Origin: Candidatus Latescibacterota bacterium | GTDB taxonomy: Bacteria > Latescibacterota > UBA2968 > UBA8231 | Length of the DNA stretch: 64,000 bases | Direction: 5' to 3' | Assembly (NCBI GenBank): GCA_965248265.1 | Contig: CBDFJF010000001.1 | Span: forward strand, 1,376,001-1,440,000 | Part shown: in pieces, positions 1 through 64,000 of the stretch | How the letters are laid out: each line of letters starts with the position of its first letter | How positions within the stretch are numbered: the first letter of the stretch is position 1 | Program-made: the position numbers and the translations under genes | The notes under the pieces: generated by a model | Databases searched by the model: none | Told to the model about the DNA's origin: nothing | Seen by the model: the letters and a program-made list of their open reading frames with translations, nothing else

Positions 1-1
1 G

Positions 2-1609
2 TTCTTTGGTCTGCTGAGGGCGCTGGCCAACGCGCATTCGGTTGCCTTTGTAACCACTTCCCACCTCACGTTGCAGTCTCTGTGCCATACCAGTCAGATC
101 TCCGAATCACCCTTCTTCAATATTTTCGCTGAATTAAAAATCGGACCGTTCAACGAAGCGGAGGTCAAGGAGCTCGTTGCCAAACCCTCAGCCAGTGCGG
201 GGACGCCACTCTCGACCCACGAAGAAACGCTCGTGGATCTCAGCGGCCATCTGCCCCTATTCCTCCAGATTGCCTGTGCGGCCGCGTTCGAGTGTTTGAA
301 TGAGAACCAGGACCATGAGCTGATCCACTCTCTCCTTGAGCAGCGCTTCATGGAGGAGGCAGTCTCTCACTTTCGATATATATGGGATCATTTCGATGAA
401 GCTGAGCGGGAAACCGCTGTAATCCTGGCCGTCAATTCCACGCCCACGGCTGCCCTTTCTACGGTGCGCTCCCTCCTGGGAGACGGTTTCGTGCGCAATG
501 TGCAGGGCCGGACCCGGCTTTTTTCGGCCTCGTTTTCCGCTTTCGCTAGAGAGCAGATGCCGGAGGTGCCGAAGGCGACCGCGGGCAGTATTCCATCGCC
601 CCCATCCAGCCTCGAACCGCCCATGAGATCGGCGATCGACCCGGTAGCCGAAGAAGAAGATCCATTTCCGCAAATCGTGGGCCGCAGCATCGCCATCCGT
701 CGCGTATTCGCCTTGATGCAAAAGGCCGTCGTCGCAGACGATACCGTCCTGCTCACGGGCGAGACCGGCACCGGCAAGGAACTGGTCGCCCGCTGTATTC
801 ACGAGAGCAGCCGGCGCGGCAGCGGTCCTTTCGTTGCGGTGAACTGCGGCGCAATCGCCGAACACTTGCAGGAGAGCGAGTTGTTCGGTCATAAGAAGGG
901 TGCATTCACCGATGCGGCCGCCGATCGCGAGGGATTGTTCGAAGCCGCTCATGAGGGCACGCTTTTTCTAGACGAGATCGGCGAGGTGGGCAGTGCCACC
1001 CAGGTCAAACTTCTGCGCGTTTTGCAGGAGGGGGAGATCCGCCGCGTGGGCGAGAATCACGCCCGCCAGGTGGATATCCGCCTCATTTGCGCCACCAACC
1101 GGAACCTTGAAGAAGAAGTAGAGGCGGGCCGATTCCGCCAGGATCTCTACTATCGCCTCTACGTAATCGCGCTCGAGCTTCCGGCCCTGCGCGATCGCAC
1201 GTCAGATATCCGCCTGTTGGTGGACAGCTTTCTGGCGGAGTATCCGGCGGGCACAACCGAGGATGCAGTGACCCATCTAAATGGTTACTCTTGGCCTGGA
1301 AACATTCGCGAGCTGGAAAATCAGCTTGCCAGCGCCCGCGCGATGGCAGGGGGCGATGCGATCCGTCCCCAACATCTGTGGCCCCGATTGCAGCTGGCCG
1401 CTGCCGAAGATGTCAACGTTGGTGGCTTCCGCACCGAGCTGACCAATTCCCTCTCCTTCAAAGAGGCTCGGGAGCAATTCGAAAGAGACTTGATCCAGTC
1501 ACGGCTGGAGAGACATGATTGGGAGATCGGCGCGGCGGCCGAGGCGCTGGATATCTCGCGGAGTCGACTATACGAGCTCGTGAAGCGCCACGGATTGAAG
1601 CGAGAGTGA
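2..1609 (+). CDS. STAND-like NTPase (C-terminal part) fused to sigma54-dependent enhancer-binding AAA+ domain and Fis-type HTH; 5' end lies outside the window
   Basis: The frame is open from base 2 (FFGLLRALANAHSVAFVTTS...). It shares the LCxTxxIxxSPFFNIF motif with 5021 and 6056. A Pro-rich linker is followed by Walker A GETGTGKE, ESELFGH, GAFTDA, Walker B LFLDEIGE, RFRQDLYYRL, WPGNIRELEN and the C-terminal HTH AAEALDISRSRLYELVK. Confidence 0.93.
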   Translation, partial: FFGLLRALANAHSVAFVTTSHLTLQSLCHTSQISESPFFNIFAELKIGPFNEAEVKELVAKPSASAGTPLSTHEETLVDLSGHLPLFLQIACAAAFECLNENQDHELIHSLLEQRFMEEAVSHFRYIWDHFDEAERETAVILAVNSTPTAALSTVRSLLGDGFVRNVQGRTRLFSASFSAFAREQMPEVPKATAGSIPSPPSSLEPPMRSAIDPVAEEEDPFPQIVGRSIAIRRVFALMQKAVVADDTVLLTGETGTGKELVARCIHESSRRGSGPFVAVNCGAIAEHLQESELFGHKKGAFTDAAADREGLFEAAHEGTLFLDEIGEVGSATQVKLLRVLQEGEIRRVGENHARQVDIRLICATNRNLEEEVEAGRFRQDLYYRLYVIALELPALRDRTSDIRLLVDSFLAEYPAGTTEDAVTHLNGYSWPGNIRELENQLASARAMAGGDAIRPQHLWPRLQLAAAEDVNVGGFRTELTNSLSFKEAREQFERDLIQSRLERHDWEIGAAAEALDISRSRLYELVKRHGLKRE

Positions 1610-1628
1610 TATCCGCTCTGCGTCACGC

Positions 1629-1675
1629 GTCCGGAAAACAGGATTTCCGACCTGAATCCGTCTTGAATCCCGGAC
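1629..1675. promoter_or_regulatory. Two imperfect 16-bp dyads, candidate upstream activator sequences for the sigma54 activator
   Basis: GTCCGGAAAACAGGAT (1629-1644) and GTCTTGAATCCCGGAC (1660-1675) both approximate GTCCGG-N4-CCGGAC. They are 31 bp apart (about 3 helical turns) and about 100-150 bp upstream of the -24/-12 element. Confidence 0.55.
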
Positions 1676-1776
1676 AGCTGAACTGACCCTCGCCGATTTT
1701 CCCGTCCATCCATTTTTCTCTAAGTTACAATGAAAATTCGACGTTACGTATCATGGGCGTCTTTCGGGACTTGCGG

Positions 1777-1791
1777 TGGCACGGCCATTGC
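1777..1791 (+). promoter_or_regulatory. sigma54 (RpoN) -24/-12 promoter
   Basis: TGGCAC-GGCCA-TTGC is an exact match to TGGCAC-N5-TTGC. It lies in the intergenic gap between a bEBP gene and a tightly packed operon. Confidence 0.88.
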
Positions 1792-1865
1792 GATAGAGAA
1801 CCCGGAGGCAGTCCGTTGATGCCAGATTGGACTCCAAACTTGAAAAAACTTCACTGAAGTGGAAT

Positions 1866-4208
1866 ATGGCACCCTCTCAACAAACCGGTGAGTTCAGTCC
1901 CATTTCGCCGAACCCGTTTATTACGGGCAATCCAGTACGTGATCCCAGCCTCTTCTTCGGGCGGGAGGACGATTTCGCCCACGTGCGCCAACGCCTCATC
2001 GCCGAGTCGGAAGGCATCGTGATGCTGTTCGTCGGCGAGCGGCGCAGCGGCAAGACCTCCATCATGTTCCAGATCCTGGATGGTCGCCTGGGCGAGGAGT
2101 TCCTGCCGATCTTCATCGACATGCAACAGATCGCCGGTATTACGGGGGACAACGACCTGCTGGGACGCATCGCCGAGTTCACCATCGAGCAGATCGATGA
2201 CCAGCGGCTGGTAGTTGAGTACTACGACTTTGCTCAAGGGAATCCCGTACTCACGTTCGACCGGTTGCTGGACGATATCCGCCAGATCTTCCCAGACAAG
2301 CGCCTGGTTTTTCTGGTAGACGAGGCGGAGATCCTGCAAGCCAAGGAAATGCGTGAGGAGATCACCAGCGCCGCCGTGATGTACCTCTCCAATATCCTCG
2401 AGAGTCGGAATGTGTCGTTCTGCTTCACCGGTTCCAGCGGTCTGGCCGACTCAGGCAGTACGGGCTGGCGTCGCTTGATCAGCAAGGGGGAAGCACGGGA
2501 GATCACCTTCCTGAGCAAGACCGATACCCTGCGTCTGATACAGCATCCCGTTGAGGGGCGCGTACACTACGGAGAGGGGGTGGTCGACTCGATTTACGAC
2601 CTCACTTTCGGCCATCCGTTCTACACCCAGGTGATTTGCACCAACGTCGTGGACTATCTCAATGAAGCGCAGAAAAACGATTTGAGTGTGGAAGGTCTGC
2701 AGGACGTCGTGCGCACGATCATCGACAACCCACCCCCGCAGATGGTGTACGCCTGGGACGAATTGAGTGACACGGACAGGCTTTCTCTTTCGCTGTTGAG
2801 CGAGGAGAGCGACGAGGCCGTTCTGGTAAAGCCGCAGGAACTCTTTGAGAAAATTAGTGAAAACAATTATCCACTGCAGCTGAAGTCGGATGCGTTGCAC
2901 AAGTCGCTGGAGGATCTTTACGCACACAAGGTGCTGGAACGGGACGACGAAGGAGGATATCGGTTCAGGGTCGATCTCTTTCGCCAGTGGATCCGGCGGG
3001 CCCGCTCCATCTGGAGCCTGGTAGAAGAGCAAGCCCCGCACAAGGGTCGGCAGGCGGTCTGGGCCGGCGCTGGTGTCGTCGCTTTCGCACTCGCAGCTAC
3101 GCTGGGATACTGGCTTTCCGGATCAACGGATAGTGAAACTTCAGCTGGAGTTACCCCGCCTGCGCTGGAGAAGGGCCGCATGTGGGTCGAATCGGACCTG
3201 CGCGAGGTGCAGGTTCTCGTAAACGGCGTGGAACGAGCCTCGAGAGCGCCTGTAATGATTTCCGATCTGCAACCGGGGAATTACAAAGTCGAGGTGAAGA
3301 AACCGAAGTTTCACACCTGGAGTCGTGAGGTAGCCATCCATGCGGGGCAAACCGACAGTCTTCAGGTCGATCTGGTGCGCCAGACCGGATCCCTCAGCGT
3401 GCGCTCCCAACCGGCAGGGGTGTTGGTACAGATCGAAGGCGAGCTCGACACCAGCGCAGTCACTCCCATCGAAGAACTGGCTCTGCCAACAGGGGGTTAC
3501 CAGGTTTTGATGAGACAGCAAGGATACGTCGAACAACGCCGCACAGTGGTTATCGACGATGGCGCCCCCGTGGAGGTGCAGTTCCAGCTGCGCGCCCGGG
3601 TGGGCAACATCTATGTCGAATCACAACCACGAGGTGCCCTGATCCTGCTCGATGGCAAGTCTACCGGCTTGAAGTCGCCTGCGCTTCTGCAAGGCCAACC
3701 GGTAGGTCGCCACAACGTCGGACTGCGGCTTGCCGACTATCAAACCACCGACAAACAAATCGACGTCGCTCTGGGGCAGACGGACACGGTGCGTTGGAGT
3801 TTGACGTTAAACCCCGCCCAAATCCAGATAACCAGTGTCCCCCCGGGCGCGGATATCCTCATCGATGGAAAAACGCATGGCCAGACGCCGGCCGGAATTC
3901 AACTCGAGCCGGGCCGATATCGGTTGCAGCTCGTACTGGAAGGTTACGAGCCCCACGAATTAGAGCAGGAGCTTCAGCCGGGCCAGTCCTACGAACCGCG
4001 GATCACTCTTGTGCCCCAGTACGGTTGGTTGCGAATCGTGAAACCCCTCTTCGGCACGGTGGTCATCAATGGCTCCGACGAACACACGGTGCCACCGGGT
4101 GATATACAGCTGCAAGTAGGCGCCTATAGCATCGCGAGCAAAGGGAATACCCAATCCACGAAGGTTACCGTCACCAAGGGTGATACAGTAAAGGTCTCAT
4201 TGCCATGA
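1866..4208 (+). CDS. STAND-like NTPase - single transmembrane helix - extracytoplasmic PEGA repeats
   Basis: NPFITGNPV...FFGRE N-terminus, Walker A GERRSGKTS, Walker B LVFLVDEAE, GHPFYTQ, TM helix WAGAGVVAFALAATLGYWL, then 4-5 PEGA-type repeats (VRSQPAGV, VESQPRGALILLDG, ITSVPPGADILIDG..GQTP). The start is ATG 1866 or TTG 1827. Confidence 0.88.
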   Translation: MAPSQQTGEFSPISPNPFITGNPVRDPSLFFGREDDFAHVRQRLIAESEGIVMLFVGERRSGKTSIMFQILDGRLGEEFLPIFIDMQQIAGITGDNDLLGRIAEFTIEQIDDQRLVVEYYDFAQGNPVLTFDRLLDDIRQIFPDKRLVFLVDEAEILQAKEMREEITSAAVMYLSNILESRNVSFCFTGSSGLADSGSTGWRRLISKGEAREITFLSKTDTLRLIQHPVEGRVHYGEGVVDSIYDLTFGHPFYTQVICTNVVDYLNEAQKNDLSVEGLQDVVRTIIDNPPPQMVYAWDELSDTDRLSLSLLSEESDEAVLVKPQELFEKISENNYPLQLKSDALHKSLEDLYAHKVLERDDEGGYRFRVDLFRQWIRRARSIWSLVEEQAPHKGRQAVWAGAGVVAFALAATLGYWLSGSTDSETSAGVTPPALEKGRMWVESDLREVQVLVNGVERASRAPVMISDLQPGNYKVEVKKPKFHTWSREVAIHAGQTDSLQVDLVRQTGSLSVRSQPAGVLVQIEGELDTSAVTPIEELALPTGGYQVLMRQQGYVEQRRTVVIDDGAPVEVQFQLRARVGNIYVESQPRGALILLDGKSTGLKSPALLQGQPVGRHNVGLRLADYQTTDKQIDVALGQTDTVRWSLTLNPAQIQITSVPPGADILIDGKTHGQTPAGIQLEPGRYRLQLVLEGYEPHELEQELQPGQSYEPRITLVPQYGWLRIVKPLFGTVVINGSDEHTVPPGDIQLQVGAYSIASKGNTQSTKVTVTKGDTVKVSLP

Positions 4209-5002
4209 AAAATTCTCGAAGGGTGGGTACAGTTGTCGCAGCCGTGGTAATGGTCGCCACTCCGCTTTTGAGCCAGGATTCGCCGTTGCAAAAAGCGATT
4301 GCTCAATTTTACGAGGGGGAATGGGAAGGATCGATTGGCGCGATGAACGTGTTGCTTGCGGATGACTCGATGGCGCTCGACGAACAATCGATGGCACGAA
4401 AATTCGTCGCCCTTGGTTACATACTCCTGGGACGGGACGCGGAAGCCGTGTCAGTCTACAAACAGATCGTTCGCGATGATCCGTCTTTTGACATGGACGC
4501 ATTGTCCATAGAGGGAGGGGAGACCCCGGAGGCAGCAGTCCGTTTCTTTGGCCAGGCGATATTGGAGGTGCGTCAGGAAGACATGCGGACTCGGGAAGCT
4601 CAGCTGGCGCGGACCTCGCGCCGAAGCGCGCTGCTGCGTTCCGCCCTGCTACCTGGATGGGGCCAACGCTATCAGGGGTACCGGGGCCGCAGTTTTGTGA
4701 TGATGGGGGGCATGGCGGCGGCGGCCATTTACGCCGTCTCCACGGAGCGCGCCTACCGGACGGCCAAAGATGACTACGAAATGGCGCGTCCTGGTGCCGA
4801 TTTCGAAAACCTGTTCGACGAGTACACCCGCAAGGCAGACCAGTCCGATGTGGCCATCGGCATTCTTGGGGCGGTCTGGCTGTACAATGTGCTGGATACG
4901 GTTTTTCAGGGGCCGAATATCGAACGTCCCAGCGGCGGCTTATTCCTGTGGAACGGGCCCGGTGAACAGGGCCTGCGCATGAGTTACAGAGTGAGATTCT
5001 AA
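4205..5002 (+). CDS. Exported protein: signal peptide, TPR-like helices, DUF5683-like C-terminal hydrophobic domain
   Basis: ATGA overlap with the upstream gene; signal peptide MKNSRRVGTVVAAVVMVATPLLS; motif SALLPGWGQRY followed by two hydrophobic segments; ends in YRVRF. Confidence 0.7.
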   Translation: MKNSRRVGTVVAAVVMVATPLLSQDSPLQKAIAQFYEGEWEGSIGAMNVLLADDSMALDEQSMARKFVALGYILLGRDAEAVSVYKQIVRDDPSFDMDALSIEGGETPEAAVRFFGQAILEVRQEDMRTREAQLARTSRRSALLRSALLPGWGQRYQGYRGRSFVMMGGMAAAAIYAVSTERAYRTAKDDYEMARPGADFENLFDEYTRKADQSDVAIGILGAVWLYNVLDTVFQGPNIERPSGGLFLWNGPGEQGLRMSYRVRF

Positions 5003-5020
5003 GGAGAAAGCGGGTCGAAC

Positions 5021-6046
5021 GTGGAAAACCCATACGTACACACTCGTCCCATCGAGGGCAACAATGAATTCTACAACCGCACGTCCGAGATCATGCGGAT
5101 CTCCTCTCGGGTGGCGGCGGACCGGCCACAGTCGGTCTCCATCGTTGGTGAACCGGGCATCGGTAAGACCTCACTACTGAACTGGCTGTGCGATCCGACC
5201 TCCCAAGCAGAGTATCTCGACGAGCCCGACTCGTACGTGATGCTGCTACTCAGCCTCGAGAAAAATTCTCCCGAGAATCCCGAAGCGTTCTTTGGCCTCG
5301 TGCAAACCGCTCTCGACGCGGCCGATCGCGGATCGATGAAGCCCAACTACGACGGATTCAACGATCTGGTGAAACGGTTGATGCAGGAAAAGAAAAAGCT
5401 GGTTCTGTTCTGCGATGACTTCGGAGCCGTAACCCAGCACCAGGATTTTCCACTGGACTTCTTCTCCTTCATGCGCTCCTTGGCCAACAGCCACGATGTT
5501 GGATATGTGACCACTTCTTCGGGACCCTTGCAGAAGTTGTGTCACACCCAGGATATCGAGGAGTCGCCCTTCTTCAACATCTTCACCACCGTTAATCTCG
5601 AGGCTTTCAAGGCCGAAGAAGCCCGGCGCCTCGTGGAGGAACCAGCCCGGGCGGCGGGTCGACCGTTCGAGCAGGAGACCGAATGGGTGCTGGATCTGGG
5701 GGGCAACCTCCCTTACCTGTTGCAGGCCACGGCCAGCATCGCCTTCGATGTTCGCATCAACGGATCTATTGAGCAAGAAGACCTGCGCGACGCCGCCGCC
5801 AGGGAGGTGAAGGGATACCTCGAAGCCCTGTGGGAAGATGCGTTTACCGAGGCGGAGCAGGAGGTCCTGCGCCGCCTCTCTGGTGGCAAACCGGTGGAAC
5901 GCCGCCTGGAGTTTGCCGCCGAGGCATTGGAACGCAGTGGTCATCTGCGTAGAGCCGGCTCCGACTACGAGATCGCCGCGGGTCTGCTTGCCCGCTTTGT
6001 CAAGGATCACAGCAGCGGCGGTTTTCTGAAACGGTTGTTCGGCTGA
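5021..6046 (+). CDS. Stand-alone STAND-like NTPase with C-terminal amphipathic tail
   Basis: RBS AAGGAG upstream; NPY..RPI....FYNR; Walker A GEPGIGKTS; Walker B LVLFCDDF; SPFFNIF; GNLPYLLQ; ends in GGFLKRLFG. Confidence 0.88.
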   Translation: MENPYVHTRPIEGNNEFYNRTSEIMRISSRVAADRPQSVSIVGEPGIGKTSLLNWLCDPTSQAEYLDEPDSYVMLLLSLEKNSPENPEAFFGLVQTALDAADRGSMKPNYDGFNDLVKRLMQEKKKLVLFCDDFGAVTQHQDFPLDFFSFMRSLANSHDVGYVTTSSGPLQKLCHTQDIEESPFFNIFTTVNLEAFKAEEARRLVEEPARAAGRPFEQETEWVLDLGGNLPYLLQATASIAFDVRINGSIEQEDLRDAAAREVKGYLEALWEDAFTEAEQEVLRRLSGGKPVERRLEFAAEALERSGHLRRAGSDYEIAAGLLARFVKDHSSGGFLKRLFG

Positions 6047-6055
6047 GGGATCCAT

Positions 6056-7846
6056 TTGAAAATCCCGCGCAATCCCTATCTAAACCGCTCGATGATCCGT
6101 GCGCCCAGCATGTTCTACGGGCGTCGCAAGGAAGTGATGCGTCTGGCGTCGCGCATCGGGGCGGATCCACCCCAGTCGGTGGCGATCGTCGGGGACCGCC
6201 GCATTGGCAAGTCTTCCCTGTTGTCCTACATCGCTCATCCAGACATCGTTGCGGATTATCTGGACGATCCCGACAAGGCACTGTTTCTGTTCATGGATTT
6301 TCAGGAGGAGCTGCGCCTGAGCATTGCGGGATTCATCGAATCAGTGTTTCGCCATCTGCAAGGCCAACTGCCGGTATTGATCCCGCAGGATCCGACCCCA
6401 GACCATCTGCGGGAGCTGGTGGCACAACTCCATCGGGATGGCTACCGGCTCATCCTGCTTCTGGATGAGTTCGATCGCTTAACGCGCAGCTCGAACTTCG
6501 ATGCCGACTTCTTCGCCCATCTGCGCTCACTCTCTGGGCATTTCAACATCGCCTTCGTCACTTCCACCAGCCGCGATCTGCAGAAGCTCTGTCGCACTCA
6601 AGAGATCTCCGATTCACCTTTTTTCAACATCTTTTCCACCGTTTATCTAGGACCGCTGGAATCCGACGAGGCGGTCGCCCTCATTCGCGAGCCGTCTGGA
6701 TCGACCCCGTTTCCGCTTGAACAATACATGGATATGATTCTCGAACTCGGTGGTCATTTCCCGTTCTTCCTCCAAATGGCTTGCTCCGCCGCCTTCGAGG
6801 TGTTGGTCGAAGAGGGTGAATGCATTCGCGAGCGCGTCGAGGCCCGATTTTTGGAAGAAGCCAGTCCTCATTTTCAATTTTACTGGGAGCAGATGGGAGC
6901 AGTGGACCGAGCACTTTGCAATCAGATGGCCATTGAAGGCGAAGTGGATATGGCGAGCTCGGAATGCCAGGAGCTGCAGCGTCGCGGCTTCGCCCTGGAG
7001 AAGGGGCGGCTCTTCTCCACCGCGTTTGCCAACTTCGTCCGGGAATCCTACGAGCGTGAAATCGGCGAGGTGCCCTTGGAAGTCCAGGCTGAGCGTGCAC
7101 GGAGCATGGAGGAGGAGCTTGACCGTGCGCGAGAGATGCAGATGGGACTTCTGCCCCAGAAAAGTCCTCAAACCGATGGGTTCGACCTGGCGGGACGGTG
7201 TGAACCGGCAACGCAGGTTGGGGGCGATTTCTACACCTACGTCTGGCTCGATGAGGCTCACACCAGGCTGGCCATCGTCGCCGTGGACGTCATGGGGCAC
7301 GGAATGCAGGGTGCCGTGACCGCGCTGCGATTCAGCGAAACACTTCGCTACGAAGTAAGGGAATGCGGCGATGCGGTGAAATTGCTGAGTGCTCTGAACC
7401 GGGCGCTATGCGGAACGCTCAAAAGTGGCGAGTTCGTCGGTTGCTGTGTCGCTGTCTTGGACGTGACCGAGCGCCGTCTCGACGTGGCGGTGGCTGGGTA
7501 CCATCCCCCCCTGCACTACGAGGCTGAAGCGGGAATGGTGAGGGAACTCGAGTTGGGCAATCTGCCCTTGGGAATCAAGGAGGATACCGACTACGTGGGC
7601 ACCTCGTTCAAGTTGAACAAGGATGACCGGTTGCTGTTCTACTCGGATGGGGTGATCGAGGCGCAGGACGACAGACAAGTGTTATACGGCGAGGAGCGCA
7701 TACAGGAACTGCTGTTGCAGAGTACGCGGGAAGGGTTGGACTCGGAGGCGCTGTTGGACCGACTGTACTGGGACGTGGGACGATTCTCGGCGAGCACGGG
7801 ACAGCAGGATGATACAACCTCGATCGCCGTGCGCGTGACGCGCTAG
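6056..7846 (+). CDS. STAND-like NTPase fused to PP2C/SpoIIE (RsbU-like) Ser/Thr phosphatase
   Basis: NPYLNRSMI...FYGR, Walker A GDRRIGKSS, Walker B LILLLDEFD, SPFFNIF, GHFPFFLQ. Then the linker EEELDRAREMQMGLLP and PP2C motifs VGGDFY, VDVMGHG, YSDGVIE, QQDDTT. Confidence 0.92.
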   Translation: MKIPRNPYLNRSMIRAPSMFYGRRKEVMRLASRIGADPPQSVAIVGDRRIGKSSLLSYIAHPDIVADYLDDPDKALFLFMDFQEELRLSIAGFIESVFRHLQGQLPVLIPQDPTPDHLRELVAQLHRDGYRLILLLDEFDRLTRSSNFDADFFAHLRSLSGHFNIAFVTSTSRDLQKLCRTQEISDSPFFNIFSTVYLGPLESDEAVALIREPSGSTPFPLEQYMDMILELGGHFPFFLQMACSAAFEVLVEEGECIRERVEARFLEEASPHFQFYWEQMGAVDRALCNQMAIEGEVDMASSECQELQRRGFALEKGRLFSTAFANFVRESYEREIGEVPLEVQAERARSMEEELDRAREMQMGLLPQKSPQTDGFDLAGRCEPATQVGGDFYTYVWLDEAHTRLAIVAVDVMGHGMQGAVTALRFSETLRYEVRECGDAVKLLSALNRALCGTLKSGEFVGCCVAVLDVTERRLDVAVAGYHPPLHYEAEAGMVRELELGNLPLGIKEDTDYVGTSFKLNKDDRLLFYSDGVIEAQDDRQVLYGEERIQELLLQSTREGLDSEALLDRLYWDVGRFSASTGQQDDTTSIAVRVTR

Positions 7847-7927
7847 GGGGCCGAATCATATGAGCGCTCGATGCCGACGCCATTGGACACTGAGCGCGGG
7901 CGGGTTTCTCTTGCCGTGCGGGGGTAG

Positions 7928-9304
7928 TTAGGGAGTCTCCTGCAGCCGCAGAAGCTTGCCGCCCCCGGCCACCAGGTTCAGCTCCACCCGCGACCCGTCC
8001 GAAGCCGGGCGCCACTGCCGTTCCTCGGTGTCGAACTCTTCCAGCGCTCCCGGGCCGACTACCGTCGTCGTGATCGCTTGTGAATGGTCCAGGTTCACGA
8101 CCAGGACGTGTGTTGTCTCGCCGGTTGATCCGAAGTAGCCCCAGAGGACGCCCTTCTCCTGCTGTGGATCGAAAGACGGATCCACGGAAAACTCCGCGTC
8201 GGCCGGAAGTGCATCCACGGTCCAGGCGCCCACGGGCGCTTGCCCGGAGTGATACACGGCGAGGGAAGTCAGCGGTTGCAGCTGTTGTGCTACGGCGACG
8301 AACTCGGGATGAATTTGACGCAGGGCCTCGCCAAGCGGGGTCAGTGGCGCCGCCACGTCGGCCGCGGCGCGTTCCGCGTTCCACTCGACGTCCTCGAACG
8401 CTGAAATGCCCCCGTAGAAGTCACTGTAGGCCCAGTAGGTGAACTGCATGATGCCCTGGCCGCCGTAGGCGAGCGTCGTGTAGGCCAGGTACCTGCTCTC
8501 ATCGCTGTTGGGCGCACGGTGGCGCTCACCCACTGAAACAGCCTCCACCACGTTGATGAAGGGAATGCCTCCGTTCAGGGCTGCCTCACGCACCAGCGCC
8601 AGGTTCATGAAGTAGGTGTTGCTCGCATGCAGGTTTGCACCTGCCTCGTCGTCCGTGTAGAGGCTGTAGTGATCGTAGCTGATCAGGTCCGGCTTCACCA
8701 CCTGGACGAACTGACGCAGGTGTTCTCTGTAGGCTGTTTCCGTATCGCCTGCGGTACCCAGCGCCGCGGCACTTGCGTACGTCGGGAACAGGTTTATGTG
8801 CGATACATGGGCGGGATCACGCTCGCGGATGTAGTCGACGATCCTGGCGAGCTCTGGAAACCTGACCGCGCTGGGTTCGTCGACGATTCTGTAGGAATAA
8901 AGAGCGGGATGGTCCTTCACGCTGTCGATGACCGAGTCGATCCGCGCCCTGGCTATCGGGTCGTCCAGGTTAGCGGGCTCTCTCAGGTCCTGGGCGATCA
9001 GGTCTAGCCGCAGCCCGTGTGCATGGGCGACGTCGAGGTCTTCGACCGTACTTCCCCAGGCCAGGGTGAACCCCCCGTCGACCAGTTTTCGGGCCATCCC
9101 GGGTGTCAGCGGGCCAAATCGAGTATCGATTCCGCCTCCGGGGCCGTGGTAATAGCCGACAATCGGTGTTCCGATCTCCCACACGCTGACCTCCGGTTGT
9201 TGCTGGCTCGCCTTGGTCAAGAAACCGGCACACCCCGGGGCAAAAAGGCAAAGAAGGCAGATCCCCCCCATACGAACGGCGCCTGCGATGCCGCGCGCGT
9301 TCAT
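7928..9304 (-). CDS. Lipoprotein, TIM-barrel glycoside hydrolase-like family A (copy 1)
   Basis: Start at the ATGA overlap with the upstream stop; lipobox-like FAPGC; conserved WEIGTPIVGYYHGPGGG, HPALYSY, DEP, INLFPTYA, ISYDHY, LAYGGQG. Paralogous to 9301, 13113 and 30992. Confidence 0.75.
   Translation of the reverse strand: MNARGIAGAVRMGGICLLCLFAPGCAGFLTKASQQQPEVSVWEIGTPIVGYYHGPGGGIDTRFGPLTPGMARKLVDGGFTLAWGSTVEDLDVAHAHGLRLDLIAQDLREPANLDDPIARARIDSVIDSVKDHPALYSYRIVDEPSAVRFPELARIVDYIRERDPAHVSHINLFPTYASAAALGTAGDTETAYREHLRQFVQVVKPDLISYDHYSLYTDDEAGANLHASNTYFMNLALVREAALNGGIPFINVVEAVSVGERHRAPNSDESRYLAYTTLAYGGQGIMQFTYWAYSDFYGGISAFEDVEWNAERAAADVAAPLTPLGEALRQIHPEFVAVAQQLQPLTSLAVYHSGQAPVGAWTVDALPADAEFSVDPSFDPQQEKGVLWGYFGSTGETTHVLVVNLDHSQAITTTVVGPGALEEFDTEERQWRPASDGSRVELNLVAGGGKLLRLQETP
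9090..9182. repeat. 93-bp near-identical direct repeat with 10463-10555, inside the tandem family A paralogs
   Basis: Hand alignment shows 5 mismatches in 93 bp over the region encoding WEIGTPIVGYYHGPGGGIDTRFGPLTPGMAR. Confidence 0.8.
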
Positions 9305-10674
9305 TCGTTCACCTGCAGGCGCAGCAACATGCCGCCGCCCGCCACCAGATTCACCTGCGCCCGCGAACCATCTGAAACCGGTCGCCACTGCCGCACCCGG
9401 GCGTCGAATTGCTCCATGGTGCCCGGACCGACGACCGTCGTCGTGATTTCCCGCTCGAAATCCAGGTTCACGATCAGGACGTGGGAGGACGCGCCGGTCG
9501 ATCCGAAGTAGCCCCACAGGATTCCCTCGCCTTGCTCTGGATCGAGAGGGGGATCCTCCGAAAACACCGCAGCAGCGGGGAGTTCATCAATAGGCCACGT
9601 TCCCGCAGGCATGCGCCCGGAGTGATACACGGCAAGGGATGTCAGTGGCTGCAGCTGCTCGGCGACGGCGATGAACTCGGGGTGAATCTGACGGACCGCC
9701 TCGCCCAACGGGGTCAATGGCGCCGCCACGTCGGCGGCAGCGCGCTCTGTGTTCCACCCGACGTCTTCGAATGCTGTTATGCCTCCGTAGAAATCGCCAT
9801 AGGGCCAGTAGGTGAAATGGGAGATACCTTGACCGCCGTAGGCCAGGGTGGTGTAACCGAGGTACCGACTCTCAGCGCCGGTGGGAATGCGGTGGGACAC
9901 ACCGACTGAGACCGCCTGAATGACGTTGATGAAGGGAATGCCTCCGTAGAGCGAGGCCTCGCGCGCCAGCGCCAGATTCATGAAGTACTGATTGTCCTGG
10001 TGCAGGTTCGTGCCTTCCTCGTCATCCGTGTACAGGTTGTAGTGATCGTAGCTGATCAGGTCCGGCTTGACGACGTCGACGAACTGGCGCAGGTGTTCGC
10101 GGTAGGCCTCGACGGGGCCACCGGCGGTGCCCAGTGCCACAGCACTTGCGTAGGTCGGGAACAGATTCATGTGGGCCAAATGGGCGGGATCGCGCTCGCG
10201 CAGGTACTCGACGATCCTGGCGAATTCGGGAAATCTGATCGCGCTTGGCTCATCCGTAATCTGATACGAATACAGGGCAGGATGGTCCTTCACGCTTTCA
10301 ATCAGGGCGTCCATCCTCGCCCTGACCACCGGGTCGTCCAGGTTGCCTGGCTCTCTCAGATCCCAGGCGATCAGGTCTACTCGCAGTCCGTGCGCGTGGG
10401 CGACATCCAGGTCTTCAGCGGTGGTTCCCCAGGCCAGGTTGAACCCCCCGTCAACCAGCCGCCGGGCCATCCCGGGTGTCAGCGGACCAAATCGAGTATC
10501 GATTCCGCCTCCGGGGCCGTGATAGTAGCCGACAATCGGAGTGCCGATCTCCCACTGCTTGGCCTCAGCTAGCTTGGTCGCTTTGGCGAAGGGACCCGCG
10601 CAGCTCAAAAGAAGAAGGCAAAACACGCCTGTGCATGCCCTAACTACCCCGAATCCTCGCAATGCCGCGGTCAC
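9301..10674 (-). CDS. Lipoprotein, TIM-barrel GH-like family A (copy 2)
   Basis: Lipobox LLLSC and the same motif set as copy 1. The start is uncertain: GTG 10674 gives the same length as copy 1, while the longer ORF overlaps the next gene. Confidence 0.75.
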   Translation of the reverse strand: MTAALRGFGVVRACTGVFCLLLLSCAGPFAKATKLAEAKQWEIGTPIVGYYHGPGGGIDTRFGPLTPGMARRLVDGGFNLAWGTTAEDLDVAHAHGLRVDLIAWDLREPGNLDDPVVRARMDALIESVKDHPALYSYQITDEPSAIRFPEFARIVEYLRERDPAHLAHMNLFPTYASAVALGTAGGPVEAYREHLRQFVDVVKPDLISYDHYNLYTDDEEGTNLHQDNQYFMNLALAREASLYGGIPFINVIQAVSVGVSHRIPTGAESRYLGYTTLAYGGQGISHFTYWPYGDFYGGITAFEDVGWNTERAAADVAAPLTPLGEAVRQIHPEFIAVAEQLQPLTSLAVYHSGRMPAGTWPIDELPAAAVFSEDPPLDPEQGEGILWGYFGSTGASSHVLIVNLDFEREITTTVVGPGTMEQFDARVRQWRPVSDGSRAQVNLVAGGGMLLRLQVNE

Positions 10675-10795
10675 TGAGACGACCCTTCGACTCTGCCGGC
10701 CGCGCGGAGATCTGTTGAAATGAAACTCGGAATCATTGCCGGACCTTTCATGGTTTCTTGCATGAATACCGCAACGGGGTCGCCTGGGAAGCAGC

Positions 10796-11944
10796 TTACT
10801 TCTCCGCGACAATGGCCCCCTCGATGCCGCGATGATTGTCGGTGTAGTGATGCCAGTAGACGACGAGGACCCGTCCGTCATTGAGCTCCACCGACCATGG
10901 ATAGCCGCAATCGTGGCTGAACGCGTCGCTCTGGATGACGATGTCCGGCGTCGTCTCCAGATCCGGCGCCCTGTTGTAGATGGGTGCCGTCTCCAGCTCG
11001 GTGCCCTCGGGGTCCAGAACTCTGGCCAGACAGCCCGATTGCCCATCCCAGCGGGTGCCGACGGTCAAGAAAATGCGCCCGTCTCGCAACCCAAGCATGT
11101 GGGCGGGGTAGCCGTGCACGGAACGCTTCCACGGCGTCCAGGTCTCCCCTTCATCGTCGGATATGACCAGGGCCTGAAAGCGGCTGTCGTACTGGCGATC
11201 TCGCAGGGGTATGCTCTCGTCCTGATCCTGCGAGGTGTTGGCATGGCAGCGAAAGATCACCAGGATGCGGCCACTCGGCGTTCGGTGAATGGCCGGCTCG
11301 CTGAAGTGGGCGACGGGGTCCTCGGCGATTCGTCCGCCGTACTCCCAGGTCTCGCCCATGTCGCGGGAGACACGCAACATGCCGAAGTAGGTATGCTCGC
11401 CCTCAGGCCGTTCGGTCGCCTTGCTCGGCATCAGCAGACGTCCATCCGGAAGCTCGATCAGGCCGCTCCTGCAGACCCCCGAGTGCTCGACCTCATGACC
11501 CCAGCCCGCATCCGGCACGGGGGGAAAGCGCACTGGGTTGGTCCAGGTGTGGCCGTCGTCCCGCGAACGGATCCAGAAAGGCGTGCCATACCGCGAGACC
11601 CACTCGGTCCCATGCGCCTCGGACCCCTCTGCGGGCACCAGCTCCGTGCACGAGCAGTGTATGAAGATGCTCCCGTCCGAAAGGGTGTGGACACCGCGGT
11701 CGATGATCCCTCCCAGGGGATCGGAGGCTATCAGCGTGGCCTCGCTCCATGTCTGTCCCTCGTCTTGCGAGCGGCAGGCCTGTAGATTGAACAGCGGATG
11801 GCCGTGGTGGGGGTGACCCAGATGCGGTGCCCGTTGGAAGAACGCCATCAGATCACCGGATGGCGTGCGAACCACATTCGGACACAGGGCGTACATTCCC
11901 TCTTCGTGATATATCGTCACGCGGTCGACGACTTCCCAGCCCAT
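10796..11944 (-). CDS. BNR/Asp-box beta-propeller (sialidase-like) protein
   Basis: Asp-boxes SQDEGQTW, SRDDGHTW, SRDMGETW, SDDEGETW; DCGYP near the C-terminus; close paralog of 25287-26432. Confidence 0.85.
   Translation of the reverse strand: MGWEVVDRVTIYHEEGMYALCPNVVRTPSGDLMAFFQRAPHLGHPHHGHPLFNLQACRSQDEGQTWSEATLIASDPLGGIIDRGVHTLSDGSIFIHCSCTELVPAEGSEAHGTEWVSRYGTPFWIRSRDDGHTWTNPVRFPPVPDAGWGHEVEHSGVCRSGLIELPDGRLLMPSKATERPEGEHTYFGMLRVSRDMGETWEYGGRIAEDPVAHFSEPAIHRTPSGRILVIFRCHANTSQDQDESIPLRDRQYDSRFQALVISDDEGETWTPWKRSVHGYPAHMLGLRDGRIFLTVGTRWDGQSGCLARVLDPEGTELETAPIYNRAPDLETTPDIVIQSDAFSHDCGYPWSVELNDGRVLVVYWHHYTDNHRGIEGAIVAEK
10853..11389. repeat. 537-bp inverted near-identical repeat with 25839-26375
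   Basis: The C-terminal halves of the two BNR paralogs span equal lengths and share long exact nucleotide runs, e.g. caggatcaggacgagagcatacccctg. Confidence 0.8.
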
Positions 11945-12034
11945 ATGTTCCTTCCCGTTGGAATGTGAATCGAGCTACCAAGGTATCCACGAACGGATTG
12001 GGGCACAATCGGCGCTTGATAGGAGTAGTCATGA

Positions 12035-13102
12035 ATGGATGCTGAGTCGGTAACGCTGCCTGGCGGTGAAGAGCTCGTGGTGAGAATCATGCTCCCACCG
12101 TTGCTCGAATACGCCGATCGCGTGGACTGCTGGGCCGATGTCAGAGAGGAGGTCCTCACAGGACAACTGTCATCCTGGCTCTTCACCCCCTATTTCGTCG
12201 GTGAGATAGAGGGTGAGGTCGCCGGCAGCATGTCCTACTTCACTTCAGCAGATGCCAGTGACGTCGGCGTCGTGGAATTCGTCACCACCGGGGACAAGTA
12301 TCGTCGCAAGGGAGTCGCGTCCGTCCTGCTCGACCGCCTGGTGACCCATTTCCGCGCGCGCGGCGGCCAGGCCCTCTACCTGTGCACGACGAACCCGGTC
12401 GCCGGCACGCTGTACGAGAAGCTCGGTTTCCGCTACTACGTCGGCGATGGCATGCGCTATGTGGCGGGCAACCCGGCGGAATTCGACGCAACCTATTTGG
12501 GACACTGCGGGCGGGCTCACGTCAGCGATGCCACGTGGGCGGATCTGGCTCGCGCTTCCGTGCTGTTCAACCACCCCGCGCCCGGGTGGCTGATCAAGGA
12601 TCACCTGACTCGGTGTTTTCGCCATACCCGCTTCGAGAGCCACTTCGTCTATTGGATGAAACAGACCGCCGACCGCAAGGGTGTGACAATGACATTGGTG
12701 AATCCGGTCGGGCGTCTTGTAGGAGCTGCTGCGGTGGTCCGGGAAAACACCTACTTCGAACAACACGTGGCTGCCTTGAGCTTCCGCGTCTGTCCGGCCT
12801 ACATGAATCAGGGGCCCGAACTGATCGACGCGGCGGCGGCGAAAGCCGAGGAACTGGGCATCGGCATTCTGCAGGTACGGGTAGCCGATTGCGACGAGGA
12901 CCAGAAGGAGCTCGTGCGCACGGCTGGCTTTCGGGAAGAGGCGCGACTGCGGCGGCAACTGCGCGATGGAGACCAATGGCTGGATCTGCTCGTCTACAGC
13001 CGCCAGGTAGCCAGTGATCCCGCACCCTGTTCGAGTGAAGAGGAGTACTACGGCAGCAGGAAGGCGTGGCAGTCAGAAAGGCTGTCTACCCCATTTCCGT
13101 GA
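12035..13102 (+). CDS. Two-domain GNAT N-acetyltransferase
   Basis: Acetyl-CoA motif YRRKGVASVLL and NPVAGTLYEKLGF; a second RimJ-like domain (AGFREEARLR...WLDLLVY); RBS AGGAG. Confidence 0.82.
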   Translation: MDAESVTLPGGEELVVRIMLPPLLEYADRVDCWADVREEVLTGQLSSWLFTPYFVGEIEGEVAGSMSYFTSADASDVGVVEFVTTGDKYRRKGVASVLLDRLVTHFRARGGQALYLCTTNPVAGTLYEKLGFRYYVGDGMRYVAGNPAEFDATYLGHCGRAHVSDATWADLARASVLFNHPAPGWLIKDHLTRCFRHTRFESHFVYWMKQTADRKGVTMTLVNPVGRLVGAAAVVRENTYFEQHVAALSFRVCPAYMNQGPELIDAAAAKAEELGIGILQVRVADCDEDQKELVRTAGFREEARLRRQLRDGDQWLDLLVYSRQVASDPAPCSSEEEYYGSRKAWQSERLSTPFP

Positions 13103-13112
13103 GCCCAAAAAC

Positions 13113-14564
13113 TCACTCCTGTCGCAGCCGCAGCAGTACTCCACCGCCTTTCATCAGATCGACTTTGGCCCGCGGCCCGTTTGATGCCGAACGCCATTCG
13201 CCCGCAGACGGGTCGAACGCATCCATGGCCCCCGGGCCGACCACCGTCGTCGTCAGCTCCTGTGTGTAGTCGAGGTTGACGACCAGCACGTGGCTGGTTT
13301 TCCCCTCGAGCCCGAAGTAACCCAGCAGGATCCCCCTCTTCTGCTGTGCAGGCACGGCCGGATCGACGGCAAACGCGGCCGTGGCCGGCAAGCCCACCCC
13401 TCCCTGCGGAATCACACCCAGATGATAGACGCCCAACGACTTTAAAGACTGCAGTTCCTCGGCTATGGCGACAAACCGGGGGTGGATCTCGCGCAGCGCC
13501 TCTCCCAGCGGGGTAAATGGCGCCGCTGCGTCTTTTGCTGCTCGTTTCTCGTCAAATTCGTCATCATCGAATCCGGAAATACCCCCTCTGAATTCGCTGT
13601 AGGGCCAGTAGGTGAAGTGCGATATGCCCTGGCCGCCGTAAGCCAGCGTCGTGTAGGCCTGGAACCTGCCCTCTCCGGGTTTGGGCACGCGGCTGGTCTC
13701 ACTGAGGGCGACGGCCTGCACGACGTTGATGAAGGGCACCCCACTGTTGAGGGACGCCTCGCGAATGAGAGCCAGGTTCAGGAAGTAGTCACCGCTGTCG
13801 TGGGTCTTGCGGAAGGGGTAGTGGTCCCAGCTGATCAGGTCCGGTTTGACGATCTCGATGTACTGACGCAGGTGTTCTCTGTAGGCCGTTTCGGTGTCGC
13901 CGGCGGTGCCCAACGCCTTGGCGCTTGCGTACGTGGGGAACAGGTTTATGTGGCATGGATGCGCGGGATCGTTCTCGCGGATATAGGCTACCACCCTGGC
14001 CAGTGTCGGGAACACGGTGGCGCTGCGCTCGTCGGCGACGACGTAGTCGTACAGCGCCGGATGGTCCTTCACGCGCTCGATGAGGGAGTCGATTCGCGCG
14101 CTCTTCACCGGATCGTCCAACGCGCCGGGTTCGCCCACACTCCGCCAATTCACCGCTTCCGAATGCAGGGTCACCCGCAACCCGTGGGCGTGAGCGACAT
14201 CGAGGTCCTCGATACTGCTACCCCAGACGAGGCTGAACCCCGCATCGACCAGCCGCTCGGCCATCCCGTCCGTCAAAGGCCCCCACCTGCCACCACCGCC
14301 CCCCGGGCCGTGATAGTAGCCGACGATCGGAGTGCCGATCTGCCACCGGTCGGCTTCCTCTTGAGCCTGAACTACCGTCTGTGGACCGCCTCCAACAAGC
14401 GCACATCCGGACAGCGAGAAAGTCCAGGTCGCGCAAAGTGATACGCAGCCCAGTGCCCGAAACGCAGCTGACCTCGAGATTCTGCATCTGTCTGTCTTGA
14501 CAGCGACGGTGCCCGGCAAATGGCCAGATGCAGCGACACTTGCGTCGGGTATGGTGGATTCCAT
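13113..14564 (-). CDS. Lipoprotein, TIM-barrel GH-like family A (copy 3)
   Basis: RBS AGGAG before ATG 14564; lipobox LSGC; WQIGTPIVGYYHGPGGG, HPALYDY, INLFPTYA, ISWDHY. Confidence 0.75.
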   Translation of the reverse strand: MESTIPDASVAASGHLPGTVAVKTDRCRISRSAAFRALGCVSLCATWTFSLSGCALVGGGPQTVVQAQEEADRWQIGTPIVGYYHGPGGGGGRWGPLTDGMAERLVDAGFSLVWGSSIEDLDVAHAHGLRVTLHSEAVNWRSVGEPGALDDPVKSARIDSLIERVKDHPALYDYVVADERSATVFPTLARVVAYIRENDPAHPCHINLFPTYASAKALGTAGDTETAYREHLRQYIEIVKPDLISWDHYPFRKTHDSGDYFLNLALIREASLNSGVPFINVVQAVALSETSRVPKPGEGRFQAYTTLAYGGQGISHFTYWPYSEFRGGISGFDDDEFDEKRAAKDAAAPFTPLGEALREIHPRFVAIAEELQSLKSLGVYHLGVIPQGGVGLPATAAFAVDPAVPAQQKRGILLGYFGLEGKTSHVLVVNLDYTQELTTTVVGPGAMDAFDPSAGEWRSASNGPRAKVDLMKGGGVLLRLRQE

Positions 14565-14688
14565 GGCTGGAGTCTCCTGGTTGATGCATCGCGTCCGCGC
14601 GCAACACTCGCGCGCTACCCCCCTCCCACGGCGCGGACCGCCGGTTCCGTTGCGGATGGCGGTTCCACCCTCCCACGACACGACCGCT

Positions 14689-16230
14689 CTATTTCGGCTG
14701 CACCCAGATGTGTACCTCGTCGATGACGAGATCGGTGTCCGCCTGTGGGTCCGCCCTCGTCAGCGTAATCGTCAGTTTGTTGTCCCCGTACGCCACCGCG
14801 GCCGGGGACACCAGGAACCAGCGGACATCGGGAACCATTTCGTCGAATATCGCATTCGGCTGACCCAGCGGCCCCGGGGCCATGGGCACTCCATTGAGGA
14901 GGACCTCCAGTTGATCGTGCCCGGTGAGGCTGCCACGCAACATCAAGGTCGCCTGCTGGACTCGGTCCATGCGCTCGTACAGGCGAAAAGGGTACTCCCC
15001 CGACGGCTTCGCTGCTGTGCGGTCGAGGACGACGCGGAAGGCCTTTACGACTCCGGTCGAGCAGCGATCCTGGCCGAAGGCGCTCTCCCCCTCCCAGGTG
15101 GGATCGAAGACATAGTACCTGTCGCCGCTGGCAACTCTATCCGGGTCGCGCAGTTCGTGGAGGACCTGCAGTGACTGAGGGAAGAACGGCGGCGACCGCA
15201 TGAACCCGGCCACCGGCGCGTAGATCGTCAACCCGTCGGCGCCGGCGCCGTAGAAGGTCTGCGCCAGCGCTCTGCAGTTGGACGGAGTCATGCCACCCCC
15301 GCTCATCCTCATGCGGCGACTCGTCCACTGATTCAGTGTAGGGTAGTACATACAGTTGGCATCGCGCGCCAGGTCGCCGAACTCTTGCCATTCGGCATTG
15401 AAGTCGCAGAACATGACGTCCATCGGACTGACGTAATCCAGCAGCCCTTCGGTCATCCACGTCGGCGCATCCAGTCCCATATCCAGACACTCGTCAAGCG
15501 TGGAGAACACCCTGGCCCCCAGCTGAATCCGCCGGCCCCGGGTCTTGCTGAACTCGTCCAACATGTCCCGCAGGCGACGCACCAGACTGGTCATCAGGTG
15601 GGCGCGGTCCCTACCCTCGGGAAACGGGAAGTAGATGGGATCGCGAAAGGTCATCTCGATGCCGTCCACATCGAAGCGGCTGACGACCTCCTGCATCACA
15701 CGAAAGACGTAGTCGCGGACCTCATCGAAGGTGAAATCGAGGGGAAATCCCTCGTGATAGCCCCCGCCCTCACGGCTTTCCTGGAATTGCCACTCGGGAT
15801 GGGACTCGACCCAGTCAGCGCGAACGGGGAAATGTTCGCCTCCGTGGGTGTCGTTCATGCGAAACCCGGCGCTGAATGCCATGCCGCGGCTGTGGCTGTG
15901 GTCGAGGAGCACTTGCAGGGGCTGCGTGCCCGCCTCCAGCATCGGCAGAAACCGCTTGTGCTGCTCGCGCCCGTCGTACTGAAACTCGTCCGACTGCCAA
16001 TAGGCTGTGCATCCCTTGTTGTAGCAATCCTGCTGGTAGGAGTCGGCGCCGCTGTCGGCTATCATGTCCACCAGCCGTCGCAGATCTTCTTCTTCCACCG
16101 GGTCCGGCAGTACGTTCATCGTTATGCTGGAGGGATCGCTGATGAAGTGGACCCGCCGGGTACCGCGGGGAGCGATCGACCCACCGGTGTCTTCAACCTG
16201 GCTGCTCTCATCATGGTTGCTGCGCGTCAT
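14689..16230 (-). CDS. GHL10-like TIM-barrel protein with C-terminal beta-sandwich
   Basis: FRMNDTH, HPEW, LDFTFDEVR, FDVDGIE, GLDAPTW, GADG; paralog of 26440-27933. Confidence 0.7.
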   Translation of the reverse strand: MTRSNHDESSQVEDTGGSIAPRGTRRVHFISDPSSITMNVLPDPVEEEDLRRLVDMIADSGADSYQQDCYNKGCTAYWQSDEFQYDGREQHKRFLPMLEAGTQPLQVLLDHSHSRGMAFSAGFRMNDTHGGEHFPVRADWVESHPEWQFQESREGGGYHEGFPLDFTFDEVRDYVFRVMQEVVSRFDVDGIEMTFRDPIYFPFPEGRDRAHLMTSLVRRLRDMLDEFSKTRGRRIQLGARVFSTLDECLDMGLDAPTWMTEGLLDYVSPMDVMFCDFNAEWQEFGDLARDANCMYYPTLNQWTSRRMRMSGGGMTPSNCRALAQTFYGAGADGLTIYAPVAGFMRSPPFFPQSLQVLHELRDPDRVASGDRYYVFDPTWEGESAFGQDRCSTGVVKAFRVVLDRTAAKPSGEYPFRLYERMDRVQQATLMLRGSLTGHDQLEVLLNGVPMAPGPLGQPNAIFDEMVPDVRWFLVSPAAVAYGDNKLTITLTRADPQADTDLVIDEVHIWVQPK

Positions 16231-16306
16231 CGTGGCTCCTTCCCATCGGGTACCGTTATAGATAGACTACAGCCGGCACATTGATCAACCTCAAACGGAG
16301 AATGAG

Positions 16307-17392
16307 ATGGCCAGGATCCTGAGGCAAGTCACCGTCGTGCGCGACGGCAATCACAATGCCTTTACCGATGTTCAGTACTGGCAGGGCTGCTACTGGGTGA
16401 CCTACCGCAAGGGCGCCGCGCACGTGGCGATGGATGGGGCGGTGACCCTTTCGGTGTCCGCGGATCGCACTCGATTTCGCGAGGTGGCGCACACGCACGC
16501 GCCCGGCGACAATCGCGATCCCAAGCTTCTGCCCGTGAGCGAGGACCGGATGGCCTGGTATTTCCCCAGTTGGGTGCGCGGTTTCGAAGCCAGGGAACTT
16601 CAGCAATACATAACATTTTCCAATGACGGCTACCATTGGGAGGAGCCGGCTCCCATCCTTCCCCCCGGCAATTGGCTCTGGCGCGTCCGGCGACACGACG
16701 ATCGCTACTACGGACTGATCCAGAACCTGACCGAGGCACGGGAGCACGAGGACACGGTCCAGCTCGACCTGGCGGTCAGCGACGACCTGTTCGAATGGGA
16801 GATCATCGCCCGGGTCGGCGACGAGTTCGGGCTGAACGAAAGCGACATCCACTGGCGGGATGACGGCGAGGCCTGGATCGTCTCCCGCAGCATAGTCAAG
16901 CACTTCGGTAGCTGCTTCTGTTGGGCGCAACCCCCCTACACTGACTGGCAGGTCACCGAGATGGCGCCGATGGTGCATGCCCCCGTGTTCGTGGAATGGC
17001 AGGGAGGGCTCTACGTGGCGGGCCGCAACATGCCCATTGTCGAAGGCGACCTCACCTTCCCGTTCAATTCTGCCGGCGTCGGCGTGTGGCGGGTCAAACG
17101 CGGGGAGCTCGAGCCCCTCCTGCGCATTCCTGCTACTGGTGATTGTTCCTACCCTGGCATGACCGTGGACCCGGAGGGTCGGGTATGTCTGAGCTACCAC
17201 TCACAGCATGCCTACCACATGGGGGTGCTGCCACCGCCATCGCGCATCCTGCCGCATCCCGACAACCAGGCAACCCTGCTGGAGGCCGTTGACGTGTACT
17301 TCGCTGAGCTCGAGCTGGCACACGACGAAGATTGGTGGACGCTCACGCATCCCGATCCAGCCGTGGAGTTAGGACGCCGAGACGATGAATGA
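16307..17392 (+). CDS. Beta-propeller (exo-alpha-sialidase-like) hypothetical protein
   Basis: HNAFTD, RDPKL, SNDGYHW, WLWRV, GDCSYPG; homologous to the N-terminal part of 35793-37220. Confidence 0.7.
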   Translation: MARILRQVTVVRDGNHNAFTDVQYWQGCYWVTYRKGAAHVAMDGAVTLSVSADRTRFREVAHTHAPGDNRDPKLLPVSEDRMAWYFPSWVRGFEARELQQYITFSNDGYHWEEPAPILPPGNWLWRVRRHDDRYYGLIQNLTEAREHEDTVQLDLAVSDDLFEWEIIARVGDEFGLNESDIHWRDDGEAWIVSRSIVKHFGSCFCWAQPPYTDWQVTEMAPMVHAPVFVEWQGGLYVAGRNMPIVEGDLTFPFNSAGVGVWRVKRGELEPLLRIPATGDCSYPGMTVDPEGRVCLSYHSQHAYHMGVLPPPSRILPHPDNQATLLEAVDVYFAELELAHDEDWWTLTHPDPAVELGRRDDE

Positions 17393-18353
17393 AACCAAGG
17401 AAGGTGGCATCGCCATGACGGTTACCGGCGAAGTGCCGGTTGCCGAATTGGGGATCACCTTGCCGCATGAACACATCATTCATCGGCTCAGCATCCATTC
17501 GGGCAACCCGGACAACACCTTCGTGGATGTCAGTCTCGTGGCTGAGGAGTTGAGCCATTTTCGCTCGTCCGGGGGTTCTACAGTGTGCGACGTGACCCCT
17601 GTTGGCGTCGGACGCGATCCAGGCGCTTTGCGCGAGGTCTCCCGCATCAGTGGGGTCAACGTCATTTCCGGCATGGGCGTCTACCAACGCGACGTCTGGC
17701 CGAGTGAACTGGCGGCCATGTCGGAAACGGCCCTGGCGGACTTCCTGGTTCGCGAAGCGCTTGGGGAAAGCACGGGAATCGCCGCCGGCCTGCTGGGAGA
17801 AATCGCCTGTCACAACGAAGACCACTCCGATTGGCGGAAGTACCAGTTGCTCGAAGAAGAGAAGATGCTTTTTCGTGCCGTCGCCGACGCCCATCGCCGT
17901 ACGGGGCTGACGATTTCGACCCACGCCAGTCTCGGTCGCGCCGGCGTCGCTCAAGTTCAGCTCTTGCTTGCCGCCGACGCTGATCCCGGGCGCATCGTCA
18001 TCGGCCACTGTGCAGCGCAAGGTCATGGCGATCCGGCGCTCGATTTCGATTACTACCACACGCTGCTTGCCGAGGGTGTGTTTATAGAATTCGACCTGTT
18101 CGGTTGGCAGGACTTGCTACCTGACGCCCAGCGTTGTCAGCGGATAGCAGGCCTGGTCGACGAAGGCTTTGCCGATCGCATACTGCTGTCAACGGACACC
18201 TGCCGCCTCTCGCAGTTGCATCGCCACGGCGGCCGCGGCTTCGACTATCTCTTTACCAATGTTCTGCCCGGTCTGCGCGACCACGGTGTCAGCGACGAAG
18301 ATATTCACACCATGACGGTTACCAATCCGGCACGGATATTCACCTCCAATTGA
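17385..18353 (+). CDS. Phosphotriesterase-family (PHP-like) metallohydrolase
   Basis: MTVTG..., TLPHEH, GRDP, GEIA (Glu bridging ligand as in PHP), STH, IGH, LSTD, NPARI. Confidence 0.9.
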   Translation: MNETKEGGIAMTVTGEVPVAELGITLPHEHIIHRLSIHSGNPDNTFVDVSLVAEELSHFRSSGGSTVCDVTPVGVGRDPGALREVSRISGVNVISGMGVYQRDVWPSELAAMSETALADFLVREALGESTGIAAGLLGEIACHNEDHSDWRKYQLLEEEKMLFRAVADAHRRTGLTISTHASLGRAGVAQVQLLLAADADPGRIVIGHCAAQGHGDPALDFDYYHTLLAEGVFIEFDLFGWQDLLPDAQRCQRIAGLVDEGFADRILLSTDTCRLSQLHRHGGRGFDYLFTNVLPGLRDHGVSDEDIHTMTVTNPARIFTSN

Positions 18354-18376
18354 CTGTAAGAAGGGGATCGTGAATC

Positions 18377-19600
18377 ATGCTCCAACCCAAACACCCCGGC
18401 CGCATCAGCGACAAGGCCCTGGAGTATCTACGCGAGGTTACCGAGTACGGTTTCGGCAATTCTTCCGGCCCGGACCTGACCGGCCAATTTGAGCGCGCCT
18501 TCGCCAAGCGCTTCGGCGACGGATACGCCATCGCCCACTGCAACGGCACCGCCACCATGCACAGCTGCCTGGGCGCCGTGGACGTCAAACCCGGCGACGA
18601 AGTGATCGTGCCACCGCTGACCGCTGCCGCGACCGCGTTTGCGGTACTGCACCAGGGTGCGATTCCCGTTTTCGCCGACGTCGACCCGCGCACCTTCAAC
18701 ATCGATCCCGAGTCCATTCGGCAACGCGTCACCTCACTGACCCGCGCCATAATTCCCGTGAACCTGTACGGGCTGAGCGCCGACATGGATCCGATCATGG
18801 AGATCGCCAATGAACATGATCTGACCGTAATCGAGGACAGCGCCCAGTGTTTCCTCGGCTACTACAAGGGCCGCGTGGCCGGCACCACCGGACACATGGC
18901 CAGCTTCAGCTTGCAGGCTTCCAAGCACATCACCACTGGCGATGGCGGCGTCGTCACCACTGACGACGAGGAGCTTGCCACCGCAGTGCGCAGATTTGCC
19001 TGCTTTGGCTATCACACCCTGTCGGCCGGCTCCACCGGCACCATGGACAAAAAGGATCGCGGCCAACCGGGCTCGATTCGCCACGATTTCCTGGGTTGGA
19101 ATTACCGCATGAGCCAGCTGCAGGGTGCCGTGGCCCTGGAGCAAACCGAACGCCTGGACGAACTGGTCGAACGGCACACGAGCGTAGGTCAGTTCTTCCT
19201 CGAAGCAGTCGGCGACTGCCCCTGGTTCGTGCCGCAACAGACCCCCGATGGCTACGTCAATAGCTACTGGAGCTTCGCCTGTCGTTTCGAAGCCGATCAG
19301 GCGGGCGTTTCCTGGCACCAGTTTCGCGAGCGCTTCTACGAATTGGGAGGCGATTTCGTTTACGGTGCCTGGCGACTGTGCTATGACGAACCCGTCTTCC
19401 AGGATCGACGCTTCCTCGGCGACTTCCCGGTCGATTCGGAGATTTACAAGGGCGACTATCGCGACTACACTCCCGGGCTCTGCCCCGTTGCCGAGAGCCT
19501 CCAACCCAAGCTGTTTCAGTTCAAGGCCAACTACATGGACATGGACTACGCCCAGGACCAGGCCAATATTCTGCGCCGGACCATCGACAGTATCACCTAG
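18377..19600 (+). CDS. DegT/DnrJ/EryC1/StrS PLP-dependent sugar aminotransferase
   Basis: NGTA, GDEVIVP, IEDSAQ, FSLQASKHITTGDGG (PLP Lys), GWNYRMS. Confidence 0.93.
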   Translation: MLQPKHPGRISDKALEYLREVTEYGFGNSSGPDLTGQFERAFAKRFGDGYAIAHCNGTATMHSCLGAVDVKPGDEVIVPPLTAAATAFAVLHQGAIPVFADVDPRTFNIDPESIRQRVTSLTRAIIPVNLYGLSADMDPIMEIANEHDLTVIEDSAQCFLGYYKGRVAGTTGHMASFSLQASKHITTGDGGVVTTDDEELATAVRRFACFGYHTLSAGSTGTMDKKDRGQPGSIRHDFLGWNYRMSQLQGAVALEQTERLDELVERHTSVGQFFLEAVGDCPWFVPQQTPDGYVNSYWSFACRFEADQAGVSWHQFRERFYELGGDFVYGAWRLCYDEPVFQDRRFLGDFPVDSEIYKGDYRDYTPGLCPVAESLQPKLFQFKANYMDMDYAQDQANILRRTIDSIT

Positions 19601-19623
19601 CAGATCGGAGTAAGCGGATCGAA

Positions 19624-20583
19624 ATGCTCAAATCAGTGCACTATCAAGAGGTGGATCCCGGAGTCGGGTGGATCAAGGACGCGGACCTCGCCATCGATTC
19701 CAACGGCCCCCTCGACTCCGAGCGGGCGCTCACCCCGAACGTCGTCAAGATGCAGGGCGGCTACCGGATGTACTACCACGGTTTTGGGCCGCAACGCCCG
19801 AACCCGGACTCGAAGGGTTACATCTTGAGCGCGTTCTCCAGCGACGCCGAAAAATGGGAGAAAGAACCCGGAATCCGGATGGATGCAGGCGGCGAGGGGG
19901 CAGAGCACTACATCTGGAGCCCGGACGTGATCCCTCTGGAGGATGGTGGGTATCGCATGTACTATGAGGGGAAAACGGAGCAGGCCGGTGGCAAGGAGGT
20001 CACCAGCGCTGTTGTCAGCGCCGTATCCCCTGACGGTCTCGTCTGGGAAAAGGAAGCGGGCGTTCGCCTGGGAGCTGAGAACGCCTCCTATGGCGCCCCG
20101 CGATGCCTGTATATCGACCCGAGTTCTGACCAGCACAGCCCCCGCTACCGTCTTTACGCCAGCGCCTTCCACGATCACCAGATTGTCAGTGCCGTGTCTG
20201 ATGATGGCCTACAGTTTGATCTGGAACCGGGCGTTTGCATTGCTCGCGAAAAGGAGTTCGAATCATATGAGGTCTATGCCCCCGAGGTCCTGCGCCTGGG
20301 CACCGGCGGCTACCGCATGTACTATGCGGGCTGGGTGGCAGCGCCGGAGGTTCGCGCTGGATCGAAATTCCACGGCAGAATCTTCGGTGCGTACTCGGAT
20401 GACGGCCTGCATTGGGTCAAGGACGATGAAGTCTGTATCGACAACGGCGGGCAGTGGGACGCCAACAAAGCATCGGAGCCCTGCGTGATCGACCTTGCCG
20501 ACGGTCGATTGCGGTTGTTCTATGAAGCCTGTGATCTGGAGGGGCAGTGGCGCATTGCCAGCGCCACGGCGGCACTCTCCTAA
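19624..20583 (+). CDS. Five-bladed beta-propeller, GH43/GH32-like
   Basis: Repeated P(D/E/N)V...GYRMYY and SxDGLxW blades. Confidence 0.7.
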   Translation: MLKSVHYQEVDPGVGWIKDADLAIDSNGPLDSERALTPNVVKMQGGYRMYYHGFGPQRPNPDSKGYILSAFSSDAEKWEKEPGIRMDAGGEGAEHYIWSPDVIPLEDGGYRMYYEGKTEQAGGKEVTSAVVSAVSPDGLVWEKEAGVRLGAENASYGAPRCLYIDPSSDQHSPRYRLYASAFHDHQIVSAVSDDGLQFDLEPGVCIAREKEFESYEVYAPEVLRLGTGGYRMYYAGWVAAPEVRAGSKFHGRIFGAYSDDGLHWVKDDEVCIDNGGQWDANKASEPCVIDLADGRLRLFYEACDLEGQWRIASATAALS

Positions 20584-20598
20584 CTTGGAGATAACCAA

Positions 20599-21855
20599 AT
20601 GCAAACAGCGATTGCTGCGATCTTAATCATGGCTCTGAGCGGACTGGCCTTGTGGGCGACACCACCTCCGCCGGTAGAGATCGTCGAGCTCCGTCAGGAT
20701 CGAGTGTTCGTCAACGGCGAACCGTTCTTCCTCGTCGGTATAAGCCATGTCGCCCATGGCCACTACTCGCTGCCCGAAGCCAGCGAGATGGGGTACAACG
20801 CCGTCGTCACCCATGGCTCCCGGGAAGACCCGCAGTCGTTCCGCAAAGACATCGACGACGCCTATGCCCACGGGCTGTACTCATTGGTCTCGATCAGCAA
20901 CGGTATCTGGCAAGACCTGGAGACGACCGAGCAGATCATCCTGGCCTGTCGCGACGCCCCCGGCCTGCTGGTATGGGAGTTGGAGGATGAGCCCAACATC
21001 CGCACCGCTGGACCGGAGGGCACGCCTCATCTCGATCTCCCCTACAAGATGCCACCAGATGATTTCGTGCCGGTGTACGACCTGATCAAGCGGCTCGATC
21101 CCAATCACCTCGTGTGGATCAACCTGGCCTACGGGTACGAAAAAGACCATCGGGAATATCGGGACGTGGCGGATATCCACTCCGACGACGTCTACCCTGT
21201 TCCCGATTATCCTCTGACCCACGTTGCGCAAAATTCCGATGCCGTCGTCAACGGCGCCGCCGGCAAGCCGGGTTGGATGTACATCCAGATGTCGAGGCAG
21301 ACCGAAGCCTACGTGCGCGCTCCGACCATGGAGGAGGTCCGCAACATGACCTACCAGTCCATCGCGCACGGCATCGTCGGCGTCATCCATTTTGCCTATC
21401 ACGTCGCCGACTGGTGGCCCCGGGAATCGGAGCCGGCCTACTATGCCCAGTTCCTTGACCTGACGGCGGAATTGCGCGCGCTGACCCCCTATCTGCTGGC
21501 GAAGGAGGAGCCCGTCAACATCGAGGCCAAGATCATTGAAGGTTCGGCAGAGCCCTCCAACTTCGGGTATACCGCGTTGCACCTGTCGCTCCGCAAAGCC
21601 GAACGCGGTTACCTGCTGATCGCCGTCAACGGCTTCGATTCCCCGGTCAAAGCCCGCATCACGATTCCCGTTGACGGCATCGCTCCACGGGCCGCGGTTC
21701 GTTCCGAGTACCGGCTCGTCGATGTGACGGACGGAGTCCTCGAAGACTCCTTCGCGCCCTACGCAGTGCATCTGTACGACTTGCCGTTCAGCACTCCCGA
21801 TGATTTCGAACGTCGAAAAGTGAGCTGGCCGCAATGGCAGCGGCGGCCGCACTGA
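20599..21855 (+). CDS. Secreted TIM-barrel GH-like protein (family E, copy 1)
   Basis: Signal peptide, VNGEPFFLVG, LEDEPN, IKRLDPNH, DDVYP; paralog of 34528-35796. Confidence 0.72.
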   Translation: MQTAIAAILIMALSGLALWATPPPPVEIVELRQDRVFVNGEPFFLVGISHVAHGHYSLPEASEMGYNAVVTHGSREDPQSFRKDIDDAYAHGLYSLVSISNGIWQDLETTEQIILACRDAPGLLVWELEDEPNIRTAGPEGTPHLDLPYKMPPDDFVPVYDLIKRLDPNHLVWINLAYGYEKDHREYRDVADIHSDDVYPVPDYPLTHVAQNSDAVVNGAAGKPGWMYIQMSRQTEAYVRAPTMEEVRNMTYQSIAHGIVGVIHFAYHVADWWPRESEPAYYAQFLDLTAELRALTPYLLAKEEPVNIEAKIIEGSAEPSNFGYTALHLSLRKAERGYLLIAVNGFDSPVKARITIPVDGIAPRAAVRSEYRLVDVTDGVLEDSFAPYAVHLYDLPFSTPDDFERRKVSWPQWQRRPH

Positions 21856-21867
21856 GGAGGAACAGAT

Positions 21868-22785
21868 TTGTCGTCACGACAGGTGTACATCTCCGGAGAT
21901 CTGGTCGCTGAAGAGGACGCCAAGATCTCGATTTTCGATTCCGCAGTGACCCTGGGCGATACCGTCACCGAATCGACGCGCACCTTCGGCCACCGGCCCT
22001 TCAAGCTGGACCGCCACATCGAGCGGCTCTACTTGTCGCTGAAGGTGACGCGCATTGACCCGGGATGCGGGGCGGAGGAGATGAAGCAGATCACCCTGGA
22101 TCTGCTGGAGACCAACCTGTCACTGATCGGCCCCGAAGAAGACTACTGGATCGTCCACAACATCTCCCGGGGCCTCTACCGCCCGGGACCCGACCCCACC
22201 GTACAACGCAGTGGCGCTACGGTGATGATCAACAACAGCCCGATGGACCTGCGCGGGTGGGCGGCGTTCTACACAGCGGGCTGCCACGCCGTCACCCCCA
22301 TGAGCCGCATGCCGCCCTCACAGGCGATCGATGCCAGAATCAAGAACCGGAGTCGCCTGGCTTACACCCTCGCCGAGATGGAGGTGAAGCTCGTCGACAA
22401 GGATGCTCAGAGTATCATTCTGGATATTGACGGTAACGTGGCCGAAAACAAGGGCGGCAACATCTTCGCGGTGAGCGGGGGTGAAGTGCGGACGCCGACG
22501 ACTCGCAACTGCCTGGCCGGAGTCAGCCGCGAGACGATTCTGGAACTCGCGCGGGAGTTGGAGATCCCGGCCCGGGAGATGGAGCTGCAACCCTACGATC
22601 TCTACACCGCGGACGAGGTGTTCTTCACCAGCACGCCATACTGCATCATGCCGGCTACCCGGTTCAACGGCGTGGCGGTCGGAGACGGTAAGGTGGGCCC
22701 GGTAACCAAGCGGCTATTGAGCGCGTGGAGTGATCTGGTTGGCCTTGACATCGCCGGACAGGCGCAAAAGCAGCTGACGAGTTGA
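21868..22785 (+). CDS. Class IV PLP aminotransferase (IlvE/Dat-like)
   Basis: ISIFDS, FKLDRHIERL, IKNRSR (PLP Lys), AENKGGNIF, LAGVSR, ADEVFFTST. Confidence 0.9.
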   Translation: MSSRQVYISGDLVAEEDAKISIFDSAVTLGDTVTESTRTFGHRPFKLDRHIERLYLSLKVTRIDPGCGAEEMKQITLDLLETNLSLIGPEEDYWIVHNISRGLYRPGPDPTVQRSGATVMINNSPMDLRGWAAFYTAGCHAVTPMSRMPPSQAIDARIKNRSRLAYTLAEMEVKLVDKDAQSIILDIDGNVAENKGGNIFAVSGGEVRTPTTRNCLAGVSRETILELARELEIPAREMELQPYDLYTADEVFFTSTPYCIMPATRFNGVAVGDGKVGPVTKRLLSAWSDLVGLDIAGQAQKQLTS

Positions 22786-22803
22786 GTTTGCGGCGCGAGG
22801 CCG

Positions 22804-23952
22804 CTACGTGAGCGACCACCGAATCGACATGATGCCTCCCGAATCTTCCACGTGGTTCAGGTAGACGAATTTGTCATCCCGCTTGGCGTATTTCTTGTTG
22901 AGATAGAAGACGGTCACCAGCTCCCCGGGCGCATGTTCCACGGTCACTGGATAACCGAAGTCATGCGGTACCGGAAGTTCGTATAACGTCATGAAGTGGT
23001 CGTGATCCCAGGTCTTACCCTCGTCATACGAAAGCATCGCCCTGATCGACAATGGATCCCGGCGATAGCCGTAGGAGCAGAGCAGCGCTCCTGAGTCTAA
23101 CACTAGCAAATGCGGCGGGCCTCCCCATGCGGGCAACCTTTCTGGTTCGGTCCAGGTGCGACCTGAATCGTATGAGTGCGACTGATAGTGAAACATATCG
23201 TCCCACTCGCACGCTTCGCTGCGAAACATGACGACCAGGTGTCCCGGACTCGTCTCCACCAGATGGTTTTCGATGATCAGCATTTCGCGCGGCATCTCTT
23301 TCGAACGCGGCACTTCGCTGATCTTCTCCCATGAATCCCCCTTGTCCGTCGACTCCCACACCGAGACCTTGACGTCGTACTTGGCATCGGTCGCTATGTC
23401 CTCCTCGCGCATCGGCCCGGTCCCCACGTAGATCAGGCGCCCATCACTGAGAGTGCCCGGACCGGCATGCTGACCGGTGGGTGTATCCACCGGGGGACCC
23501 CAGACATGCCCGCCATCTTCCGAACGGATCAGCCATCCCACCGAGGGCAACTCTTCGGTCAGTCCCATCCGTTCGATGCGCGCCTGCCATTGCGTCAACC
23601 AGCGCTCGGGCACCGGGCAGTCGCCCGGGTACACCCCCTTCCTTATGTACGGGACCCAATCAGTTGAACTGAATGACGTGAGAATGAGGGTCCCGTCGGG
23701 ATGGGTCCTCAAGCTGGCATCCCGATCGTCTGTCTCGCTGTTGAAGACTTCCTGCGGTAAGGACCAGGTCTTGCCACCGTCAGCCGAGCGCATGACGACG
23801 ACGCGGCCCAGCGGGCCCACATGGTGAATCCGCTCTGAAGCGGCAGCCACGATCACACCGTCTTTTGTACGGCATATCCCCGGCCACCCGTACATCTGAT
23901 CGGGACGCGAGGCTACGACTCCGTGCTCGATGTTGCTGGCGGTAAGTGGCAT
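22804..23952 (-). CDS. BNR/Asp-box sialidase-like protein
   Basis: YGWP, Asp-boxes SADGGKTW, SEDGGHVW, STDKGDSW, SYDSGRTW, SYDEGKTW; DFGYP. Start taken at MPLTAS. Confidence 0.85.
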   Translation of the reverse strand: MPLTASNIEHGVVASRPDQMYGWPGICRTKDGVIVAAASERIHHVGPLGRVVVMRSADGGKTWSLPQEVFNSETDDRDASLRTHPDGTLILTSFSSTDWVPYIRKGVYPGDCPVPERWLTQWQARIERMGLTEELPSVGWLIRSEDGGHVWGPPVDTPTGQHAGPGTLSDGRLIYVGTGPMREEDIATDAKYDVKVSVWESTDKGDSWEKISEVPRSKEMPREMLIIENHLVETSPGHLVVMFRSEACEWDDMFHYQSHSYDSGRTWTEPERLPAWGGPPHLLVLDSGALLCSYGYRRDPLSIRAMLSYDEGKTWDHDHFMTLYELPVPHDFGYPVTVEHAPGELVTVFYLNKKYAKRDDKFVYLNHVEDSGGIMSIRWSLT

Positions 23953-24142
23953 TGAGCGTTCATCCAATCGTGAGTGTGATTTTTCGGGTATGATGTGTTC
24001 TGTTCGGGAGAGTAACTGTTGCAGGCGGTGAAGACCACTGCCACGCCATCTTCGCCTTGACGTCTCCCGGTTGTTGACCGAGGCTTCGCTGCACCAGCGC
24101 CCCACACGAACTCAGCCATATCGATTGGGAAAATCGCACCGA

Positions 24143-25240
24143 ATGATCGAGACGGATAGCTCCATCATCACACAGATCGATGAAGTCCGGCAGTACGATC
24201 CCCAGGGAGCCCTGCACTATGACCATGTGTCGATGGTGGACAGACAGCGGCTCAACCGCTGGGTGACTTGCTTCGAAGACACCAGCACCGGCACCATTTA
24301 CCTACACAACGGGACCGTTTCGACCGACGGTGGCCGAACCGTCCTCAAGCGCGACAAGATGAATTTCAATGAGGTACTGGCCGTGCCGGAAGGGGCCGTT
24401 TTCTGCGAGCCGGGGTTGTTCCTCGGGCTCGAATCTTTCGTGACCTACGAGGAGCCGGGGCGCTATATTGTCCGGGCATGGCGTGGCACGACTCCAGCCA
24501 GCGCCGGCGACGAGGAAGAGGTCACATTCAACATCCCCAATGGTCCCCGTCCCAAAGAGGATTTCCCCGATGAGTGGTATGGTCTCTACATCCACCGCAG
24601 CATCCTGCGCAGAGACGACGGCGCTCTGCTGTGCACGGTCGAGGGTAACATGGCGGAAGACACACTGACTCCCGCGGACAAATGGAGCCGCATCGAGGGA
24701 CGCTACCAGGGCCGATCGATCATCGTCATCTCGGTTGATGAGGGACGCACTTGGGATTATCTGTCGACCATAGCCGCACCCGAGGAGGGCGATCCGATCG
24801 GCGAAGGCTTCGGTGAGCCCACGATGATACAGCTGGATGACGGCCGGCTATTTTGCCTGATGCGGTCAGGGCACTACACCCCGATGTACGCGTGCTGGAG
24901 CGAGGATGGCGGCCAGAACTGGACGGTGCCGCTGTACACGGGCCTCGAGCGCGGTTGCGATCCCTGCCTTCTGAGGCTGCGCGACGGCCGCCTGGCAGTC
25001 AGTTACGGCAGGCGATATCCGGAAGGCTGGTCGCATGTCAGAGGCGATGGCGACCGCTTCAGGTACCCCGGACACGGCCTCATGCTGCTGGCGATCGACG
25101 AAGATGGAACCGGTGAATCCTGGAGGGTGGCGCAGATCGGGAGCGGGATGGGCTCCTGCTACTCCACCATCATCGAGGTCGAACCGAAGGTCCTGTTCTG
25201 CCAGGTCGATGGTTGGTACTGGCGTGTTCGCCTCGCATGA
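24143..25240 (+). CDS. BNR/Asp-box sialidase-like protein
   Basis: STDGGRT, SVDEGRTW, EGFGEP, SEDGGQNW. Start taken at MIETDSS. Confidence 0.78.
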   Translation: MIETDSSIITQIDEVRQYDPQGALHYDHVSMVDRQRLNRWVTCFEDTSTGTIYLHNGTVSTDGGRTVLKRDKMNFNEVLAVPEGAVFCEPGLFLGLESFVTYEEPGRYIVRAWRGTTPASAGDEEEVTFNIPNGPRPKEDFPDEWYGLYIHRSILRRDDGALLCTVEGNMAEDTLTPADKWSRIEGRYQGRSIIVISVDEGRTWDYLSTIAAPEEGDPIGEGFGEPTMIQLDDGRLFCLMRSGHYTPMYACWSEDGGQNWTVPLYTGLERGCDPCLLRLRDGRLAVSYGRRYPEGWSHVRGDGDRFRYPGHGLMLLAIDEDGTGESWRVAQIGSGMGSCYSTIIEVEPKVLFCQVDGWYWRVRLA

Positions 25241-25286
25241 CTGATCCCCCCTTTAACCGGCACCGCGGCGCCGAGAGGAGAGCCTT

Positions 25287-26432
25287 ATGAGCTGGAATGT
25301 AGTCGACCGCTTTACGATCTATCACGAAGAAGGCTTTTATGCCTTGGGCCCACACGTGACCCGGACTCCCGCCGGTCACTTGCTGGTAATGTTCCAGAGG
25401 GCCACTCATGTGGGGTCTGCCCAGCACGAGCATCCGCTGTGCAACGTACAGGCCTGCCGGTCTGAAGACGAGGGTCGGACCTGGAGTGAGGCGCGACTCG
25501 TGACGGTCAATCCCCGAGGCGGGGTCATGGACCACAGCGCTCACACCCTTCCCGACGGCAGCATCTTCCTGCACTGCTCCAGCACTGAGCTGGTGGCGGC
25601 GGCGGACGAGGGTGCCCATGCCAAAAATTGGGTCGTGCAGGCAGGCAAGCCCTTTTGGGTTCGATCTCGAGACGACGGCCACACCTGGACCAACCCCGTG
25701 CGCTTCCCGCCCATACCGGACGCCATCTGGGGTCACCCAGCCCAGCACTCCGGCGTCAGCCGAAGCCGCCTGCTCGCACACCCGGACGGACGTTTGCTCC
25801 TGCCGAGCAAGGCAACGAACATCACTGAAAAGTTTCGTTACTTCGGAATGCTGCGCGTCTCCCGGGACATGGGCGAGACCTGGGAATACGGAGGCCGGAT
25901 CGCCGAGGATCCGGTTGCCCACTTCAGCGAGCCGACCATTCACCTAACGCCGAGCGGACGCATTCTCGTCCTCTTCCGCTGCCATGCCAACACCTCACAG
26001 GATCAGGACGAGAGCATACCCCTGAGAGATCGCCAGTACAACAGCCGCTTTCAGGCCCTGGTCATGTCGGATGACGACGGCAAGACCTGGACGCCGTGGA
26101 AGCGCTCCGTGCACGGCTACCCCGCCCACATGCTCGGTCTGCGCGACGGGCGCATTTTCCTGACCGTCGGCACCCGCTGGGATGGACAATCGGGCTGTCT
26201 CGCCAGGGTCCTCGATCCCGAGGGCACCGAGCTGGAGACTGCGCCCATCTACACCAGGGCGCCGGATCTGGCAACGACGTCGGACATCGTCATCCAGAGC
26301 GACGCGTTCAGCCACGACTGCGGCTATCCCTGGTCGGTGGAGCTCAATGATGGCAGAGTCCTCGTCGTCTACTGGAATCACTTCGATGACGACCTCAGAG
26401 GGATCGCCGGCGCCATCGTCGCTGAGGACTAG
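25287..26432 (+). CDS. BNR/Asp-box sialidase-like protein, paralog of 10796-11944
   Basis: RBS AGGAG; four Asp-boxes; C-terminal half nearly identical to that of 10796-11944. Confidence 0.86.
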   Translation: MSWNVVDRFTIYHEEGFYALGPHVTRTPAGHLLVMFQRATHVGSAQHEHPLCNVQACRSEDEGRTWSEARLVTVNPRGGVMDHSAHTLPDGSIFLHCSSTELVAAADEGAHAKNWVVQAGKPFWVRSRDDGHTWTNPVRFPPIPDAIWGHPAQHSGVSRSRLLAHPDGRLLLPSKATNITEKFRYFGMLRVSRDMGETWEYGGRIAEDPVAHFSEPTIHLTPSGRILVLFRCHANTSQDQDESIPLRDRQYNSRFQALVMSDDDGKTWTPWKRSVHGYPAHMLGLRDGRIFLTVGTRWDGQSGCLARVLDPEGTELETAPIYTRAPDLATTSDIVIQSDAFSHDCGYPWSVELNDGRVLVVYWNHFDDDLRGIAGAIVAED

Positions 26433-26439
26433 TGTCCCT

Positions 26440-27933
26440 ATGAAGACTGCTCGGATCGTCTACAACAGTGATCCATCCACCATCGCTCGCCACGTCCTGC
26501 CCGACCCGGTGGAGGCCGACGACCTGCGCCACTGGACGGACATGCTCGCCGACAGCGGTGTCGATGTCTTCGTTCAGGATGCCGTCAACCAGGGGTTCAC
26601 CCTCTACTGGCGCTCGGATCGGTTCCAGTACGACCTGCGCCCGCAGCACCAGCGGTTCCTGCCTTTACTGGATGCGGGCACCCAACCCCTCCAGGTGCTC
26701 CGGGACCGCAGTCACGAGCGCGGCATGACATTCCTCGCCGGCATCCGCATGAATGACGGCCATGATTTTCCCGTCTTCGCTGAATTCATAGAGTCGCACC
26801 CCGAGTGGCAACTACCCAAGCGTTGGGATGTTCTGGGCATCCAGCGTCCGCCCGAAGCTTCGATCAACGTGGGCGGCAAACGACTCGACTACAGCTTCGA
26901 CGGAGTCCGGACCTTCTATTGTGAGATGATGGAAGACCTGCTGGACTGCGTCTCCGTTGACGGCCTCGAGCTGATTTTTCGGGAGTCTTATTTCCCGGTC
27001 CCTGATGCCCGGGATCACGCCCACCTGATGACGGACATGATGCGGCGTGTGCGCGTCATTCTCGACGAACGCAGTCGAATCACGGGTGCCTCACTGATCC
27101 TGGGAGCCAGAGTGTATGCCGACATAGAAGAGTGCCTGCTGATGGGACTCGATGTGCCGACGTGGATCGAGGAGGGGCTGATCGACTACTGCTGCCCCAT
27201 GGACAGCATGTTCTCCGACTTCAATGCCCAGTACGCTGAATTCGGCGCCCTGGTGCAGAACACGGAATGCGGGATGTACCCGGGGCTCCATCCGTGGACC
27301 AGTCACCGCATGCGGTTGAAGAGTGCAATGACCCCCGCCATGTGCCGCGCCCTGGCTCACACCTTCTACGCCGCTGGAGCCGACGGAGTCTCGGTCTTCA
27401 ATCACTTCGTCGGCCTCCTGTGGCACCCGCCGTACTATCCCCAGACGCTCCAGGTGTTCCACGACCTGCGCGACCCGCAGCGAGTCGCCCGTGGTGAACG
27501 GCACTACGTCTTCGATCCCACCTTGGGCGGAGTCCCCTGGATGGGCTGGGACCGTGGCGAATCCGGAATTATCAACGCACAACGAGTTGTCTTCGATCGC
27601 AGTGCAAACCGGCCGTCGGGGATTTTCCGCTTTCGCCTGTATGAACAGATGAACCGCGTGCTGGGCGCAACGCTGCTGCTTCGGGGCGCGACCCTGACGG
27701 CAGGGGACAAGCTCGAAATCGCCCTCAACGGCGTCCCACTCGCCCACGGACCCTTCGGCCGAGAGGACGCCAGAGCTGGCGACCAGTGCCCGGACACTCG
27801 CTGGTTCCCGCTTCCGGGGCATGCGCCCACGTACGGAGATAACCAGTTGAGTATCACGCTGGTTGAAAGCGATCCGGATGCCGAGGGTGATCTCATCGTC
27901 GACGAGGTCGAAGTCTTCGTACAGCCGAAATAG
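26440..27933 (+). CDS. GHL10-like TIM-barrel protein, paralog of 14689-16230
   Basis: IVYNSDPS, RMNDGH, HPEW, LDYSF, VDGLE; the same C-terminal (I/V)DEV(E/H)xxVQPK. Confidence 0.72.
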   Translation: MKTARIVYNSDPSTIARHVLPDPVEADDLRHWTDMLADSGVDVFVQDAVNQGFTLYWRSDRFQYDLRPQHQRFLPLLDAGTQPLQVLRDRSHERGMTFLAGIRMNDGHDFPVFAEFIESHPEWQLPKRWDVLGIQRPPEASINVGGKRLDYSFDGVRTFYCEMMEDLLDCVSVDGLELIFRESYFPVPDARDHAHLMTDMMRRVRVILDERSRITGASLILGARVYADIEECLLMGLDVPTWIEEGLIDYCCPMDSMFSDFNAQYAEFGALVQNTECGMYPGLHPWTSHRMRLKSAMTPAMCRALAHTFYAAGADGVSVFNHFVGLLWHPPYYPQTLQVFHDLRDPQRVARGERHYVFDPTLGGVPWMGWDRGESGIINAQRVVFDRSANRPSGIFRFRLYEQMNRVLGATLLLRGATLTAGDKLEIALNGVPLAHGPFGREDARAGDQCPDTRWFPLPGHAPTYGDNQLSITLVESDPDAEGDLIVDEVEVFVQPK

Positions 27934-27959
27934 ATCTCCGGCAACGGGGTGCCGTCAGC

Positions 27960-28415
27960 CTACTGAGCCGCGGCCTGGTCTTCGGGAAAGAGTTCTTGAA
28001 CCGTGCCCTCCAGGACCTTGGCGGTCAAGGGCTTCCTCAGGGTAACGTCGGCGCCGGCCTCATCGGCGAGTGCGAGGCAATCCCGTCCCGCGATCGTGCC
28101 TCCGCCGGAAATGGCGAGAATCTTGACCTCGGGCAGTTCCCGCTTCAGCCGCCGGATGATGTCAAGTCCGTTGACTTTCGGCATGAAAATATCCACCACG
28201 AGCAGGTCTACCTCCTGCTCCCGAAGAATCCGCATGCCATCCCGGGGATCCGTGGCTACTGACGTCCTGTAATCCGACTGACCCAGCACCAGAGCCAGAA
28301 CCTGGGTGACGCGTTCCTCGTCGTCGAGGACCAGTATGTGCCGCACGTGCTTCCACTCCGTTATGAGACGGCTGTCTCGGGAACCAGACAGTATCAGAGT
28401 ACCGTCGTGGTCCAA
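27960..28415 (-). CDS. Single-domain response regulator receiver
   Basis: ILVLDDE, phosphoacceptor VVDIFMP, ISGGG, RKP. The true start is probably downstream of 28415. Confidence 0.85.
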   Translation of the reverse strand: MDHDGTLILSGSRDSRLITEWKHVRHILVLDDEERVTQVLALVLGQSDYRTSVATDPRDGMRILREQEVDLLVVDIFMPKVNGLDIIRRLKRELPEVKILAISGGGTIAGRDCLALADEAGADVTLRKPLTAKVLEGTVQELFPEDQAAAQ

Positions 28416-28553
28416 TCAGGACAGGAACTATAACTGAGTACATTTCGCTGTCAACAGTCCGAGCCGATACGGAGCAAGCTCCATCTTTTGAGGTTGCCAG
28501 CCCAGCGTCGCGGCGGTATAGTCCCCCAGGACCCAGGCAAGGAGGGAAGTGTT

Positions 28554-30005
28554 ATGCGCAAGGAGCTGTTCATCGACGATCGCTTCATCGCTGAAATGGA
28601 CGCCCTGACACGCCGGTTTCACCAGGCAGAGCCGCACACCGACAATCCGGTGATTCATGCGGATCGTCCCTGGGAGAGGGATGCCGCGTTCGTCGATACT
28701 GGCCTCGTAATCTTCGATGAAGACGAGGGGTTGTTCAGAGCGTGGTACCAGGGTGGCAACTGCTATGGGCCGGACGACCGATCCTGCATGTGCTACGCCG
28801 TGTCCGAGAATGGGGTCCTTTGGGAGAAACCGAATCTGGGTCTGATCGAATTCGAAGGCAGCACCGACAACAACATCGCACTGTTGGCGGATTGCATGAT
28901 GCATGATCCGGCGGTGATCATCGACCACAGAGATCAGGACCCGGCGCGCCGCTACAAGGCGACCTGGTGGGGCGGCCGCAGAGACTCCAGTCAACCGGAT
29001 GGTTGGCTGTTGGGGCACTGTGTCGGCTTTTCACCGGATGGTGTCGAGTGGATGGAGCATCCGGACAACCCGGTGTGGCCCAGCGATGCAGAGGTCGGGA
29101 CGCCCTTCGATCTGTCCCGCAGCGACGGCAAGCTGGTGATGTACAGCAGCGCCGACGGCCACGGCATACGGGTGGTGGGGCGCACCGAGTCCGACGACTT
29201 CGTCCAATGGGATCTGCCCCCCGATCTGGTGTTCGGTTATGACGAGGAGGATGAGCCCGGGACCGAATTCGGAGGGCTGGCCGCCGTCGACTATCACGGC
29301 ACCCACATCGGCATGCTTTGGGTAATCAGGAACCGCCCCGGTTTTTCGCGAGCGGAATGGAAGGAAATTGTCGATCGCAATATTCGTCAGGGTTTCCTGG
29401 GACCACCTATCCAGATGAATGCGGCTGCATGCCGCACGATTCACACTGAACTGGTCGTCAGCAGCGACGGCAAGAGTTGGCAGCGCGTTGATCGCGACTC
29501 CTTGTTCATCGACCTGGGCGCAGAGGCGACCTGGGACGAGTGTCACTCGCTCGCCGGTCGCCCGTTCGTGCACGACGACAGGATCTGGATTTACTACACC
29601 GGCTGTGGGCGCAACAGCCCGACGCCGGGAGCGACTGAGCCCGAGCAGATCGGTGAATGGAGCATCGATACGGGGTTGGCTACATTGCGGCTCGACGGCT
29701 TCGCGTCGCTGCATGCGGCCGGCGAGGGCGAGGTGCTGACTCAGCCGTTCGAGCTGCAAGACAGTAAGTTGACCGTGAACGCGGATGCGGCAGGCGGCGA
29801 AGTGCGGATGGCCCTGTTGGACGCCAGTGGGGAGACCCTGCCCGGATTTGGTCTCGTCGAAGCTCAGGCGATATGCGGTGACCATTTGCGGGCCCCGACA
29901 GTGTGGCAGGGCGAGTCTGACTTGAGTGGATTGCGCGGGCAGACGGTACAGCTGCGAATCTGCTTGAAGAATGCCGACCTTTATTCAATTTCTAACACGG
30001 AATAG
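28554..30005 (+). CDS. GH32-like beta-propeller with C-terminal beta-sandwich
   Basis: RBS AAGGAGG; ELFIDD, NPVI...PWE, YAVSENGVLWEKPNLG, LRLDGFAS, LTVNAD, ADLYS. Confidence 0.78.
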   Translation: MRKELFIDDRFIAEMDALTRRFHQAEPHTDNPVIHADRPWERDAAFVDTGLVIFDEDEGLFRAWYQGGNCYGPDDRSCMCYAVSENGVLWEKPNLGLIEFEGSTDNNIALLADCMMHDPAVIIDHRDQDPARRYKATWWGGRRDSSQPDGWLLGHCVGFSPDGVEWMEHPDNPVWPSDAEVGTPFDLSRSDGKLVMYSSADGHGIRVVGRTESDDFVQWDLPPDLVFGYDEEDEPGTEFGGLAAVDYHGTHIGMLWVIRNRPGFSRAEWKEIVDRNIRQGFLGPPIQMNAAACRTIHTELVVSSDGKSWQRVDRDSLFIDLGAEATWDECHSLAGRPFVHDDRIWIYYTGCGRNSPTPGATEPEQIGEWSIDTGLATLRLDGFASLHAAGEGEVLTQPFELQDSKLTVNADAAGGEVRMALLDASGETLPGFGLVEAQAICGDHLRAPTVWQGESDLSGLRGQTVQLRICLKNADLYSISNTE

Positions 30006-30050
30006 AGCTAGTGCCGGTAACACGGCAATAGAAGTCGAAAGGAATCTCCG

Positions 30051-30977
30051 ATGTCAGATCAAAGCGATACCGCCACCGGGCTGACGAAGCAGGAACTCAT
30101 CGATGGCCTCCATGAGATCGGCCTGAAGCAGGGAGACGTCGTGCTCATTCACACCGCCATGCGCACCTTCGGCCACATCGATGGCGGTGCGACCACCGTC
30201 ATGGACGCGTTTCTCGAAGTCCTGGGACCGCGCGGGACGTTGGTCGCCCCGGCGTTCACGTTCTGCCACGAGGCAGAGGAGGATCCAATCATCGATCCGC
30301 GTCAGGACCCGTCGGAGATGGGGGCAATCACCGAAGCCGTGCGCCAGCATCCCGAGGCGTTGCGCAGCACGGCCTACCGCCACAGTTTTTCGGCCATCGG
30401 TCGGCGCGCTCGAGTGATTACCGAAGTGGACCCGGCGCTGTCGTCGTTCGACCTGCGTTCCAGTTTCGGTGTGATGCTGGCCCTCGACACACAGGTCATC
30501 CTCTGCGGCATGACCTACCAAAGCTCCACCAGTCATCACTTCGCGGAGATGGTCTGTGACGTGTCCTACCGCCAGACGATTCCGCTGACCGTCAAGGTGA
30601 GGCAGGCCGACGGCAGCCTCATCGACCAACCGATGACGGACTATCAACCCAAGAGCGAGGGCGGTTCCTACTACGGCTCCCGGCATCCGGACTTCATTCG
30701 CCTCGGACAGATGATGGAAGAGCGCGGCGTGGTCGGCAAAGCCTTCATCGGCAATGCCGCGGTCAGGCGCTTTCCGATGCGGGAACTGGTCGGTCTGGCC
30801 GAGGCCGAGGCGGCCGTGGACGAGAACATCTTTTGCGCACAGGAGGGGCAGGAAGGCACATCCCCTCTCACCTTCGGCACCAAAACCCAGAGTCCCGAGA
30901 TGATGGACGGGGCCGGCCGGGCGGTACGCTTCGAGTGGTGCGTCCGCGACGTCGACGAGCTGGTGTTACCTCAATAG
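30051..30977 (+). CDS. AAC(3)/YokD-family N-acetyltransferase
   Basis: GDVVLIHT, GTLVAPAFT, MGAITE, SFSAIG, TSHHFAE. Confidence 0.85.
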   Translation: MSDQSDTATGLTKQELIDGLHEIGLKQGDVVLIHTAMRTFGHIDGGATTVMDAFLEVLGPRGTLVAPAFTFCHEAEEDPIIDPRQDPSEMGAITEAVRQHPEALRSTAYRHSFSAIGRRARVITEVDPALSSFDLRSSFGVMLALDTQVILCGMTYQSSTSHHFAEMVCDVSYRQTIPLTVKVRQADGSLIDQPMTDYQPKSEGGSYYGSRHPDFIRLGQMMEERGVVGKAFIGNAAVRRFPMRELVGLAEAEAAVDENIFCAQEGQEGTSPLTFGTKTQSPEMMDGAGRAVRFEWCVRDVDELVLPQ

Positions 30978-30991
30978 GGCGGCAGAACGCT

Positions 30992-32221
30992 ATGTGGCAG
31001 ATCGGCACCCCCATCACCGGCTATTACCACGGACCCGGGGGTGGGACAGACAGATGGGGTCCATTGACCCACGGGATGGCGGAGAAACTGGTCGATGGCG
31101 GATTCAACCTGGCCTGGGGGTGCACGGTCGAGGACCTCGACATCGCCCACGAGCACGGGTTGCGGGTAGATCTGATCGGCCTGTACACGACCGACCCCAC
31201 GGTCTTGGACGACCCCGACGCAAAGTCGCGGATGGACTCCGTCATCGACAGTGTGAAGGACCATCCTGCCCTGTATTCCTACAACGTCAGCGATGAGCCC
31301 AGCGCCCTCAGGTTTCCGGAGTTTGCCAGGCTGTTGGATTACTTCCGCGAGCGTGATCCCGACCATCTATCGTACATAAACCTGTTCCCGACTTACGCCA
31401 GCGCCGAGGCGTTGGGGACCGAGGGCGATACCACCGACGCGTACAGAGAACACCTGCGTCAGTACATACAGATCGTCAGGCCCGACCTCATCAGCTATGA
31501 CCACTACCAACTTCGCGCGGACAGGGATGACGAGGAGTACTTCCTCAACCTGGGGCTCGTACGCGAGGAGTCATTGAACGCCGGCGTGCCCTTCATCAAC
31601 GTCGTGCAGGCCTGTTCATTGGGCCCGACTCACCGCGTCCCCACCGGCGACGAGGGCAGGTACCTGGCCTACACCACGCTCGCCTACGGCGGCCAGGGAC
31701 TGTCGCAGTTCGTCTACTGGATCCGTGTCCCGGATTTCATCGGAGGAGGCGTTGCCGAATACGCCGATGGTCCGTTCAACGCTGAACGTGCCGCTGCCGA
31801 TGCCGCGGCGCCACTGACCCCGCTGGGGGAGGCGCTGCGTCAGATCAATCCGGAGTTTATCGCCGTCGCTGAACAGCTGCAGCCGCTCAGCTCGCTTGGT
31901 GTGTATTGCTCAGGGCGGGCACCCGCGGCGGTACCGGCCTTGCCGGCCGACAGTTTGTTCGGCCTTGATCCGATCGATGCGGCGGGAGACGGGAGCATCC
32001 TGTGGGGTTTCTTCTCCCCGTCCGCCGGCGATCCGACCCACGCTTTGGTCGTGAATCTGGACTACGAGCGCGAGGTCATGACAACCGCAGTCGGTCCCGC
32101 AGCCATGGAAGAGTTCGACGCCGAACGCGGGAGTTGGCACCCGGCTTCGGATGGCTCGCGTGCGCAGTTGAATATTGCTCCAGGCGGCGGCAGGCTTCTG
32201 CGCTTGAATGAGCGGACTTAA
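30992..32221 (+). CDS. TIM-barrel GH-like family A (copy 4), no signal peptide
   Basis: Begins directly at MWQIGTPITGYYHGPGGG, 14 bp after the upstream stop; same motif set as copies 1-3. Confidence 0.75.
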   Translation: MWQIGTPITGYYHGPGGGTDRWGPLTHGMAEKLVDGGFNLAWGCTVEDLDIAHEHGLRVDLIGLYTTDPTVLDDPDAKSRMDSVIDSVKDHPALYSYNVSDEPSALRFPEFARLLDYFRERDPDHLSYINLFPTYASAEALGTEGDTTDAYREHLRQYIQIVRPDLISYDHYQLRADRDDEEYFLNLGLVREESLNAGVPFINVVQACSLGPTHRVPTGDEGRYLAYTTLAYGGQGLSQFVYWIRVPDFIGGGVAEYADGPFNAERAAADAAAPLTPLGEALRQINPEFIAVAEQLQPLSSLGVYCSGRAPAAVPALPADSLFGLDPIDAAGDGSILWGFFSPSAGDPTHALVVNLDYEREVMTTAVGPAAMEEFDAERGSWHPASDGSRAQLNIAPGGGRLLRLNERT

Positions 32222-32227
32222 CCTCCC

Positions 32228-33217
32228 ATGCGCTTCGGCATCATCGGCTGCGGAGCCATCGCTTCCCAATCCTTCGCCCCGAGTCTCCTCAATTCCGAAC
32301 AGGTAGATCTCGTCGCCGTGTGCCGCCGCGACGGGATCAAGGCGAAGGAATTCGCCGAGCAGTTCGGCGGCTGTGCGGCCTACGACTCTGCCAATGCCCT
32401 GCTCGCCGGCCGGCAGGTTGAAGCCGTCATCGTCGCCACGCCTACCGACACGCACGCTGAGTACACCCTGGCGGCAGCGCAGGCGGGCAAGCATGTGCTG
32501 TGCGAGAAGCCGATGGCTCGCAGCGGTGACGAGTGCCGTCTCATGATCGTAGCCTGCAAGACGGCTGGGGTTACGCTCGGAGTCGCCTATCGCCGCCGGT
32601 TATTCCCACAGGTGCTGGCGGCGCAGGAGCTGATCGCCTCCGGTCGCATCGGCCGCGTCGTCTGCGTGCGCACCCATTACACCGGCTGGGGTGATCTGAC
32701 AGCGGATGCCTGGCGGCTGCAGCCGGAAATCGGCGGCGCCCTCATGGAGATGGCCGTGCATCGCATCGAGGTCCTCCTCAATCTGGCTCCAGCCGCGCCC
32801 GTCGACGTCAACGCACTAGTGGAGACCGTTCACCACACTTGGCCGGTCGACGACTCCGACGCCCTGTTGCTGCGCTTCGCCGATGGCACCATCGGCGTGC
32901 ATTCCACCATCATGACGTCGAGACCTCGTCACGACTACGCACAGATCGACGGCACGGAGGGTCGGATCATCATCGACCCCCTGGAGTGTGATGTCGATCA
33001 GATTGAGATTGAGACTCCCGAAGGACGCGAGGTTGTTTCGGTACGGCCGCTGGTGCGGCCCTACTTCGATCAACCGATGATCGAGGACTTTGCGCGCGCT
33101 GCGAAGGATGGCCGCCCGCCTGTGTGCGACGCGGAGACTGGGTACCGCGTGCAATCAGTCGCGGACGCGGCAAGGGAATCGGCAACCTCCGGTCGCCGCA
33201 TCACCCTGGACCTGTGA
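32228..33217 (+). CDS. Gfo/Idh/MocA family oxidoreductase
   Basis: GIIGCGAIA, VATP..H, GKHVLCEKP, GGALMEMAVH. Confidence 0.92.
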   Translation: MRFGIIGCGAIASQSFAPSLLNSEQVDLVAVCRRDGIKAKEFAEQFGGCAAYDSANALLAGRQVEAVIVATPTDTHAEYTLAAAQAGKHVLCEKPMARSGDECRLMIVACKTAGVTLGVAYRRRLFPQVLAAQELIASGRIGRVVCVRTHYTGWGDLTADAWRLQPEIGGALMEMAVHRIEVLLNLAPAAPVDVNALVETVHHTWPVDDSDALLLRFADGTIGVHSTIMTSRPRHDYAQIDGTEGRIIIDPLECDVDQIEIETPEGREVVSVRPLVRPYFDQPMIEDFARAAKDGRPPVCDAETGYRVQSVADAARESATSGRRITLDL

Positions 33218-33240
33218 CCGTCGACACTGAGCACTCCGCC

Positions 33241-33342
33241 GCTTGGCGCCGTAGTGCTCGGTCGCACACACAGCACCAAAGGCTCTCCCCGATACTCAAA
33301 AAGCTTCCCATTCTCCGGATGAATGCGGATCACATCAGACAT
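33241..33342 (-). pseudogene. Frameshifted, truncated 5' remnant of a GH-like gene
   Basis: RBS GGAG, then MSDVIRIHPENGKLFEYRGEPLVL; after a 1-nt shift in a TGTGTG run it reads CATEHYGA. The similarity ends just before the convergent gene end at 33217. Confidence 0.6.
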
Positions 33343-33361
33343 GGCTTCTCCAATACCGCTA

Positions 33362-34517
33362 GTGCTCTGTTAAGAAATCGAGCTTGTACTTTGTCGTAAG
33401 TCGTGGTATCATGGATACATATGGTGAATCCGTCAGGAGGGTCATGCTATGTGTCTCCATGCTCGTTCGCCGAACGCGGCGGAGTCTAAGGAACTGGGAC
33501 GGTGGCTGAAACGGCCTCGCAACGCCGTGCAGATGCGCCGTGGGCAGTTGATCTCGTTCAGCGCCCAGGGCATGCGCGTCCAGGAGATCTCGGATACACT
33601 GCATCTGCATGAGGAGTACGTTCGCCAGTTGATCCGCCAGTACAACGAAGGGGGATTGACGGTTTTGCGCACTCGGGCACGTCCGGGGCGTCCTTCGAAG
33701 TTGACGCCGGAGGACGAATCCGTGGTGGTGGAAATTGCCACGATGCCCCCCCGTGCATTCGGCCAGCCGTTCAACCAGTGGTCGTTGCGCAAGCTGACCG
33801 ACTGCCTGGTGGGACGGCAGATGATTCCCGAGGTTTCGCATGTGACCATCGGAAAAATCCTGGATCAACATAAGGTTACCTATCAACGGACGCGCACCTG
33901 GAAAGAATCAAAGGACCCGGAGTTTGTCTCTAAAAAAAACGCATCAGCCGACTCTACAAGCGGGCGCCGAAAGACACGGTCGTAGTCTGTTTCGACGAAC
34001 TGGGACCAGTCCAGATCAAGCCGCATGCCGGTGCTTCCTGGGCCCCACACAAGCGCCCGGTCCGGCATCGGGCAACCTATAGCCGCCACGGCGGCGTCAG
34101 CTATTTCTTTGGAGCCTATAACGTCCATGAGGACATCCTGTGGATGCATCACAAACCCAAGAAACATGCGTCGGTCGTACTCGATTTCCTCAAGGCCATT
34201 CGGCTCCGCTATCGCACGGCGGAGCGGATCTATGTCGTCATGGATAATCTGTCGACGCACAAGACACCGCCGATCTTGCAGTGGTGCCGACGAAACCGGG
34301 TCTCGCCGGTCTTCACCGCCACCAACGCGTCATGGATGAATCGGCTCGAATGTCACCTCACCGCAGCCCATTATTTCGTCATTAAAAACAGCGATCCCAA
34401 CGATCATCGAGAAGTCGGCCAGCGCATGCAGGAGTACCTGAGGTGGCGAAACAAGAACACGGACAACGCCAAGCTGGCCAAAGTCCAAAACTCAATGCCC
34501 ACTCTTTAACAGAGCAC
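33362..34517 (+). mobile_element. IS630-family insertion sequence (1156 bp)
   Basis: Terminal inverted repeats GTGCTCTGTTAA (33362-33373) and TTAACAGAGCAC (34506-34517); flanking TA duplication (33360-61, 34518-19); the reconstructed empty site is CTAG. Confidence 0.93.
33449..34509 (+). CDS. IS630 transposase, two ORFs joined by a -1 frameshift
   Basis: HTH ORF (RPGRP, WSLRKL, TWKESKDPEF). An A8 run at 33932-33939 leads to a -1 frame reading KRISRLY...CFDELGP...VMDNLSTH...WMNRLE (DDE triad). Confidence 0.9.
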
Positions 34518-34527
34518 TAGTGAGCGA

Positions 34528-35796
34528 TCATGGCCGGGGCCGCCGCTGCCACCGCGGCCAATCCACCTCTTCGCGATCGCTCTCAGCTTTGAGGGGGATC
34601 TCGTACAGATGCACGGCATACGGCGCGAAAGAATCTTCGAACACGCCTCCCGCGACATCGACCAGCCTGTTTTCGAAGCGCACGGCGGCACGGTCTGCGA
34701 GGCCGCGGTCGGGTACCGCAACCGTGAACCGGGCTTCGATCGGTGAATCGAAGCCGTTGACGGCAATCAGGAAGTACCCGCCCTCGGTCTGGTGCAGTGA
34801 GTGATGCAGGGCGGTGTATCCCATTGCCCCGGGTTCGGCGAAGCCTTCCACGATTTCCACCTGAATCGCCGCAGCCACCCGCGGCGCTACGATGTATGGC
34901 GTCAGCGTTCGCAACTCCGCCGTCAGGTCCGCCCACTGCGCCCAGTATGCCGGTCTGTCGGTCACCCACCACTCGCCATAGTGGAAGGCTTTGTAGATGA
35001 CGCCGCTGATGCCGTGCGTGACCGCCATGTAGGTCATGCAGCGGACCTCTGCGATGGTCGGATGGCGCTTGTTCTCTTCTCGTCCCCCCAGCCCCATCAT
35101 CTGTAACACCATCCACCCCGGGTTGCCCGCCCCGCCTTCAACCACGGCATCGGAGTATTGGGCAACCGAGACCAGGGGGTTCGCGGGAACCGGGCGCACC
35201 AGGTCGGATTGGATGTCTGCGACTACCCTATAATCTTGATGGTCCCTGAGCCGTCCGTAGGACAGCTCAACCCGCACCGGGTGAACCGGATCGAGCCTCT
35301 TGATCAACTCGTACGCGGGCACGAAGTCCTGAGGCGGCATCCTGTAGGGACGGTCGGCGTGCGGTGTATCCTCGTGCTCGGGTCCGCTGAGGCGCAAATC
35401 GGGCTCATGTTCCAACTCCCAGGTCAGCAGTCCGGGGGCGTCGCGACAGGCCAGGACGATCTGCTCCACCCGCTCCAGGCTCTCCCACACACCGTTGGTC
35501 AGTGATGCCGCCGCGTACATGCCGTTGGCATAGGCATCATCTATGTCCATCCGGAATGTCTGTGGGTCTGCCCCCAATCCGTGGGTGGTGGCCAGGTTGA
35601 AACCCTTCTCGCCCGCCTCGGGCAGGGAAAAGTGCCAGTGCGCCGCATGGTCTATGCCTACCGGGAAGAACGGCTTCCCGTTCACGAGGAGACCCTCAGG
35701 CCGGATCTCGACACTCGCCACCGGTGGCGGCGTGTCCGCCGCTAGCGGCAACCCGCTCAGCGCCATGATCCCATTGAGTACGGACGTCTTCATCAT
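34528..35796 (-). CDS. Secreted TIM-barrel GH-like protein (family E, copy 2)
   Basis: VNGKPFFPVG, LEHEPD, IKRLDPVH; collinear with 20599-21855, including the WPxWQRRP tail. Confidence 0.72.
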   Translation of the reverse strand: MMKTSVLNGIMALSGLPLAADTPPPVASVEIRPEGLLVNGKPFFPVGIDHAAHWHFSLPEAGEKGFNLATTHGLGADPQTFRMDIDDAYANGMYAAASLTNGVWESLERVEQIVLACRDAPGLLTWELEHEPDLRLSGPEHEDTPHADRPYRMPPQDFVPAYELIKRLDPVHPVRVELSYGRLRDHQDYRVVADIQSDLVRPVPANPLVSVAQYSDAVVEGGAGNPGWMVLQMMGLGGREENKRHPTIAEVRCMTYMAVTHGISGVIYKAFHYGEWWVTDRPAYWAQWADLTAELRTLTPYIVAPRVAAAIQVEIVEGFAEPGAMGYTALHHSLHQTEGGYFLIAVNGFDSPIEARFTVAVPDRGLADRAAVRFENRLVDVAGGVFEDSFAPYAVHLYEIPLKAESDREEVDWPRWQRRPRP

Positions 35797-37220
35797 CCCG
35801 ACTCCCAGGTTCGTTCGCAGCGGGCGTAGATCCCCCGCGCTTCGCCGTTACGCGTATCCAGGGCAACGGTCAGGCGGTTCGTGCCGTGCTTGGATACCAG
35901 GCGCAGCGACGTCGCGTCTTGAACCGCCGGACTGATTCCGGGGCCCTCGAAAACTTCCTGCCCGTTCCACCACACCCTCACCGGCCCATCGTAGCCGAGA
36001 TGGATATCGACGAGGTCCCAGGGGCCCACTTCGATGTCCTTGACGAAGTAGATGAGTCCGCCACGGCCGCCGATAACATTGCCGGCATCGATGAAGTTGT
36101 GGCCCGGTGTATGAGGGGTGCCGTCCTCCGGAATGCGTACTGGGCGGAACTTCAGTGCTCCAGAATCAGGATCTGGCTCAACAGCCTCCTCCAGACCTCG
36201 ATGGGCCTCCACCAGATCGCTGACCAGCATCTCATCGATGAACTCGGCTCCGAAAAGGACATCGGCAACGTAGATATCGGGCTTGACCCACTGATCTATC
36301 TTCGGGTCTTCGTTGGCGATGGCGTTGCTGTAGAAGCTCAAGGAAAACCGATGGCTGTTGTCCTCACGGCGGGCCACGCCCATGTAGGAGTTGTCCGGGT
36401 GCGGGCCGGTAGGCAGCACGCAGATCAGGAAGCATTCGCCGTCGATGACCCTGAAGATGCCGGTGTGCGCGGCATGGTCCTCTTGTGCGTGTATGCGGAT
36501 GTCGACCGGGTCCCAGCGGCCCGAGATGTAGACCTGGCCATCCACGGTCCAGCAGGCGGGACCGGTAATCCTGACGTCCAATTGCTGCATGTCCCAAGTT
36601 TCGAACGGGTACTGGCTGCGGCACAGTTTGGGTTTCTTCAACCCGGTCTCACACCGCATCAGCATGGTCGCCGTCCCGTCTGGCAGTATCTCCAGGTAGC
36701 ACTCGTTGGCCTGGTCCTCCTCTGAGTCGTTGATGGGGCGGACCTCGACCCAGTTGTGGCCATCTTCACTCTCGAACCAGTGCACCCCGTACCCTGGTGT
36801 GTACCGGCATCCGGCGCAGTAGTGCTTGCCGCGATGCCAGACGGGACGCCACAGGGCACAACCGTAGGTCCCCTCATAGGGCTCGAAGGGCGTCCAGTGA
36901 TCACCGTCCTCCGTGACCGCACAACCCGATACCACCGGGAGGTCGCCGATGGGATCCACGTAGCAGGTGCAGTACAACCTGCACCCGTCGGTGTATAGGT
37001 GAGCATCGCGCGTGTCAAAATGACCGCGCAGCACGGCTACCGTGTCCCAGGTGACCCCGGCGTCGCGGCTGCGCTGGACGATGACTCGACCGGAATCGTG
37101 CTCCCAGTGGACATCACCCTGGCGATAGCCGACGTAGAGATCCCCCTTGAACCAGCTCGCCCCCGTAAATGCATTGTGGTGGCGATCATTCGTTATGCGA
37201 CGAGTACTCAGAACCTTCAT
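35793..37220 (-). CDS. Beta-propeller (sialidase-like) protein with C-terminal beta-sandwich domain
   Basis: HNAFT, SRDAGVTW, TRDAHL, LWRP, DNSY; C-terminal LGYDGPVRVWWNG...GTNRL domain. Confidence 0.7.
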   Translation of the reverse strand: MKVLSTRRITNDRHHNAFTGASWFKGDLYVGYRQGDVHWEHDSGRVIVQRSRDAGVTWDTVAVLRGHFDTRDAHLYTDGCRLYCTCYVDPIGDLPVVSGCAVTEDGDHWTPFEPYEGTYGCALWRPVWHRGKHYCAGCRYTPGYGVHWFESEDGHNWVEVRPINDSEEDQANECYLEILPDGTATMLMRCETGLKKPKLCRSQYPFETWDMQQLDVRITGPACWTVDGQVYISGRWDPVDIRIHAQEDHAAHTGIFRVIDGECFLICVLPTGPHPDNSYMGVARREDNSHRFSLSFYSNAIANEDPKIDQWVKPDIYVADVLFGAEFIDEMLVSDLVEAHRGLEEAVEPDPDSGALKFRPVRIPEDGTPHTPGHNFIDAGNVIGGRGGLIYFVKDIEVGPWDLVDIHLGYDGPVRVWWNGQEVFEGPGISPAVQDATSLRLVSKHGTNRLTVALDTRNGEARGIYARCERTWESG

Positions 37221-37255
37221 AAAGATGGATCCTCCGTTGGCTGACTTAATAGCTA

Positions 37256-38074
37256 CTATTGTTTTGGCCGAATGTGCTGGTTCATTGCCCAGGCAGGATA
37301 ACTGTTGTAGAGCTCGACTCCAGGATAGGGTTGGCCCAGCGGTTGGGGAGGGACCATCATGCGACCGGTTGTCGGCCTCATGTCACTCATGACGTACCGC
37401 AGTCCCACCGACCTCATGGTGCGGGCGGATGGCACGTTCCAGGGTGCGGTGACGGCCATGACGAGCCGGCCGTTTTGCAATATCCAGCGTCCGGCCGCAC
37501 CTACAGTCGCTCGCCCCAGCCCGCGCCCCTTGGCTTGGGGAGCCGCCTCAACGCCGATTTCCCAGACCTTTTCGAAGGTCTGGTAGACCGTGGCCAGCGC
37601 CGCGAGCTCGTCGTCTTCGAAAATGCCGAATCCCATGACCGCGTCCTGTTGCGGGCAGTGCCAGAAAATGTCGAAGTCGACGGCCGTGGCCAGTTGATCT
37701 GGTGTGAGCTGGACAGGACGGTCGTCGTCGGGTGGATCAAAGCTGCGTTCGTCGCCTGCATAATACCAGCTTGGTCCCCAGACGCCTATTCCGTCGGGCA
37801 AGGTAACCCGTGCCATCTGGTAGGCACCGAGAATCGAGAACAGTTCTTCGGGAGCGAGGTGCTCAACCACCGCATGCAGTGGTTCCACCCATTGCTCGCG
37901 AGCGCTCACCACGCCACGGTCTCCTATCCTCACGGCCCACAGAGGACGCGCTTCGCTCTGTCGCTTTTCCCTCGCCACTACTGGAATGGGGTCGGCGTCT
38001 AGAGCGTCAAGGCCGACGCCCAACCTCTCCTCCAATTCAGTGCGCAGGGGCGGGAAGTCGTCGAGAGCAGTCAC
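37256..38074 (-). CDS. GNAT family acetyltransferase
   Basis: WEIGV...AKGRGLGR, NVPSARTMRSVGL. Confidence 0.8.
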   Translation of the reverse strand: MTALDDFPPLRTELEERLGVGLDALDADPIPVVAREKRQSEARPLWAVRIGDRGVVSAREQWVEPLHAVVEHLAPEELFSILGAYQMARVTLPDGIGVWGPSWYYAGDERSFDPPDDDRPVQLTPDQLATAVDFDIFWHCPQQDAVMGFGIFEDDELAALATVYQTFEKVWEIGVEAAPQAKGRGLGRATVGAAGRWILQNGRLVMAVTAPWNVPSARTMRSVGLRYVMSDMRPTTGRMMVPPQPLGQPYPGVELYNSYPAWAMNQHIRPKQ

Positions 38075-47922: not shown

Positions 47923-49647
47923 TTACTCATCTCGGCTTCGCTCAGATCGTGTATTCTCTTTGATCACGGCCAGCGTCGCGGCCTGCCGCTCGACGTACGC
48001 CACTGGCCGGCCAGGAACGCGGCGATCCAGGTCCCAGCGGGTAAAGGAAATGATGAAGTCTGCGCGATCGGCTAACGACACGGGCACGAAGTTGTCCGGA
48101 AAATAGTAAGTGGCCGAACGCTCCGGCCCCACCGCCCATACGTTATACGTCTGGACCTGTGCAGCAGCTCCGTCCCGCTCGACGACGTATTCTCGCAGCC
48201 GTTCGACCGCTTCCTTGTAGGAATTGCCCCAGTAGTCCAGCTCGTAGCGCCCTTGGGCGCCCTCCACCCCCCCGACCAGCTCGTTGTAGTGGACGTACTG
48301 GTGTGGATGCAGCTGCACCATCCTATAAGCCTGAGGAGACAGCAGCAGGCAAACGGCGGCGGCGGCCAGGAGCTGGCGACGACGAGACCATGGCCGGCAC
48401 CAGCGCTCGAGCACTGCACTCCACCCTAAACCGCCAACCACGCATAGAGGCGGCACGACAAAGAGGAAATGCCGCATGGTGTCGTAGAGGACCGAGTTGA
48501 CGGCAACCACATAGCAGATGGGAAAGATCACGCTGAGCACCAGCAACGACACCCGGGCCGCATGTAACGGGTCGGCGCGCAATCGACCCCGAGCCAGACA
48601 GAGCATGGTGGCGGCCACCACCAGGCCGGCCAGCAGGGTCTCCGGCAACTTGACTACGAGATAATGCGGCAGGTACGTGGCCGGCAGGTCTTTGGCCTTC
48701 ACGTACTCTCCGCCGATGAGCACCTGATTGAGCAGGCCTTCATCGGTCACCTTGAAGTGCGACATGTAGGACAGGGCCTCGAAGGGTCGCAGCAACGGGC
48801 TCTGCTGCGCCCACGGCCAGAAAAGCAGCATCACGGCGTAGGCCATGACCGCAATGACCAGCAGCGACCGCACCAGACTTCGCAACCGCCGGGTCCCACT
48901 GACTCCCCGCACGCCAGGTCCGGGCACCAGCGAGCTCGGAAAAGCCAGGAAGAGAGCGGCTGCCAGCCCGAGATAGCCAAGCAGGACCAGTCCACCGATA
49001 CGCACCCCCAGTGTCAGGCCTATCGCCAACCCGAGTTTGAGCTGCAACCGGCCCGGTATGGTTGGCAGGTGGCCGAAGCTGCACATGAGATAGTAGACTG
49101 ACCAGGCGTAGCCGACGGCAAAGGGGATGTCTTTGGGATTGTTGAACATGTGGCCGAAATAGGAAGGCTCCAGCAGTAGCAGGGCGGTAGCCAACCAGGC
49201 CGCGCCTTCACCCCCCGCCAACCTGGCCATCTTCCAGACGGCGAGGATGCCGGCTAGGCCGACCAGAGCGTTGAACAAATGGCGCGTCTCGAATATCCCC
49301 AGAGGGGATACGCGCGCGAGGAGGGCAGCCACCGCATCGAATAACGCGCCGTAATAAAAGGCGTCGAGGTAGGCCAGCGCCGCGTGGTCAGCGAAGAAGG
49401 ATTCGTAGTATCGCAGGACATACTTGCCGTATTGGTGCTGGTTGGGCGCGTCCCAAGTGATCCCGTAGTCGCCGTGGAGACAGACCACGACGGCGATAGT
49501 TCCCAGCGCCAGCCCCGCGTGAAGATACCGATTCAAAGCCGCAGCGGAGACTCTATGAGCCTGCCCCGCAGCCCAAATGGGATACTCGGACAGGCTCCTA
49601 ACGAAACGGTTGATGGTATTGTCCCGGTTCTGGTTGAAACAGTGCAT
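47923..49647 (-). CDS. GT-C fold membrane glycosyltransferase (ArnT/PMT-like)
   Basis: DYGITWD, FGHMFNNPKDIPFA, LYDTMRHFLF, ELDYWG; many TM helices. Start uncertain. Confidence 0.75.
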   Translation of the reverse strand: MHCFNQNRDNTINRFVRSLSEYPIWAAGQAHRVSAAALNRYLHAGLALGTIAVVVCLHGDYGITWDAPNQHQYGKYVLRYYESFFADHAALAYLDAFYYGALFDAVAALLARVSPLGIFETRHLFNALVGLAGILAVWKMARLAGGEGAAWLATALLLLEPSYFGHMFNNPKDIPFAVGYAWSVYYLMCSFGHLPTIPGRLQLKLGLAIGLTLGVRIGGLVLLGYLGLAAALFLAFPSSLVPGPGVRGVSGTRRLRSLVRSLLVIAVMAYAVMLLFWPWAQQSPLLRPFEALSYMSHFKVTDEGLLNQVLIGGEYVKAKDLPATYLPHYLVVKLPETLLAGLVVAATMLCLARGRLRADPLHAARVSLLVLSVIFPICYVVAVNSVLYDTMRHFLFVVPPLCVVGGLGWSAVLERWCRPWSRRRQLLAAAAVCLLLSPQAYRMVQLHPHQYVHYNELVGGVEGAQGRYELDYWGNSYKEAVERLREYVVERDGAAAQVQTYNVWAVGPERSATYYFPDNFVPVSLADRADFIISFTRWDLDRRVPGRPVAYVERQAATLAVIKENTRSERSRDE

Positions 49648-49689
49648 GCTCCAATCGTATGATATGCTCGAAGTCGGTAGCCGATATCT

Positions 49690-51645
49690 GTGGAAGTGGG
49701 GAGTCCCTTGGCGCTAACCATAACATCGTTTCGTGAGAATCGCTCACAAGGGCAGAGCGCGGAGTATGCGCTCACGCACCTCGACAATGTTCCTGCTCAA
49801 AACGTCGTACGCTTTCATTTAACCTTGGGCCCGATTGAACACCGCACTGGTTCGCAGTATCAGTGGATTCTTCTCGAAGGGGTAAAACAAAACGGGGACA
49901 CCTATGCCTGTTGGGTGTCAGTCGACCGGTTGCCATGGGCTTCCACGCACGAAGACCATGTCCACACGGCTCGTTACCTGCTTCGAGAGGGAGATCAACA
50001 GCCGCTGGAGTACGTCACCGCATTGACAGGCGAGGCGTTGCTGCCGGAATTCCGCGGCTGGGACATCCTCCTTCCCAAACCCTTGCGCGATTCCAAGACT
50101 CTTTTCCCTGAACGAATGCACTACCTGGGTTTCGATTTTTCGCTCGCTGCGACAAGCGAAGATAAATCATTTTCGATACCTGACGCTGAACGCCTTGCGC
50201 TTCGTCCAGACATGCTCGTGGGCACGGGGCGGAACTTCCGCGATGTACAGGGAGCCCGTCTGATCGGTAACGAAGACTACGATTATACCCCCTATTCCCG
50301 CGAAGACATCGATGAACTCATCGACGCGGGAGTCAATCATTTCTGGCCGGATGAAGAGCAACGTGAATGGATGCTTCGCCGCCCGATTTTCTATATCCAT
50401 CGAGGCAATGACCGATATCCTGAGTTACTCTATCGCAGCAATCTGCGCGGAGGACATGCTTACTACGACGAACCGGGACACATAGCGCGCGGCGACATGC
50501 AGGCTGATCAGTCACCGGCTGAAATGGCACAATGCGTGGTTGAGCGCACTCGGGATTCGACCCGCGTGGACGGATTGAATCAGTCACTAAAAGAACGCTC
50601 TGATATCGATCTTGGTGATCTGAACTTGCGCCATCCGCTCCCGAGTTGGGAAACGTCGGTGAGTACCGTCTGGTATCAGATGCGCGCGGGCGCAATCGGA
50701 GCTATTCATGAAGGTCGGTACGCAACGTGCAACGAGCCGCTGACGCTCAACATGCACTATGGATGTACCATACCGCCGTATCCGGAATACATCTTCCGCT
50801 ACTACTACGCGTTTTTGCGTGGCGCGGCACGCCATTTTGGCTGCGACTGGGGCATGTCCATATACGGTCAGACCGAGGAAGCTATCGCGCCGCACGCTCT
50901 CACGTTGGCCTATGACATGGGGGCGCGCTACTTGTGGTGCTGGACTTCCGACGGTGGGCATCATGTGCCCTATCCAGAGCAGGTCAACCTTGCCCGTTTG
51001 CTGAAAGCTCACGCGGCAGAGCGCGATGAACGAGATATGGAAGCGTTGCTGCACAACGCCAGGGCTGCCATTGTCTTGCCGGATGGGTATACCTTCGAAC
51101 CCTCGGGGCTGCTGTACAACCAGGCTACGCACCATGCAGAGCGCGCCAATGAAAACGGAATACCCTACCGAAAAGTGCTGCACAACGCTGCCGTTGAAAT
51201 GGAGCGTTTGCTGCGCTTGGGGATAGAGTTTGACATCGTTGTGGACGCTGATGGATTCGATGGAGATGGTTATGAAGAGGTATTATTTGTGCGTCCTGAA
51301 GTGCCCTCCGGTCCACGCACTCCACCCAGGCCGCGGCATCTATCGAAACCACTCTTGAAACCAACGGTTGAGCAGAATCCGGATTCTGCAGAGCTGGTGA
51401 CCCTTCGAGCGCAAGTGACCGGCGGCTCTCCGCCACTGGGATTCGACGCAGGAAGAGATTCAAAAACCGGAATACGGGAGCGCCACGCGGTTGTCTGGGA
51501 ATATTACAGCCCCGACGGTGGCTATAAGTTGCTCTACGGCGCGGAGCATACTCTTACCCTGACAGGTACGGGACGGCATCGCTTCCGCGCCGTGACTGCA
51601 GATTCGTATGGAAGTATTGTCGACGAATGGTTGGTGCATGGTTAA
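49690..51645 (+). CDS. Hypothetical protein, possibly with a TIM-barrel core
   Basis: Long ORF filling the gap between neighbours; YYDEP and FLRGAAR...WGMSIYG segments; no family recognised. Confidence 0.65.
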   Translation: MEVGSPLALTITSFRENRSQGQSAEYALTHLDNVPAQNVVRFHLTLGPIEHRTGSQYQWILLEGVKQNGDTYACWVSVDRLPWASTHEDHVHTARYLLREGDQQPLEYVTALTGEALLPEFRGWDILLPKPLRDSKTLFPERMHYLGFDFSLAATSEDKSFSIPDAERLALRPDMLVGTGRNFRDVQGARLIGNEDYDYTPYSREDIDELIDAGVNHFWPDEEQREWMLRRPIFYIHRGNDRYPELLYRSNLRGGHAYYDEPGHIARGDMQADQSPAEMAQCVVERTRDSTRVDGLNQSLKERSDIDLGDLNLRHPLPSWETSVSTVWYQMRAGAIGAIHEGRYATCNEPLTLNMHYGCTIPPYPEYIFRYYYAFLRGAARHFGCDWGMSIYGQTEEAIAPHALTLAYDMGARYLWCWTSDGGHHVPYPEQVNLARLLKAHAAERDERDMEALLHNARAAIVLPDGYTFEPSGLLYNQATHHAERANENGIPYRKVLHNAAVEMERLLRLGIEFDIVVDADGFDGDGYEEVLFVRPEVPSGPRTPPRPRHLSKPLLKPTVEQNPDSAELVTLRAQVTGGSPPLGFDAGRDSKTGIRERHAVVWEYYSPDGGYKLLYGAEHTLTLTGTGRHRFRAVTADSYGSIVDEWLVHG

Positions 51646-51758
51646 TCCCAATTGCGCCTTCTGGCGCCTTATCTCCTGGGCACCGGAAGTGCCAGGGTGG
51701 GCGCGCAGGCCACCGGGTCGTAAACACACACATCTTCCCCGATAAAAAGGGACCGGAC

Positions 51759-52493
51759 ATGATAAGGAACAAGATTCTCGAACGCATACGTGCGGGCGAG
51801 AAAGCGCTCGGCGTATTGATGATCGACCCGTCTGAGTTACTGGTGGAGCTGGCGGGCAGGATGGGGCTCGATTTCGTCATGTTCGACGGCCAGCACTGGC
51901 CGTTGACACCGCAGCGGGTGGGAACCCTGTGCGCGATCGCGGATGGCTTCGACATCACCCCGATCATGCGCGTGCCCGACCAGTCCGAGACCTCCATTCT
52001 CAGCTACCTCGACAAAGGCATACGCCTGATCATCGTGCCGAACCTGCGCACGAAGGAGGAGGCCCAGGTGCTGGTCAGGTACACGTTTTTCGCGCCCATC
52101 GGCGCGCGCAGCGCGACCAGCAAACGCACCGTGTTGGCTGAGGGCAAGGGTGGCCGGAGCGAACTCTACGAGCAGGCGAACGCCAACACCATGCTCGTCC
52201 CCCAGCTGGAACACATCGAGGCGCTGGAGAATGTGGAAGAGATACTCAGCGTGGACGGGATCGACTACTTCGAGCCCGGTTTCGAAGATCAGGCGCAGTC
52301 GATGGGATTGCCGGGGCAGGCCGGCAGCGCCGTAGTGCACGACGCCTGGAACCAGTGCACCCAGAAGGTGCGGGCCGCGGGCAAGCACCTCCTAGCCGAC
52401 CACATCGAGTTCGTCGACGCGTTCAACAGCGTTGTGAAAGACGCTCAGGCCTTGCTCGAAAAGCACGGGCGCAATTCGCAGCTCGCTTCCTGA
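51759..52493 (+). CDS. HpcH/HpaI aldolase family protein
   Basis: GLDFVMFDGQH, MRVP, FAPIGARS, PQLE, VDGIDY. Start MIRNK. Confidence 0.85.
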   Translation: MIRNKILERIRAGEKALGVLMIDPSELLVELAGRMGLDFVMFDGQHWPLTPQRVGTLCAIADGFDITPIMRVPDQSETSILSYLDKGIRLIIVPNLRTKEEAQVLVRYTFFAPIGARSATSKRTVLAEGKGGRSELYEQANANTMLVPQLEHIEALENVEEILSVDGIDYFEPGFEDQAQSMGLPGQAGSAVVHDAWNQCTQKVRAAGKHLLADHIEFVDAFNSVVKDAQALLEKHGRNSQLAS

Positions 52494-52518
52494 GCCCCCG
52501 GGGAGTGGGGATTTTTTC

Positions 52519-52547
52519 TTGACATGCTGATTCATTGTATTGATAAT
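52519..52547 (+). promoter_or_regulatory. sigma70-type promoter
   Basis: TTGACA-N17-GATAAT in an AT-rich intergenic region. Confidence 0.72.
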
Positions 52548-52649
52548 ATTGCTAACTGTGCCGTAATCAGTGGTGTGAGATAATGTTCAATGTACAATAA
52601 GTTGCTGTTTTACCAGCACTTATCACCAGAACCCGTAGGAGGATTCGGA

Positions 52650-53495
52650 ATGAAGAAGTTAGTTGCTTTATCAGCCATAGTCTGTCTCGCCGGCGCCAGT
52701 TTTGCCCACGAGCCGGCAAATGAGGAATTCTTGGTGTATCAGTTTGCTGACGGGAGCACCCCAACCGCAGACGGGCTTGATGACGATTGGGATGGTGTCC
52801 CGGATTCGTACACTATCGGCATCGACAAACTCTACGACCCGTCCCAGTATCAGGAGGCCGACCGCGGCGGGAGCGACATCAGCGACATGAATATCACGCA
52901 CCGGGTCGGGTGGAACGAGACCGACAACAGGCTCTACGTCGTCACCACGGTGTTCGACGATATCCACGATCGGACCGGTGAGGGGTGCTTCTGCACTGAT
53001 GACTCCTATGAGCTCGAAGTGAACATGGACCACTCTGCCCATGCAGATGAAAACCCAGAGGACTTCGTCAGCAGGATCGCCTATAAATACGCTGTTCCGC
53101 CCGTTGACGGCGCGTACGCTTTCTCGCGCCCCGTCGCCGCGGTAGCTGATGAGTGGCTCTTTCCCGGCAGTGAGTGGCTCGACTTTGGGTGGAGCTTCAC
53201 CGGGGCAGAGTTCGGGGAGAGCACCTACACCTACGAGCAGTCCATCCTTCCCATCGAGAACTTTGCATGGGATGGTAGTGAAGGATCAGCAGTAATTTGG
53301 GACCTGGAGGAAGGCGATCTCTTCCATCTCGCTATCGGTGTGGGCGATGTAGACGTTCCATCTGACGCTTACCATGGCTTCTGGAGCACATCGCCGACGG
53401 CCTGGACTACCGACTTCGTCCTGGACGAAATCGTTGACTCGCCGACTGCCGTCGAGAATGATACTTGGGCTCGCATCAAGGCTCAGTACAAGTAA
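52650..53495 (+). CDS. Secreted acidic CBM9/DOMON-like protein with C-terminal TWxxIK tail
   Basis: RBS AGGAGG; signal peptide MKKLVALSAIVCLAGASFA; PTADGLDDDW, VGWN...LYV...DD, YE..I; ends TAVENDTWARIKAQYK. Confidence 0.72.
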   Translation: MKKLVALSAIVCLAGASFAHEPANEEFLVYQFADGSTPTADGLDDDWDGVPDSYTIGIDKLYDPSQYQEADRGGSDISDMNITHRVGWNETDNRLYVVTTVFDDIHDRTGEGCFCTDDSYELEVNMDHSAHADENPEDFVSRIAYKYAVPPVDGAYAFSRPVAAVADEWLFPGSEWLDFGWSFTGAEFGESTYTYEQSILPIENFAWDGSEGSAVIWDLEEGDLFHLAIGVGDVDVPSDAYHGFWSTSPTAWTTDFVLDEIVDSPTAVENDTWARIKAQYK

Positions 53496-53542
53496 CTGCC
53501 TGACTGGTAGTTGCCTGACGAGGAGTTGCAGTGAGGAGTTAG

Positions 53543-53583
53543 AAACCCGTGTCCCACTCTGTGGGACACGGGTTTTATGTTTT
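53543..53583 (+). terminator. Intrinsic terminator or stabilising hairpin
   Basis: Perfect 15-bp stem AAACCCGTGTCCCAC / GTGGGACACGGGTTT with a 3-nt loop, followed by a T-rich tract. Confidence 0.85.
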
Positions 53584-53601
53584 GCTGGCAGGAGGACGAC
53601 G

Positions 53602-55725
53602 GTGTCTCAAGCAGTTTTCTGGGTCGGTCTGGTAAGCCTGGCGTTGACCTCTTCGGCCATGGCTGCAAGGTCGGAATACGTCCTGTCCGGGGACAGCGGA
53701 ATCCCCGGCCGACAGCCCTGGCAGACAGCCCTGGCGGCAGACCCCGGCGTCTACGTCGTTTTCGACAACGACGGTCAGCTCATCGACTCCGTGCCCATTG
53801 CCCTGGCGCCCCGGGGGGCCGGCGCCGATACCCTCATCGATTACAGCGGCGGCACCCTCCAATCCGTGTGGATTGATCCCACCTGGAACCTGGCCCGGCG
53901 CCTCGAGCTGGCGGATGGACAAATCACCTCGAGCGAGCAGTATGGCTATCTGTACGCAGAGCTGGAAAGCATTGTCTGGTCCTTCGACGGCGACCCGAAG
54001 ACCGCCATGAACCGCAAGTTTGTTCAGGATCCCTTCGGGCTTCCAGGCATAGGCGCGGGGTGGCGGCAAAACATAATCGTCGACCTGGGAGCCGACTTCC
54101 CGATCAACCGGGTCCGGTTCTACCCCCGCCTGGGCCATGACGATGCCCGGATCATCGAGCAGATGGACGAGCCCAGACCGGATCCGGAAACATTCGGCAG
54201 CCTGAGCTTTTCTGAAAATTACCTCGAATGGTACGAGCTCAGCGTTGCCGAAAATGCCAGGCCGTTCTCCCCAGATGCCACCCCCGAAAACTTTGCGCCG
54301 GGCACGCGCTGGTTCAAGGACGTCAAGGCCTGGGGGGCAGCCCTCGACCCGTGGTTCACCAGCCTCAAACTGACCACCGAAAATCTGGACGTGGTAGTCG
54401 ATCACCACTTCCCGCTGCGCCACGAGCGCTACGTAGCCCTGCGTCCCATCAAACCACTGCGTAATTGGGAAGTCGCCGAGATGGAAGTCTACGGAGAGGG
54501 CTACACAAAGAAAGGGGTGTTCCTCACCAATATCCTGGACTTCGGGCAGCCAGTCAGTTGGGGCAAGATCCGTTGGGCGGGCGAGATCCCTCCTGGCACC
54601 AGGGTGACTATCAGAACCCGCACGGGCAATGATCCGCACCCGACCCTTTACTGGCAGCCGGACCGTATCTCCGGTGAGCTGAAGTCGATCACCCGTGAGG
54701 AGTGGTCACGAATTCGCGGAAACCTTCGTCTGGCCCCCACCTACGACTGGAAAAACTGGAGCTTCTGGTCGCCACCCTACGATTTCGAATCCGGCCTGCG
54801 CGATCCGGCTGCTCCGGCCGCTTCGTGGGAGGATGGTACGTCCCTGCAATCGCCCAGCCCCAGCCGCTACCTCCAGCTCGAGATCATACTCTGGTCAACG
54901 CGCAACGCCACGCCTCGCCTGGACGCTCTGTGGCTCCAGTTCTCTCAATCTCCCGCCGCCTCCGAGCTGGTTGGGGAAATCTGGCCGATCGAAGTGGATT
55001 CTTTCGAGCCGCGCAACTTCACCTACACAGTCCGTCCGGATTTTATCGAGGGCGATATCGGGTTCGACCGCCTCGAGATCCTCACTTATACCACGGTAGA
55101 AGAGGTCCGCTCAGTCAAGGTAGACTCCCGGGAGATCGATCTGACCGATACGAATTATACCCCCGAGATACTCGACGACCGAATCATCGTGAAGCTCGAC
55201 AGAAAGCTACAGGATCCGACCGATGACCGCCTCAAGCAGGTGGAGGTCAATTTCGACGTCGCCGTGCTGCGCTTTGGCGCCGACTTCAAGGGGTGGGTAT
55301 TCAACAGCGACGATCCAGATCGCCTGAAGCAGCAGGTTCAGCCCGGCAACGCCACCTTCCGCTTTGCCGGAGACGTGCTGTCCGTGCGCACTGCGGTGGG
55401 GGGAGATCTGCTCGTCTTCACAGAGACTGCTCCCAATCCCTTTTCCCCCAATGGAGACGGGATCAACGACGAGATGTCCTTGTCCTTCAAGGTGCGAGAG
55501 GTGGCGCTGCGTCGATCCATTCAGGTGGAGATCTACGATCTGGCCGGTAACAACGTCCGCACCCTGACAAACATAGACGCCGTAACGGGTGCGTACTCTT
55601 TTACCTGGGACGGGGTCGATGACGGCGGTGTCAGAGTTTCCCCCGGTCTTTACCTCTACCGTATCAATCTGGAATCTGACGAGAACAACGAAGAGAAACT
55701 GGGCAGTATAGCCGTGGTCTATTGA
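53602..55725 (+). CDS. Secreted protein with discoidin-like segment and C-terminal FlgD-Ig/CHU_C-like domain
   Basis: RBS AGGAGG plus GTG; signal peptide; VDLG..FPINRVRFYPR; PNPFSPNGDGIND...IYDLAG...WDG...PGLYLY; ends AVVY. Confidence 0.8.
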   Translation: MSQAVFWVGLVSLALTSSAMAARSEYVLSGDSGIPGRQPWQTALAADPGVYVVFDNDGQLIDSVPIALAPRGAGADTLIDYSGGTLQSVWIDPTWNLARRLELADGQITSSEQYGYLYAELESIVWSFDGDPKTAMNRKFVQDPFGLPGIGAGWRQNIIVDLGADFPINRVRFYPRLGHDDARIIEQMDEPRPDPETFGSLSFSENYLEWYELSVAENARPFSPDATPENFAPGTRWFKDVKAWGAALDPWFTSLKLTTENLDVVVDHHFPLRHERYVALRPIKPLRNWEVAEMEVYGEGYTKKGVFLTNILDFGQPVSWGKIRWAGEIPPGTRVTIRTRTGNDPHPTLYWQPDRISGELKSITREEWSRIRGNLRLAPTYDWKNWSFWSPPYDFESGLRDPAAPAASWEDGTSLQSPSPSRYLQLEIILWSTRNATPRLDALWLQFSQSPAASELVGEIWPIEVDSFEPRNFTYTVRPDFIEGDIGFDRLEILTYTTVEEVRSVKVDSREIDLTDTNYTPEILDDRIIVKLDRKLQDPTDDRLKQVEVNFDVAVLRFGADFKGWVFNSDDPDRLKQQVQPGNATFRFAGDVLSVRTAVGGDLLVFTETAPNPFSPNGDGINDEMSLSFKVREVALRRSIQVEIYDLAGNNVRTLTNIDAVTGAYSFTWDGVDDGGVRVSPGLYLYRINLESDENNEEKLGSIAVVY

Positions 55726-57797
55726 GTATGGCCCGCCGCAACCTCTCGCTTGTGTACGGCTGGCTCGCGACCGTGTGTATGCCATATTCGGCCGCCGCGC
55801 TGGAAACGCTAACTATCGGCAACGATGCCCGGATCGATTGGGACGGGTCGGGCTCGCGCTTCACGACCATCGATCCGGAGTACCGCGCCCTGAATCCCAA
55901 CGAAATCCTCACCGGCAACCTGCCGGGCGCTCTGATCTACTTCGAGCACCCTGATTTTCCGGGCAGCCTCATTCCCAGGCAGCTCGAGGAGGGCGAGAAC
56001 GTAGCCGCCCAAACCATAGCGCGAGGCGGCAACATCGAGGCTCCATCGGTACTCGATGTCGCCGACGCAGCCCTCCAGACTGCCCTACAGGAACTGCTCA
56101 CCGACGACAATGGTGGCCAGCTCCTGGCCTTTGAGAGAAAGAATGTCAACGCCCGGGGCGCACTGATCATAGGCGATCTGGGGGGCCGCTTCGGGGTCAA
56201 CCGGATCCGCTTCTACCCTCGCAACTCGGGAGTCATTGACTCGACCGTAAAGCGTTCTCCCTCAACCCCTTTTCATCAGGACTATATCAGGGGTTTCGAA
56301 CTCTTCGTCAATGATGGGCTCAACCTGACCCAAGACGGTTTCCCCGTCTGGGATCTTCTGTCGGAAAACAAAGACAACACCGACCCGGTGGTCGAGGTGA
56401 TTCTCGACCCGCCTCAGTATATCCAGTCCTTCCGGTTGAAGTCGACCTCGTCGGTCGATTTCGAGATCGACGAGATCGAGGTTTTCGGCACTGGTTTTGT
56501 GCCCACCGCCCGCTACCTTTCCGATGTATTCGACCTGGGCCTGGCCGCGTGGGGCAACATCCGCTGGACCGAACGAGTCACGGGCGATCCGTCCCTGACT
56601 CGTCTGCTGATCTCTACCCGGACTGGCAGCGATGCAACACAGTTCGTGTACACGCGCAAGCTGGCCGACAAAGAGGATGCTCCGGAAGTTTCGACGTCCC
56701 TGCGCAACCGCGGCCAGCCGATGACCCAGGAGGAATATGACGATCTACCCGAACGTGATGCCGCGGGCCTGGAATGGGAAGCTGGTTCGGTCAGGGACGA
56801 TCTGCAGAACTGGAGCCCCTGGAGCACAGCCTATCCGCCCGAGGGGGGTACGCCAGACGGCACCCCGATCCTATCGCCGGGACCCCGGCGCTACATACAG
56901 TTTCAGGTACAGGCTTTGAGTGACGACCTGGCATCTGCCCGCCTTCTGGAGGACGTCTCCTTAGAGTATCTGGTGCCGCCCCTGGCCGATCAGTTCGAAG
57001 CCGAGATATTTCCGCGCGAAGTACCGGCCTCCACCATCACGACCTTCACCTATGCCGTGCGACCCACCATGGGGACCGACGGCTTACTCGGTTTCGACGC
57101 CTTTGAGATTTCAACGCCCCTGCGGGTGGAGGGTGTGGACCGCATCGAAATCCTGAATCCCGATGGATCCCTGGCGGACGCACATGACTTTACCGCGGAA
57201 GATCCCGCCGCTGACAGCCCCTTCGGGATAACCGCCATCGAGGACGATCGCTTCACCGTCCACTTCCCGCTCATTCATGAAGATCAAAGCCTGCTCAAGA
57301 TCACCTTCCGTGCCGCCGTACTCGTCTACAGCACCAGTTTTAATGGCCGAGCCGCCCTCTCCGCAGAGCAGGGGGCTTTCCAGGCTACTGTCCCGGGAAA
57401 TGCCGCCAACTTGGGCGAAACCGACGAGCCTACGCAGTCTGGGAATACGGTCTTCAGCCCTTCTGTCCTCAAAGGTCGGCTGATCGATGCGCTGGAGACG
57501 GTTCCGAATATCATTACCCCGAACGGGGACGACATCAACGATCGGGTTTCCATTGCCTACAACGTTCTCGCCCTGACCAAGGCGGGCAGAGTGACGGTGC
57601 GGATCTACGATCTGTCCGGTCGGCTCGTCCACACGTTGCAAGATGAGAACCTGCGCAGTGGCCGCTACTTCGACGAGTGGAACGGACGCGACGCCGAGGG
57701 GAAGCTTGCTCTTCCAGGAATCTATTTGCTCTCGGTCTCGGTAGATGGAGACAACCGCGACGGTGCGCTGATAAAGCCCCTATCGGTGATCTACTGA
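55722..57797 (+). CDS. Paralogous secreted protein with C-terminal FlgD-Ig/CHU_C-like domain
   Basis: Signal peptide; DLGGRFGVNRIRFYPR; PNIITPNGDDIND...IYDLSG...WNG...PGIY; ends SVIY. Confidence 0.8.
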   Translation: MSMARRNLSLVYGWLATVCMPYSAAALETLTIGNDARIDWDGSGSRFTTIDPEYRALNPNEILTGNLPGALIYFEHPDFPGSLIPRQLEEGENVAAQTIARGGNIEAPSVLDVADAALQTALQELLTDDNGGQLLAFERKNVNARGALIIGDLGGRFGVNRIRFYPRNSGVIDSTVKRSPSTPFHQDYIRGFELFVNDGLNLTQDGFPVWDLLSENKDNTDPVVEVILDPPQYIQSFRLKSTSSVDFEIDEIEVFGTGFVPTARYLSDVFDLGLAAWGNIRWTERVTGDPSLTRLLISTRTGSDATQFVYTRKLADKEDAPEVSTSLRNRGQPMTQEEYDDLPERDAAGLEWEAGSVRDDLQNWSPWSTAYPPEGGTPDGTPILSPGPRRYIQFQVQALSDDLASARLLEDVSLEYLVPPLADQFEAEIFPREVPASTITTFTYAVRPTMGTDGLLGFDAFEISTPLRVEGVDRIEILNPDGSLADAHDFTAEDPAADSPFGITAIEDDRFTVHFPLIHEDQSLLKITFRAAVLVYSTSFNGRAALSAEQGAFQATVPGNAANLGETDEPTQSGNTVFSPSVLKGRLIDALETVPNIITPNGDDINDRVSIAYNVLALTKAGRVTVRIYDLSGRLVHTLQDENLRSGRYFDEWNGRDAEGKLALPGIYLLSVSVDGDNRDGALIKPLSVIY

Positions 57798-59986
57798 CCG
57801 CCCTTTTCCATCATCGTTTCCATTATCTTGCCGGCCCGCTCCTGTGCAATCTGCTGCATCCGGTGCCTGCGGGCCGCGCGCTGATGGCTCTCAAACGCCG
57901 CCCTAGCCTGGTCCTTTTGCCCGGTCTTGAGATAGAGTTTTCCCAGCTCCTGGTGGACCTGGTAATCATCCGGAGCCAGACTGAGAATCGCCGAAAAGTG
58001 CTCGATGGCCGCCCCATATTGCCCCCTTCCCGCCTCCAACCTGGCCATGCTCCGCAACGCCGGTATAGACTGGGAATCCGCTACCAGCGCTGCTTTCAGG
58101 TAGCGCTCGGCCTCGGCTTCGTTACCTCCGCCCTCAACGAGCAGATCGGCCAGCTGGCACAACCCCTCGACATGATCGGGTTGCTGTTCGACCAACGTTC
58201 TGTACTCCCGTAGGGCCTCGGCATCATTCCCGTGAGCTTGATAGAGCTGGGCAAGCTGATGCCGCACCAGCAGGGAGTCCGGCTTGAGTTCCAGAACCCT
58301 GCGGTAGGCTGCTTCGGCTTTAGTGGGAGCATCACTCATCAGATAGGCATAGGCGAGACGTCCGTGCAGCGCCGCCCAGTCGCCGCGCCGCACAACAAGG
58401 TCCTCATAGAAATCGATGGCCCGCCGGTATTCGGTCTTCTTCAGGAACAGATCCGCCACAACCATGCTCACATCATCTCGATCCGGATGGTACTTCAGTA
58501 GCTGCCGACCGGCCGCAATGGCATCGTCATCCTGCCGCCGCGCCGCGTACATGCCGGTTAGCGCCATCAGCGCCTCCTCGTGGGCGGGATCGATCTTGAC
58601 GGCGCGCCGGTATTGGGCGAGCGCGTTGGCCTCCATCCCCCTCTCCTGGAAAGCAACGGCCATCCAGTAGTGTTGGTACGCATCGCCTGCTGAGTTCATG
58701 TCTCCCACCCCCCGGTTTGTCCCGAACAAGAGTAGAAGCAGGAGCACTCCCGCAAGCGCCAGCCGGGTACCGCGCTGACGAAAAAGGATCACGAGCCCGT
58801 GCGCGGCGAACAGCAGGAGGACCGGCACCACCGGCAGCCGATAGCGTGCGTTGACGAAAAACAGTATCACCGAGAAGGAGTACGTCGCACTGAAGAGCAG
58901 TAACAGAGCCCCGGCCGGACTTCGCCGCAAGGGCCCCACCAGGCAAGCACCCAGACCGAACAGGGCGAGGGGGGCAATCAAGCCAAAGGGAAAGGCCAGG
59001 CCGTACTTCCACAGCAATCCCTGCAGCAAGGAGGAGTCCTTACGGGCGTAGTACGGATCCAGGTTGTGGAGTATCTCGTCGCCGCGCCAGAACAGACGAG
59101 CCTTGTGCAGCAGCAAGCCGACATACCCCACTGGATCGGATGAGATGTAGGACCAGGACGAGCGGCCAGTGATGTCCGCATCGCTTTCGGGGCGATTGAC
59201 CAGCTCGTGCCATTCCCGACCCGGTCTGAAATCGATGCCGGCATCGGACGAGACCAGCACCCATTCACCGCCCACGATGCGGTTGCGCAGGGTCACCGGC
59301 GCCACCACCAGAGCGACTCCCAGGCAAAAGGCGGCCACTTGCACCAGGCGTCGGCGGCTCCCCGAATCCGCTGTCGGCAGAAAACGGAGAGCCCACAGGA
59401 GGACAACCGGGGCGAACAGGAATACATTCGCAACCAGCAGTCCCGAGCAGGCCAGCAGAAGGCCGGCCAGCAACCAACGGACTGCGCCGGGGCCTCGGGC
59501 CGCCCACAGCAAGGTGAGCAGCAACACTACATTGAGGCACACTGCCGGACCGACGGGCAGCAGCTCTCCCTCAAAATAGATGAAGGGGCCGTAGATCGCG
59601 GCCGTACAGGCCGCCAGCCAGCCTGTGGCCGGGGAGGAGAATGTCCTGTTTCCCAACCAGAAGAGCGACACACAGGTGATGGCACCCAGGACGGCCTGCA
59701 CGAAGCGCGGCAGGTAATAATCTTCGCCAAAGAGGGTGAAGAGCAGGCCGAGAAAGTAGGGGTACAGCGGCGGCGGCCAGAAGGGCTCCCCCGAATCACC
59801 TGCCCGAATTCCGCTCGCCAGACGCAGTCCCTCTTCCACGTAGGTCCTGGCATCGACCACCGGGGTGTCGAACAGAAGACTTTCAGACGTCTGAAGCAAA
59901 TAGAACAGCCGGATCGTCAGGGCGAGCCCGCCCACCAGCGCCAGCCCCGCCCCTGTGCTGCGCCATCGTATACTGCCGTCGGTCAA
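57791..59986 (-). CDS. GT-C (ArnT/PMT_2-like) membrane glycosyltransferase with C-terminal TPR repeats
   Basis: PVVDARTY, PPLYPYFL, FFVNARYRLP; many TM helices; about 7 TPR units. Confidence 0.8.
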   Translation of the reverse strand: MTDGSIRWRSTGAGLALVGGLALTIRLFYLLQTSESLLFDTPVVDARTYVEEGLRLASGIRAGDSGEPFWPPPLYPYFLGLLFTLFGEDYYLPRFVQAVLGAITCVSLFWLGNRTFSSPATGWLAACTAAIYGPFIYFEGELLPVGPAVCLNVVLLLTLLWAARGPGAVRWLLAGLLLACSGLLVANVFLFAPVVLLWALRFLPTADSGSRRRLVQVAAFCLGVALVVAPVTLRNRIVGGEWVLVSSDAGIDFRPGREWHELVNRPESDADITGRSSWSYISSDPVGYVGLLLHKARLFWRGDEILHNLDPYYARKDSSLLQGLLWKYGLAFPFGLIAPLALFGLGACLVGPLRRSPAGALLLLFSATYSFSVILFFVNARYRLPVVPVLLLFAAHGLVILFRQRGTRLALAGVLLLLLLFGTNRGVGDMNSAGDAYQHYWMAVAFQERGMEANALAQYRRAVKIDPAHEEALMALTGMYAARRQDDDAIAAGRQLLKYHPDRDDVSMVVADLFLKKTEYRRAIDFYEDLVVRRGDWAALHGRLAYAYLMSDAPTKAEAAYRRVLELKPDSLLVRHQLAQLYQAHGNDAEALREYRTLVEQQPDHVEGLCQLADLLVEGGGNEAEAERYLKAALVADSQSIPALRSMARLEAGRGQYGAAIEHFSAILSLAPDDYQVHQELGKLYLKTGQKDQARAAFESHQRAARRHRMQQIAQERAGKIMETMMEKGGQ

Positions 59987-62664
59987 TTGCCCAGGCCGGC
60001 GTACATGGTAATGAATCCCTCGGTGGTGGTATCGGAGTCCCGCTCGTTGAAATCTCTACGGTCTATCTTCATGCCTATCTGGGTCGTCAGCTCATAGCCC
60101 AGGTATGCGCTGACATTGGCAAATTGCACAGCCACCGCCTGGCCATTGAAATCGTTTGCGTCTTCACGGAAGTCGTTGGCCACGGTGTATTCGATCCCGG
60201 CTTGCACCGTGGTGCTGTTGAGCACGGGAAAGCTCAGCAGAAATCCGAAAATCTCCGTCAAGACCCGCTCCTTTTCCGTGGAGAGCAATCCTCTCGATTG
60301 CCAGCGCCACTCGCTCTTCCACCTCGGTTCCAGGGTGAGATTCCCGATCGGGTAGCGGTAGCTGGCCTTGTTGATGAGGCCGAAGAAAAAATCGGTGGCC
60401 CGCGCCAGGCCGAGGACTTCCCGCGTTTCCCTGTCCTTGCGCTGATGGTAGATGTCGTACTTCAGATGGTTGGCAATTTCCAGCATTCCCGGGCTGTAAT
60501 CATGGCCGAGCCAGAGCGAATTGATCCACGTATCGCGGGCGATCAGGGGATCCTCAACCTTCCTCTGCTGTCCGTCCTTCACGGTCACATCCGGAAACCA
60601 CTGGAGCAGGTCGTTGGGAATATCGTCTTGCGCCCGTTTGACCATCTCCATCATGCGAAATCGGCCCAATGTCGGTGTGTCCTGGTCTGCAGTGAAAAGA
60701 GCATAGGCCGTGTGGTTCTTCTGGTTGGAGGAGATCAGATCTTCGCGCAGATAGCCTACCGTAACCCGGGTTTGGGGGGTCAGGTGATAACCCACGTAGG
60801 CGTTGAATCCGCGGTGATCCTTCGCGTAGGGGTAGTCCGGCTCCTCGTCGTTTTCGAACCGGTCCACCCATTGGTTGTTGTTCATGTCGACACCGAACAG
60901 TTGTTCGGGACGATCGACGTTGTGCCTCAGAAAGGCCTCTTCGTAATCCGGGGTATCATTGGTGCGAAAGGTGTTATCATTCTGGTTGAAGTCGGGGACG
61001 AAGTCATTGTTCTCGTCCCACCCGGGAAATACCGTGCGGTCCCCCGGGCGCCAGTCTGCCCGGATTGTATCGGGAGCGCGGTCCTGGTCGTCGTTGTCTT
61101 CAACCAGCTCTAAGACATGCTGGCGTTCGTCTTCATAGTCGATGGATCCATCTGAATGCGTAACAAAGGTCCGGGTGGTGTAGAGCGGATCCATGCTGTA
61201 GGCCTCGCCGAAGAAGAACCAGGGGCCGGCGACCTTGCTGAGATTCATCATCCAGGCCGGTGCCGTCCGGCGCCCGGAGACGCCCGAGGAAGTCGAGTGC
61301 GACTTGCGGGTGATATTGGGGTACTGGCGATAGGTCAGACTCAGATCATACTCGCCGTAGAAATTGAAGCCGAGCACATTGTTCATTTCAACGGTGCCAC
61401 CGACGATCTGGTTGGCCGTGGGCAGGCCGTATTCAAACCTGAGCACCCGCAAATTGGTGTTGTCCTGTACATTGCCCTCGGCACGGGCGATCAGCAGCGG
61501 CACCGATCGCCCCGAGTCGTTAGTCTGGCGGTCGGAGCTCATCCAGACCTGGTAATCGTTGCCGATCGTCATGGCGAATTCAACCTTCTCGATTTCTTCC
61601 TTGGCTCCGCTGGAACGATTCACGAACGCGGGAGAGTCGAAATCGAAGAGGATGCGGATCTCTTCCGTGCCATCGGCCGAAAGAAATCCCTCCTGCACGA
61701 ACCCCCCCTGGATGAGCGGCTCGAAGCGGATGTCCCTTCCCTTGTCGGTCTCGCCATTGGTGTAGGTGATGAAGATGTCCAGGGCGTCCGGGAAGAAGGC
61801 GGCCCCGCCCTCCCCGTCTTCCGGGGAATCGTCCCTGAGCAGGATTTCGATAATGGAGACAGTCGAGTTCTGGTCGATGGTCAGAGCCCCCGCTACGGGG
61901 TTTCCCTTGAACCCGCTGACCAGGGTGTTCGACTGGTGGGTGTTTACGAAGTGGAGCCCGACGGTTGTGAAGTCCCCCACCTGAGCCGTGGCGCGTCCCC
62001 CCAGCAAGGTGGTGAGGTTGGTCCTGAGCAATTCCTGGTCGCGCGTGGTGGTACCCCCGGGACTGCTGATGCGCGAGTAGATCAACGTCCCCTGGTACTT
62101 ATCCATGGCGAAGTCGAACTGGGTTCCATCCCAGCGCGGCTTCGTGAAGGTCATGGGCGTCAGGGTTGTGCGGAGCGCGTTCGAGATGGTCAGGGCGTAG
62201 TGGTACTGACCTTTCTGATCGGAAGCAATAGCCACTCCCGAGAACCATTTGTCAAATTTTTCCGTCTTGGTCAGGGAACTGCCAAACTGACGAGGTTGGG
62301 TCTGGGTGTTGTCAAAGATCAACCAACCGCGAGTGACGAAATTTCCGAACAGGTCGTAGAAGTAGTCTCCTTCCAGGGAGGTGTCGACGTAGCGCTGGTA
62401 TCGGTTTCTGGCGTAGTTGCTATACTCCCATTGCCTCCACTTGTACTCATTGTAGAGTTCCTGTGGCACGTACCACTTCTTCACCGCCGGATCCAGGGCA
62501 CCGAACAAAACGCCCGGTCCGTACGGAGCAAAACTGACCCTTCCACCCCGCTGAGTGCCGAGGCGGGTTCCGTAATCCTGGGCGGCAACCCGGTCGACGA
62601 CCCCTGCACCCCCAAGACACGCGACACAAGCGGCGAGCAAGACAAACCCGTTTCTCGCTTTCAT
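59983..62664 (-). CDS. Large exported hypothetical protein, probable outer-membrane beta-barrel with Asp/Asn-rich Ca-binding-like loops
   Basis: Signal peptide; DNDDQDRAPD, DENNDFVPDFNQND, DMNNNQWVDRFEND; alternating beta-strand pattern toward the C-terminal FITMYAGL. Confidence 0.62.
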   Translation of the reverse strand: MKARNGFVLLAACVACLGGAGVVDRVAAQDYGTRLGTQRGGRVSFAPYGPGVLFGALDPAVKKWYVPQELYNEYKWRQWEYSNYARNRYQRYVDTSLEGDYFYDLFGNFVTRGWLIFDNTQTQPRQFGSSLTKTEKFDKWFSGVAIASDQKGQYHYALTISNALRTTLTPMTFTKPRWDGTQFDFAMDKYQGTLIYSRISSPGGTTTRDQELLRTNLTTLLGGRATAQVGDFTTVGLHFVNTHQSNTLVSGFKGNPVAGALTIDQNSTVSIIEILLRDDSPEDGEGGAAFFPDALDIFITYTNGETDKGRDIRFEPLIQGGFVQEGFLSADGTEEIRILFDFDSPAFVNRSSGAKEEIEKVEFAMTIGNDYQVWMSSDRQTNDSGRSVPLLIARAEGNVQDNTNLRVLRFEYGLPTANQIVGGTVEMNNVLGFNFYGEYDLSLTYRQYPNITRKSHSTSSGVSGRRTAPAWMMNLSKVAGPWFFFGEAYSMDPLYTTRTFVTHSDGSIDYEDERQHVLELVEDNDDQDRAPDTIRADWRPGDRTVFPGWDENNDFVPDFNQNDNTFRTNDTPDYEEAFLRHNVDRPEQLFGVDMNNNQWVDRFENDEEPDYPYAKDHRGFNAYVGYHLTPQTRVTVGYLREDLISSNQKNHTAYALFTADQDTPTLGRFRMMEMVKRAQDDIPNDLLQWFPDVTVKDGQQRKVEDPLIARDTWINSLWLGHDYSPGMLEIANHLKYDIYHQRKDRETREVLGLARATDFFFGLINKASYRYPIGNLTLEPRWKSEWRWQSRGLLSTEKERVLTEIFGFLLSFPVLNSTTVQAGIEYTVANDFREDANDFNGQAVAVQFANVSAYLGYELTTQIGMKIDRRDFNERDSDTTTEGFITMYAGLGN

Positions 62665-62707
62665 GATCCCTCACTTTGTACGACCTGCCACCCGGTCTGA
62701 TGGATAT

Positions 62708-64000
62708 TCAGTAGGCTACGGCCACGATTCGGGACAAGCTCAAATCATCTGCATCTGCATCCATGTGGAGCTGGCAGATATACAGTCCGGGCGGGACCTT
62801 CAGCCCGGACTGGTCGACCCCAGACCAACGCAGCGAGTGCGCGCCCCCGCGCACCAGGCTCGATCCTTCCCACACTCGGCGACCGTTCAGATCGTAGATC
62901 CGCAACCGCACCTGTCGGTCTGCTGTCACCTGGAACACCGAGAACTGGATGGTCAGTTCATCGTTGATGCCGTCGCCGTTGGGGGTGAAGGGATTGGGCG
63001 TCAACACCACGTCGTCGAGCACCTTGCCCCCCACGGGCACGCTGAGGGACAGGTCCTGTCCCTCGGCCAAGGCGGTGGCATTGCCGCCGTCTACCTGCTG
63101 CCACAGTGGTTCGCCCGCCGGCGTGAACTGGTCGGACTTGCGCACCTGCGCCCGCACGGTCGTTCCATTCAGAAACACCGTCGCCGCCACGCGCACGTGC
63201 ACCAGGCGGCCTTCTCCCCGGGTGGTGCCCCGCTGTGAGCGACTCAATCGGTTGTAATCCGCCTGGGTCAGTGAGTCACCCTGAACGGTGAAGGGGAATT
63301 CGGCTCCTGCGCCCAACAGCTTGCGGAAGTAGCGGATGGGGCCCTGCTCCTCGGGGGCCAGTTCGTCGTAGGCAAACTGATCGTCAACCTCGTCCAGGCG
63401 CACCTCACCAGCAGTGTCCGTGATCTGTCGGAAAAAGAGCGTCTGTCCGCGCTCATTATCGGACAAAAGCCCATAGGCTGCTTCAGACAACACCTCGCCG
63501 GCGTGGTCGACGACGACCTCGTCGCCATCGCCGGAAACGCGGTAGTAGCGTTTGGGCACCAGGTCGGCCTCAACGCTGTGCACCAGCTCCGGAATGCGAA
63601 ACATCACGGTGCCACCGCTACTCTCCAACAACTCGAGGGTATCGCCGGCCGCGCTGACAAAACCGCCGTCTATGGGTTCAAAGACCTGATCAGGCTGCTG
63701 CTGCGATAACTCGGCTTCTGTGCCGGTGCGCACCCCCACCAGACTCAGATCCAACTCGGCCGGTCCCTGCAGGAATACCTCGTCGAAGCCGGGGGTCCGA
63801 GAGGCAAAGGGAGCTTCGACAAAGGTCGAATGCAAATAGATATCAAAGGTGTCCCGCAATCCGGCTATGGCTTGCTGCGGCCAGATCTCGCCGATGAGGC
63901 GGCGGGCGACCGGATCGAACATGTCAACTTCGATCGAGCTCAGCGCCGCGGCCTGCTGGCGGTCCCGCGTGACGAATGTGGCCTGGATCTGCATAAACTG
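62708..64000 (-). CDS. Third FlgD-Ig/CHU_C-tailed paralog; 5' part lies outside the window
   Basis: Frame open to base 64000; GEIWP, GGNAT, PNPFTPNGDGIND...IYDLNG...PPGLY; ends AVAY. Confidence 0.8.
   Translation of the reverse strand, partial: QFMQIQATFVTRDRQQAAALSSIEVDMFDPVARRLIGEIWPQQAIAGLRDTFDIYLHSTFVEAPFASRTPGFDEVFLQGPAELDLSLVGVRTGTEAELSQQQPDQVFEPIDGGFVSAAGDTLELLESSGGTVMFRIPELVHSVEADLVPKRYYRVSGDGDEVVVDHAGEVLSEAAYGLLSDNERGQTLFFRQITDTAGEVRLDEVDDQFAYDELAPEEQGPIRYFRKLLGAGAEFPFTVQGDSLTQADYNRLSRSQRGTTRGEGRLVHVRVAATVFLNGTTVRAQVRKSDQFTPAGEPLWQQVDGGNATALAEGQDLSLSVPVGGKVLDDVVLTPNPFTPNGDGINDELTIQFSVFQVTADRQVRLRIYDLNGRRVWEGSSLVRGGAHSLRWSGVDQSGLKVPPGLYICQLHMDADADDLSLSRIVAVAY

Follow-up and report, generated by a model that had tools for sequence, protein, structure and literature searches.

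A Latescibacterota gene cluster that may encode a receptor-coupled NTPase relay with sigma54 feedback

How could a membrane receptor be coupled to a transcriptional activator and a phosphatase when neither a histidine kinase nor a receiver stands between them? The question is raised by five open reading frames, g1 to g5, which lie in series on the same strand at the start of the window, the 64,000-nucleotide stretch of contig C1 of a Candidatus Latescibacterota bacterium that was analysed here (Table 1). The lack of His-kinase and receiver domains remarked on in the initial annotation is upheld by Pfam for the five genes and for the upstream neighbours scanned. The reading proposed here, which is judged moderately probable, is that these genes specify an NTPase relay that is coupled to a receptor and feeds back through sigma54, and in which two related STAND/Orc-Cdc6-like families would replace the histidine kinase and the receiver.

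Table 1. Features of the cluster, with positions in the window
Feature	Position	Strand	Description
g1	2-1609 (listed 1..1609)	+	Visible part, the C-terminal 535 aa of a 686-aa protein
candidate upstream activator site	1629..1677	+	GTCCGGAAAACAGGA (1629-1643) and TGAATCCCGGACAG (1664-1677)
sigma54 (-24/-12) promoter	1777..1791	+	TGGCACGGCCATTGC, 36 nt 5' of the first possible g2 start codon
g2, putative receptor	1827..4208	+	NTPase, TM helix, PEGA (Pfam, AF2 model, fold search, hydropathy, nSTAND2 homology)
g3	4205..5002	+	Exported or membrane protein (Pfam, hydropathy, conserved position)
g4	5021..6046	+	Stand-alone nSTAND2 NTPase, 341 aa (Pfam, 124 bits)
g5	6056..7846	+	nSTAND2 (145 bits) fused to SpoIIE-type PP2C (141 bits) (Pfam)

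The partner domains initially attributed to the NTPase genes were borne out by Pfam and hydropathy: a sigma54 activator with an HTH in g1, a transmembrane (TM) helix with PEGA repeats in g2, none in g4, and PP2C in g5. The start of g1 lies 451 nt 5' of the window, and the full ORF read from the genome (C1:1375549-1377609) carries a complete N-terminal nSTAND2 module (genome match C1:1375654-1376427, 135 bits); in the visible part, nSTAND2 (positions 133-273, 89 bits) is followed by Sigma54_activat (232 bits), AAA_lid_14 and HTH_8, the L1 loop of the sigma54-interaction AAA+ domain reading GAFTDA, with loop variants existing among homologues. The protein encoded by g2 begins with a cytoplasmic Orc/Cdc6-like NTPase (residues ~45-400; Walker A GERRSGKT, Walker B VDEAE), continues with its single hydrophobic segment, the TM helix at residues 410-428, and ends in five extracytoplasmic PEGA beta-sandwiches (168 bits); its AF2 model has a pLDDT of 85, and the database copy (P0104, 780 aa) begins 13 codons downstream, at the ATG at 1866. 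For g3, the DUF5683 assignment (31.5 bits against a cut-off of 26.7, with a hydrophobic segment at 216-234), the start overlapping the g2 stop at 4205-4208 and the exported or membrane location, suggested by a signal-like N-terminal segment, all stand, whereas the proposed TPR stays below the Pfam threshold in what is a TPR-like helical region. The 107 homologues of g4, whose AF2 model reaches a pLDDT of 93.9, are mostly 336-346 aa long. The PP2C motifs GGDFY, DVMGHG, YSDG and QQDD are present in g5, and the same nSTAND2-PP2C fusion occurs in homologues P0054, P0081, P0082, P0085 and P0087 and in metagenome loci.

The kinship of the NTPase modules is less uniform than the four paralogues first described. 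Those of g1, g4 and g5, with pairwise identities of 34-41%, match Pfam nSTAND2 (PF20702) instead of the AAA_16-, AAA_35- or ATPase_2-type families that had been expected. The N-terminal NTPase of g2 has no nSTAND2 match in Pfam, and AAA_14, AAA_22 and the expected ATPase_2 appear only below threshold; it aligns with the g1 module at 22% identity and with g4 by BLASTP over 65 residues (E 4e-5), while profile-profile comparison with g4 by hhalign finds homology across 314 columns (99.5%, E 3.5e-22). As judged from sequence, g2 is a member of a separate receptor family, distantly related to nSTAND2 and outside it by Pfam. The motifs themselves are real, an alignment of the four cluster modules and a fifth paralogue having invariant columns at N4, P5, F18, R21, G49/K50 (Walker A), D137 (Walker B) and Q240. 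Walker residues are likewise invariant within each family, as G75, K76, D165 and E166 in 38 homologues of g2 and as G48, K49 and D132 in 47 homologues of g4. Other motifs separate the families: SPFFNxF is found in 89 of 98 nSTAND2 homologues and in 0 of 120 receptor-family proteins, SPFFNIF with a conserved arginine is limited to nSTAND2, and NPPPQ to the PEGA-type receptor. The fold search places g4 nearest to 2qen (TM-score 0.64) and 2fna (0.62), followed by Orc2 and Cdc6, and matches the g2 NTPase to Orc1/Cdc6 and to the NB-ARC domains of plant NLRs; the best PDB match by profile is 2fna (E 2.7e-5).

The neighbourhood search suggested in the initial annotation showed that the five-gene order recurs in four related Latescibacterota genomes and in metagenome contigs, running g1-g2-g3-g4-g5 in G021, G006 and metagenome contig L113 and partially in G008 and G019. 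In G008, g1 and g2 are in pieces and g5 was not found, and g5 is split in G021, which could be decay or assembly error. Identities across these relatives are 37-77% for g1 to g5 and for a sixth conserved member, a gene for an fn3/NHL lipoprotein that is kept as a neighbour; it lies just beyond the window and so outside the view of the initial annotation. In 8 of 12 loci this gene lies 3' of g5 or g4 in the same orientation; in the source genome it is relocated and divergent.

Across all 12 Latescibacterota-type loci g2-g3-g4 is constant, and the sigma54 and PP2C genes shift place or are absent. An invariant core with variable regulators, exported or membrane proteins from three of the six conserved genes, and nearest folds (Orc/Cdc6, RFC) that are loaders and assemblers would fit an envelope assembly or maintenance machine, in which ATP drives the assembly of a PEGA, DUF5683 and fn3/NHL complex and the sigma54 activator and PP2C tune expression only. 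This is unlikely in the light of the loci from other phyla, most of which consist of a receptor and a kinase- or cyclase-nSTAND2 gene without g3 or the fn3/NHL gene and are a better fit to signalling. Furthermore, g2 has its NTPase in the cytoplasm and just one helix, and no transporter or secretion component was found among the neighbours scanned. The ~1400-aa receptor at locus L043 also bears Reg_prop and Y_Y_Y ectodomains in Pfam, which are typical of hybrid two-component sensors. In receptor forms of this length the NTPase is C-terminal to CarboxypepD_reg, Reg_prop and Y_Y_Y domains and in PEGA forms N-terminal to the TM helix, and it is cytoplasmic in both.

The pairing of receptor and nSTAND2 genes holds in both directions. 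Of 80 loci seeded with the receptor and spread over Latescibacterota, Krumholzibacteria, Eisenbacteria, Spirochaetales, Blastocatellia/Acidobacteriota, Calditrichota and Cloacimonadota, 68 have an nSTAND2 gene on the same strand no more than 3.5 kb away, at 38 of them no more than 100 nt away, the neighbouring nSTAND2 genes carrying fused Ser/Thr kinase, cyclase, PP2C or sigma54 domains; ten partners sampled by Pfam were all nSTAND2 fused with Pkinase (6), Guanylate_cyc (3) or both (1). An nSTAND2 neighbour is missing from five loci of this set that have 7.6 kb or more of sequence downstream, and from L049, where 2.5 kb is available. In the converse search, seeded with nSTAND2, a receptor gene lay no more than 3.5 kb away at 48 of 79 loci. 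At 21 of the remaining loci upstream sequence is missing, so that the count is 48 among the 58 with sufficient flank; the other 10 have room but no receptor gene.

Complex modelling, as the initial annotation had advised, was run on g2(1-415) with g4 and gave an ipSAE of 0.89 (runs 0.87-0.90) against 0.00 for the best of three controls, the runs sharing at least 79% of contacts with a partner pLDDT of at least 89. Among solved complexes the mark applied is attained by 58 of 80, among mismatched pairs by 2 of 110; the g2-g4 score is a model confidence obtained with our own alignments and riding ligands, unlike the calibration of the tool. Part of it may represent generic AAA+ packing, because AAA+ hetero-oligomers (ORC, RFC) are among the solved structures. 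The predicted interface is rich in conserved columns in g4 (19 of 46 interface residues versus 37 of 295 others, p 1e-5) and in g2 (18 of 42 versus 88 of 373, p 0.007), an enrichment weakened by ATP-site residues, which stay conserved with or without a partner; the predicted interface employs the conserved family-specific motifs. The model supports direct binding of the g2 NTPase domain to g4. Together with the neighbourhood counts, it lends substance to the original suggestion of a shared hetero-oligomerisation module, with the amendment that g2 belongs to a separate family, and the NTPase module seems to serve as a common docking unit between a membrane receptor and output proteins.

Classical STAND proteins work as homo-oligomers (PMC6468293), and each NTPase of the cluster could in the same way be a self-contained switch, the tandem paralogues being linked by shared regulation only. 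The 10 nSTAND2-seeded loci without a receptor would agree with this, as would the fifth nSTAND2 protein of the genome, a fusion with TPR on contig C2 that has no adjoining receptor gene. Such independence is nonetheless very unlikely, as Pfam finds no sensor domain within g1, g4 or g5, two different subfamilies are reciprocally paired across phyla, the g2-g4 model passes while its controls score zero, and the surface motifs are asymmetric, with SPFFNIF and the arginine on the nSTAND2 side and NPPPQ on that of the PEGA-type receptor.

Upstream of g2, TGGCACGGCCATTGC is the sole zero-mismatch sigma54 match within the window, and rpoN is present in the genome. The site in the g1-g2 spacer is perfect in G021, G008 and G006 and has one mismatch in G019. 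With at most one mismatch, a site near the g2 start is found at 7 of 11 g3-containing loci as opposed to 1 of 96 kinase- or cyclase-type loci; L117, L123 and L116, the last with only 187 nt of upstream sequence, have none near g2 at up to two mismatches. The two halves of the candidate upstream activator site form a GTCCGG...CCGGAC inverted repeat 100-150 nt 5' of the -24 element, and the related motifs GTCYGGRAARNNGGAC and CCGGACA occur in the g1-g2 spacer of all five genomes compared. Neither promoter nor repeat featured in the initial annotation. Because this conserved promoter and repeat precede g2, the bacterial enhancer-binding protein (bEBP) g1 is likely to regulate its own operon, and it would be the protein that binds the repeat. 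The divergent fn3/NHL gene is preceded by a second perfect sigma54 site, which is not conserved in G021 or G008.

In the proposed relay, g2 would act as the receptor, its PEGA repeats facing the envelope, its one TM helix crossing the membrane and its NTPase in the cytoplasm, with g3 and the fn3/NHL lipoprotein as probable outer-side partners. The soluble nSTAND2-module proteins g1, g4 and g5 would dock onto the receptor NTPase via the nSTAND2-specific SPFFNIF and FFxxxRSxAN surfaces. The conserved arginine of the partner is predicted to sit beside the receptor P-loop, perhaps as an arginine finger, so that docking would be nucleotide-dependent, and docking or release would toggle the fused outputs, the sigma54 activator of g1 and the PP2C phosphatase of g5. 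Signal would flow from receptor to outputs, with g4 as putative adaptor, g1 and g5 presumably binding to g2 or g4, and a ligand and a PP2C substrate presumed at either end. As g1 would drive the promoter ahead of g2-g5 and, in the source genome, also the second one ahead of the relocated fn3/NHL gene, the system would feed back on its own synthesis. If true, this reading describes a little-studied bacterial route of transmembrane signalling.

It is quite unlikely that the cluster is an nSTAND2-type counter-invader (conflict) system, with NTPases that detect invaders or damage to the envelope and set off effectors. PF20702, to which g1, g4 and g5 belong, is named in a conflict-system paper that also predicts paired nSTAND2 proteins to form a hetero-multimer, but Walker A and B are kept in all four NTPases here, whereas the operon published there has one eroded partner (PMC8195603). 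TM and PEGA modules occur in iSTAND conflict systems, PEGA domains are also interpreted as cell-wall-associating modules in conflict systems, which tells against the relay (PMC7159879), and homologue P0098 bears a CHAT domain (PF12770); the fused domains are nevertheless sigma54 activator, PP2C, Ser/Thr kinase, cyclase and wHTH, not nucleases, TIR or GT4. PADLOC models match only by generic bEBP homology or weakly (E 5e-6 or worse), the kept order and fn3/NHL neighbour at the identities given above look vertical and not mobile, and the sigma54 promoter is conserved and apparently autoregulatory.

The initial statement that no such system has been described holds for the whole architecture, no published description of a receptor-coupled NTPase relay having been found, but not for its parts: nSTAND2 is in Pfam, and a hetero-multimer has been predicted. 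The nearest arrangement is the two-gene nSTAND2 operon described by Kaur, Iyer, Burroughs and Aravind (eLife 2021; PMC8195603), in which one NTPase is inactive and the effectors are GT4 or HEPN. The cluster shares with it PF20702 (g1, g4, g5), adjacent STAND-like NTPase genes, variable fusions and a hetero-multimer predicted via a conserved arginine. That operon is described there as mobile, read as counter-invader and credited with one NTPase with eroded nucleotide motifs. In the cluster, by contrast, all Walker A/B motifs are kept, the fusions are to signalling outputs, a sigma54 feedback promoter is present, and one partner is a transmembrane receptor of a subfamily undetected by Pfam nSTAND2.

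As in two-component systems, a membrane sensor gene adjoins its cognate cytoplasmic output gene, the outputs include a sigma54 activator, wHTH, cyclase and PP2C in both, and the L043 ectodomains resemble those of hybrid sensors. Unlike in two-component systems, HisKA, HATPase and receiver are lacking and P-loop NTPase modules fill the transmitter and receiver positions; any coupling would therefore proceed via nucleotide-dependent docking, not phosphotransfer. Classical STAND regulators include MalT, AfsR, PknK and the TPR-STANDs. Like these, the cluster combines an NTPase switch, a helical and winged-helix extension and a fused transcription or kinase output, and may be activated by nucleotide-dependent multimerisation. 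Sensor, switch and output are united there in one soluble protein, which homo-oligomerises (PMC6468293), whereas here two different proteins, each with an NTPase module, carry sensor and output, the sensor being a membrane receptor; no STAND-bEBP fusion was found in the published literature. With ORC/Cdc6 and RFC the cluster shares several paralogous subunits per assembly, and these, with the archaeal ATPase_2 proteins PAB2304 (2qen) and SSO1545 (2fna), are the nearest solved folds. Sequence similarity to all of them is negligible, and the cluster modules, unlike theirs, are membrane-anchored and fused to signalling domains, without a DNA-replication context. Finally, bEBPs under the control of non-receiver partners include PspF with PspA, NorR and others (PMC3068692). 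As there, g1 is a sigma54 activator without a receiver that would be set by an envelope-linked protein partner; in contrast to PspF with its separate inhibitor PspA, g1 has its regulatory nSTAND2 NTPase fused N-terminally.

Five closely packed + strand genes occupy the initial 7.8 kb of the window, and the domains, motifs and gene layout described in the initial annotation were confirmed. The first gene, g1, encodes an nSTAND2 NTPase module followed by Sigma54_activat, AAA_lid_14 and HTH_8 (Pfam, with a genome search for nSTAND2, PF20702); g2 encodes an N-terminal NTPase with PEGA repeats (168 bits in Pfam), and g3, whose start overlaps the g2 stop, a DUF5683 protein above the Pfam cut-off. 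According to Pfam, g4 is an nSTAND2 module by itself and g5 joins such a module to a SpoIIE-type PP2C phosphatase. Hydropathy places one hydrophobic segment in g2 (residues 410-428) and none in g1, g4 and g5. The assignment of g1 to the sigma54 activators (bEBPs) is based on its Sigma54_activat (232 bits) and HTH_8 (32.5 bits) matches, an rpoN gene in the genome and a sigma54 promoter behind g1. Its loop reads GAFTDA, against the GAFTGA-type loop of the class; among 36 g1 homologues with the ELFGH..G context, [AS]FTDA occurs in 27 and [AS]FTG[AS] in 9. The phosphatase part of g5 matches PF07228 at 141 bits over profile positions 3-191 and contains GGDFY, DVMGHG, YSDG and QQDD, which we take to be the metal-binding motifs of PP2C. 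The genome has six SpoIIE-type matches and one STAS_2 match, the latter distant from the locus, and these do not single out a substrate for the phosphatase. NCBIfam returned for the cluster only generic bEBP/phosphatase homology, far under the model cut-offs. Pfam found no HisKA/HATPase_c or receiver domain in g1-g5 or in 16 neighbouring proteins, and the upstream Ser/Thr kinase or extra STAND fusion that the initial annotation had proposed looking for was absent from the neighbours scanned. The two long ORFs directly 3' of g5 gave no Pfam match at E up to 0.001 and no homologue in 12 related loci at E up to 1e-10. Upstream of the window, one of two proteins with CarboxypepD_reg and FlgD_ig domains has a weak Por_Secre_tail match, a possible indication that the organism uses a T9SS-like sorting signal.

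Positions of features in the window, on contigs C1 and C2 of its genome, and on compared loci
Feature	Position	Strand	Remarks
g1, start of gene	C1:1375549	+	686 aa; crosses the 5' end of the window
Genes upstream of g1			Divergent fn3/NHL lipoprotein gene, then aldo-keto reductase, PQQ-propeller and PhyH genes
fn3/NHL gene	C1:1373338-1375269	opposite to g1	Upstream of g1, outside the window; lipoprotein-like N-terminus
Perfect sigma54 site	window 1777-1791	+	In the g1-g2 spacer
Two long ORFs	window 7928-11046	-	529 and 581 aa; overlap 9301-9517
Two CarboxypepD_reg + FlgD_ig proteins	L005:1623-5653 (C1:1363623-1367653)	-	703 and 668 aa; upstream of the window
Tandem repeats and sigma54-like element	C1 ~1139962	-	Outside the window
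Fifth nSTAND2 gene	C2:479831-482515 (L006:5831-8515)	-	894 aa; C-terminal TPR repeats
Perfect sigma54 site in relative G008	L028:5937-5951		Between g4 (operon end) and fn3/NHL gene

The initial annotation had also spoken of four paralogous NTPases, a description that holds for the three nSTAND2 members, whereas g2 belongs to a related receptor family. PF20702 membership was judged by the curated cut-off of 24 bits with most of the 279-position model covered, and the scores are 135 bits for g1 (genome search, positions 3-273), 123.7 bits for g4 (positions 1-270) and 144.7 bits for g5 (positions 1-273). No PF20702 match to g2 appears in Pfam at E up to 0.1, and its NTPase matches only AAA_14, AAA_22 and ATPase_2, all below threshold. 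The modules of g1, g4, g5 and of a fifth gene, located on contig C2 and encoding nSTAND2 plus TPR, are 33-47% identical to one another; for the g2 module the alignment gives 22%, and a BLASTP comparison of g2 with g4 spans only 65 residues. At the profile level, hhalign nonetheless aligns g4 (47 homologues) with g2 (38 homologues) over 314 columns (99.5%, E 3.5e-22, 19% identity), and this homology without a PF20702 match marks g2 as a member of a related but separate family. The motifs NPY/F, FxGR, Walker A, Walker B and GxPxxxQ are invariant or near-invariant across the module alignment, as the initial annotation had read them.

The modules fall into the STAND / Orc-Cdc6-like class, here defined by a P-loop core whose Walker A and B are intact, with a helical lid and then a winged-helix domain after it: both Walker motifs are invariant, and the AlphaFold2 models of g2 (pLDDT 85.1) and g4 (pLDDT 93.9, pTM 0.90) have a strand-helix core, then helices, then a C-terminal two-strand hairpin with helices. 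The g4 model is closest to the archaeal ATPase_2 structures 2qen (TM 0.64) and 2fna (0.62), followed by Orc/Cdc6, plant NLRs and Avs3, and the fold search returned Orc1/Cdc6 and NRC resistosome chains for the NTPase of g2 and a beta-sandwich repeat protein for its PEGA part. By sequence profile no close solved relative was found in the PDB, where the best match is 2fna (E 2.7e-5). The fifth nSTAND2 gene is followed by genes for a 675-aa TPR protein and a 973-aa M6-peptidase/FlgD_ig protein, with no g2-type receptor gene nearby, and its product resembles the classical STANDs, which include their sensor in the one protein.

Beyond this genome, receptor and nSTAND2 genes occur together across many phyla. 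Among 1.84 billion representatives searched, the g2 NTPase family comprises 634 clusters (50% identity) when E is limited to 1e-30 and 3414 when it is limited to 1e-10, the NTPase standing either before a TM helix and PEGA or after long ectodomains (CarboxypepD_reg, Reg_prop, Y_Y_Y). A same-strand nSTAND2 gene lies within 3.5 kb of the receptor gene in 68 of 80 g2-seeded loci from many phyla, in 38 of the 68 within 100 nt; in the other 12 the remaining contig measures under 400 nt (five loci), 1.4-2.5 kb (two) or at least 7.6 kb (five). Conversely, when g4-like nSTAND2 genes served as seeds, a receptor gene turned up within 3.5 kb in 48 of 79 loci; 21 more have less than 2.5 kb of upstream sequence, and in the 10 with room no receptor was found. 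All ten partners sampled with Pfam are nSTAND2 fusions, with Pkinase on either side (six), Guanylate_cyc (three) or both (one). When the nSTAND2 genes of 159 loci were labelled by phmmer (E up to 1e-4), the arrangements were nSTAND2 plus kinase (68), kinase plus nSTAND2 (32), solo (46, a count which ORFs cut at contig ends may inflate), nSTAND2 plus sigma54 (10), cyclase plus nSTAND2 (10), nSTAND2 plus PP2C (7), kinase plus cyclase plus nSTAND2 (5), nSTAND2 plus cyclase (3) and unassigned (3). Further fusions among homologues of the g1 module involve DUF4384, TPR, FliM/N, Trans_reg_C and CHAT.

Spirochaete loci have the layout of the window minus g1, namely a PEGA receptor gene, a coupled gene for a signal-peptide protein of about 305 aa, a solo nSTAND2 gene and a cyclase-nSTAND2 gene. 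Because hhalign relates g3 to the product of the gene in the same position at only 34% (E 4e-4, 108 columns), the two are called positional analogues only; Pfam found no DUF5683 in three Spirochaete copies. In seven loci (L087, L099, L068, L081, L101, L104, L105) the Spirochaete protein ends in an aromatic-rich FANLxxYxFYTF tail, similar to the C-terminal signal of outer-membrane beta-barrels. The window's g3, too, ends in ...YRVRF.

How receptor and partner might meet was modelled for a single pair, g2(1-415) with g4, each with its own alignment, together with 2 ATP and 2 Mg. The model reaches an ipSAE of 0.89 (0.87, 0.89 and 0.90 in the runs) against 0.00 for the best of three controls, contact agreement between the runs is 79% or higher, and partner pLDDT does not fall below 89. 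Among solved complexes 58 of 80 attain this mark, and among mismatched pairs 2 of 110, counts only roughly valid for g2-g4 because of its own alignments and riding ligands, and generic AAA+ packing learned from ORC/RFC structures may contribute to the score. The predicted interface comprises, on g4, residues 145-157 (FFSFMRSLAN, including R152) and 181-192 (SPFFNIF) and, on g2, the NPF segment 27-39, the P-loop 72-77, the DMQ segment 96-104 and NPPPQ 300-305; both sides of it are enriched in conserved columns (p 1e-5 for g4, 0.007 for g2). Of 98 nSTAND2 homologues 89 carry SPFFNxF, as against 0 of 120 receptor-family proteins, and at the position of g4 R152 the module alignment has no arginine in g2. 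This asymmetry suggests that in the modelled pair the receptor offers the nucleotide site and that the arginine, without counterpart in the receptor module, would come from the partner.

A search of 40 relatives recovered g2 orthologues of full length in 4 of 24 genomes from the same family, and weaker matches in other families. A conserved gene order, which the initial annotation had suggested seeking in other genomes, was found for all five genes in G021 (70-77% identity) and G006 (42-56%). A third genome, G019, has g1-g4 as far as the contig end, and in G008 the order is kept, with g1 split into two ORFs and g2 into three and no g5 found. In G021, g5 is broken into two ORFs with a short deletion; the split genes of these two genomes could reflect gene decay or indel errors of MAG assembly. 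A metagenome scan seeded with g4 added eight contigs of the cluster type. Across the 12 loci of this type g2, g3 and g4 always stand together; the nSTAND2-sigma54 and nSTAND2-PP2C genes shift position in L115, L118 and L123, and the PP2C gene was not found in L116 and L117. Full-length homologues of the fn3/NHL gene are present in 8 of the 12, mostly right after g5 or g4 and on the operon strand, and of the remaining four, three contigs end too early and L116 has only a weaker 736-aa relative. The fn3/NHL lipoprotein gene is a sixth member of the system.

The sigma54 pattern TGGCAC-N5-TTGC has a single perfect match in the 64-kb window. It sits in the 217 nt that separate g1 from g2, at a distance of 36 nt from the earliest possible start codon of g2. 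With up to two mismatches the window yields 63 matches against 67 expected, which is chance level, so that weight is placed on the perfect site and its conservation only. The site is perfect in the g1-g2 spacers of G021, G008 and G006 and has one mismatch in that of G019. A GTCYGGRAARNNGGAC-like repeat and a CCGGACA element, read directly from the sequences 100-150 nt upstream, are common to all five spacers and make a plausible candidate for the binding site of the g1 HTH. Sites with at most one mismatch lie near the g2 start in 7 of 11 g3-containing loci, compared with 1 of 96 other receptor loci. The operon of L118 begins with the PP2C gene, and there a site with one mismatch precedes this first gene. 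The genome encodes sigma54 and has 35 perfect sites, about 17 being expected from composition. Of the 35, two flank g1; the one outside the g1-g2 spacer lies some 100 nt ahead of the fn3/NHL gene, on the strand of that gene, and is not conserved in G021 and G008, where fn3/NHL follows the operon. On this arrangement g1 would activate g2-g5 and, in this genome, the relocated fn3/NHL gene, which would form a feedback loop. Scans of positions 1-8300 gave no sigma70-type promoter-like site; the terminator-like sites, six in number and confined to the minus strand, do not exceed what chance would give.

Sigma54-like elements were also seen in other places. On C1, outside the window, two tandem GTCCGGAAAAC-type repeats stand upstream of a TGGCAC...TTGC-like element with a spacer one base short, preceding a gene with a lipoprotein-like start; g1 or an activator related to it may act here as well. 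Between the operon and fn3/NHL, pointing away from the latter, there is a perfect site in G008 and, after g5, a one-mismatch site in G021 (L027); both face a putative small antisense ORF, read by eye as a coiled-coil protein with a C-terminal hydrophobic tail.

Bacterial signals usually cross the membrane by way of histidine kinases, chemoreceptors, Ser/Thr kinases, ECF anti-sigma factors or membrane-anchored cyclases. The cluster is probably a receptor-coupled NTPase relay. The initial interpretation of its NTPases as a shared signalling module is supported in outline, and it gains precision from the recognition of a distinct receptor family, from the pairing rule that holds across phyla, from the sigma54 feedback and from the sixth gene. 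What is observed is gene content, synteny and the conservation of the promoter; the mechanistic steps that go further are inferred. More tentatively, the window may be one elaborate case of a widespread, undescribed mode of bacterial transmembrane signalling, an 'NTPase relay'. In it a single-pass receptor would use a STAND/Orc-like ATPase as its transmitter, which would nucleate the ATP-dependent head-to-tail docking of cognate nSTAND2 proteins carrying a Ser/Thr kinase, cyclase, PP2C, sigma54 activator or wHTH as output. If true, this would add a signalling route in which P-loop switch modules are both sender and receiver, and one that would be common in poorly studied phyla (Acidobacteriota, Latescibacterota, Spirochaetota, Cloacimonadota and Calditrichota). 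Part of the nSTAND2 family would thereby acquire a function, as would many proteins whose annotation goes no further than 'AAA+ ATPase' or 'PEGA domain protein'. Sigma54 activators, PP2C phosphatases, kinases and cyclases would each have one more kind of regulatory input, and the system would show how STAND/NLR-like oligomerisation can be divided between receptor and outputs. The locus lends itself to experiment, having a defined promoter and activator and a predicted interface with named residues.

Among described systems, the nearest is the mobile two-gene operon described by Kaur et al. 2021 (PMC8195603), who named nSTAND2; its two STAND proteins were predicted to form a hetero-multimer, and one of them has eroded nucleotide motifs and carries GT4 or HEPN effectors. 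The cluster has the nSTAND2 family and the hetero-multimer idea in common with that operon and lacks the two features defining it there: GK[ST] and an acidic Walker B are kept in all four modules, and the scan of the genes revealed neither a GT4 nor a HEPN domain, the fusions of the cluster being Sigma54_activat, SpoIIE and PEGA. The iSTAND ternary systems (Kaur et al. 2020, PMC7159879), which have PEGA after a TM helix and require vWA and MoxR genes, share only the TM plus PEGA arrangement; in the cluster the NTPase motifs are intact, and no vWA/MoxR gene occurs among the neighbours scanned. PADLOC-DB 2.0 yielded no system match: g2 and g3 have no match at all, g4 and g5 only matches at E 4e-4 or worse, the nSTAND2 part of g1 matches mad8 (E 5e-6, 59 residues), and its bEBP part matches RtcR-type models by generic homology. 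In the part of the literature covered, no account was found of a receptor-NTPase with nSTAND2 signalling outputs or of an nSTAND2-bEBP; nSTAND2 architectures beyond those in the text of PMC8195603 may be listed in the source data of its Figure 6. The cluster is best filed as a variant of STAND/nSTAND2 signalling. It does not have the HisKA/HATPase_c and receiver domains that make up a two-component system. The relay would parallel such systems in function, and in mechanism it would resemble the receptor-nucleated signalosomes of eukaryotes.
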